Source: Octopus vulgaris (lineage: Eukaryota). From it: 64,000 nt of DNA. The translations under genes and the position numbers were made by a program. Under the pieces are notes generated by a model that did not search any database, had not been told where the DNA came from, and saw only the letters and a program-made list of their open reading frames with translations. The stretch spans positions 37,076,001-37,140,000 of the forward strand of contig OX597830.1 in NCBI GenBank assembly GCA_951406725.2, given 5' to 3'. Of the stretch, positions 1 to 64,000 are shown piece by piece. Numbering within the stretch: position 1 is the first letter of the stretch; every line of letters begins with the position of its first letter.

Positions 1-51
1 GACAACAGAATTATACATCTGTAAAGTTTATTCCCAAGTTACTCAGAAACG

Positions 52-325
52 AGCATCCTGGTAAGCGACTACTTGACAGAGATGGGCATCAAAGTGTTTC
101 GTCTTCCTTACAGTCCATACATTGCTCTCTGTGACACCTGGTTGTTTCTGAAGCTGAAGGATAACCTCCTGGGGAGTCGTTTTGAAACCGTAAAAAGACA
201 GTGACAAGAGTCTCGGTCATCTTCACACTGGAAAACTTTCATGGGACCTGGGACCTTCACGAATAAACCACAGCTCTACAACGAATAAAATTGAAGTCCG
301 AGGATCTTACTTTGAAGGAGATTAG
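52..325 (+). mobile_element. Degenerate mariner (DD34D-type) transposase, C-terminal fragment
   Basis: Manual translation gives SILVSDYLTEMGIKVFRLPYSPYIALCDTWLFLKLKDNLLGSRFETV ... IEVRGSYFEGD*, matching the mariner YSPDLAPxDFWLFPKLK motif and the GxYFEGD C-terminus; frameshifted. Confidence 0.8.
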
Positions 326-689
326 AATTTTATAATTTTCTGAATCAATAAATGTGTTTCCTGTAAATATTACTTGTACGTAAATACAAACACATATACA
401 CACATATATGGGCGTTTGTTAGCTTCTATTTCTTCTTTCTTCTTTTAATGTTTTCTCTGACGGTTGATATATTTCCTTTCTCTGTTCACTTTCACTTACA
501 TCAAGATATTACCATAGTGCTGACGGCAGAGGTGGTCTCTACATCCTGGGTATTTGTTTCTCACTCATTTGTTTTCGAGAGTGATGATAATATGTGTGTT
601 CCAACCATCCAAGAACTGTAGGGCCTCTCATGATACTGTTGGCAGTTTCTGCTGTTGGTATCATCTTCCACTCTACCGTTATTCTTTTA

Positions 690-900
690 ATTTTCAAAAT
701 CCTCAGAGCAGAATACTCTGAAGATATTTTTGTTGTCACAAGTGTAACAACTGGGGTTTTCTGTCGCCTCTGTATCGTCAGTCTTATTGCCTTTGATCTT
801 GTGGCGACAAAAGTGCATAGGTCCTGTGATCTCTGGAATGGTGTCTGGAATAGTCTCTGGAATGGTCTCTGGAATGACCATATGATATCTGAATGAGAGA
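690..900 (-). pseudogene. Possible degenerate gag relic (zinc knuckle plus HSRD repeats) of an LTR retroelement
   Basis: CYTCDNKNIFRVFC (708-749) has CX2CX4[H>I]X4C spacing. A 12-bp repeat at ~831-877 reads HSRDHSRDYSRHHSRD in another frame. Stops and frameshifts are present. Confidence 0.3.
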
Positions 901-2615
901 TCATAATGCTTTTCATTCTATGCTAACTCTTTACACCCACGTTCTTCACATTACACGAGCACTTCTCACCAATTCACATTGTTTTAGAAAGTTGGTAACG
1001 ACAATAACAATATCAGTTGATAAAATTATGACTTTTTGACTTCTCTTGTGCTACAATATCTACTGTGACGCAACGTTACATGAGCGAGTGTGTTAGGACA
1101 ATCACCGTTTGTACTCGCTCGTGAAGGTCATGTAGAGAATATCGAAGGATTTGTCTATCCCTGTGTAAAAATTGTAAGCTCATATATCAGCAAGGGCCTC
1201 CCTTAGTTAGGTGTTGAGGCTAGAGAAAATTGACTCCATCTTTCAAGAGACAAAGGAAAATTAAATTTTACTTTGTCTACTCGTATAAGAGCTTTTCAAT
1301 AAGGACAATATTGGTTTAAGAATATTTTTTTGCCACTGTTCCAATTTTAGGTTCTGCCTCTTTAATTTCCACAACTGATTGATGGAGAAAATACAGGACA
1401 GGTGCAGACTTGGCAGAAGTACCTTTAATTGGGTATTTCTCGCTCGGCGATATTTATTCATGTGTAGCTGCTAATGTTATTACTGTTTCCGTCGTCGTTT
1501 TTGTCGCTAAGACGACTCAAGTATTGAATGTCTAAAAGAATATGTCTGGCTATAAAACAAACTTGTTTGTGTCGTTTCGCTTCGTAGTTATTTTGCTTTT
1601 GTTTCATAGTATGGGGTGGTTCCTAAATTCATTTGCTGCCGGTAAGAATCTAATCAATCCTTCTCCACAAAATGTCTAAATAAATCTATTTAAGCTTTTT
1701 CTGTGAAATACAATTTAATAAATTACTTGCTTTTTAAAAGTGTTGCTTCTAAAATTATTAATAGAAACACTTCAATACAGTCTTAACATTCAGCGACGTT
1801 TAAGTCAAATTGAAAAAAAAACAAAAAGCAAAAATAAAGTATTCAATAGAATTTGTACTTTCTCAAATTGAAGTGAAAATTAATTCAATAAAAAAAAAAC
1901 CTCATTAGTGCGATCAAAACGCATTAGGTATTTAAAGATTTAATCACAAGTTTTAAAATCCCTGGAAAACCGAAGATTATCTACAGCCAGAGCAGAACCA
2001 ATGCGTTAATACTAAATATAAACAGCAACAACAACAGCAAAAACACCAACAACAATAATAACGACTACGACAACAACCACAACAACAACGACAACGGCAA
2101 CAACAACAACAGCAACCATAATAATAATGTAGCTAATTGTAATGTAAAAAAATGACAGGGTGATTAAAACATAATATCTGAATTCCAAGATTTAAAAGGC
2201 GAACTTATAGTAACTTTGAAATAAGAGGCCAGTGCGAAAGGTGAAATATAGAGAATGCTGAATAATTGATGTAAGATAGTTTATTGTCAGATTTAAAAGC
2301 TAGTAAAATGTGACGGGCGTCTATGAAATATCTGCAGAGGTCGATTGGATAAAAAGGTTAACAAAAAATAATTGAGAAAAAAGGCGACGAAAGTGCTGAG
2401 TATGGTGGAATTGTGGTTTTTAAAGGAAATTAATGAATGAATAATTAAGTGAAAAATTCATGAACTGACGAACTAATAATTTCATAAGCAATTAAAAAAA
2501 AACAACAATAAATTAATAACAAGGAATCTATGAAAAAGCGTTCATAAAAGGCCAAAAGACATTTTCGACTGTATGTATATAACATTTTGAATACATACAT
2601 AGACATCCATAAATA

Positions 2616-2617
<2 letters not shown>

Positions 2618-2669
<52 letters not shown>

Positions 2670-2696
2670 CACGCACATGTACATATGTGTATTAAT

Positions 2697-2758
<62 letters not shown>

Positions 2759-2837
2759 GTGTGTGTATACATATGTACATATACACGCATAGAAAATGCC
2801 TGTGTATATATATAAATATATACATATATATGTATCT

Positions 2838-2870
<33 letters not shown>
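2618..2870. repeat. Compound (TA)n/(CA)n/(CT)n microsatellite
   Basis: Directly visible. Confidence 0.95.
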
Positions 2871-2874
<4 letters not shown>

Positions 2875-3430
2875 GTAGTGTCTGTAATTGTTATTGTGTC
2901 TTGGGAATTTGGATTCGGAAGAAAACCTAGCAATTTAAAATTAAAATTTATCAATAAATAGGTGAACGAGTAATTGGAAATGACTAAATATAATAATGTT
3001 TCATTTATTTACTCATTAACTTACTTATTAATTTCAGCTTCAAATTCCTGACGAGGTCTCTCTGATCTCAATGTTCCCTAGGTAAAAATAATCTCATCTC
3101 TTTGAACTATTCAATAATTTATATATTTATGTATTTAATCGTATTGATGTAAACATTTATTTACTTATTTTTTTCCTAAAGGGTCATTAACTACCTATGC
3201 CTAGATCAATATTCTATCTATAATTTAAAGCCTAGTACTTTATAATCTTTTAATTACCTTGCAAAATCTATTTCATTGCACACAATACTGGTATTTACGT
3301 TCTGCATATAACCGCTTCCAACATTTTGTCCTTCGTCAATGCCTTCGCTATTCTAATCCCTTTTCTGTTCCTTCCACCACAAATTCAAGACTTACTGGCA
3401 CAAATTGTAAAACTGTAATCACATATATAT

Positions 3431-3475
<45 letters not shown>

Positions 3476-3491
3476 AACGCACGCATAATCA

Positions 3492-3574
3492 GTACGACCG
3501 TTTCAAGCGGCTCCATTTAATTGAACAATACAATCATTACACCAACTTAAATGCAGTGCCATCTTCAGCTGCAC
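3492..3574 (-). ncRNA. Degenerate hammerhead-ribozyme-like motif
   Basis: Minus strand reads CTGAAGA ... catttaa/ttaaatg stem ... GAAAC GGTC GTAC. A related GAAACGGTCGTA end also occurs at 28411-28440 (minus). Confidence 0.35.
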
Positions 3575-4126
3575 AAATAAATAAATAGAATTTTAACAAA
3601 TAGGACACATTAATATAATTTTTCTCAAATATTTTAACAGAGCAAGATAATGGAAGAAATTCATGTTGTCGCTATTGTAGCAAAGAATAGACTACACTTC
3701 CAAGAATTGCATCAACCGTTTTGGGGTCATTGTGTTGTAAGTGATTCATTTCTAATTCATTTATCTCTTTATCAACTACGAAATCTAAGACTAGATGACT
3801 ATGTTTATTTTGAATAAAGAACAAATGTGAGTTATTATCGTATGCATCCCCTTTCCTCAGAGAGGAAATAAGACGTTAGGAGTAGTCAATTGGATATAAC
3901 TGTCTATAAAAAGAGGCTGGCTAGGGGAAGTCTTTAAATCATGCATTGTGTCAGTAATCCCTATGCTAGTATAAACTTCGGAGTCACAGTCTATATTGTA
4001 CATATTAGATGTGTTAGCACTGTTGTTTCTAATTCCTACATCTCCATTAATATTATTCTCATTGTTGTGGTTCAAACTAGCGTGGACAATAATATTATTA
4101 TTATTAACTCCTGCCGATTTTATATT

Positions 4127-5030
4127 CTTTCTATTTAACTTGGCTATGATGATACCTATATTGGAGAGGGTAGAATACAAGATTCTAACTGTCTTACGAG
4201 AAAATATTCTATTATATTTATGGGAAGCAGTGAAGTTTTTTTTTCCAAAATTGCCATAAATTTTTAATATATGCTGGTGGATATGGCACCGTTGAAGGGA
4301 ACACTATACCAGACCAAATCATTATTTTCAGACCTCTTACGTATGCAAGGGCGGAATCTACCCACTCTTTCACCGCCTTCCAAACCTCGCGACTTGATTA
4401 TTAGGTATGGCTATACTATCAGTATTTTTCTTATCATTAGAGGGTGGTATAATCCGCTCAGTTGCCTCACTATATCTATTATGTAAACTAATATTCCTAC
4501 TGGTTATAGCATCTAATTTCTGTTGCTACTTAACTTTTTTATTTAAATTGATGGGTTTGTTGGATGCTTTCATAGAAAGTCAGTTTTCCCGACCAAGTAG
4601 GCCTGTATTTTCCCTATCACTTAAATTTTCATTATTTCTACTATTAGAAGGTGTTATAATTTCTGGATTAAGAAAAGTAATTCCATGGTTGTATCTTGCC
4701 TTAGACAAAACGAAGTTATAGTGGTGGGAATGAGTATCAAAAATGTCATTATTTGCTGATAGTTTCGTAATTATTTTAGAAATACTTTTGACTACCGATT
4801 TTTAATATTTTAGTGGGGTGATTTGAGGATCTTTACATACCTCGTAATTTCAACTGGTTTCCAATGGGGGTGGGGGTGGCACATTCCTTAATGAATGTCT
4901 AATGTATTATCTAAGAAATTTTCCACCTCTGTGCAATATTCAAACGTGGTTCCTAAGTTGAAGCTTTTAAAAAATTTTGTAATTCTTCCCTCATTCTTTC
5001 AATGACCGATTTGTTGTCGCTAGGGATATC
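4127..5030 (-). mobile_element. Degenerate Penelope-like element (RT C-terminus, thumb and linker)
   Basis: Manual translation across frameshifts: IERMREELQNFFKSFNLG..VENFLDNTLDI..WKP..YV..SNHPTKILK..ISKIITKLSANNDIFD..YNFVLSKARYNH, then RKRSENNDLVWYSVPFNGAIST..FMAILEK/NFTASHKYNRIFSRKTVRILYSTLSNI. These match the PLE motifs NFLDV, SNHPP and IIWFNPPF..HKIFNRNTVKVSYSC. Confidence 0.8.
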
Positions 5031-5137
5031 CTGTTGCTTAGTTTGATTTTATTCACCTTACTTCGACCTGGGCAGATGATACCAGACTGACTTGGGGCTT
5101 CAACTTAAGTACCTAATTCAACTGAATCTCAATTATC

Positions 5138-5184
<47 letters not shown>

Positions 5185-5189
5185 TTTCA

Positions 5190-5468
5190 CACGGTCGGTT
5201 ACTACGACAAGTGCCCCAGTTATTCCGATCAATGGAACAGCTTGGTTGTGAAATCAACATGCATGTGGCTGAGCACTCCACAGTCAAGCGTATCCATTAA
5301 CAGAGTTCTCAGAGAGATTCAGCGTGCCACAAGGTGTGACAAGAGACGCCTTTGAATTACAGGTACAACTGACCATTGTAAGCTGAGTGGACAAGAAGGA
5401 ATGAGAAATACGGGTATCTTACTCACGACCCTAGAATCGTGAGCCGAATATCTTAACCTGTAAACCAC
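5190..5468 (-). mobile_element. tRNA-headed SINE family B, diverged copy
   Basis: Similar to 20142-20502 (GGAACAGCTTG..GTGAAAT..GTGGCTGAGCACTCCACAG..GTGTGACA..TTTGAA.TACAGGTA). Confidence 0.75.
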
Positions 5469-5496
5469 GTGGATCTCTCTGTCTCGCTCTCTGTCA

Positions 5497-5565
<69 letters not shown>

Positions 5566-5633
5566 ATTCTATATATATATATAATTCTGTATGGTATGAG
5601 TTACGTCTATCGTGGTTTTTCTCTAATATATTT

Positions 5634-5697
5634 ATTCTCTTTTACTCTTTTACTTGTTTCAGTCATTTGACTGCGGCCATGCTGGAGCACCGCCTTT
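5634..5697 (-). mobile_element. SINE family A 3' tail fragment
   Basis: TTTCAGTCATTTGACTGCGGCCATGCTGGAGCACCGC is identical to the ends of the copies at 23021 and 56615. Confidence 0.8.
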
Positions 5698-5746
5698 ATA
5701 TATATATACGCATACATACATATATATATGCAAACACACACATATA

Positions 5747-6619
5747 CAAAGCGTGCGATGGGTAAATTGTCACCCTTTACATTTTTTTTACTTTCGCGCA
5801 TGCGTATTGTATGTTTTTGATTTTGTTGACTACACAGTATAGTATGATCGGTTGGGCAGCGTCTGTGAGAAACAGCACAATGACGCAATTCACTCAACCA
5901 GAAATTTGGAAACGACATGCTATACTACCTGACATTCGTGCTGGAAGCTCCAGTACGAACAGATGGTGAACATAGAACGAAAATTGGCCTGGGTTTCCCC
6001 AAAACAGGCATCGAAAGTGACAAAAATCAAACATCCAGTCAACACCATGGTGTTTGTAGTGATCACTAGTGATGGTGACGTTATGCCTTCATTCAACTTC
6101 AACACAGAGGCCTGCATCAAGTGCTTGGAGGAGGTAGTGGTGCCCTGGGTGAAGAGAGTGGCTGCTGGAAGACCCTATATCTGGCAAAAGGACTTTGCAC
6201 CATTCAACTCAAGTAGGAGAACCCAGCCATGGCTGTCAGACAACGTCTGCGTCCACATCACCCCTAAAACCTGGTCACCTAACTTCCCAGACTGCAAACC
6301 CCTGGATTATTATGTGTGGGGCGCAGCTGACCGAGAGACTAACAGAACTCCTTGTAATACCAAAGATGAACTGAAGGCAAGGATCATTGCAGCATTCACC
6401 AACTTAAACAAGGAGACCGCCCAGAAGAGTTGCAGAGTTGCAGGAGACTACGAAGTCGTCTGGAGGTCGTGATTGAAGCCAATAACGATTTTATTGAATG
6501 AATTTACTCTAGTATTTCAAAATATTATGTAATTTTGGTAAATATATCTGTCAAAATGAAATGACAATGTTATTTTCAATTTTGCATAATTTAGACGACA
6601 TCTTATTCACCGCACCCTG
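5747..6619 (+). mobile_element. Internally deleted Tc1/mariner element, maT/DD37D family
   Basis: TA-flanked imperfect TIRs (right end TTCACCGCACCCTG|TA). The N-terminus MTQFTQPEIWKRHAIL is joined directly to the catalytic region. ORF 5963-6472 has WQKDFAP...SPNFPDCKPLDYYVWG with 37 residues between the second and third Asp. Confidence 0.9.
5963..6472 (+). pseudogene. DD37D transposase catalytic-domain fragment
   Basis: 169-aa ORF with degenerate QQDxAP and SPDxNPLDY motifs; lacks the HTH and the first catalytic Asp. Confidence 0.85.
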
Positions 6620-7423
6620 TATATGTATATGCGTGTGTGTCTGTGTGTGTGTGTGTGCGTGCTTGCATAGGTTTACGTTTGTGTGACTGTGTGTGTATAC
6701 ACACATCTACACACACACACACTGTCTCTCTCTCACACTGTCTCTCTCTCACACACGCATACACATTAGTATGTATGAACTTGATTAGAATACTATTTTT
6801 CTATATTGCTACAAATGGGAGAATAGTATTTTATGTAGAGTTACGTTTCATTTAGATCTCTGAAAGTCCAACGACCGCAGTGAAGCCCAGTTTCCGCTTC
6901 TGATCTATTTAAAATACCTTATTATTATCTTGGAGTTCTAGTCTTTTTGTAGCAAATAGATGTCTTTGAAGGACGCAAAGAATTTCTTCATCTGTAGCAT
7001 AATATATCTTGTTGATTTGAATTGGTTTTGGAAATATGTCAGAAATGTGATTTCATTTATTTGTTCCTTGCCGTTGATGTGTGTGTTTGTGTGCTTTGTT
7101 GTATGTTTTCTTGTGAGTTTTGTGCGTGTTTGTTTGTGTGTGTGCATTTGTGTTCGTGTTGTTATATAAGTGTGTGTGCGAATGTTGTTATGCGTTTGTG
7201 TGTGTGTCGTTATGAAGATGAGGGGTGAAAAACACAACGGCATCTGGATGAAGATAAGCAGTGAACGAACATAAAGCATCTTTTAACTTTGATAAGACTT
7301 GAAGATATATTTGGAAAACGATAGAAAGGCTTTTTTCATCCAGGCTTACTTCAGGCATCAAGTTTTGTTTCCCAGTAGATTACGTGTTCCCGCTATGACT
7401 AGGTTTTAATATTATGAGAGTTT

Positions 7424-7652
7424 TAAACGTCGGCACAAGGCCAGCAATTTCGGGAGTGTGTTAAGTCAAATAGATCGCCACTAGTGCTCAACTTGTATTT
7501 ATTCTATCGACCTCAAAAGGCTGAAAGGCAAAGCCAACCTTGGCTTTGAGATTTTTAAGTATAGGGACAAGAATAACATAGAATGTAAAGGCGGACGAGA
7601 TACAATTAAGCATTTTGTTCGGCTTCTTTATGATTCTGCCAGCCTATCGCTT
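7424..7652 (-). mobile_element. SINE family C (Meta-domain-like), diverged
   Basis: Reverse complement contains GCCTTTCAGCCTTTTGAGGTCGATAGAATAAATACAAG and the GGCCTTGTGCC tail. Confidence 0.75.
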
Positions 7653-7778
7653 TACTAGGGTCGAATGTTGTCGGATTTAAGAGTGGCAACCGGAAATTAT
7701 CATAAGGAAATTTTCTTTGAGTCTATATTTTTTCAAAGATGGATGTGAGAATTCAGCAGTAAATGTTTGTGCATATGT

Positions 7779-7831
7779 GTGTGATTCTGGTCACGTGTGA
7801 TTCTAGTCACGTGTGATTCTGGTCCCGTGTG
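7779..7831. repeat. 16-bp minisatellite x3 (GTGTGATTCTGGTCAC)
   Basis: Directly visible; unit junctions create CACGTG. Confidence 0.85.
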
Positions 7832-8184
7832 GGGTTGGTATGAGTTTGGTAGTACACATGCTTGGTTATTTGTATGTGTAAGATCGGATAAAAATGGTGG
7901 GCTTGCACGTTAGTACGAGAGAAAAGTATGTGACGTATACGTGGATCATCTCTATTTTATCAGACCATAACTATTTACCAATGTTCATAGTGAGAGCGAC
8001 CATTAGGTAATCAATTCTTCATATCTCAAAGACTTCCTGAGACCCAAACCAAAGCAACATAATCCAGTATACCTTCGACAGTTAATCTATGTCTGATTGA
8101 TCGATTTCCTATCAATAGATAGAACCTCTAATAAAAATAGCGTATTCTATAGATCGGAATGTGAATCTAGCACAATTGGACCTT

Positions 8185-8340
8185 CTAATACCTGGCTACA
8201 AGATTAAGATGTTTGCTTCGTAATTAGGAAATATCTGTTTCAGTTTCACTGCATGGAGTCATTAAGAAGTGTAATTTAACTGAGATTCAACCAGAGCCTT
8301 TTATGTAAATTTGGGCTGATTTAAATTACTGATAGTTCCT
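8185..8340 (+). mobile_element. Highly diverged SINE family A head
   Basis: TGGCT..TAAGA.G.TTGCTT..TTCAGT..CACTGC.TGG..ACCA.AGCCTT aligns loosely with the family A 5' half. Confidence 0.4.
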
Positions 8341-8714
8341 TTGATTTGAATGGACAGGCTTGTCTCACAATATCATGCTGATTCTATCTGTCAGTTATGT
8401 TAACGGATTGCGTGTCGAGATAACTTTTTGATTTAGTGACACCATGTTTGTTTCGACTAAAGGTAAACATGCCAAACCGAATTGGTGATTATTAGAGAGT
8501 ACGAATGAGAAAGGGGAGACCGTTTTGAGTCAAGAAAAATCGTCCTGTCTTAGAATATCATTAAGAAAAAGGAGGCAAAATGACAACTGATAATATGTGA
8601 TTCTGCCTCAAAAAGAGCCATCATGTCAGCATCGTGCAACGTCGAATTAAGACAAGCATACGACCAAGAAATATAGAAAAATAATACATAACATTTTCGT
8701 ATTGAATAACTTGC

Positions 8715-8738
8715 ATGCATACATACATACATAAATAC

Positions 8739-8769
<31 letters not shown>

Positions 8770-8783
8770 CATACATACATACA

Positions 8784-8819
<36 letters not shown>

Positions 8820-8900
8820 TGCATACATACATACATACATACATACATACATACATACATACATACATACATACATACATACATACATACATACATACAT
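8715..8900. repeat. (CATA)n microsatellite forming the (TGTA)n tail of the RTE LINE
   Basis: Abuts the RTE 3' terminus at 8902. Confidence 0.9.
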
Positions 8901-8901
8901 T

Positions 8902-9843
8902 ATGGCTGCCCCCTCGTTATCGAGTATGGCTATTGCACGAAGCTTAACTGTTACTGGTGCTGTGATCTAATGCGACTTTTTAGCCCAGCTAAAGATCTAC
9001 AATGTCTTGTACATAATTGGCAACTAAAACCTTTACTGGTAATAGCCAGCTGTAGTTGTAACTGGGCTTTCATGTACCTTTGCATGTCGTTTAAGTCCTC
9101 CTGCCGAATTACACTCTCGTCCACATGCCCGACAGATATGATTAGTATGGTGTGTTACACCACCACCAGTGGCCAGGTTGTCACTCATCTGCCTCGTTTT
9201 ATGACTACGAAGATGACTCTTGAGTCCAGCTTTACTGAGGCAGGGTCTTGCACAGACATTGCATGTCAGCATCAAAGGAAGATCCCTTCCCTTATGGAAG
9301 GTGTAACAGCGATGCCCTTCCTTACATCCCTCCTTACTTTCTCATGTGCAACTCGAGATTTCTCAAAAGTGGATGTCCCCTCATGTACAATCCTTCTCCA
9401 TCTGCTAGGATCAATAGCTATGCCTTCCCATGTGTCAGGAGAGATGCAAGCATCTCTTAAGGAAGCCTTCAGCAAGTCCTTATACCTCTTTTTTGGTTTA
9501 TGTGGAGGTCGTTCTCCTTTAGCTAACTCTCCATAAAAGAGTTGTTTTGGCATTCTTGAATCCTTCATTCTGACCAGATGACCACTCTATCTGATCCTTT
9601 TCTTTAACACAAGAGCTTCTATACTTTCACACCGAGAGCCTTCCAATATTTCAAGATCACTGATGCAGTCCTTCCACTTAATGCCATAGATCCGTCTGAA
9701 GCACATCTGATGGAAATGTTCCAGTTGTTTAAGGTGGTATCGATATGTGACCCACGTCTTGCAGGCATAGAGAAGAGAAGGGAGCACACACGCCTTGTAC
9801 ACCTTTATCTTTGTCTTTCTGCATATGTCTCGCCGACACCAGA
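8902..9843 (-). mobile_element. 5'-truncated RTE-clade LINE (RT C-terminus, two C2H2 zinc fingers, 3' UTR)
   Basis: TKIKVYKACVLPSLLYACKTW..RRIYGIKWKD..GHLVRMKDSRMPKQLFYGEL..PKKRYKDLLKASL..W..A.D..RWR, followed by CNVC..SKAGLKSHLRSH and CRAC..SAGGLKRHAKVH. The 3' end has a CTCG-ATAA-CGAG hairpin followed by GGGGCAGCCA. Confidence 0.92.
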
Positions 9844-9924
9844 GAAAAAAAAATGAAAAAAAGATACATACTTACATATATACATACATACATATATACA
9901 TACACACACAAACACACACACACG

Positions 9925-9965
<41 letters not shown>

Positions 9966-10576
9966 TGTGTGTGTGTATATATATATATATATATTTTAGA
10001 AATCATGGAGAAAAGCTTTGACATCTCATCATTAACAGACACACAGGCGCGGGCGAACAAATGCACGTTCACACACACACACACACACAATATAATAGTG
10101 ATATTTTCATTTGTGGAGGAGTGCGTGGCAATTTGAATTTTATAAGCCTCTTTCCATATAAGAAATAGCTTTTCAAGGCTATGTACAAACGGCATTAATT
10201 GTCCGATATTATACTAAAGTCCACAAATGGTATATAATAAAATTACAAAAATTATGCCAACACAGAGAGCAAACAAATTCTAAACTATTTTAACAGTTTG
10301 CAAAATTGGTATTATCTTATAATAATCAATACAACGTTAAAACTTTCGGGTATTGATTTAATCCGATAATTTAACTGCAACGAAAAGTCAGTCTTCATAA
10401 CGGTACATGTATACATTTTGCTCTGGGAAAATTCCAGAGAATTTAATAGGAAATTTATGAATCTCGATTTTACAATTTAACCTGACATTTTGAAGTGTAA
10501 TTGAAAATATACGCTCTGGGGTATCGTAAATGAGAAAGTTAATAAATGTTTGTCATTCATAGCGGAAATAGAAATA

Positions 10577-11016
<440 letters not shown>

Positions 11017-11017
11017 A

Positions 11018-12077
11018 CAGGGTGTCGTCTAAATTACGCAAAAATGAAGATAACTCTGACATCTCATTTTCACAGATATATTTACCAAAATTACATAAAA
11101 ATATCTTGAAATACTAAAGAGTAAATTTATTCATTAAAATCGCCATTGGCTTCAAACATAGCTTCCAGAGGACTTCAGAATCTCCTGCGCAATTTTTCCG
11201 GACGCTCTCCTTGTTTAAGTTGGTAAACGCTACCATAATCCTTGGTATTACATGGAGTTTTGTTGGTTTCTCGCTCAACTGCGCCCCGTATATAATAAAG
11301 TGGATTGCAGTCTGGGAACTTAGGTGGCCAGGTTTTAGGGGTGATGTTGTCGCCAAAATTGTCTGACAGCTATGACTGAGTTCTCCTGCTTGTGTAGCAT
11401 GTCGCAGAGTCCTTTTGCCAGACATAGTCTCCCAGCAACTACCCTCTTGACTAAGGGCAGCATTACCTCGTCCAACCACTTGATGTAGGCCTCCGTGTTG
11501 TCTGTGAGGCTATGTAGTAAAATAAATGAAGGTATAACGTCACCATCACTAGTGCTCACTCCGAACACCATAATGTTGAATGGTTGTTTGATTTTTATCG
11601 CTCTCAGTACATATCCTCAGATTCTTATCTACTCTAGGCACAAAGCCTGAAATTTTGGGGGAAGGGGGTCAGTTGATTAGATCGACCCCAGTACGCAAAC
11701 TTATACTTAATTTATCGACCCCCCAAAGGAGGAAATGCAAAATCAGCTTCGGCGGAATTTGAAGCCTGAACGTAAAGACAGGTGAAATACCGCTAAACTT
11801 GTCGCCCGGCTTGCTAATGTTTCTGCCAGCTCGCCACCTTTACATGTCCTCAGTTTTCACTGTCGTCAGAGTGACATCCAAACACTCTAAAATGTGCGTA
11901 CTGGAGCCGTATGCCGTTTACAAATTCCTGGCAGTGTGAATTGCGTCATGGTGTTTTTTCTCACAGACGGTGCCCAGCTGACCCTACTATACTGTGTAGT
12001 CGGTAAAAAACAAACAAACAATGCGCATGCGCAAAATTGAGAATATGGAATGGCGACAATTTTCCCATCCCACCATG
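11018..12077 (-). mobile_element. Second maT/DD37D copy, internally deleted and interrupted by a SINE
   Basis: Homologous to 5747-6619 ([13 protein letters not shown]; MVFGVSTSDGDVIPSF..NTEAYIKWLDEV). TA-flanked termini; the TIR at 11018 has an internal deletion. Confidence 0.88.
11621..11840 (-). mobile_element. SINE family C inserted in the maT copy, 13-bp TSD
   Basis: Head AAGGTGGCGAGCTGGCAGAAAC and Meta-like GGGGTCGATAAATTAAGTA. TSD TACATATCCTCAG (11608-11620) / TACATGTCCTCAG (11841-11853). Confidence 0.9.
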
Positions 12078-12081
12078 TACG

Positions 12082-12115
<34 letters not shown>

Positions 12116-12170
12116 TACACATAAACATGCACATTCATACACACACATATATATACGTTCATATATATGC

Positions 12171-12229
<59 letters not shown>

Positions 12230-12623
12230 TATATAAATATATGCTTACATAGTTATTATTGCGATTATTACGAATGGTATATTGGCTTCCTCGTTAAAAC
12301 GTGGGAAAATAACACACTTGCGGCAGTTCCACGTAATCGACCAGCACCCTTGTATCATAATTGTTTAATGAGTTCCAATCGTTAGATAACTATGATACTT
12401 AATCTTTCAAATTTACCAATATTTATGAAAATGTATTCGTCCTTACACTTTATGGAAATTTAATGTATATTGTGTTACTCTCATTGGAACATAGTGTGTT
12501 CCGGACTGAGTTATTCTGGTTATATGAATTACTACTTCCGGTCGAGCCACAATTGCACTCTTTATGAATATTGATAGCAACGTATTATATTGAAAAGTCA
12601 AGTTTCTGATAATAAATTACGGT

Positions 12624-12893
12624 CACCATCCCCATCCTTTTTTGCCATCACGAACCAGTTTCAGGCAAGACCTGTTTTTAATGGACCAGGGATCATGCAC
12701 ATAATACGACACAATATAGTACATGGTGTATAATCTAATTATTACATATATCATGCACATATCTTACATATATAATGCAAAACCACCATGCGGATTGCAA
12801 TGGTCAATAAAGCAGAAATAAAAATTTTAAAATTTATCCTTTCTGAGAGTCCCGGTACCGAATGATGCGTTTTCAGGGTGGCTGAGGACTGCT
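12624..12893 (+). mobile_element. Degenerate hAT-Charlie-like MITE
   Basis: Left end TCCCCATCCTTTTTTGCCATCACGAACCAGTTTCAGGCAAGAC..TTTT..ATGGACC and right end CCGGTACCG..GGTGGCTGAGGACTGCT resemble MER1/Charlie termini. Confidence 0.45.
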
Positions 12894-13489
12894 CAATAAT
12901 GTCACATATTTTTTAAAAATCTAATTTTACATATCAATATTTGAGAAGTATCTTTGTTTTTATAAACATTTTCACATGCATAACATTACCACCCTTGTGC
13001 GAAGCATTTTCACAATAGACTTAAGCTTTGTACTACGAATGGTTGCATTTGGTTACATTCAGTCGAGAAAGTATAGAATACATTGTATGGCAATCATTAC
13101 ATTTGTAGCAATAAGTCTTAATCGACATTCAATCGCAAAACGTATTTTGTATTTTATCTATAAATATCAATACTGCAAAAATATATTTGTCCGTCCCTTT
13201 AAGAATAATTTAACATAAATAAAGTTACTATTCTAAGTTACCTTGGTGTTCACAACAAGAATATTCGATTGATGCATTCTAATATATCTCACTGAAGGCT
13301 GTCAGCCAGCGTTAACGTTTGTGCATTGTGATGAGTGAATAACATGAAAAGTGAAACTGATAGGGAATAATGTATTTTGGAATAATATGATCAATTGGAA
13401 TAAAAAAAAAACAGGAATTGCGAATTTTCCTTTTCTATTTCAGTTTCTGTATATCATCATTGTGTGGGACATACATTAAGATGCGCAAA

Positions 13490-13777
13490 CACACATGTAT
13501 TCATATATATATATACATAATAAATACACACACGCACGCGCAGACACACACATGCGCGCGCACACACATGCACGCACACGCACACACTCACACACACATA
13601 CGAACACATATATACATAACAAAACCGCACACACATCCATATATTCAATTATACATATACATACAAATACATACGAAATTACACACACACGCAGAGATAT
13701 GTGTGTGCGCGTGTTGTAGTTATATGCATGTGTGTGTATATATATATAGGCTTATTTTCTTGCATACGGATGCATAC

Positions 13778-13808
<31 letters not shown>

Positions 13809-14300
13809 CACAAACGCACAACACAGGCATACATAAACACACACACACATACACCCACGCGCACACACATATATGCTTGTACGCACACACACGTGTACAA
13901 ACGCACACGCGTACATACACACGCACAAGAATGCACAGATACCCAACCCACATAATCCCACGCACACGCAGACACACATACCTACACACACATAAACGTA
14001 CACACGTACACACAACCACATACACACACACTAGATATACATACACGCGCACACACATACTTCAAACTACCTGGACCTTTCTACTGACCATTCTTCTACG
14101 CACATGTGTAGGTAGACACACAACAGGCACCACTCTTACAAAAATTCTTCCTATGACCTTAAACGATTCAAGCCCAGCCACACACATAGAAAAACAGCCA
14201 CAACACACACACACACACATGATATCATTGCACACACACATGTGCTATCATTACACACAGACCTGCGCGTGCACACATACCCACATATACACACATACCT
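13490..14300. repeat. Degenerate CA/TA-rich low-complexity tract
   Basis: Alternating purine-pyrimidine sequence; the source of the His/Thr ORFs. Confidence 0.85.
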
Positions 14301-14357
14301 CCTTCTCTTGCACTCTCCTGTCTTTGAAAGAACTTTTTCTTCACTCATTCCCTTCCG

Positions 14358-14562
14358 GTCATTTCAATATGTGACTGCCTGTGTATCGTTGGCGATTTCT
14401 TTCTCCGTCTTCCCTTCTTTGGACTTCTATATTTCTGATGAAGAGCTCCGCTCGAAACGTGATATCCTCTTTTCTATTCTTTCCTGATCGTCCTATAACA
14501 CTGTACTTATTCCACGTCCTCGCGTTATTGTTTTTACTTGCGTGTTCATGTTTGGATTGACT

Positions 14563-14563
<1 letters not shown>
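14358..14563 (+). mobile_element. Repeat family D: ~210-bp element with a minimal hammerhead motif (PLE pseudo-LTR-like)
   Basis: TTTCAA.ATGT..ATCGTTGGCGATTT..TTGGACTT..CTGATGAAGAGCTCCGCTCGAAACGT..ACGTCCTCGCGTT; homologues at 15132-15345 and 28150-28375. Confidence 0.75.
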
Positions 14564-14604
<41 letters not shown>

Positions 14605-15131
14605 CTCCAGATAAACGATACAAAGAAAACAAGGACGTATCATTCGGAGTTTTCTTTCCTCAGTCGAGTTCCAGATTACCTTTGCAATTTCGGCTGGTGA
14701 TACTCACGATTGCTCCAATCTGGCCAGCCCCAAGGAAAAACTAAGCTAAGAGCATTAGATTCCTTGGAAGAAAGCAGCGAATGTATAAGAAAACAAAGAC
14801 GGAAAAACAGAGAATGTCACACAAATACAAATAACAGGACATAACAACAGGTGTCTTTCGACTAAGGACGAATTAAATTAATCTAGCAGGGATACAAGAT
14901 TTCACAGGCTCAGGGAGGAATATAGATGTTGCACGGACGGCGGCCAAACCAAGAAAGAAAGGTTAGGCTTGGCCGAACACCGGTGACGTGGGGAAAGAAG
15001 AGAGAGAAGTAGACAGAAGAATTATATATATATATATATAATTCATCTCTCCCATTTCTCTCTCTTTCTCTCTCTTTTTCATTCTGCCTCCCTCCCCCTT
15101 CTCTCTCTCCCTCTCTCTCTATATATATATA

Positions 15132-15340
15132 ATTTCAAAATGTGAACACGTGAATCGTTGGCGATTTCCTTCTTCTATCCTCCTTACTATTGGACTTTCC
15201 TCTGTTTCGGAAGATGAGCGTTCCTCGAAATATTAGACCATCTTTCTTTCGATCCCTGAGTGTCTGCTAATACTTTCGTTACATGTACCACGTCCTCGTG
15301 TTGTGTTTTTTGTGTGTTTGTTCTTCCTCTGTTTTGGATT

Positions 15341-15345
<5 letters not shown>
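15132..15345 (+). mobile_element. Repeat family D, diverged copy with degenerate hammerhead core
   Basis: Colinear with 14358-14563. Confidence 0.7.
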
Positions 15346-15404
<59 letters not shown>

Positions 15405-15412
15405 TTACATAT

Positions 15413-15470
15413 AGATTTGGTTGACGGAAACCGAAAGAAGCCCACCGCATATATATATATATATGTCTGC

Positions 15471-15560
<90 letters not shown>
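15413..15560 (+). mobile_element. SINE family A internal fragment followed by (TA)n/(TCTA)n
   Basis: GATTTGGTTGACGGAAACCGAAAGAAGCCC matches the family A core. Confidence 0.6.
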
Positions 15561-16060
15561 GTATATATGTGTGTGCGTGTGTGTGTTTTCACATAAGTGA
15601 ACAGTTTCATTTTTACTTTTTAATGATAAGGATAAATGTTTTTTGCAAAATGTATTAATGTTTTTAATAATAATAGCCATAAAAGAAACCCACGTAGACA
15701 TCTGTACGTCCATTTTTTCATCTGCAAATCTAACATACGCCTGGAAGAAGACAGTTATGAAACAATGTCCATAAAAGGATGTATGATTCGAGGAAACAAG
15801 TATAGTTCCAAGTAATTCACTAAAATAGTGCAAAATATATCGAAGAAACAGATGTGGAAGGTGGAATAATGATAGACAGAGAAATCGTAAGAGGCTTAAG
15901 GTCTGTAAATGGCAAGATAATCAGTGAAAATTACAACTAGAAAATTCAAAGGTGAAAGTTATAGTGTGCAAAAAAGTGGAGATGAACCGAGTATGTGATA
16001 AACATGAAGAGGTAAATAGAAAAAAATAATAAAATCAGTGAAAGTCAGTGAAAGTAGATA

Positions 16061-16245
16061 CCGTATTTGAGGGCATATACGATGCGCTTTTCTCCTCAAA
16101 CGTCTAAAAGCAAAAATTATCTCGGGTCCAGTTTTACGCTTATATTATATTCTTCAATTTACTAAAACCTTTCCCACTGAACTTACGCTGCTAACATTGG
16201 AGTGCGTCTTATACGCTCGCGCATCATTTGTACCATCAAATACTG
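16061..16245. mobile_element. Tc2/pogo-like MITE with ~26-bp TIRs and TA TSD
   Basis: TA|CCGTATTTGAGGGCATATACGATGCG ... CGCATCATTTGTACCATCAAATACTG|TA; internal GTGCGTCTTATAC motif. Confidence 0.7.
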
Positions 16246-16342
16246 TAGTTGCAAATATTTAGGTCATACTTTACTATTTCGTCTCAGACGATGAGTTGAG
16301 AATATGAATAATGTCAAAATGGAATTGTTTGAGCAATTTCTG

Positions 16343-16420
<78 letters not shown>

Positions 16421-16489
16421 ACACACACATAAATACATATGTAGATATTTATAAACACACACACATATATATATATACACATATATTTT

Positions 16490-16534
<45 letters not shown>

Positions 16535-16583
16535 GAATATATATATATATATAAGTGTGAACATGTAAGTATGTATGTATGTG

Positions 16584-16611
<28 letters not shown>

Positions 16612-16616
<5 letters not shown>

Positions 16617-16670
16617 GCTGTATACACTTAAATATGAAATATCTTAGTGACGTTGGACTAAAACTAACCA

Positions 16671-16710
<40 letters not shown>

Positions 16711-16715
16711 CATAC

Positions 16716-16750
<35 letters not shown>

Positions 16751-16755
16751 CACAC

Positions 16756-16828
<73 letters not shown>

Positions 16829-17262
16829 GATGTGAGTGTGTGAATATGTATGTATATATCTTTATATGCGTATATGTTGATATGTATATTCGGTTCTATA
16901 TATCTGAGTTTTCCGTGTTCGTATGTATACATTTGTTGACTGTCGGTAGTATAATATTGATTATATCTCTGCATTTATTCATGTCCACGAGTGTGAGACA
17001 TCAATAAATAAGCGGAGTGGAACTACTTAAAAGATTTCCTTAAAAAAAAGTAAAATAGAAATCTGTTTAAAAATAAAATCACATGCATTATCCTCATATC
17101 CCCCTGACACATTCATTTTACTGACGAATAACACATTCTTGAGTACAACGTTAATGTTTTTGATAGAATAAAATTGGGTAAAGATACACATATAGATTTT
17201 GTTTGGTTAGTTTTAGTCCAACGTCACTAAGATATTTCATATTTAAGTGTATACAGCATATA
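16612..17262. repeat. Perfect 63-bp inverted repeat pair (16612-16674 / 17200-17262)
   Basis: TATATGCTGTATACACTTAAATATGAAATATCTTAGTGACGTTGGACTAAAACTAACCAAACA and its exact reverse complement. Confidence 0.92.
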
Positions 17263-18232
17263 ACATTCAGCAATTTTTCGAACTAATATAATCATGTATC
17301 ACTCTATAACATTATTTGTATCAAATTTTCATTGATCACAGTCTATTTTCTAACAGGATAAAAAATAAACGAAAGCAAAACTTAAAAAAGGGAAAAAAAA
17401 TAAGTCTCTTAAAATAAAACAAGCTTGGGTGAATAGCCCAGAATCACATTTTATTTTTCACTGTTTTTGTTTCATAATTTTCTTCTACATTTCAACACTT
17501 TCTAGTTATTGATTAGTAAAAAAAAAATATTTCCAGTTCTTCCCACGAGACACGCTATATGCAATAATATTAACGGAACTGCGAATATTGATGATGATTT
17601 GGGAAATCCAAAATTCAGTTTTGACTGAAATTTAGTCAGCATTAATTAGATTTTAGGAGTCAAAAAATCCTCATGAGTTTCATATTCATCAGCTTGTTTT
17701 TGCTTTGAAAGCTTGTTTTCTGTTCTTGTTAAGCAACCGGGACTTAAGGCAACGCAGATCCGTGTTGTTAGCTTTGAATTATTTACTCTTTAATAGAAGA
17801 AACAACAATATATGTATTTCAGATTGCAGTCTACTGATTACGTAAAATAAAATAGACGACAAGCAGAAATTTAAAAAGGGCCCAATATAATATGCTGAAG
17901 CAGCGTGAGTGAAACGGAAGAGAAATGATAAATAAATTCATATAATAACATATTTTTCATGGATGTTTCATCTAAAAGAAAAAAAAAAAGCTTTGAATAG
18001 TAACATTAAACATGGGAATATATTATTCGCCTTTGAGTGAGAATTTAACCACTTACAACTTTTAACCTTCCGAAGCACATAAAATTGTACCAACCATCTA
18101 CAAGGGTTCACTCTAGGGTTGATTCTAAGGCTGAACGGAACTGTTTCTTGCTGTTTTTTTTACCGATTTAAAACTTATATATGGCAACATATGAACAACT
18201 AATAGAGGGATGTGGGCAGTGTATATTATAAC

Positions 18233-18321
<89 letters not shown>

Positions 18322-18488
18322 TTACACCCGAACGCTCACACGCACACGTCCATACACATACACGTACACGAAATGGAGTGGACAAATATAAGAAAGTGAC
18401 ACATTTGGTCCGATTTACAAACATTATTTAATAACAGTTTGACGCGAGTCAAAGTGTTATTAAATAATGTTTGTATATCGTACCAAAT

Positions 18489-18586
<98 letters not shown>

Positions 18587-18614
18587 TATATATATATATA
18601 TACTTATAAATAAG

Positions 18615-18646
18615 GATAATATCGATATTTAAATATCGATATTATC
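18615..18646. repeat. Perfect 32-bp palindrome
   Basis: GATAATATCGATATTTAAATATCGATATTATC equals its own reverse complement. Confidence 0.95.
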
Positions 18647-19257
18647 AAGTGGCCAGCATGGGAAAAAATACCGTACAAAGTTAATAATTGTTTGCAACTA
18701 AAAATAAGGGTGTCTAAGAGACACCACCATGCCGAAATAGCAGTCAAAACCCTGACTTTAAAAACCACGTTAAATGTTCATATCGTACCATGAGATAAGA
18801 CAGAGGGACAAAATAGGCTAGCAAAAAATATTATTGAATAATTCAAGATCCAGGATTTCTGGTTTTGCTTTAAATCGGTTGAATATATCAAAAGTACATA
18901 GTTGTAAAAAATTATTACCTTTGTTACTAGGCCAGCAGTTAGGGGGCCGGGTTTACGCATAAATATATGCATACGTGCATATATATGTATGTATGGACGT
19001 TCGTATATGTAAGTATATCGTTTGTTCTGCATATATATATATCTGTACGTTTGATATATTCAACCGATGACGGTAAAGCAGACGAGGGCAGCGGAATCAA
19101 ACTCCCGTATTCACCAGATGGAGTGACAGCTGGGAGAAGGGGCACATACAGGACATGTGATGTGAAGCGCCTCAGGCTGAGGAGATCAGAAAGACTAAGG
19201 TGGTGCCGCAGTATGAAGGCAGCCGCAAGAGTGAAAGATTATATGATTATATATATA

Positions 19258-19490
19258 TTTCTTTACTACCCACAAGGGGCTAAACACAGAGGGGACAAAC
19301 AAGGACAGACAAACGGATTAAGTCGATTATATCGACCCCTGTGTGTAACTGGTACTTATTTAATCGACTCCGAAAGGATGAAAGGCAAAGTCGAACTCAG
19401 AACGTAATTTGAACTCAGAACGTAACGGCAGACGAAATACGGCTATGCATTTCGCCCGGCGTGCTAACGTTTCTGCCAGCTCGCCGCCTT
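19258..19490 (-). mobile_element. SINE family C, well preserved, with Tx1-LINE-like 3' tail
   Basis: tRNA-like head (GGCGAGCTGGCAGAAACGTTAGCAC..GAGTTCAAAT), Meta-like GCCTTTCATCCTTTCGGAGTCGATTAAATAAGTACCAG, and tail TCTGTGTTTAGCCCCTTGTGGGTAGTAAAGAAA; TA-rich flanks. Confidence 0.9.
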
Positions 19491-19858
19491 TTATATATAT
19501 ATAGGTGTGTGTGTGTGTGTATGTTGCGTATGTATATGTATTATAAGGCTGTGGAACACGTAACTATAACATTAGGCATCTCTCGTAGATATTCAGTAGC
19601 AGTAAAGGCCTTCGGTTTCAATTTTCGAATTTGTTTGCTAACTGACTACAACATGTAAAATACTAAGAACGAGTCCTCCACAAAAGTTTTGTAAACATCG
19701 GCTGCCAATTGAAGTCACGTGCTGAGAGGTTATGTAAATCACGCTTAGACAAACAGAACTTCCCTGTATTTCTTCTTCTATGAATGGATAATAGATGCAA
19801 TTATTTAGCCTGAAGTTAGACTTGACACAGAAAGCTTTGATCAACTGTATAGTAAACT

Positions 19859-20078
19859 GCCTTTCATTCTTTCGGGTCCGGTAAAATAAGTACCATTTGA
19901 GCTTTGGAGGTCGATGTAATCGACGTAAACTCGGCCCCCTAACTGCTAGCCTTGTACCAAAATTGAAGTCATTCTTATTGTTTATTACTCCGCGGAGGTC
20001 AACTTTGCCTTTCATCTTTTCGGGGTCGATTAAATAAGTACCAGTTGCGCACTGGGGTCGATGTAATCGACATGATCC
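19859..20078 (+). mobile_element. Two 5'-truncated SINE family C fragments
   Basis: GCCTTTCAT..TTTCGGGGTCGATTAAATAAGTACCAG-like cores at ~19859 and ~20007. Confidence 0.8.
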
Positions 20079-20141
20079 CTTGAGCGGGTTATTTAAATCA
20101 CGCTTGGACAAATGCTACTTTCATGTATTCCTTCTATAAAT

Positions 20142-20502
20142 CGTGTCACTCCGTCGGTTACGACGACGAGGGTTCCAGTTGATCCAATCAACGGAACAGC
20201 TTGCTCGTGAAATTAATGTGGAAGTGGCTGAGCACTCCACAGACACGTGTACCCTTAACGTAGTTCGCAGGGAGGTTCAACTTAACACAGAGTGTGACAG
20301 GGCTGGCCCTTTGAAATACAGGTATAATAGAAACATGAAGAGAAAGTTGTGGTGAGAGAGTACAGCGGGGTTCGCCACCCACTGCAGGAGCTTCAGGTGT
20401 TTTCGCACCTTAAACACTCACACCGCCCGATCTGGGAATCGAAACAGCGGTCCTACGACCGCGAGTCTGCTGCTCTAACCACTGGGTCTTTGCGCCTCCA
20501 CA
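20142..20502 (-). mobile_element. tRNA-headed SINE family B, full length, 11-bp TSD
   Basis: Head GGAGGCGCAAAGACCCAGTGGTTAGAGC..GTTTCGATTCCC (A/B boxes); 3' hairpin CGTCG-TAAC-CGACG; TSD CTTCTATAAAT at 20131-20141 and 20503-20513. Confidence 0.9.
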
Positions 20503-20609
20503 CTTCTATAAATAGATAATAGATGCAATTATTTTGTTTGCAGTTAGACTTGATAGAGAAGGCCAAAATCTAAGACATTGTGCCTATAGTAGAAAGTATT
20601 ATTGTTATT

Positions 20610-21035
20610 GTTAGCGCGTCGGGCAAAATGCTTAGTGGTAGTTCGTCTGTCTTTATGCGCTGAGTTCAAATTTCGCCGACGTCGACTTTGCCTTCCATCC
20701 TTTCAGGGTCAATAAAATAAAGACCAGCTGAACATTGCTGTGGATGTAATCGACTCGCCCCCTTCACCGAAATTACTAGCCTTGTGTGAAAATTTAAAAC
20801 CACTATTTTTATTATCATAAAAGCAGAGTGTTGGCAGGATCGTTAGCATGTCTGACACATTGCTTATCAGCCATTCTTCCGGTTTATGTTCTTAGTTCAT
20901 ATTCTGCCGAGGTTCCCTTTTCCTTTCATCCTTTCGGAGTCGATAGAATAAGTATCAGTTGAGAACTGGGGTCGATGCAATCGCCTACGCCCTCCACTAA
21001 AATTTAAGCCCATACGCCTATAGCACAAAGGACTA
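20610..21035 (+). mobile_element. Two tandem SINE family C copies (~20610-20800, ~20820-21035)
   Basis: Each has the head, a GAGTTCAAAT-like B box, the GCCTTYCATCCTTTC core and the tail. Confidence 0.8.
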
Positions 21036-21889
21036 TTATTATTATTATCATGTCTTCAATTCGAAAGATTTCAGTTTCGCTAAGGGATTACTTCTTCCTT
21101 CATTGAAGTTTACAGTGGCCACAGAAGAGTAAAACGTTCCAGTAAACAGAAGCAAATTATTCCGTTCTTTTGCTTTCAATTATTTCATTATACTACGTAG
21201 ACACTATCATACTTTATCACGGTATTACATTTAATTCATTTTAGTGGAGAAAATACTTAACTAATTGCTTTTATACAATAAATATATTTATAAGAAATTG
21301 AAATATCTAAATCCGGTGGGGATCCAGCGTTTTAATTTCATGTTGAAATTAATTATGTGCCGTTTTAAGGAAAACAACATTGTTGCACAAATCATCGACG
21401 CATTTCAATATATTTATTGCATATAATTCATTACACGAGCGAGAAAAAAGCTGTAAAAGTAACTATTCCACACTCTTGGTTATGTTATTTAAATCTCATT
21501 GTTCCAAATGAAGCTACCTGTAAAATGAAGCATTTTACAACCTCTCGTAAATTTAAGATCAATTCCTACAAAAGGAAATATGGGAGAGAACCACTATCAT
21601 ATATATGTGTATAAAATTAATTGAAACCATACAAGAAATCGATTTAATTTCACTGTAACTGGAACAACTATAAAATCCTAACCCTTGCATTCCATCGAAC
21701 CTTGGGACACACTCCCTGTCACCGCCGATGCATCTCCGTTGGTGATGGACTGAAATCTCACGAAGCTGTACCTTTAAAATGTTTAGCGTCTTCTCTCTCC
21801 AGACCTTCTAGATCGCTAGAAAATAGTAAGATATTATTCCAAGGTGGGCAGCCATATTTAAAACGAATGGCGATGCTCACTCCTCTCGC

Positions 21890-22050
21890 CTCCTCCTCCT
21901 CATTCTTCTTCTTCTTCTTCTTCTTCTTCTTCTTCTTCTTCTTCTTCTTCTTCTTCTTCTTCTTCTTCTTCTTCTCCTCCCTCCTCCTCCTCCTCCTCCT
22001 CCTTCTTCTTCTTCTTCTTCTTCTTCTTCTTCTTCTTCTTCTTCTTCTTC
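21890..22050. repeat. (TTC)n/(CTC)n polypyrimidine microsatellite
   Basis: Directly visible. Confidence 0.95.
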
Positions 22051-23020
22051 ATTCTGCCAAATAATTGAAAACAATGGTTTTGCATTTCCTTGTACGAATT
22101 CTTGGCATTAACACGTGTTAAATTTCAATGCCATTCTGATTTTAAGAGCCATTTGTTCTAAGTGCGCATGTCAAGGAAATATTTTCGGTTTATTTTAGAT
22201 ATTTCTCTGTCACAATATGAAGAAGATAATTGAAATACGTCAAGCAACACACAAGACTTACAATTTTTTTTCTTTATTCACAATGAAATCTTTACATGAA
22301 GAGATCCACACTAAATGTGTTCATTATTTTGAGTGTTTTGATACGACGATTGGGATAAACGATTGAATATCGCTCTAAAGATTTGATGTCATTTATTTCC
22401 ATTAAGTTCACATTCTGCTGAGGTCGACATTTCGTTTTGCAAGGCATACATTAGAGGCTAATTCAATCAATTATTTTCGTTCACTACAAAGTTATCTTGA
22501 AAGGCTTGTAATTCAGATGTACAAGTTAAAATCATTTTATTAGAGAAGACATTTACTTATGTTTATTTCCGAATAAACTTCTGTGTGTCTGACAATGAAT
22601 CTCGCGATTTAATTACGTATATCTAGCCAAAGAAATATCCTTTTCTATTACTGTTAACGCATATATGATACAACTAGTTGATGTAATATAATTGCAAAAC
22701 CAACTACGCTGTAGTTTGTAGATATCAGGAATATTACAATGCATCCATCGCCACAGGATTTAAATCCCAAACGTATACAAATTCGGAGGTTCCTGTGTCC
22801 TAGAGGGTCACATCCAGTAACGTTTTGATCTAAATGTTTATTCAAAAGAGAGAAAACTATAAAGATATTAAATTATCAATATAATATCTAGTGAATAGAG
22901 CTGGTCAATACTATTACATACTTTTTCTCAGAAATAATCTAAGCGGTTCAATGATATTTGGACATAAAGAAACAATATTTCTCCATGAAGGAAATTACTA
23001 TTCTTCTCACACTATCTCTC

Positions 23021-23237
23021 TTTATTCTCTCTTTATTTGTTTCAGTCATTTGACTGCGGCCATGCTGGAGCACCGCAATTAGTCGACTCCAGGATTTATT
23101 CTTTGTAAGCCTAGTACGTATTCTATCAGTCTCTTTTGCCGAACAGCTAAGTTACGGGGACGTAAACACACCAGCATCGGGTGTCAAGCGATGTTGGGGG
23201 GATGACAAAGAAGGACACGCAAACATATACACACATG

Positions 23238-23303
<66 letters not shown>

Positions 23304-23465
23304 GCATATATACGACAGGCTTCTTTCAGTTTCCGTCTACCAAATCCACTCACAAGGCTTTGGTCGGCCCGTAGACACTTGCTGAAGGTGCTACACAGTG
23401 GGACTGAACCCGGAACTATGTGGTTCGTAAGCAAGCTACTTACCACACAGCCACTCCTGCGCCTA
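23021..23465 (-). mobile_element. SINE family A (tRNA head, CORE-like segment, internal (TA)n), near full length
   Basis: Head AGGCGCAGGAGTGGCTGTGTGGTAAG..GGGTTCAGTCCC, then GCACCTT..GCAAGT; homologous to the copies at 56615 and 61618. Confidence 0.9.
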
Positions 23466-24050
23466 CACTTTGTTTGTTTAATGCCGAATGTCATAATTTC
23501 ACAAGATGAAAGGTTTTGCAATGACTGGTGTGTTCATTTTGTTATGTTTTCCATAGCAAGTCCATACAAATTAGACTCGCAAAGGAATGTTCGTCGTTTT
23601 TGTGACGTAGAAACCGTGTTAAATGCACGAATTTTTAATTACATATTTTAATGCAGTATTTGGATATTTAGTGCGAATGTGTTCATATCTCACGGTTTTC
23701 AATTTGATCTAGATATCATCATATACTTATGTGACTAATGCAATATGATTGCGGAGACTATCTATCTAAATATGAAGCCAACGGAGATGCACAGACAATA
23801 ATGGGTCCTCTATAGTATTTAATGATGTATATTTTGTCTCTAATATCTTCTTAGTTGGTAGAAGATGAGTTTTATAAATGGCGAGGCACCGAAAGAACAC
23901 AGTAACTGTCGAGTATAAAATACCGCAATTTAGAAGGAAGATATAGTCGATTAAATCACCAAAGGCCTTTCACTACATGGAGGATTCAGATACAACAACA
24001 ACAATAAAAACAATAATGATAATAAACATGATAACAAGGACAAGAGTAAG

Positions 24051-24137
<87 letters not shown>

Positions 24138-24155
24138 AGTAGTGAATAATAGCCG

Positions 24156-24202
<47 letters not shown>

Positions 24203-24299
24203 CTCTGTGTGTGTGTTAGAGTATGTGCATGTGTGTGTGTTTGTGTGTGTGTCGTGTGTGTGTATATATGTACATATGTATGCGTGTATGTCCGTGTGT

Positions 24300-24497
24300 C
24301 TGTGTTTGTTCCTCACTACTGCTTAACAACCGATGTCAGTGTGTTTACGTCCCCATAACTTAGTGGTTCGGCAAAATAGAGTAAGTACTTGGCTGAAAAA
24401 ATGTTCTGGGGTCGATTCATTTGACTAAAACAATCCCTCCAAGGCGGCGCCCTCGCGGGGCTGCAGTCAAAATGATTGAAACAAGTAAAAAAATAAC
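24300..24497 (+). mobile_element. SINE family A 3' half
   Basis: GTGTGTTTACGTCCCCATAACTTAGTGGTTCGGCAAAA..AAGGCGGCGC..GCAGTCAAAATGATTGAAACAAGTAAAA. Confidence 0.8.
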
Positions 24498-24559
24498 AGA
24501 TAAGCGATAGATTTTACTTGCCTCGGAACATCTAACGAGTGATTTGTCAAGTTGTGAGC

Positions 24560-25470
24560 ATAGTATAAGAGGTGAATTAAATAACCTAGGATGACATATA
24601 ACGAATAGCTCAGGACCTAATTTTGGTTCCAGTATAAGTAGGTGATGTGACAAATAATACAGACTACATTGACAAATATGATTATGAGAAAATCAGAAAA
24701 GAGGGAAATAAAGCGTCGAGAAGTGGAAGAGCAATGTTGGAATGCTTGTCGGAAATATTAATAACGTTGTAGATACACACAAGAAAAATCAGACATATAT
24801 GTTATATATTTATAAACAATCTACTGAAATATAAGGTGGATAAAAAATTTGAATCAACCATTATGTGGGCTTTGTGATACAAAAGGTGAAAGCATTAGTC
24901 ACCTAGCGAGAGAATATAGCAGACTTGTATCAAGTGAGTATAAATGGAGGCATAACAATATCGCGCGTATTATTGATCGGAAACCATGTAAAGACACGAC
25001 TTAGGCAAAGTTGATAAGTGGTATAAGCATAACATTAAGGTAGTGGAAAAAGCGGGGGAGGGAGATGAACTGAGATTTTAGTGCTTAATGTGATCAAATC
25101 AGTGAAGCGAGATTACAAGCAGTCAACAATACCAACAAAAAGCAAAGAAAATAGTCTGCACAATAACTGATATACTTTGTCCATGTGACAAAATTGAGTG
25201 CGAGAACAAAGAGAAATGGATTGAGAAATAGCAAAACCTCAGAGGAGATATTGCAAGAATGTAGAACATAAAAGAAAATTATGTTAAAATTGAGTTTGTG
25301 GTGGTGGGTTCTCTTGGTGCAATCACAATGGAGATGAAATCAAGGGTGATATGTAATCGAGTATATTATAGGAAACTACGTTGCTAGGAGCTGCAGGGAA
25401 GCCGAGAAACATGTTTGAAATCTGATCTAATAAAACAATCTCTTGGTCACTGGTTAGACACACCCCTCCA
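24560..25470 (+). mobile_element. Old R4/Dong-type RLE retrotransposon fragment
   Basis: PLCGLCDTKGESISHL..SEYKWRHNNIARII and EK*QNLRGDIARM..VVVGSLGAI..ETTLLGAA; many stops. Confidence 0.7.
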
Positions 25471-26756
25471 GTTAAAAAATGTATGAAAGACGTACGAAAA
25501 TGTATAATAGCTAAATGTATTTTAACCACATTTCACCAGAAGAAGTGCATGATTTTTCTTGAAAAAAAGTGATGATACTGACTCGAGCCTATACAACAAT
25601 GTGGCAGAGGAAAAATACCTGCAACAACAACAAAGGAACAATAGCAACATAATCAATAACAAAAACTACAACAATGCACACACACACAGACACCGCTACA
25701 CACACACATGCATTTAAAAAAGCGAAAATAATTTTTAACATTTTAGTGTTAGTATTAAAAAACAGAAATTTGGCCTCGAGTTTCTCTAACGTTATCTACA
25801 ATAGACAATCTTTAGATATGCGTCATCTTGCAGAAAGAACTACTGTTTGGTAACATGAAATAACCAAAACTAAGTTTTGCCTTAAACTATCATCGAAGTA
25901 AGACAAAGGGAGATGGTTAATTAATGAGCATTTCTAAAGTTACAGGTGTATTTTATGTCAGGAAGAAAAAACCCCACAAATAAACAAAACAAAACTCAGT
26001 TGCATGTAATCTTGATGTTTGAGACAATAAAATTTCCTACATGTAGCTGGACAGGTTACATGGAACTATATGTATCGTACAGAAAATTGAGTATGGTGAG
26101 AAGAGATAAATTACGTACTGCATCAAACGCATATTTTTATACTGTCTCCTCGAATATACGGGGTGTAAACATACAGAGATCTACTGTTCTCAGGGAATAT
26201 TATTCTGAAAACTTTTCCAAGAATCGATCTGAAGATGTCTAGGCGCTTCCAGCGGAATGATACCTTGGACTAAAAATCGAGGTATATCTACCAGTATTAC
26301 ATCTCCATCGTCTTTCTTACGTTGATAAGCATGAAATGGAGACGGCAGAAAGGTGGTACGTTGTTGGGAGCATCCTGAAGAAGAGAAGAAATATCAACCT
26401 AAGCAAATGTCATAAAGAATAAAAAATAGGCCCTTACCCAGATAATGGCTTTCAAAAGAGCACTGATTCCTTAATGAGTTTAATGTAGAACTAAGAAGAT
26501 AATTATGTTCGTTAGATGCGCAAAACGGGGAGGGGACCAGAACCCTGAAAAACAGACGTGGTAAAAGACATAGAGGGAGAGATAGAGAGATATTCACGCT
26601 TACGCTGATTTACAAAAATGTTCACGCGACCAATTTTCATGTTTCAGACTACGCAGCATTTCGAAATCGTGAGCCGTTTAGATTACAACAAAATACCAAA
26701 TTCTCATTCCTGTTTATCCATGTGTGAATGGTTTCCTCCTTATTGCTTGCATTTGA

Positions 26757-26829
<73 letters not shown>

Positions 26830-26973
26830 AAATAGAAAGATGAATAATCTTGTAGTAGATTAATCAAAAGTTTAACCGATACCTTAGTAGCAAAAATCAC
26901 AGCAGTAAAACAGCACGGTTGGAGGTACAACCATATGGTGTTGCAACCGTGCGTTGGTGCGGATAATTGAAAT

Positions 26974-28110
<1,137 letters not shown>

Positions 28111-28149
28111 CATATACATATATATATGTGTGTGTGTGTGTATGTTTGT

Positions 28150-28375
28150 ATAATACATAACCCCCCAAAATACGAAGAACAAACACAAGAAGGAAACAAC
28201 AACGCGAGGACGTTGTACATGCAAATTTTAGCAGATGCTCGGGGAAAGAAAGAGAAGTAGTTTTACGTTTCAAGCAAAGCTCTTCGTCAGAAACAGGAGA
28301 CAGAGTAAAGTCCAAGAGAAAAGAAAGACAGACGAAAAATCGCCAACGATGCACAAGTGGTTACATTTTGAAATG
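28150..28375 (-). mobile_element. Repeat family D copy
   Basis: Reverse complement is colinear with 14358-14563. Confidence 0.75.
28260..28294 (-). ncRNA. Minimal type I hammerhead ribozyme motif
   Basis: GTTT-CTGACGA-A-GAGC-TTT-GCTT-GAAAC-GTA-AAAC: intact CUGANGA and GAAA cores, stem I GTTT/AAAC, stem II, GUA cleavage triplet, palindromic ACGT in place of stem III. Confidence 0.65.
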
Positions 28376-28664
28376 TAAATGGGTAACGAAGATGTGCAGG
28401 TGTCAGTTCATTACGACCGTTTCAAACGACTCCTTTGATTGATTAATGAAAACATTACTTAGTCTGTAGGCTGTCATGGTATTAATTAATTCATCACTTT
28501 TATTCTAGAACATAACTACAACTCCCAAAAGATTTAATTTTCGATGATTGAAGACTACATTGCCCCTATTGTCTTGTAAATGTAGGCAACTAAGTCACTA
28601 CTCTGAATTATTCCCCCCACTATAACCTCTAGAAACTCTAAATGTTTGTAGTTTCGGCACTACA

Positions 28665-28720
28665 TGTTGTTGCTGTTGTTGTTGTTATTATTATTCTCAT
28701 CATCATCATCATTATCATCA

Positions 28721-28795
<75 letters not shown>

Positions 28796-28796
28796 C

Positions 28797-28844
<48 letters not shown>

Positions 28845-28860
28845 TACTACTACTACTACC
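28665..28860. repeat. Compound trinucleotide microsatellite (TTG/ATC/ATT/ACT)
   Basis: Directly visible. Confidence 0.95.
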
Positions 28861-29385
28861 GAGAGAGCAGCGCATGCCATCAAAGTGACATTGGAGTTCA
28901 AATAGATGAAGCCCAACATGCCCATCATGATTTTCAATATGATAAGTGTACAGCACATACATCACAAACATATATGCGCATGATATTGTGATTTCATATC
29001 ATGATAAACAGCGCAGTTGGTACCCAGTTAGAATTTCGTTCAGGTTGAGTAGCCCACCCCATTCAAAAGGTCTCTGAATAAGGGCTGTTTAAGGATATTG
29101 AATGAATAAAGGAGAAATATGCAAACCTCAAAGAATTCCTCTCATCACATGGCTATGATGCTTCCCCACTATTTCTGCTGGTGATCAGAGATGCACATAT
29201 CGTCAGCCACTAAGGGACATGCTCAACTAGTTAAGGCCAAACAACTGATAATCAAATCTGTGGCATTTAGCAGAATATTTGTTGTAGTCCATCGTTTATA
29301 CCAAGACAAAACATATACATGACAGTACTGCCAATCAATTAAGATTAGAAGCCATGAGAGTCAGTGCCTGGTACTGCATCAGGGT
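28861..29385. mobile_element. Repeat family E: ~550-bp non-coding element flanked by trinucleotide repeats
   Basis: Colinear with 34253-34801 from GAGAGAGCAG to CCTGGTACTGCATC; followed by (TTC)n at 29389-29502. Confidence 0.85.
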
Positions 29386-29406
29386 ATATTCTTCTTCTTC
29401 TTCTTC

Positions 29407-29438
<32 letters not shown>

Positions 29439-29917
29439 CTTCTTCTTCTTCTTCTTCTTCTTCTTCTTCTTCTTCTTCTTCTTCTTCTTCTTCTTCTTCT
29501 TCTATATTTTTCGCTTTTGCTTTGTATTTGTGCACGTTAACTCCAAGTCTCACTCAGAAACCTCAAGAGACAACAAGTTAAAAGTTCAAGATGGTGTTTT
29601 GTCTAGGTTGCCATATTTTGGTTTTTTCCCCAGAGTGTTGCTCTAGAGAATGTCACTCAAAACATAAGAAAATTAGAAGATTGTTTTAAACATAGCTTAA
29701 TCATAAGTTGATAGCGTGATCTAAAGATGACCTTAAAAAGTGTGTGCTGTTTGGTACATTTAAAAGTACTTTTAACAATATTTACAGTTAAAAATGTTTT
29801 GGGAATTACACAGACAATATTATTATTATTAGAAATATTAAATTTCTAAATCTCTCAAGGAGATATGTACGGTGGTGGGGCGATAGAATGGCTGTATATT
29901 ATCAATCTAACGTGAAC

Positions 29918-30003
<86 letters not shown>

Positions 30004-30012
30004 ATTATAATT

Positions 30013-30577
30013 CAGTAGTTTTATTTTTGTGGCGTGCTTTCACTTCACTACCGAGCGCAGCTCTGTGTGCCTTGGGTATGTGCTGTGTTTTGTTGTGATG
30101 CACTGATGGTTACTGTATTGAAAGTGTTTTGCGTAGGATGTGGGCAGTGCCCAGTAGTGCAATTTCTGTGTGTTATATGTGTTTGTATGTCCTGGTGTTT
30201 TTGCTATGTATTTGTCTGAATATTCTTTTATCATGTCTAATGCACCTACTATGATAGGAATTGTTACTGTTTTTAGATTCCACATTCGAGTTACCTCTAT
30301 TTCTAGATCTTTGTATTTTGAAAGTTTCTCCATTTCTTTTAAAGACACGTTGTCATCTGCTGGCATTGATACATCAATTAGATAGCATTTCTTTCTTCAT
30401 GATCTCTGACAACTATATCTGTTATGTTGGCCTTAATTTCTCTATCTGTGTGTATTGGCATATCCCAGAGTACGGTTGCTTTCTCGTTTTCTGTGACCTT
30501 TTCTGGGGTGTGCCTATACCATCTTTTTTCTGTTGTTATTCCATAATGTTGGCATATCTTCCTGTGTATGTAGGTCC

Positions 30578-30579
<2 letters not shown>
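30013..30579 (-). mobile_element. R4/Dong 3' fragment, same family as 36539-38153, inside (TAA)n
   Basis: IPADDNVSLKEMEKLSKYKDLEIEVTRMWNLKT..PIIVGAL; same 3' junction (ATT)n-CAGTAGTTTTATTTTT; (ATT)n on both sides. Confidence 0.92.
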
Positions 30580-30656
<77 letters not shown>

Positions 30657-31003
30657 GTTATTTTTTTAAAGGAAACTTGTGCATGTGTAGACTGTCGTAC
30701 TGAATACCTTGCAGTATTTAATTACTTCCATCTGTTTTCTGTTGATTCAGTGAAGCTCTCAGCAACTAACTTTCAATTATTGTAATGCTCAGCTTTCGAA
30801 TCAGAGCTTCACACTACATATTTCACTGTCTGAATATAGGGCCTGAGCACGCAATAAAACATTCAAACTATTTGGACATTCGCACAAATATTTAATCGGT
30901 AAAGAGTGGGTAAGTTGCTTTATGTCGTTTTATTTCATTACTTTGTGTATAAATGTGAGTTCAAACCTCATCAGTGTTCAATTTCTTTCAATATTTCATA
31001 GCT

Positions 31004-31220
31004 GAGGTGATGAGCTGGCAGGATCATTACCACGCTGGAAAAAATACTTACCAGCACTTCTTCCGACTTTGTATTCCAAGTTAAAATTCCGGCGAAATCG
31101 ACTTTGTTTTTCATCATTTCAGGTTTGATAAAAATGAGTACCTGTTGAATAATGGAGTCGATGTAATCGACATTCCCTCTCCCCCAAATTGCTGGCCTTG
31201 TGCCAATGTTTGAAACCAAT
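31004..31220 (+). mobile_element. SINE family C
   Basis: GAGCTGGCAGGATCATTA.. head, TTTCATCATTTCAGGTTTGATAAAAATGAGTACC core, GGCCTTGTGCC tail. Confidence 0.8.
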
Positions 31221-32177
31221 ATTTCATGGCCGAATGATAATAATCATTTCCCGGATTTAGCAAAATCGACTGTTCCACATTCCAAAATGCATGCCTTCTG
31301 TAGCTGTTACAAATGATTACTGATAATCTTAACAATTTTGTAGCAAATCTGTTGTGTTTAAGACTACTATGTACATAGAAACAATTTCAATCTATTTCGA
31401 TTCTTATATTAACGTGATATATATCTTTATGTAAAATCAAACTTGTTACATGGTTATTAATGGGATATTGCAAGTGGGAAGTGTCAACTACTAAAACCAA
31501 TTAAAAACTTTACTGTATATCCAATAACCAGTTCTTTAAACGGTTGACGGCACTTCTTTTGTTTTGATAGTTTAATATCACATTAAATCAAAGTAAATTT
31601 CAGAAACGTAAACGCGTTATATGAGAAATAATGAGCGTCTGACGTTAAATATTTTCAAAGACAAAATCCGTCAGTTGTTAGCTATCCCACTATCATTAAT
31701 TATCATAAATCACCATTTTTCCTAAACAAACTCTAATATCGGAATAACAATATACCAATACACGCCAAGGCATTTCGTTTTAGTCATTTCCAAGTCTGCG
31801 AAATTATATTTGTTTATCTGAACAAACCTGTAAAGAAGAAAATAAAAACGTTAAAAAGAAAACCCAGCCGAAAACCTATTTTTGTTTCACGCTGTAATCA
31901 ATAATTTTTAAGCACGTTTTATTGAAATCTCCAAGATAATAGGAAAAAAGTTTTTTTTTTATAACCTTCCAAACCATGACCTATTCATCTCACGGCTACG
32001 AGAAAGCTGAAAAACAAACAACAGAATTAAAAGTCAAAGTAAAGTAATTATACTTTTCTTCATTAATTTCATAAACATTGCAAATTATTAGGCTTCAAAA
32101 TTCCATTTCATCTTTATTTTTTTTTCATTTTCATTTTTAAAGAATACACAATCTTCTGCCAAAAATACTCATTCTGG

Positions 32178-32263
<86 letters not shown>

Positions 32264-32819
32264 TTATTAATCTGTCTGCAAGCTATTCTTTATATTTTCT
32301 TTGAAACTTTTTGACGATTCAATTTAAAGTTTACTGGCCTTCATTATTTATGAGGAATTTTATGTTTCTAATGATCTCTCAAGCGTGATTAGATTAATAA
32401 TTAGCGTACGTGGTATGTGTTTACGCCACTGGAAATTAAAATATTAAAATCAATTGGGATGTTGAATTTATGGTGTCGTTTAAAAGTACTTTATAATTAA
32501 AATCCATAGGAAAGAAAATGAATAAAGCAGTTCATCGATGTGAGATTAATTCAGTTATATTCGTTATGGACGGGGATAATATAGTTAGATTGTTATATAT
32601 TACATACACTCACGAAATTTAGTGATATTCTTTTCTACAAAATTTTGGTATGAATTATCAGTTATATTAGTCATTGTTAGAATCCGATAAACATTAGATG
32701 CTCACAGAGACATTATTATATAATAAGGTAAAGAATATGGTTACTGTTTAATTCAAAAACCAAAGCGAATCTCATTTTGAAGCTTCGTATTTGAATGGAG
32801 GGCCTCAATAAAATTTAAT

Positions 32820-32849
32820 AAAATAATGATAATAATAACAATAATAATG

Positions 32850-32930
<81 letters not shown>

Positions 32931-33074
32931 TTAATAATAATAATAATAACTACAACAACTTACGTATAAAACTACCACAATTAAACTGGCTAAATATCTT
33001 GAAACTACTAACGACTAGATGCTAAAGCTCGTTGAAAATTACGAGATGTGTAAGAAGCTTCATTCTGCAAGGAA

Positions 33075-33166
<92 letters not shown>

Positions 33167-33180
33167 TAATAATAATAATG

Positions 33181-33231
<51 letters not shown>
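32820..33231. repeat. Two (AAT)n tracts
   Basis: Directly visible (32820-32950, 33075-33231). Confidence 0.95.
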
Positions 33232-33234
<3 letters not shown>

Positions 33235-33239
33235 TACAC

Positions 33240-34070
33240 AGGCCTGACAGCCTTAAGAAAGTGTGGCAACTGTTGTTGCACGGAAAGTAAAATTAATGGC
33301 AAAGAACAAAAGCGCTGGGAGGTAGGATTAGAAACTTTTGCATTACAAATATATGGCCCGTAGAAAACAAGCCAGAAGTTGGCCAGAAGCACCCCCACCG
33401 GTGGCTACGAAGCTCAAGCCTAAAAGCAGAGAGCGGAGGTGTTATCTTATCTGCATGACAGAGTTGGTCAATATCTATGCTGGTAAATATTTCGGCATTA
33501 TAAAATCAAATCTGTTGACAAATTTATAAGCATACCATATAACACTGTAACTGAGAGGGGAAAGGTAACGATTCTATGGAAGTTTCCAGTACATACAGAC
33601 AAAACCATCAAACCGGATACTGTTGTAAAAAAACCCAACATAATAAAATATATTTATTGATAATAATATCTCTACAGAAGAATTTGACGAACTCAGAAAA
33701 TACGTCCTACTTATTGAAATTTAAAAACACGTGGCATCTCAAGGCAACTACAATCCCAATGATTGTAGGAATAATCGAAATGATAAAACATAAAAAGAAT
33801 GTGAAAATTATCTGTGAAAGAATCCTGGCTTACCATCCATGCAGGAAATTCAAACGTTTGCTAGAACTGGTTCGTCACACTATTGAGAAGAACATTGTCA
33901 CTGTGAGAATGATTACCGCCCACGTAAATAAATTTATCTACATTATTTTTATCTGATATTCCATATGGACAATCTGGTGCGTTTATTTAATGACCTATCA
34001 TTGTATACAGCACGTTTCTTTGTCCTAGGTGTCGGGAAGGCACTCAGCAAGATATAAAAACAATATTGAA
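33240..34070 (+). mobile_element. Diverged R4/Dong RLE fragment adjoining (AAT)n
   Basis: VTILWKFPVHTDKTIKPDTVVK..LLIIIS..WHLKATTIPMIVGIIEMIK, i.e. the RLE PD..D region. Confidence 0.75.
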
Positions 34071-34094
34071 AGAAGAAAAACAACAACAACAACA

Positions 34095-34160
<66 letters not shown>

Positions 34161-34252
34161 TCGATCTCATAATTTGGAGCCGAAAGAAGTGACACTAAGC
34201 ACTTTATCTGACGCGCTAGTATTTCTGTTAGCTCGCCTTTATTATTATTATT

Positions 34253-38153
<3,901 letters not shown>

Positions 38154-38175
38154 TGTCTTTAATAGTAGTAGTAGT

Positions 38176-38304
<129 letters not shown>

Positions 38305-38321
38305 GTTCTATATATGCGAAC

Positions 38322-38501
38322 GGGCATATGGCCTAGTGGTTAAGAGTGCGGGCTACTAACCCCAAGATTCCGAGTTCGATTCCAGGCAGTGACCTGAATA
38401 ATAATAATAATAATAATCTGATAAAGGCTGGAAGGTGTATCAGCCGAAACGTTGTTAACAACAAACAAGATGAGGACAGATATCCGTCAAATGTAAATAA
38501 T

Positions 38502-38504
<3 letters not shown>
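38322..38504 (+). mobile_element. tRNA-like head + (AAT)n + hammerhead-like motif (SINE-like), copy 1
   Basis: A box TGGCCTAGTGG, B box GAGTTCGATTCC, anticodon-arm-like GGG-CTACTAA-CCC; then CTGATAA-A-GGCTG..CAGCC-GAAAC-GTT at 38418-38453. Confidence 0.7.
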
Positions 38505-38569
<65 letters not shown>

Positions 38570-39157
38570 TTATGAAAACTCTCAGTTTATTTTGCTGGGT
38601 ATGATGGAAAATGTAAGCTGTCGACAGCCAGCAGACTAAGGTGACACTTGATTACTGGTCATATTTCAAGAACCCCGCGAAAAATTCTTGCGGTTCCAAG
38701 CAATGCTGATTTTTCTCGGTGTTCTACCTTTACAGTTGTACCCATCTTTTTCAGCCATGCCGGTAGTTAAGTTTTGACGCTTTCAAGTGTTTCAAGTTAC
38801 TATTAGTACCACGTCTATCCTCCTCATTGAGCAAAATCTTCATATTTCCCACTTCAAATCGTCGGGGATGTTCAGTTTTTCTTCTTTCTCGTTGTTTCTG
38901 TTGTCACCGGGACATGCTATGTCGATTATCATGCAAGTTCTTTCCTTCTTATTCACCACAACCATGTCCGGCTTCCGACGCCTGGTCAGGTGATCGCGCT
39001 AGATCATTGCATCCCACAGGATTTTGGAATTTTCATTCTCGGTGACTCCTTCTGCGGTTTTCTCATACCACGTCTTTGCTCTGTGTAGGTCGTGATTTCT
39101 ACAAAGCTCCCAATGGATCATTCTTGCCACATTGTCATGTCACCAGTTCTAATCCCA
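38570..39157 (-). mobile_element. R4/Dong RLE 3' fragment (different subfamily), copy 1
   Basis: HDNVARMIHWELC..WYEKTAEGVTENENSKILWD..RRKPDMVVVNKKERTCMIIDIACPGD; flanked by (ATT)n. Confidence 0.85.
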
Positions 39158-39334
<177 letters not shown>

Positions 39335-39351
39335 GTTCTATACATGCGAAC

Positions 39352-39534
39352 GGGCATATGGCCTAGTGGTTAAGAGTGCGGGCTACTAACCCCAAGATTC
39401 CGAGTTCGATTCCAGGCAGTGACCTGAATAATAATAATAATAATAATAATCTGATAAAGGCTGGAAGGTGTATCAGCCGAAACGTTGTTAACAACAAACA
39501 AGATGAGGACAGATATCCGTCAAATGTAAATAAT

Positions 39535-39537
<3 letters not shown>
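39352..39537 (+). mobile_element. tRNA-like head + hammerhead-like motif, copy 2
   Basis: Duplicate of 38322-38504. Confidence 0.7.
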
Positions 39538-39623
<86 letters not shown>

Positions 39624-40211
39624 TTATGAAAACTCTCAGTTTATTTTGCTGGGTATGATGGAAAATGTCAGCTGTCGACAGCCAGCAGACTAAGGTGACA
39701 CTTGTTTACTGGTCATATTTCAAGAACCCCGCGAAAAATTCTTGCGGTTCCAAGCAATGCTGATTTTTCTCGGTGTTCTACCTTTACATTTGTACCCATC
39801 TTTTTCAGCCATGCCGGTAGTTAAGTTTTGACGCTTTCAAGTGTTTCAAGTTACTATTAGTACCACGTCTATCCTCCTCATTTAGCAAAATCTTCATATT
39901 TCCCACTTCAAATCGTCGGGGATGTTCAGTTTTTCTTCTTTCTCGTTGTTTCTGTTGTCACCGGGACATGCTATGTCGATTATCATGCAAGTTCTTTCCT
40001 TCTTATTCACCACAACCATGTCCGGCTTCCGACGCCTGGTCAGGTGATCGCGCTAGATCATTGCATCCCACAGGATTTTGGAATTTTCATTCTCGGTGAC
40101 TCCTTCTGCGGTTTTCTCATACCACGTCTTTGCTCTGTGTAGGTCGTGATTTCTACAAAGCTCCCAATGGATCATTCTTGCCACATTGTCATGTCACCAG
40201 TTCTAATCCCA
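39624..40211 (-). mobile_element. R4/Dong RLE 3' fragment, copy 2
   Basis: Duplicate of 38570-39157. Confidence 0.85.
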
Positions 40212-40274
<63 letters not shown>

Positions 40275-40289
40275 GTTATTAATATTACG

Positions 40290-40420
40290 AAGGCGGCGAG
40301 CTGGCAGAACTGTTAGCACACATGGCGAAATAGCAGTATTTCGTCTGTCCTCACCAGAATTTTAAAATTAAGTACCAGTTATGCATTGAGGTCGATATAA
40401 TCGATTGACCCCTCCCCCAC
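40290..40420 (+). mobile_element. SINE family C, internally deleted
   Basis: AAGGCGGCGAGCTGGCAGAAC..TAAGTACCAGTT..GGTCGATATAATCGA. Confidence 0.8.
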
Positions 40421-40424
40421 ATGG

Positions 40425-40696
40425 ATCACAACCATATGTGCACAACAGGGTATTCTCATACCAAGACAAACAATGCGTGACCTTGCAGGTGCGACCCAGT
40501 TAGAATTTTCTTCAGGTCAAGTAGCTCATCCCTCTCAAAAGGTCTCTGAATAAGGCTTGTTTAAGGATGTTGAACGAAACACCCATGTTTCCAAAGGTGA
40601 ATTATTCAAACCCCAAAGAATTCATCTTAACACGTGGCTATGATGCTCCTCCACTACTTCTGCTTGTGATCAGAGATGCACATATCGTCAGCGACT
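40425..40696. mobile_element. Repeat family E, internal fragment
   Basis: ATCACAACCATATGTG..CCAGTTAGAATTTTCTTCAGG..GTGATCAGAGATGCACATATCGTCAGC. Confidence 0.85.
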
Positions 40697-40870
40697 ATTA
40701 GCCTTATTATTATTATACAAGGATTCTAGACGCGTTTGGTGGTGTGTGTTTTGGGCATTGGAAGCGATTTTTAGTATGTAAAGAACTCTTAGAGGTGCAA
40801 ACAAAAGACTCAATCACAAAAATCTCACCAAGTGTAATTATTGTTATGAGAATGTATTTTTTAATTATAA

Positions 40871-41232
40871 CTAGCACTATGACCCGGCGTTGCCGGGTCA
40901 TAGTGCTAGTGCATGTATATACAGCTGCGTGCGTGCGCGCATACACGCGAGTACTGTCCAAATCTCTGACCAATCACATATAGCTAGCTGGCATTCAATT
41001 GGCGTATCAACTTTCGGGCATTTGGGTTTTGGATAGAAAATTCACAAAAAGTCACTTCTATTGATTTTTTTATGGCTTTGCGGGGTGATTGGGGAAATGT
41101 AAAGATATGCACGACCACCCTTAGACGGTTTTAAATGACCATAGAAAGTGCGAGCCCTCTAACTGAAAAATTGTGGATTTGTATAAAGCACACACACACA
41201 CACACACATTTTGCCGTATATATATATATAGA
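40871..41232 (-). mobile_element. Non-autonomous Helitron (362 bp)
   Basis: Minus strand A|TCTATATATATA ... ACCCGGCAACGCCGGGT..CTAG|T: 5' TC, subterminal GC hairpin, 3' CTAG, A-T insertion site, no TSD; internal (CA)n. Confidence 0.85.
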
Positions 41233-42849
41233 TATTTTAATAATTGAGTTTTAGTTATTCTCAAGAAAATAAAAAGCGTTACCTCACCTTTTGCTTAGAT
41301 CGACTCGGGGAATTTAGGAACTTAGGCAGAAAACGCTGGATTTTGTAAAAGGAAATACAAAGTTCATCTTGGACATTGAACCCTCTCTTATCAAGAACTC
41401 ACATTTTCAATTTATATTTCTTGGACTCATAACTTTGGTGATTATTTTACCTTGACCAATATTTGGCTATTGACTCATTTATTTTGTTACACTCTTTACT
41501 GTCATTATTGTAAATTTTTACCACATTTCTCAATACATAACTGAATTGTTTGCTTTAGTTTCTGGTTTCGTGCGGGGACTGTTTGTTTGTCATGCAGTAA
41601 CCGTAACACTATGTAGACATCATAACAGCGCAAAAAAGACAGATAGAAATAATGAGATGTTCTCAGTAGACTACTGTAAACCAAAACGTTGAGATAAGTT
41701 TACAAGTAAAATAACACAACTATGAAAAGAATAACCGAAGATGAGGAAGATAAATGAAGGAATAGTACTAAGGTAAATGAATACAGCACAATAGTAGAGA
41801 TATACAATATGAAAAGCAAAACACACTCTACGACACCAAGTATAAGGCTGACAAGCACTAATACTTGGAAAGAACTTTTAATCTCAGCATAAATTCAGTA
41901 ATTTAGTAAGTATGTTAGATGGTATAAGAAAATGTTTGTACAACCAGAAGACAGAATATAAGCAGCTACAAATATATTTCAGGATATAAAACAGCTGTAA
42001 TCAAACAAGCTAACCGTGCCTTGCAAATAATTAGCGAGCAGAGTTTAAGTAGTTACAACTGCGTTAATGAGAAAAATGAACGAGCGAGACTAAAAACAGA
42101 GACAGAAAAACACATCATCCGACATAATAAAAAAAAGATAAATAAAAAGATAAATAGAAAGCTTAAAAATACAAGATAAAAATTATCTTGCAATTGCGAA
42201 ACGGATATTCATGCTGCAGGTGAAAACTGAATTGTGGAGAATGGAAAAGTTATTATTAACAAGCAATTAATTAATAAAACAATAAAACAGTGGAATGGAC
42301 AGGTAAAGATAAATTATATGCTTTTTGATTTGTATTTGGAAGAGAAAAGTCTTATGAAAATTTTCTTTCAAATAAATAAATAACGTAGAGAGAAAAAGGC
42401 ATGATAATAAATCAGATGACACCACAAGAATAGTATGAATTCGCATAGGAAATGTCATAGAAACAGTCAAGTCATTGGAGAAAGAGGAAATTATAAATCA
42501 CATGAAATAAAAATATAGAAGTTCTGGCCGAAAACACTTGCATGTCTTATACCATCATATAACCCAGAGGTTTAATAAAATACTTTGTCTGTTTTATTGA
42601 CGTCAGAAAAAAAATGAACCTATGAAAAATCAGGGATATTCAACGACATGCTTTTCTGAGTCCTCAAGCCTCTACTATCAGTATTAAGTAAAAAGCATTG
42701 ACAGCACTTTGACAGAAATAATATTCTACTTGAAGAAAAGAAGGATTGCACTAGTGATTCATATGAATTGTAAAGATCAGCTATGGATAAACAAGACAAT
42801 GTTAGGCAGCGAAAGAAGACAATGCTTCTTTGAGAGATTACAAAGATGT

Positions 42850-44000
42850 ATGGTACTGTGATTTGTTCACAGAGCCTTGCGCTGATCTTTGAATTAATGA
42901 AAATATAAGATTTTACATGTGAATAGAAAAGCATATCACGTACTCAGTATCTGCCAGTGAAATTGACGGATACTTAAAATATTTTCTACCGTTGTTTCCG
43001 GTTACCAATGAAGCCTGAGTGAGTAATCTTACTTCGATGTATTTACGATATATTTTTGCTTACATTTTGTCACCCAAAACAATACACTTACAATGGAAAC
43101 TAAATATATGACAGAAGGGTTTACCTGGTGTGATGCAGAACAGTTTGATAGATGGAAGGATGATTGATGCATTTTAAATTTGAATATCGAAATCAGCATG
43201 TAGTGCTTGAAGATAAAATTGAAGATGATGAAGAAATCAATATAGCTGGGAGAATTTAAAAGAAATTCATCAGATTGCAGCCAAATGTGCTGGGGGTGGA
43301 ATGAAGATAAAACGAAAGAAATGGATGCCGGTTGAAACTTTGGACGTTATTGAGGCACAATAAAAACTAAAATAAATTGTTGAAAGTTGAAGAGGGTATA
43401 AGATGGATCTTAGAACGGAAATAACCATATATTGGAATCTCAACATACAGATGAAACGGTGTTCCAGAAGTGATATAGGAAGATTCTTGGAAGTAGAAAC
43501 CGATGAAACAGATACATTAATCAATGCAGGAGACAGTAAAAGATTCGGAAAAACTTATGAAATGATAAATGAGATTACAGGCAAAAGAAAACGATCAAAA
43601 AGACTACCTGTGTTTATTATTGACGGGGAACTAATAAAATCAGATACAAATATCTAATAATGATAGAAACAACATTTTAATACAAGCCTGAAGTGGGTGT
43701 TTACTGGGAGAGTTGCTCTGATAATTCAAGAAGCACTAGAGAAGCTGGACGAGGATGTGTATAATATATCGGTTCAAGAAATAGCAATAGTTATTGAACA
43801 TTTAAAAAAATAGAAAGGCTTCTGGATGGATTGGATGGAGTTGCAGGGAAAAATTATAAAAAGATATATATATATATTGACTAGTAGACCATTATTGGAA
43901 ATGCTTCATAATATATAGAATATTGAAAAGATATTTGAAAACTGGAAGATTAATGTAGTTACTCGAATACAGAAAACAAAAAAACAGGTAATCTCAGAAC
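42850..44000 (+). mobile_element. Very degenerate RTE-like LINE (endonuclease end and EN-RT linker)
   Basis: MKRCSRSDIGRFLEVETDETDTLINAGDSKRFGKTYEMINEITGKRKRSKRLPVFIIDGELI and ISVQEIAIVIEHLK.RKASG.DGVAG resemble the RTE linker and KAPGxDG motif. Confidence 0.55.
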
Positions 44001-46749
44001 CTTGGTATATGAAAATGTAGAATCCCAAACAGGATGATATTGAATGCGTTAAGTTTGGTTACCCTGAATACATGACATATTTCAGTTAATAGTGATTAAA
44101 GGGAAGAAGAAATAGGTTTTCGGTGATTAATATGGCCGTAGGAACCAGATATTTTTGCTCAGGGATATACAAAAAATACAAAATGTTCCCACAGCCTTTC
44201 ATAATATATGTTGTAATGAAAGTAGAGAAATATACCTTACAACGTTTAGCAGGTATGTGTGTTGTTGCAAATGAGAACGTGCAAGTCATTAATATTCCTG
44301 TGACAGATTCCGGGATATATCATAAAGCAACGTTCTATAATGCGATAAAGATTTGTATTTTCAAAAATATTTACATTTTATACTATTTTCAGTGAGAATT
44401 TTTACGAGAATACTTACATTACAATTGTCTACAAGATGTAGTTTACTGTAGTACTTGAAACATATAATATTTTCTAGAGTTACTCCTAGTGTAATGGTTG
44501 AAAAGTCACTGGGCGCTATGTAGAGAGAAAAAAGAAATTAATGGGTGGGGTAAGATAGCGTGATCTAATCAGATTATTAAATAAGAAGAACAGTTTTTAA
44601 GATTAAAAACGGAGAGAAAAAGTATATTGTTCGAGATGTAGCGGTTAAACTTCGTGGGGTTGTTATGTAAATAAAGAAGCAAGCGGGAATAACTAGGCAA
44701 TTAAATGATAAGGAAAAAATAAATATATAAACATATGCAATCAAGTCACATTACTTTTTACAGAATTATTACCTTCTACAAATTAATTAACATTGAACCA
44801 TTAAACAAGGAGTAACCTTGGTAAGTGAAGTTAATGCATAAATTATTAATTATTATACAATTAAATTCAGGATAATTTTCGTAAATTGATTGTTATCTAA
44901 AGCAAATAAACCCTTAAAACATGAAGTGATTTAAACATGAAACGATTAATTAAATTATTAATACTTAAATAAATAAAAAGAAATATAAAAAAAAATCAGC
45001 GCATCCAAAATAGAAAATCAACATGATGAGGCAAAAATTATTGAACCTTTTGAACAAAGGAAATATCGATCGATGTGTTTTTAAGTTGACGAATAAACAG
45101 AAATTCATTTATTACAAATAAGTCAGGAAAACAATTAATTAAACAAATAAAACAGGAATAGCGCTCACTGTGTCAATATTAATTATTAGAAGAATAAATC
45201 TGGAAAAATAGCAACAGTAGCAAAAACTATAATCAATGTAGTTAATAAAGGTTTCCGAATAGTAGAAAGGAAAGAAGAAAAGGATCAATAAAGGAAAAGA
45301 GGAAGAGGAAAAAACTACAAATATGAGATGCAGGTATACTAGTAAATAGAGATATGTTCACAAAACCCACTAAATCGGATATCGTTATTATGTGTTTGAG
45401 AATTTTCTAGAGGATAACTAAAAATCCAGATGTATCACCTTTAAGGTGGAACATCCTTGTTATTATAGCAGTAGGCTTTAAGCATATAGTTTTGAATAAA
45501 AATACCACTCAACTCCTATAGCTTGATATCGATAGCTACAACGTTTGAATTACCAAACTGTTAATTAGCAAAGCCTCCACCGTTGCTACAACAATCGCAA
45601 TTACTTCCACTGCACACGCCAATGTTATATAGTATGGGAAGTAAGCTTGTCTAAATTAATAACGATCTCTGACTGAATAAATTTCAACAATATCATTGTA
45701 AGCGTGGCACAAACGATTTGGCGAAGGTTAGTTACTTCGAGAAGCATTTCATAATACGTCGTCTTATGGTTCATTATGCATATTTTGATGTTTTATTTTA
45801 CCGAGAAGATGGACTGTTGAAACTGCTTCTTTGTAACTCACAAACAATAGACAAATCTAGTAAAGATTTGAAATCTTTAAGAACCTTGGGTTGCATATCT
45901 CTGTAGATCCTACTATGCCCACTATAAACTCCTAAGATTCTAAACAATTTTATGCTTTTCTTTCTACAAACTCAGGGTTTTTACATTACATTGAAGTGCA
46001 TTCAAACTACGCTAAGAAGATATTTAGGAACATTGTTAAATGCACAATTCTTACGCTCTCATAATTAACCCGCTAATGAATACTATTTTAATGATTTCTC
46101 TAATACAATGATGTCTCATCTCGAAATGGTTTCAAGGGTGAGATAGCAAATATAGAAACCGCAGTAAATCCCCAAAATCTATGCAACACGGATGCTATAA
46201 AATATTAGAAAAAAAACCCAGTTTTAATCAACTAAAATATCTGTAAACTAAACAAATACATGGCGTACAGATCTATAAAGAAATGTAACTACATTAACTC
46301 TCATTCATACATTGTTGACGTCCAATATTTCAATTACGTCATTGTTGATAAATGTGCCCTAAAAATGATTACATCTAAAAAAATATTCCATTCAAATGAT
46401 ATCAAACCTATTCAAACTCAAATAAGATTTCCATAGCTGCACATTCAGAAACTGTCTAATCAGATATTATTAGCTCCGTACATTTAGAAAATGAAAACTT
46501 AATCTCTGCTCTTTAATCTAAATTCTGAAAATAGCAAGGCCATATTCAGAGTTCAGTTAATAATGCAACGTATGTACATTAGTTGAATATTTTATGAGTT
46601 ATATTTATTTTAAAAGTTATATCTCAGGGAAATTATCACTGAATAAATTGAATATTAATGCTTAACTTGCCTAATAACTACTTTTTTCATTAACTCAAAA
46701 TTATAACGAATGCTTTCTTATTTAATATCAGATTGTAAATTATTCATTT

Positions 46750-46776
46750 ACTACTACCACCACCACCACCACCACC

Positions 46777-46872
<96 letters not shown>

Positions 46873-46905
46873 ACTACTACTACTACCACCACCACCACCA
46901 CCACC

Positions 46906-46943
<38 letters not shown>

Positions 46944-46944
46944 A

Positions 46945-47014
<70 letters not shown>
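46750..47014. repeat. Compound (CAC)/(TAC)/(TGC) microsatellite
   Basis: Directly visible; a similar compound array lies at 48310-48600. Confidence 0.95.
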
Positions 47015-47015
<1 letters not shown>

Positions 47016-47178
47016 AAGACGTTTTGGAGTTAGTTCTGAATAAATTCCAAGTTGATTTTATTACGTGGTAAATAATCTTTGCGAAGGTACATTCTTCCTG
47101 AATAAGTGTTCTAAAATCATTTCATCGGGCAGGTGAACGAGGTTTATCATGTAAAAATCCTTCAGACTTATTAACTAC

Positions 47179-48300
47179 TCTTTTAATCACGTTATTATGT
47201 ATCTCTTTAATAATTCTTACCTTTGGAAAATTATCACTTGTATAATTATATACTAATTCGTTATGTATCCATTAACTGATATATTCATTAACTTGAAATT
47301 AATTATAAAGCGTGTTTTCTGATTAAGTGGTTCATTACGAATTATTCACTAAAGAATAGAATCCTAGTTTACTCTTTACTATGTATAAATCTCAATCCAT
47401 TATCTACTTTTCTTACGCTGTAATCATCTTCTATAAACTACTTTCTCCTATCCTAACCTCTACATCTATTCTCTCGAATAATCAAGAGTATTAATATGCC
47501 AGTCTAGTTTGCCTTATGCCCAAGACTTCATTTGTAATCCACAGCTATCATGTACAAGTCTCTGAATATGTTCTATCAAACTGTAGGCATTTACTCTGTT
47601 GAAGCTTGCAGTTTTCTCATTTTATATCTTATCTTTTTGCTTTCTCAGATACTACAAATTAACCTACACAATACATATATTCGTAATTATGATAATCGTC
47701 TCCTAATTATTCATAGTACTATAAAAAAATCCGTCAGGTTCTTGATGTTTTAACAATTTTTTGCTGTTCTTCCTGTTACCGTCTTCACACAATTCATTAT
47801 ACAACTGCAAAACATATTATTGATTATAATTGCTGTTATTATATCTGTAATTTGTTTTGAAATTACGTGTCTGATTCTCAATAATAATCAAATTAGTGAG
47901 TGATATTTCTGATATATTTGTTTGTTTCTGCTATTTAATTGCACAATGATAAATTATCTTTTTATATGAATTTAATAATACATGTAACTATTTCTGATAT
48001 AAAGGTTCAATAATTTTCTATAAATAATAGCATTCACAGAACTCATTTTTTTTACTATAATTGCTCTGATTTGTTAGATTGTCTTTTTTTCTTAAGCATG
48101 AAAAACATAAAAATTCCCAATTTAATCTTTTAATCGCGTTATGAATGTAACTGTTCAATAATTCTCACTTTAGGAAAATTATCGCTGGTATAATTTTATA
48201 TTAATTTGTTATCTATCCATTAATTGATATGTTCATTAACTTGAAATTATAAAGAGCGTTTTCTGATTAGGCAGTTCATTACGAATTATTCGCTAAAAAA
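47179..48300. repeat. ~180-bp diverged direct repeat (47179-47356 / 48126-48300)
   Basis: Shared GGAAAATTATC.CT.GTATAATT.TATA.TAATT.GTTAT.TATCCATTAA.TGATAT.TTCATTAACTTGAAATTA..TTTTCTGATTA..GTTCATTACGAATTATTC. Confidence 0.85.
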
Positions 48301-48388
48301 ATTGATAATAATACTAATGATAAACAACAACTACTACTACAACTACTAATACCACCAAACCACCACCACCACCACCACCACCACCACC

Positions 48389-48507
<119 letters not shown>

Positions 48508-48540
48508 AGCAGAAACAAAAACAACAACAACAACAACAAC

Positions 48541-48585
<45 letters not shown>

Positions 48586-48639
48586 TTAAAAAATAACAAC
48601 AGCAACGACAATAGCAATAATTATAATCAAAATAAACAT

Positions 48640-49265
48640 TCTTTATGAGGAATCAGATGCAACAGAAAGATGTAGGATGTGTGGAGAAAAAGAGGAAAAT
48701 GTATGGCATATCATCAGCCATTGTACAAAGCTGACACAAAAAGAATAAAAGCGATGCCGTGATAATGTACCGAAAATCTTTGATTGGGAATTATGCGGAA
48801 TATACGGTCATGAAGAAGCAAGCCACTGGTATGCGTACAAACCATAATGCGTTGTAGATAATGCACAAGACAAGATCTTATGGGACTTTGTGGTACAATA
48901 TGACCATGAAACTGAATATCGCAAATTAGATATTACAGTGATTGACAAGTAAATAATGTTTGATTCTAGATGTAGTTTGTCCATCTGACAATAAGGTCTG
49001 TGACAAAGAATTCAATAAGATGGGCTGATAGAAACTACTTGAATAAGAAATAAAACATTTGTGGGCAATGCAAAAGTTCGAGGTAGACCTAGTTGGTGTT
49101 TCGACGCTTGGTAGTGTGAACACCAGAATTGAAAATTATTTAAAGAAATATACCTGGCATCATCAGGATGTGGCGCTTACAGAAAACACCACTTTTTGAA
49201 ACTGCCAGAATACTTGCGAAAGAGCTTGATAATTGAAAGTACCACCTAAGTTCACTGGCTGTACA
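48640..49265 (+). mobile_element. Diverged R4/Dong RLE fragment between AAT-type repeats
   Basis: CRMCGEKEENVWHIISHCTKLTQKE*KR..KILWDFVVQYDHETEYRKLDITVIDK..ILDVVCPSD..LQKTPLFETARIL. Confidence 0.8.
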
Positions 49266-49280
49266 CGATAATAATAATGA

Positions 49281-49324
<44 letters not shown>

Positions 49325-50221
49325 ATAATAATAATAATAATAATAATGATAATAATAATAATAACAACAACGACAACATCATCAACGATAATAATAACTC
49401 ACTTAAGAACTATACATTTATTTGTTTTAACATATTTAGTTCCAAGTTGAATAATTATCCAACCATTTAGTAATTGATTTATGACCCATTTCAAACTTCT
49501 ACTACACGAATAATAAATTTGTTCTCTCCTCCTTCTTCAGCTTAAGCCCGTTCGTAAGTAATTAATTTGCTCGACGACTCTTTCTCTTTATCTCGTCGTA
49601 TATAACAAGGTACTCTTTACCGCTATTTTTGTTTTACCGCATCATCAGACTTTAATATTTACAAATTATTTTTTGCCTCTTTATTTAAAGCGTAATGTAC
49701 AATGTATAAAGCCCAAATTCTCGTTAATCCCAGCAGCTTTGAAAATTTCAGTATTCAAGAATCGTTACACGTAATTGTTTTACCAATACTTCCTTTCACT
49801 TTGTCATATTAAATAGAGCTTTTTCCTTATTTTTCTTTTAAATATACATACATACATACATATACGCTGTATTTCAAAGGTCATTTCAGACCTTGTCTGT
49901 CTGCAATATAAAATCACACAGTATCTTTGTACTTTCATTCTTCAGCACCTTCTCTACCTTGTGGTCATTCCTCTTTTCAGAAGAAGAGAAGTTGTACTTC
50001 TTACAGATTTTCCCTAATGCACTCATTCGCCACCCTATCACGTCTCCTGTTTCTCCAGTTCTTATACTCTATTGTGTTAGTTCTGGACATTCTAACAAAA
50101 AAATAATAATAATAGTATGTGTTGAAACGTTTCTTCTCTTACACCACACGTTCTACATTGATCGTCAATATTTTCTTTGCCAATAACCTCCCTGATGTTT
50201 TTCGTTCACAATGCATGTTCT

Positions 50222-50247
50222 TGTCTGTCTGTCTGTCTATTTGTCTG

Positions 50248-50344
<97 letters not shown>
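50222..50344. repeat. (TCTG)n/(TCTA)n microsatellite, 5' flank of the Tx1 LINE
   Basis: Directly visible. Confidence 0.95.
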
Positions 50345-50378
50345 TGTTGTTTTCTATTGTTTCTATCTATTGTTATCT

Positions 50379-51743
50379 ATCGTGTCTAGCCACGAGCACA
50401 TCGAGCTGGTCGGCGAGACACTGAAAAACTACGAAGCGGTGACAGGAGCGAAAATCAACCGGGAAAAGTCAGTGGGCTTGCGACTAGGCACCTGGGGAAG
50501 CAAGCCCATGCCGTCCACCAGCGCCTCCGTCGTGGGACGCTGGCCCGACGGCCCGGTTGAGTTGCTCGGGGTCTGGTTTGGTCCGGACCTCCAAGTGGAG
50601 AAGAACTGGAACGAGATAACGAGTAGGGTGGTCACTCTCGCCCGGCAATGGGCCGAGAGGAAACTGTCCCTAAAAGGTCGAGCGGAGGTGGCGAACACGT
50701 ACATCGCGTCCGTCATCTACTACCGCCTGACCGTCGTACCTTGTCCCGACCCTACCATCACCAAACTACAACGCATCCTCTTTCGCTTCTTGTGGAAAGG
50801 ATGCGTCCCGATGGTCAGGCGATCCATTTGCTGTCAACACCCGTTAAAAGGAGGGCTGGGCATGCCGTGGTTGATGATGCGCAGACACGCGCTGAGACTG
50901 CGGCATCTCTGGCTCTATGTAGACGACGGTGAACAGGTGTGGTCGCCGTTTGTGAGGCACGCTTTCCCGCAGCTCGTCTCCATGACCGAACTGCAGTCGT
51001 GGATCAAAAAGAGGCCGAGGAAGGGCGAATGGCACCGCGAGTGTCGCGTTGCTCTCAAGCAACTCTGCCGTCCTGGGTCGACCTTAAGTGACTTCAACAC
51101 AACCAAAGCATTCTATAGGGGTTTAGTGGAGGGGAGGTACGACGACGAGCTCGGGGCGAACCTGGACGTCGACGAGGAGTACCTGACCCGCCTGTTCAGG
51201 ACGACTTTCGGGCCAGGGCCCATGGACAACTTCCAGAGATCCCTGGCCTGGCAGTGCTACCGAGAAGCGCTACCCGTTCGGGATAAGCTCTACAGACACG
51301 GCTCGAGAAACACGGGGCCGACCTGCCCGAGATGCGGTCAGAGCGACGAAACCGTTCTGCACGCACTCGTTCAGTGTCCAACAATTTCCGACCTGTGGGC
51401 TTATGTCGAACAACTGCTGTCACGTGTGGGACGAGTCGGTTTATCAGCTGAGTCTATCGTCAATATTGTCACGCCTCCTTCCTTCAAACGGGAAGGAAGA
51501 GCTATTTTCATCATCCTTGTGGCTATGGCGAAAGAATGTATCTGGTGGACGCGTCTGAAAGGATTGGAGACAAACACTTTCCTCTCTGGTCAATCTCTCA
51601 TCAACTTCTTCAAGTACCACTTGAAAAGGAAAGTGAGAGTAGAGAGGCAAGTTTTGTCTAGCGAATGTTTTAAAAAAAGATGGGTGAATGTAGCAAGAAT
51701 GGCACGTATGAATGACGAAGCCACCTTGAGCATAGTCCTATGA
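50379..51743 (+). CDS. Tx1-type ORF2 C-terminal part (RT end, thumb, CCHC finger); partial
   Basis: YEAVTGAKINREKS, LLGVWFG..NW, W..RKLSLKGRAEVAN, FLWKG, GGLGMP, LPVRDKL, CPRCGQSDETVLHALVQC. The N-terminal SIYL run of the listed ORF is microsatellite. Confidence 0.9.
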   Translation: MVSSHEHIELVGETLKNYEAVTGAKINREKSVGLRLGTWGSKPMPSTSASVVGRWPDGPVELLGVWFGPDLQVEKNWNEITSRVVTLARQWAERKLSLKGRAEVANTYIASVIYYRLTVVPCPDPTITKLQRILFRFLWKGCVPMVRRSICCQHPLKGGLGMPWLMMRRHALRLRHLWLYVDDGEQVWSPFVRHAFPQLVSMTELQSWIKKRPRKGEWHRECRVALKQLCRPGSTLSDFNTTKAFYRGLVEGRYDDELGANLDVDEEYLTRLFRTTFGPGPMDNFQRSLAWQCYREALPVRDKLYRHGSRNTGPTCPRCGQSDETVLHALVQCPTISDLWAYVEQLLSRVGRVGLSAESIVNIVTPPSFKREGRAIFIILVAMAKECIWWTRLKGLETNTFLSGQSLINFFKYHLKRKVRVERQVLSSECFKKRWVNVARMARMNDEATLSIVL

Positions 51744-52120
51744 ACCCAGAAATCGAAAACAGAGAGTTGCTTATTTGCAAAAAAAAAATAAAGAAATATA
51801 AAATGTGACATCATTGACCGAGGTTACCGTGGTCTTTTCCGTAGGCTTTTCTTTGCACGGGTAAACCTCACCTGTCATCCCCTTTACACTTCATATTGAC
51901 ATTTCTGTGATAACGATCCCTATTGATCAATTTTTTTCCTCCCCCCTTTTTTTAAACCCCCCTTTTTTTTGTCCTCTTTCTCTCCTTTTACAATCCCTTT
52001 TGATCGAAACTCCCCCTTCCTTTTTTTTTTTTTTTTTTTTCTTTCTTAAACCTTCAAAAGAAAAGCTCTACCTTGTAATTTGTTCTATCTGTGTGCAGCC
52101 CTGTGTGGCTAATAAAGAAA
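50379..52120 (+). mobile_element. Young 5'-truncated Tx1/L1-clade LINE in (TCTA)n
   Basis: Intact ORF remnant, visibly more GC-rich than the host DNA; pyrimidine-rich 3' UTR ending AATAAAGAAA; TCTA repeats on both sides of the cluster. Confidence 0.92.
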
Positions 52121-52132
52121 CATATCTATTGT

Positions 52133-52426
52133 TGTTTTTTTTCCATCCCCCAAAAGAAAAGCTCTACCTTGTAACTTGTCCCATCTGTGTACAGCCCTGT
52201 GTGGCCAATAAAGAAACTTATTTATCTATCTATCTCTTTTCCTCTTTTTTCTTCTTTTTTTCTTTTCTTTTGTTTCTTTTCCTTTTTTCTCTTTTTTTCT
52301 TTTTCCCTTTTGCGATCCCTTTTGATCGAAAACCTACGCCACTTTTTTTTTCCATCCCCCAAAAGAAAAGCTCTACCTTGTAATTTGTTCCATCTGTGTG
52401 CAGCCCTGTGTGGCTAATAAAGAAAC

Positions 52427-52427
<1 letters not shown>
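52133..52427 (+). mobile_element. Two additional short 3' ends of the same Tx1 family
   Basis: CAAAAGAAAAGCTCTACCTTGTAA.TTGT.CCATCTGTGT.CAGCCCTGTGTGGC.AATAAAGAAAC at ~52151-52217 and ~52360-52426, each followed by TATCTATC. Confidence 0.9.
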
Positions 52428-52502
<75 letters not shown>

Positions 52503-52553
52503 ATATCTATCTATATGTCTGTCTGTCTGTTTGTCAGTCAATCTGTCTGTCTA

Positions 52554-52596
<43 letters not shown>

Positions 52597-52787
52597 TTCT
52601 ATCTATCTATATTTTATTTAATCGGTAAAAGTTGCAAAATGACTGAGGTACATCAGTAATTGCCAATGCACGAAACGCTCGGTCCTGTGAGACTTTGGAA
52701 TTTTTCTGATTAAATAAAAAAAAAAAAATCTATATGCCCTCATGGCTTTCGAGTTCCATTTTTCTCCTTCTTTATAAGCTTATACCT

Positions 52788-53205
52788 AAGGCAGTGAGCT
52801 GGCAGACTCATTAGCACGCCGGACAAAATGCTTAGTGGCATTTCGTCTGTCTTTTCGTTCTGAGTTCAAACGACCTGGTGTTTCATTCTTTCGGAGGCTA
52901 TGAAATAAGTAGCAGTTAAGCACTGGGATCAAGGTAATCAACCAACCATCCTTCTCAAAATTTCGGTCCTTGTGCCTATAAAACAAGGGATTTTAAACCC
53001 TATGAAGCAGAATCGCTAACCTGACCGAGAAAATACTAAGCGACATTTCGTTATGTTTCTGTTCTGAGTTCAGCTATCGCCGAGTTCGATTTTGCCTTCG
53101 AACCTTTCGGGGTCGATAACATAAGTACCAGTTGAGTACTGCGGTCGATATAAACGTCTTCCACACGCGTCAAATTTGTCAGTCTTGTGCCAAAGTATGA
53201 AAGAG
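52788..53205 (+). mobile_element. Two tandem SINE family C copies
   Basis: AAGGCAGTGAGCTGGCAGAC.. head; cores TTTCATTCTTTCGGAGG.. and GCCTTCGAACCTTTCGGGGTCGATAAC..AGTACCAG. Confidence 0.8.
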
Positions 53206-53599
53206 TTATTAAATCTTTCTGTATGTCTATCAATTTAAAACCATACACCCCCTCACACATTTATTCATTATATTACAACGATTCCTTTAGAAGTTGTCAG
53301 ACGAAAATACCTAGCATCATCACAATAACTAATGAAAAAATTAACTTTTATAAACGGTGCAAAGGCTAAAAGTTCGAGAGTGGGGAATTGTAAAAGAATA
53401 TTACGTCAGAGATAAAAAAGACCAAGCCAAAGAGAGGTAAGAAAACATATTTAAGGGTATCAGTTTCAGAGAATATCGACTGAGCAGAACCAAATCACAT
53501 ATAGTATAGTGTTACGAAAATTTTAAAAAGAACGATTTCTGTATGTGAATTATACATTCTCAGATCATGAACAGTGCAGGATAATGTTTCAAGTATGGA

Positions 53600-55700
53600 T
53601 GGAAGATATTGAACTTTGATCAGTGTTAAACCATTTTGGATAGGAACAGTACTCAAACTAAACTTGAATAGAAAACAGATATCTCCTTCAGATAATTTTG
53701 TAGAGAAGCTGTATTTAGGAAATGAAGACTATCGAAGTAATATTTAGCGTCAGATAGAATTAGCTGGAAGATATATACTAAGAGATTCCTATATTTTCCA
53801 CGGCAAAAGAGACTAAACTTTTGATATACATTTAATAGCTTACAGTGTGCATGAGGAAGAAACGACGCATAACAGTGGGATTTAGATAATTAAAAGTAAA
53901 AGCTAATTATGTTGGGAGTAGCGTAATTATACCTCTGGCCATAATCAAAATACGCAACTGACTATCAGAAGAGGCCTAATGAGAAGTGAAAAACGCTAAT
54001 TATTCAAAAGACCCACTAGATACGTTAAATTGGTAAGAGATGTGTCACAGGAAACAATGAATCTGGAAGGGATATAAAATGTTTGCCTCACGGGATTAAA
54101 ATGTAATCTTAAAGATTTTAATTTGAAGAAAAATCAGAAACGATGTTACGCATAGTTACTATTGCCTGTGCATACATGTGTGTTTGTGTTAAATATAAAG
54201 AAAAACGTAATAAACAAATCTGATTAGGGTAATCAGTCGTAACAAATCAAGACTTTGCTAGATAGTAGCTATAGTAAAAGGTGAGGTTAAAGAGTTGAAT
54301 TCAGTCTGAGGTGATATACAAATTAATTAAATATAAAAGAAGAGGAAAACACTGCAAGATCTTACACTCCACCACACAGCAAATAATGAGCCGAAATCAA
54401 AGTAGTTATGTAGTAGTAGGTAAAAATGTACTAATAGAATTAACTAGACAAAATTAATGGTACGTAAAAGAAATAAGAAACAGGAAAATTTAAATGTAAA
54501 TAATGGGAACTAAAAACATTGAAATCACTGGGGAGTAATTATAATGAGTTAAACCTTTTAATATATAATTGCTTACTAACAATGGTTTTTGCACATTGAC
54601 ATTAATTAAATTAAATATATCGATTAAACTTGTAAGTATATATAAACTTACGTTACACTCACTATTCTAGGAAGATAGACAGTGTTCAACAAATTAGCTA
54701 TTTTGTCTAATTTTGATTTCGCAAGATATAAACATAGAGCAATACAACATATCTCTGCTTAACTATTCGAGGACAATTAATCATAGCAACGTAAGTTCGT
54801 AGTTATAAGAAGTAAATAAATACGATGAACTAAGATCGAACCCAAGTATTAAGAGTAAAATCAAATATCTAAATTTTCAGGTACATGCACTTGAATAATT
54901 ATTAGAACATGGCTTATAGAATATACTAGATAGTAATTAAACGAATGTAATCTAATTATTGATTGGTAACTAATTCAGGTTTGACATACAACTACTAAAA
55001 GGGTTTATAATAACTATTAAGGAAGTAAAATAGAAGGGAGATAATTAGGTTAATCTTGCATATTTTAGAGGTGTTCGGCTTAGCAAAGGAAGTCGTTAGA
55101 AAGCTAGCTTATTCTAGATTGCAATTATAGCAACGTTAAATAAATAAATTCCTTTGGTAGCGATATATAATAAATAAGGACTCGATTGAGCAAGATGCAA
55201 TGTATTACTTAATAATAAAGCGATATGGCGTAGTGAAATTAATAAAGAAAGCAGTCTATATTGTAATATATCTAGGAAATTTATGGATGATGGTAAGAAA
55301 AAGTTGTATTATCTAGCAACTTCAACTCACAAAGAGAAGCCAGAATGATGTAAATTAACAGACGAAATATAATAAAGTTGTACTATACCAAAAAGTAGTA
55401 ACAGAGGAAAATGGAAAAGAATATGAAAAGAAATTTCAAGAGAAAAGTGATGGCTGAAAGGATATAAAATTGAACCATTGAGAATTAATGATTTAACAAA
55501 GGACATGATAATTAAGAAGTAGAGCTTCTTAAGAAAAGTATGAGGAAAACGCAAGCGAAATAACGTATATGGAATTGATGTTTAGATGTTAAATGTCATG
55601 AATAACATGAAATAAAAAGTGCATCAATAGAAAAAGAGTTGACAACGTAAACGAAAGTGAAATACGAAGCGAGATACAAAGTACAATAGTATATCAGTGA
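53600..55700 (+). mobile_element. Highly degenerate RTE-like LINE relics (RT C-terminus ~53.6-54.1 kb; APE endonuclease ~54.5-55.3 kb)
   Basis: Weak motif remnants: RQIELA..TKL.IY, W..KTLKSLG and LLNNKAIWRSEI; A-rich strand bias. Confidence 0.35.
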
Positions 55701-56522
55701 CGAATAACTTCCCTAGTATAACCCGTCTAGCACAAAGTCGATCTTATTAATTATACTTTTTGTAATTCAAAAGATCAAAAGTCAAATTTAATCGCAGGCT
55801 TTGTATAAAAACGTTATGGATTTTCATTCAAATTATAATCTTTGATATTATATTTGAATTCCGTAGCGCAGACACATTCACTCAACCTTCCTTTTACATT
55901 CATTGTTTCTTACTAATAAATCGTTTAGAAATTTAGCTCATTCAGTGTGACATTGAATAATTAGATATTTTTTCCCCCGTTTTTCCCCGTTCTTTTCTAA
56001 TAGAATCCAATTAATGTAATTACAACTAATTGTATTTTCACGATATTCCTCGCACAATATTCTTGTAATAGAATTTTCTCTTAGCTTTTAATTTTTCATT
56101 CTCTAAACTCCGGTTATTATGCACGACTTTCTGCTGATGTATCACCTTAGACTATATACACCTAAAATTTTGGCCGCCTTATGTAGCGGCAAATAATAGA
56201 TTCTTTCAACATTGATCTCCATTTAACTTCCACTACTTTCAAGCTGACGCTAAATCTTAGTTCAATTATTTTCATTTCGTAGACATCTCTTCTTCACGAT
56301 TAGGATATTGATCTGTCCTCTTACTGCAAAAGCAACTAAATGCTTTAGGTTTCTTCTTTTGTTGCTTAATTTGAATAAAAGTCTTCAAAATTAGCTTAAC
56401 AGGTCAATGAATTAAAAGAGAAAACGTTTACGCTCAGAGTGGCATAGGTCCTTGATATAAAACTCCGAATAGTTTTACATTCCACAGGCACTTACACACA
56501 GATACACACATATATTTATATA

Positions 56523-56614
<92 letters not shown>

Positions 56615-56617
<3 letters not shown>

Positions 56618-57012
56618 TCTTTTACTTGTTTCAGTCATTTGACTGCGGCCATGCTGGAGCACCGCCTCTAATCGTGCAACTCGACCCCGGGACTTATTCT
56701 TTTGTAAGCCCAGTACTTATTCTATCGGTCTCTTTTGCCGAACCGCTAAGTAACGGGGACATAAACACACCAGCATCAGCTGTCAAGCAATGCTAGGGGG
56801 ACAAACACAGACACACAAACACAGACACACGTACATATATATACATATATACGACGGGCTTCTTTCAGTTTCAGTCTACCAAATCCACTCACAAGGCTTT
56901 GGTCGGCCCGAGGCTATAAAGGAAGACACTTGCCCAAGGTGCCACGCAGTGGGACTGAACCAGGAGCCATGTGATTGGTAAACAAGCTACTTACCACACA
57001 GCCACGCCTGCG

Positions 57013-57015
<3 letters not shown>
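56615..57015 (-). mobile_element. SINE family A, full length, between (TA)n tracts
   Basis: Head AGGCGCAGGCGTGGCTGTGTGGTAAG..GGTTCAGTCCCACTGCGTGGCACCTTGGGCAAGT; tail ..GCAGTCAAATGACTGAAAC. Confidence 0.92.
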
Positions 57016-57061
<46 letters not shown>

Positions 57062-57318
57062 TTATATATGCATATGTATTTGTGTATGCATACATACACA
57101 TACTTGCACACACACCCATACCCACCACACAAAAACTCACTCCCATATAAGTAAACAGATAGAGATATCGTATTCTAATTGGGAAAATTTATTTAAACTG
57201 TATTGCACTCGGTATAGAGATATAGAGTAATGTATTTGCACATATATTCAATATATAAAAATGGTAAATTTGCATGGAAGAAAAGACTCATCCTGAGTGT
57301 CGGGTAATATGAATGCAT

Positions 57319-57353
<35 letters not shown>

Positions 57354-57659
57354 TATATATATACACATATACTTTTTATTCATATATATATATGTGGGTG
57401 GGTGTGTGTAGTCTGTGTGTGCGAGTACATATATAAATGTGATTGCGCATGTATGTATATACCGCTCATGTATACCCACGCATGCGCACACACACACATG
57501 CTCATACACATCAATATGAGTAAAAACTATACACGCAGATGTGTACATAGGAAGAAAGTTTCTCGATCCGGTATAGAATAAATAATATATTTCTGAAAGA
57601 GAGAAAAAAAAAAAAATAAATAAAATTTCGTGTTCAAGAATTTTCATAACAGAAGAGAG

Positions 57660-58600
<941 letters not shown>

Positions 58601-61092
58601 GTCTATATGCATGCATTTACTCACATATGCATACATACGTACATACATACGCATGCACACACATGTACACAGGTAAACAGATATGTACGTAAATGATGTG
58701 TGTTGGTATATTCTATGCAACATTGTAGATAACAGAGGTGAAATATAATCTCATGACGTATTCAACGTGACCTCAATTCTGTAAGTAATATCACGGGAAT
58801 CTTAAGTTCTGTTTAGTGAGTTGTACCTTACATAGTAACTATTTCGATATCTAACATATCTCATCGCTATTTAAAGACATTTTTACAGCCATTCTTAAAA
58901 ATTCACTTCGTAGTCATGAGCCTCCTTGTTCTATTTGTGTCTTTCTGCTTATATTTTCGTTGAACAAATTATTGCTTAGACAAATTAGCAGTGAGAAACC
59001 GTGCAGGATGAAAATGTTATCAGTTTTAATACTATCGCCTAAAGTTTCTATGTTATTATTTTTTTGCTATCTTTCGGTTCAGGGCTGAATATATATTGAT
59101 TTCTTACGAATTCCTCCATAATGAAAAAATATAGTAAGATACATTTTCTGATGCAAAAACGTAGTAGTTTAACTTGACATGATTTTAAAATCAATATTTA
59201 TGCGAAAAAATAGAAGTGTTAATGTATGTGAATATTCTCAAGAGCCACAGCAAAGTCCCTACCACCAATTCTTAGAACATCAACTCAACAACGAAAAAAT
59301 GTGAGGTTTAGAGTGGTTAATTAGAATATCTCTACATAGTCGCCTAGATTTACTATGAAATGTACCTGAAATTATAACCTATCGTCTTAGAAAAACACAG
59401 AAAAACATTTTTATATTGCACAATAATACTATAGGTGTAAGGTACAAAGGAAAATCGCGATCATTACTTCTATATTTGCTCACTTAGATCTAACAGAACT
59501 CTAAATACAGCAGCAACAACCAACAATAGTAATGAACAGCAACATCATTAAATCGTCGAGTAGTACTTTTGAATGAAATATTTTGATAGTTACCTTTAAC
59601 AAGACGTGATTTACTATTTTAAGCAACTTCAAAGTGTCAAGACCAAAGAAGATCTAAAAACAAAAACAAAACGTAAGCAACAACAACAACAACAAAACTT
59701 TGATGTATTTCGTACATTTTAAAATTCGAAGAAAAACAATTTTTTTCAATTCTAAATCTGTTTCTTGTTATTTAGATTTCATCACTTATTTTAATCTACG
59801 TAAGATATTAGATGGTTTTCAAAGGCTGAATAACAAACGAGAACTTTCTCGTAGAGACTTAGATTTTTTCGCCCCTCTTTTTTCCTTAATGTCCAGAAAA
59901 TATTAAAGAAAAATTCTGAAATATTTTCTACTTCTTCGAGTCCGAAACTAAAAGCAATTTACTTTAATTGAAAATATTTCTTTCATCTACATACCAAAGA
60001 AAATTGCAAAAAAACAAATACTAATATAAAGTAAATTACAAATATTAAATGTTTTGTGAGATTAAATATTTTAGCCCATTCATACACGAGTTGAAATTCG
60101 CATATGTGTTAGCAGTTATTAATATTAATATTCTGTTTAAAGTCAGCCACATATTTAATAGCTAGGCTTTAATACAAACATATCAAAGTCTAGCATTTCA
60201 TAGATTATTCACCTTTATACAAGAGAATTGCTTCCCCAACGCTAACATAAATTCCAACATCAACTTCAAGCGTTTATTCAAATAATACTAAGCTGAGGCC
60301 ACATCTCGCAAGTCAGGATTTCCTACGTCCTATATCCTTTTAACAATAAAGAAAATATTGTCACCTCTTAAGTTTGTGTACAGTGATGTGTATGAAGTCT
60401 GATTCGGTAATTATGTGAGCTTAAGAAGAATAGAGAGGAGGGACGAGAGGGCATGAGTGAATGAATATGAGTGTCAGCTGGCATAATTTAACCTTAAGCT
60501 ACTAATTTAACCCTCAGGTACTTGAACTCCATGTTGCAGATCATTAAAACTTGGTGGGTTTGGACGTCTACTGTTTTTGATATTGACTTAAGCCCATTGT
60601 TTATGATACTTGATGTAGACTATTATAACACTCTATTCTCTCTTGTCTGTCAGTTTTCTCTCTGTGTCGCATGTTACAATTTTTTTAGAAGGTAAGTTAG
60701 TTTAATCAAAGTTTGAGTTATCTCTCAAAATCTAGTCATTCACCTGTATTTTTTGCCGACATCAGTCAAGTGATTTGTGTGAATTTTTTGAGTGGTGTTG
60801 TTGAACTTTTCACAGATGCTTTTACTAGTGTAGTCCGCCTGATGATGGGTTACATCTCAAGCAGCACGCTTGCATACATGCAAAAAAGAAAAAAAAATGA
60901 GTGATGCGTTGCTTTACGCTTAGGTTCTTACATTTGAATATTTCAGAATAACTGTTATGCATACACACATAGATACATGCATGGATAAACATATATACAC
61001 ATATATATAAATACATTTATACATACATACATGCATATATACATACATTATGACATACATATAACTACACACACACACGCACACACACACAT

Positions 61093-61147
<55 letters not shown>

Positions 61148-61358
61148 TGCATACATGCCTACATACACACACATACATACATAAATACATACATACATAC
61201 ATACACACACACATGTATAGCTGTGGTTTATTCTGTTAGGAACGTGAAAGAGTACAGTATGAAGTTCGTCCACCTTCAGAATTCAAACAACGACTGACGG
61301 ATCGGATGGTCTTGCAATCGACGATTTTAAACTAATTGAGACTATACTCGCATATCAC

Positions 61359-61454
61359 CTGAGGTAACACAACTAGACCTCATTATGCAAACAAGCAGTT
61401 GCATAATCAAATACCTGTATTCCCGGAGAACTACGTTGCGTCGAAACGATTGTA
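61359..61454 (+). ncRNA. Degenerate hammerhead-like motif with long stem II
   Basis: CTGAGGT-AACACAAC..ATTATGCAA/TTGCATAAT..GTTGCGTC-GAAAC-GATTGTA. Confidence 0.3.
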
Positions 61455-61617
61455 ACGAATAACTATCCAACTATACTCCTTCTTATTGACTCGTTTCTTT
61501 ACACACACACACACACACACGCACACACACATATATAACGTATCTTATTGCATTATATATATATATATGTGTGTGCGCGTGTGTGTGCGTGAGTGTGTGT
61601 GTATAGTTATATGCATA

Positions 61618-61821
61618 TTCTTTTATTCTTTTACGTGTTTCAGTCATTTGATTGGGGCCATGCCCGAGCACCGCTTCTTAGTCTAAGAAATAGACCCCTT
61701 GTAATCTTGGTACTTTTTCTATCGGTCTGTTCTGCCGAAACACTAGGTTACGGGGACATAAACACACCAACATCGGTTGTCAAGTGATGGTAGGGGCACA
61801 AACACAGACACAAAGACATAC

Positions 61822-61864
<43 letters not shown>

Positions 61865-62036
61865 CATACATACATACATACATACGACGGGCTCCTTTCA
61901 GTTTCCGTCTACCAAATCCGCTAATAAGGCTTTGATCGGGCCGAGGCTATACCACATTACACTTGCCCAAGTTGCCAGCAGTGTGACTGATCCCGGAACC
62001 ATATGGTTGGGAAGCAAGCTTGTTACCACACAGCCA
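61618..62036 (-). mobile_element. SINE family A
   Basis: Colinear with 56615-57015; internal (TA)n. Confidence 0.88.
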
Positions 62037-62160
62037 CAACAAATAATATATATGACACTTACATATAATATGTATGATTAATAATTTTGTGTCTACCTAC
62101 CTATCTGTCTGTTTTCTCTTTCCCATATCTTCTTTTTCTCTCAATTTAAATATATACACA

Positions 62161-62205
<45 letters not shown>

Positions 62206-62784
62206 GTATATATATATGTATGTATATATGTATGTATGTATGTATGTATATGTATAAGCAGACACTTATACACTCCTAACGCTGGTGTCATATATTAGAT
62301 TAACTGTTTTTAAAACTGCATATCGCTCTGTATTATCCAATTCAGCAGCTGTTATATTCACAGATTTAAACTTTGGAATCATATCCGGTTTTGCTTGAAT
62401 TGCATATATATTTATCTGTGTGAATAGACCAGCTTCTCTATCCCCCCTCTCTATCCCCTCACCTTTTTCTCTCTCTCTCTATGTATATATGTTCACGCAT
62501 ATATCTTTATATGTTTTCTAGAAATCTTTATTTATATCATTACTTTTCATTCTCATAAACAGCGTGTCTTGTGTCAGCGTGTTGTACTAACCGTAAATTT
62601 CAGACATTTCTGCATTGTAAAATTCTGCTCACTGATTCGTTAAATGACTAGAATGTTTAGCAAAGAACGCTACAGACAGCAACTAATATATTCGCATAAT
62701 AATTTACTCGAAAATTCTACAGTAATTCAGTTCTCGAATTCTATTATAATTCACTCTGGTTAAAGAAAGAAAATGAAATTTTTC

Positions 62785-62952
62785 TACGTAGTTATGATTG
62801 GAACGATGGACGTGTCACCGACACGAACTAGAAGTACTATTCGAACAAGAAAAATTAAGGAATGTTCTCAGACAATCTGGAATATGGCTACACGGAGCCG
62901 ATGGCCTAGCAGTCTCACAGGATATGTACGGACAGAGGGGGAACACTTTTAG
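62785..62952 (+). mobile_element. Possible Tc1/maT transposase C-terminal relic
   Basis: LERWTCHRH.. then, in another frame, ..RWPSSLTGYVRTEGEHF* resembles the RLxxCVxAEGxHFE terminus. Confidence 0.35.
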
Positions 62953-63609
62953 AAAAAAAAAAAAAGAAATTAAGAAATATTTTCGTTGAAGGAGTTTAAT
63001 TACAAAATCAAACAGTCCTTAGTAAATATTTTATGCATACAATTAAATACATCAACACGAAGAAATATCTTTGTAGAAAAATAAACAAAATTCCGTTCGA
63101 TAATGAAAAAAAAAGTATGCATTAAAAAACAACCACCTTCAATGATAAATAATAACAAAATGTGTATTTCCGTAATGTCATTCAACAAAACTATATTCAA
63201 ACAAGCACAGCCTTTTGATATGAGTCACTAAATGTGAGCAGAGGCAAAGCAAAGTCGGGATACATAAACAACGTCAGTAAAACAAATTATATGAAATTCA
63301 GATTATCCCCAAAAATGTCAATTGTTTCAACTCCAGGTTTCACTGAATCTCACGATAAATGTGGTGAAAATTGCCAAATTCTCGTAACCCTACCCCATCA
63401 ATAGATACCAGAAACTATTTACCATGAGCAAAGTAAGAATAGATACAGCTATTAAAGAAGCCTATAACGATTACATAAATTAAGTTACATATATTAAATT
63501 TTGTGAAACTACCACTGAACGACCTTGGTAAAACAACGCTTTTGAAAATAACCACTTAAGTTGCCGGTGATGTTCGCATGGAGCGATTATGACTATTATT
63601 ATGAACATA

Positions 63610-63718
63610 GAATATATATACATATATATGTATATATGTGTATATATACATACTTACATACATACATATATATATATATATACATACATATACATATACA
63701 TATATATACATATACATA

Positions 63719-63750
<32 letters not shown>

Positions 63751-63783
63751 CATACATATACTTACATACATATACTTACATAC

Positions 63784-63869
<86 letters not shown>

Positions 63870-63882
63870 TGTATGTATATAT
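63610..63882. repeat. (TA)n/(CATA)n microsatellite
   Basis: Directly visible. Confidence 0.95.
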
Positions 63883-64000
63883 AGCAAGTGACTAAGGGTA
63901 CTGGTTAGCACAAGCATTGCTAGGAACAGAAGCCAATGGCTCACTTATAAGCGCGTTATCGTGGCTTAAGAGTTGTTTTGACTCTTATTTCTAGCAACGG

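What the first reader, a model, noticed from the sequence alone, without database searches (positions are those of the whole stretch)
19258..19320. Meta-type SINE carries the 3' tail of the microsatellite-associated Tx1 LINE (candidate SINE-LINE partnership)
Seen: the minus-strand tail of this SINE (CCTTG-TTTGTCCCCTCTGTGTTTAGCCCCTTGTGGGTAGTAAAGAAA) aligns along its length with the 3' terminus of the Tx1 LINE at 52071-52120 and 52167-52216 (CCTTGTAACTTGTCCCATCTGTGTACAGCCCTGTGTGGCCAATAAAGAAA). Both stop at the same AAAGAAA and run into TA-rich repeat. Other family C copies here end in a different tail (..GGCCTTGTGCC..). Known: SINEs borrow LINE 3' ends to be recognised by the LINE RT, and most documented partners are CR1, L2 or RTE. 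Inference: a tail swap created a SINE subfamily mobilised by a Tx1-clade LINE, possibly inheriting its microsatellite targeting.
Basis: partly seen in the sequence, partly recalled or inferred. Interest (0 to 1): 0.8.

Follow-up and report, generated by a model that had tools for sequence, protein, structure and literature searches.

The report
Octopus SINE with Tx1 LINE tail
A very abundant short mobile element of octopuses ends in the same 48 letters as a Tx1-type long mobile element, which suggests it borrows that element's copying enzyme, and many of its copies sit directly against fixed points in the front end of other copies of its own family.

Summary
The last 48 nt of the SINE (19258-19305, minus strand) match three co-terminal 3' ends of a Tx1-type LINE at 78-81% identity; 0 of 500 shuffles scored as well against the whole window. 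The tail is not a local chimera. In 4 of 4 public runs laid, under four organism labels, 98,000-364,000 contigs map to the SINE, and tail depth is about 10^6 times flank depth in the three runs covering the flank. Eight other window copies end in an unrelated tail, so a tail swap is supported. The Meta-domain motif tested is absent from the SINE. The SINE does not visibly share this LINE's (TATC)n target: its best-supported 3' junctions run into two fixed sites in the head of its own family (19474, 19441), with TA flanks a minority. Best reading: a Tx1-tailed SINE subfamily moved by a sister Tx1 family. Nine literature searches found no SINE with a Tx1 tail. Repbase, Dfam and SINEBase sequences could not be checked, and mobilisation is inferred, not shown.

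The parts
19258..19490 (-). Full-length SINE copy, 233 nt, of the Tx1-tailed subfamily
   Evidence: bounded by a direct duplication; depth rises about 10^5- to 10^6-fold over the 3' flank across this span
19258..19305 (-). 3' tail homologous to the Tx1-type LINE 3' end; no poly(A)
   Evidence: 78-81% identity, co-terminal, 0 of 500 and 0 of 1000 shuffles
19306..19320 (-). Linker between body and LINE-like tail; replaced by other linkers in organism E
   Evidence: No alignment to the LINE; loose ends at 19303 and 19312 in run X16
19468..19478 (-). A-box-like motif of the head; contains junction site 19474
   Evidence: Sequence; A-box consensus is recalled; ARAGORN and Rfam give no tRNA hit; joints 19474 to tail
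19436..19445 (-). Second junction site (19441/19440), where tails of other copies join
   Evidence: Joints and loose ends in runs X9, X5, X8
19406..19416 (-). B-box-like motif, followed in this copy by a private short duplication (about 19392-19405)
   Evidence: Sequence; consensus recalled; depth drop and loose ends at 19394-19406 in all four runs
19352..19362 (-). Central motif resembling the 3' part of the CORE domain of BivaCORE-SINE2
   Evidence: One mismatch; 3 of 4 window matches fall in SINE copies, but 4 matches is chance level
19491..19501 (-). 5' copy of the candidate target-site duplication (11 nt, TA-rich)
   Evidence: low complexity, so weak on its own
19247..19257 (-). 3' copy of the candidate target-site duplication
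50381..52120 (+). 5'-truncated Tx1-type LINE: open ORF2 C-terminal half to the stop at 51741-51743, 3' UTR, tail 1
52139..52216 (+). Second, very short LINE 3'-end copy (tail 2)
52235..52425 (+). Third LINE 3'-end copy (tail 3); 5' limit approximate
50338..50353 (+). 16-nt target-site duplication of the long LINE copy (second copy at 52123-52138)
50224..50344 (+). (TCTA)n array upstream of the LINE cluster
52428..52610 (+). (TATC)n array downstream of the LINE cluster

Best explanation
This is one full-length copy of a very abundant octopod SINE subfamily. A tRNA-like head and body, shared with other subfamilies, was joined to the last ~50 nt of a Tx1-group LINE, replacing another tail. Shown: the homology, the shared end, the high copy number, presence in several species labels, and the different tail of the other copies. 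Inferred: RNA polymerase III transcribes the SINE from its internal boxes; a Tx1 ORF2 protein recognises the borrowed 3' end and copies the RNA by target-primed reverse transcription, leaving a short duplication. The working partner is probably a sister Tx1 family, not the (TATC)n-seated family in this window, because the tails differ by about 20% and the SINE's commonest visible landing places are two fixed sites in the head of its own family, plus some TA runs.
For: Tail homology and controls. Tail depth 4e7-1.2e8 against 72-233 on the flank in X9, similar in X5 and X8; 364,055, 346,007, 141,364 and 97,754 contigs laid. The SINE is held at 0.75-0.90 of 20 words in 16 of 24 listed runs under five organism codes. 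Antisense read-through of this tail in proteins named Octopus bimaculoides (P0161, P0167). Two common tail variants move towards the LINE letter: 19283 (58% of depth in X16) and 19268 (15-19% in X9, X5, X8). LINE class: relatives carry endonuclease, RT and zf-RVT, some fused to ZCCHC3-type RNA-binding domains; a close relative (P0002, 70% identical) scores 196 bits against a protein named TX1 149 kDa and 79 bits against human L1 ORF2. Tail sharing as the mark of partnership: PMC3747384, PMC4824008.
Against: No retrotransposition test. Tail identity is only 78-81%, and no closer Tx1 family could be retrieved. The tail hairpin is not more stable than shuffles (z from -0.44 to +1.35 over 6 folds). 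The SINE and LINE targets differ. The SINE's duplication is low-complexity. Tx1 assignment rests on transferred names and domain make-up; the tree had no L1 outgroup and only the quick search finished. The 5' junctions were hidden because reads were cut at 19487-19600, so some tail copies could be internal parts of larger units.
Confidence: 0.7

Rival explanations
1. One reading: the very LINE family in this window moves the SINE and gives it microsatellite targeting.
For: The window copy sits in a TA run next to (CA)n; both duplications begin with TAT; 2 of 8 tail ends readable in spurious proteins look TA-flanked (P0162, P0166, read by eye); TA-type flank depth is 14.5% of the next bin in X16.
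Against: All three LINE ends abut TATC-type sequence. The best-supported SINE tail junctions go into SINE heads, and the TA-flank bin holds 3.8-4.8% of the next bin's depth in X9, X5 and X8. No genome background was available to test enrichment.
Confidence: 0.1
2. The tail came from a Tx1 LINE but is a passenger: copies multiply inside composite or tandem SINE units moved by another LINE, or arise by template jumps between SINE RNAs.
For: Tail-to-head junctions are very common, and 3 of 4 spurious proteins that read through a head continue into a second tail (P0163, P0164, P0168). Other-tailed copies also form head-to-tail clusters in the window (19830-21050, 52788-53215).
Against: The window copy ends exactly at the tail with a duplication. 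The letter at junction 19441 shows the decayed form in 27% (X9) and 19% (X5) of depth, close to the family's 24-25% at that place, as expected if the downstream part is a pre-existing, already mutated genomic copy (partial counts).
Confidence: 0.13
3. The flow went the other way: the LINE captured the 3' end of the SINE, whose true partner is a third element.
For: The SINE is far more abundant; direction cannot be read from four sequences.
Against: All three LINE ends (90-95% alike) carry the tail behind LINE 3' UTR sequence. Organism E has other linkers in front of the same tail, as expected for a module gained by SINEs.
Confidence: 0.05
4. The likeness is chance, or the tail is only a drifted form of the other SINE tail.
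For: Short GT-rich sequence; 2 of 8 other tails reach 39 and 46 of 1000 shuffles against the new tail, uncorrected.
Against: 0 of 500, 0 of 2000 and 0 of 1000 shuffles for the LINE match; 0 of 8 other tails match LINE tails 2 or 3 significantly (best 66 of 1000).
Confidence: 0.02

Closest known systems
SINE/LINE pairs with a shared 3' tail (58 pairs, mostly CR1 and RTE partners; PMC3747384, PMC3472496)
   Same: tRNA-like head, about 50 nt of LINE-derived 3' end, shared terminus, tail exchange between subfamilies.
   Different: The partner is of the Tx1 group. Those papers list only three SINEs with L1-clade tails, in maize/sorghum and Chlamydomonas, and mention Tx1 only in passages on phylogeny. 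No significant hairpin was found here.
SINEU of crocodilians with Tx1-Mar (PMC4494074)
   Same: A short element thought to be moved by Tx1 and preferring sites inside another mobile element.
   Different: SINEU has snRNA heads and poly(A) ends, and the paper found no LINE similar to the SINEU-1 3' half; the link rests on target preference. Here the tail itself is shared, and the apparent target is the SINE's own family.
Microsatellite-targeting Tx1 families Kibi, Koshi and crocodilian (TTCC)n/(TTTC)n families (as described in PMC4494074)
   Same: The window LINE has three ends stacked in one microsatellite, with a 16-nt duplication.
   Different: The repeat is (TATC)n; relationship to Kibi/Koshi was not tested because no reference sequences were available.
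MetaSINEs (PMC4824008)
   Same: tRNA-like head; variable tails; a cephalopod member exists (SepiaSINE2).
   Different: The Meta motif tested is absent, and by eye the body does not resemble BivaMeta-SINE1 or BivaMD-SINE1.
Octopus OR1/OR2 CORE-SINEs and OK (Ohshima and Okada 1994; seen only as a citation in PMC4824008 and PMC4758252)
   Same: Octopus tRNA-derived SINEs; tRNA-Core is a main octopus SINE class (PMC8967140).
   Different: No tail partner is given in the passages read.

Membership tests
tRNA-derived SINE | Short, interspersed, multi-copy, non-coding element | tested here: met
   233 nt; 11 family copies in the window; 98,000-364,000 contigs per run
tRNA-derived SINE | tRNA-derived head with A and B boxes | tested here: inconclusive
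   Box-like motifs seen by eye against a recalled consensus; no ARAGORN or Rfam tRNA hit
tRNA-derived SINE | Target-site duplication | tested here: met
   11-12 nt direct repeat at both ends, low complexity
tRNA-derived SINE | Transcription by RNA polymerase III | not testable with these tools
   Only compatible: no run of four T inside the element
MetaSINE | 66-bp Meta-domain directly after the tRNA part | tested here: not met
   A 12-nt motif from the bivalve Meta-SINE alignment gave 16 window matches at 2 mismatches (10.75 expected), none in 19258-19490; no likeness by eye. The Meta consensus itself is a figure and was not held.
CORE-SINE | CORE domain | tested here: inconclusive
   An 11-nt motif of BivaCORE-SINE2 matches at 19352-19362 and in two other copies, but 4 matches is chance level; full domain not compared
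SINE/LINE pair (stringent type) | Shared, co-terminal 3' sequence | tested here: met
SINE/LINE pair (stringent type) | Tail is family-wide | tested here: met
SINE/LINE pair (stringent type) | Conserved stem-loop with compensatory changes | tested here: inconclusive
   A 4-bp hairpin is predicted at about the same place in 4 of 6 folds, but none beats shuffles
SINE/LINE pair (stringent type) | Same target preference as the partner | tested here: not met
   For this LINE family: (TATC)n against SINE heads and TA runs
SINE/LINE pair (stringent type) | Tail-dependent mobilisation by the LINE protein | not testable with these tools
   Needs a retrotransposition assay
Tx1-group LINE | L1/Tx1 ORF2 layout: AP-type endonuclease, RT, C-terminal zinc-binding domain | tested here: met
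   zf-RVT in the window ORF; full layout in relatives; endonuclease and most of RT are truncated in this copy
Tx1-group LINE | RT phylogeny with reference Tx1 rather than L1 | tested here: inconclusive
   196 against 79 bits for a close relative; tree without L1 or curated Tx1 references
Tx1-group LINE | Target-sequence preference | tested here: inconclusive
   Three ends stacked in one (TATC)n array; one locus only

The most novel reading that the evidence does not exclude
A major octopus SINE subfamily took the 3' end of a Tx1 LINE and is moved by a Tx1 endonuclease/RT that cuts a short motif (T-R-G-C, then R-G) present twice in the SINE's own tRNA-like head, once inside the A-box. The SINE would then insert preferentially into older members of its own family, making its own target sites and breaking the promoters of older copies. 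It would be an animal L1/Tx1-group element with stringent tail recognition and a self-targeting partner SINE.
Probability: 0.4. Interest if true: 0.8.

Novelty: new variant of a known kind. Interest (0 to 1): 0.62.

Why it matters
L1-clade LINEs are held to be the exception to tail sharing: the survey in PMC3472496 found three SINEs with L1-clade tails among 58 pairs, all in plants or algae, and proposed that strict 3'-end recognition was ancestral. A Tx1-tailed SINE in an animal would make that idea testable on the animal side. SINEs make up 11.6% of the Octopus vulgaris genome and 893 of 900 recently active SINE families there are unclassified (PMC13282606), so naming a partner for an abundant subfamily would help explain the octopus SINE expansion. 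Preferential nesting into its own head would also explain SINE clustering.

Tried and rejected
No whole genome is held for this window, so consensus building and genome-wide flank counts were impossible. Tail patterns gave 0 hits in viral and genome contigs and 2 hits in metagenomes, both in bacterial-looking coding DNA. A body pattern gave 3 hits that match only 21-24 nt. Searches for DNA of LINE relatives found none, so conservation of the tail among Tx1 families is untested. A word-index protein search with the antisense SINE frame found 0 of 34 candidates. The other tail does not match the 3' end of the second LINE type at about 36555-36700 or anything else in the window except one tail fragment. 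Tail folding was not significant. Earlier scan findings: none in four look-ups. SINEBase supplements and PMC4795812 were not available; the supplements of PMC5786205 and PMC4494074 were not read and could hold a Tx1-tail pair. I considered that young copies have lost the 19441 site and so escape self-insertion (the window copy lacks it); the data cannot be phased, so this stays a guess.

Full report
Setting. The window is animal DNA, 33% G+C and rich in microsatellites. Named relatives of the LINE protein come from Argonauta hians, Octopus sinensis and O. bimaculoides, so it is most likely octopod. No genome is held for it.

The observation. The SINE lies on the minus strand from 19490 to 19258 between two copies of an 11-nt TA-rich repeat. 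Its last 48 nt align with three LINE ends: 33 of 42, 39 of 50 and 34 of 42 identical, all ending at the same AAAGAAA. Shuffled tails scored a mean of 24.9 and at most 38 against the whole window, versus 44 observed (0 of 500); against the LINE locus 0 of 2000. With other scoring the result was 0 of 1000 for each LINE end. Of 10 other family copies in the window, 8 end in another tail and 2 have neither. None of those 8 tails matches LINE tail 2 or 3 (best 66 of 1000), and the best two reach only 39 and 46 of 1000 against the new tail, uncorrected. The tail is therefore a replaced module.

The LINE. An open frame runs to a stop at 51741-51743 and holds a zf-RVT domain. The copy is cut at about 50381 and is bounded by a 16-nt duplication (50338-50353, 52123-52138). 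Two more short 3'-end copies follow, 90-95% alike, and the cluster lies between two TATC arrays. I read this as repeated insertion into one microsatellite; it is one locus. Full-length relatives have endonuclease, RT and zf-RVT domains, and some are fused to ZCCHC3-type RNA-binding domains. P0002, 70% identical to the window protein, scores 196 bits against an alligator protein named TX1 149 kDa and 79 bits against human L1 ORF2. The quick tree puts the window protein with Argonauta and unnamed relatives but has no L1 outgroup. Tx1 group is likely, not proven.

Is the tail family-wide? Yes. Sixteen of 24 listed runs hold 0.75-0.90 of the SINE's 20 sampled words, under five organism codes. I laid 4 of these 24 runs, all contigs. 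Contigs laid: 364,055 (X9), 346,007 (X5), 141,364 (X8), 97,754 (X16). Summed depth over the tail peaks at 1.2e8, 9.5e7, 1.3e7 and 6.6e6, against 72-233, 55-103 and 12-16 on the 3' flank of X9, X5 and X8; X16 does not cover the flank. The tool warns that this is no copy number. Dividing by flank depth and by 31 for overlapping words gives a rough floor of 2.6-5.5 x 10^4 copies (my inference). One contig each in X9 and X5 spans the 3' flank into the tail with no differences, so the junction is real; X9 may be the window's own sample. A profile search with the antisense frame gave 13 proteins, 10 of them SINE-like by eye; two are named O. bimaculoides. Common variants at 19283 (58% in X16) and 19268 (15-19% in X9, X5, X8; 6% in X16) carry the letter seen in LINE tail 2, while variants at 19287 and 19292 do not move towards it. 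X16 shows other linkers in front of the same tail.

Where copies land. The bin covering the TA flank holds 4.7%, 4.8%, 3.8% and 14.5% of the depth of the next bin in X9, X5, X8 and X16; the TA run fills about half of that bin, so true shares may be up to twice that. Nine of the 15 best-supported joints shown (617 not shown) join the tail's end to the inside of the SINE. From 19437-19440: 115, 164, 79 and 6 contigs; from 19474: 12, 27, 11 and 21; from 19394: 5, 5, 6 and 2. Loose ends agree: at 19440, 927, 1135 and 552 contigs continue into tail sequence (agreement 0.53-0.58); at 19256, 1064, 1576 and 765 contigs have a consensus running into the 19441 site (0.39-0.41), and in X16 579 contigs run into the 19474 site (0.43). 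Counts are partial, as the tool says. Of 4 spurious proteins that read through a SINE head, 3 continue into a second tail near 19474 and 1 into an intact 5' end (read by eye). Both main sites read T-R-G-C then R-G-W-A in window copies 11671-11841 and 40290-40347; the focal copy has only the 19474 site. At 19441 the junction letter shows the decayed form in 27% (X9) and 19% (X5) of depth, near the family's 24-25%, which fits insertion into older genomic copies. Against this, 5' junctions were hidden (reads cut at 19487-19600), the 19394 site does not fit the motif, and template jumps or tandem units would give similar joints.

Family label. The Meta-domain motif tested is not in this SINE, and the body does not look like BivaMeta-SINE1 or BivaMD-SINE1. 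An 11-nt motif of BivaCORE-SINE2 matches in three copies, at chance level for the window. No tRNA model matched; the A- and B-box reading uses a recalled consensus. Tail folds do not beat shuffles.

Mechanism. Most likely (0.7): the SINE gained a Tx1 3' end, probably by template switching, and is copied in trans by a Tx1 ORF2 protein that recognises it. The partner is probably a sister family with another target. Homology, abundance and tail swap are shown; recognition, partner identity and self-targeting are inferred.

Literature. Nine searches were answered; none listed a paper describing a SINE with a Tx1 tail or this octopus pair. Seen: PMC4824008 (text parts 1-2 of 6, passages, supplement parts 1, 3, 4 and search hits); PMC4494074 (parts 1 and 3 of 5, passages): SINEU is linked to Tx1-Mar by target preference, ends in poly(A), and no similar LINE was found for SINEU-1; PMC3472496 (part 1 of 3) and PMC3747384 (part 1 of 8, passages, part of Table 1): three L1-tailed SINEs among 58 pairs; PMC5786205 (passages; no 'Tx1' or 'octopus' in the main text); PMC13282606 (parts 1-2 of 3, supplement search): 13 recently active and 80 total L1-Tx1 families, no partner analysis in what I read; PMC8967140, PMC4758252, PMC3531059, PMC3787270 (passages). 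The 1994 octopus SINE paper was seen only as a citation. Repbase, Dfam and SINEBase sequences could not be searched, and the library lacks most subscription papers, so prior description remains possible.

Verdict. A real, family-wide SINE-LINE tail match with an apparently unreported partner group, plus an unexpected pattern of nesting at fixed sites in its own head. New variant of a known kind; interest 0.62.

Noticed in passing
window 36560-38339 (-) and 29960-30580 (-): A second LINE type with a 565-aa open frame and a zf-RVT match, seated in long (TAA)n arrays; a 93% identical 3' fragment lies nearby. It looks like Dong/R4 (label recalled, not tested).
   Followed up: partly
window 19830-21050 (+) and 52788-53215 (+): Head-to-tail clusters of the other-tailed SINE copies, several 5'-truncated and starting right after the AT-rich end of the previous copy.
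   Followed up: partly
window 40290-40700 (+): A SINE head and deleted body fused to part of another repeat family (also at 28861-29511 and 34257-34930), which is flanked by ATT or TTC repeats.
   Followed up: no
window 38159-39233 and 39189-40287: A tandem duplication of about 1.1 kb at 96% identity that includes a tRNA-like short element and a LINE-like fragment between ATT arrays.
   Followed up: no
window 26974-27303 and 27680-28008: A 330-bp inverted repeat at 99.7% identity flanking about 375 bp; possibly a young foldback element or an assembly artefact.
   Followed up: no
window 34802-36562: A 1.76-kb (ATT)n array at 99% purity directly beside the second LINE's 3' end.
   Followed up: no
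window 50354-50380: Short slipped copies of the target sequence between the LINE's 5' duplication and its truncation point.
   Followed up: no
window 5933-6657 and 10952-11605: Two copies (75% alike, opposite strands) of a decayed frame that resembles a Tc1/mariner transposase fragment (label recalled, not tested).
   Followed up: no
proteins P0004 and P0161-P0169: A relative of the LINE protein is filed under a bacterial genome bin (likely host contamination), and antisense SINE frames appear as predicted proteins in public collections.
   Followed up: partly
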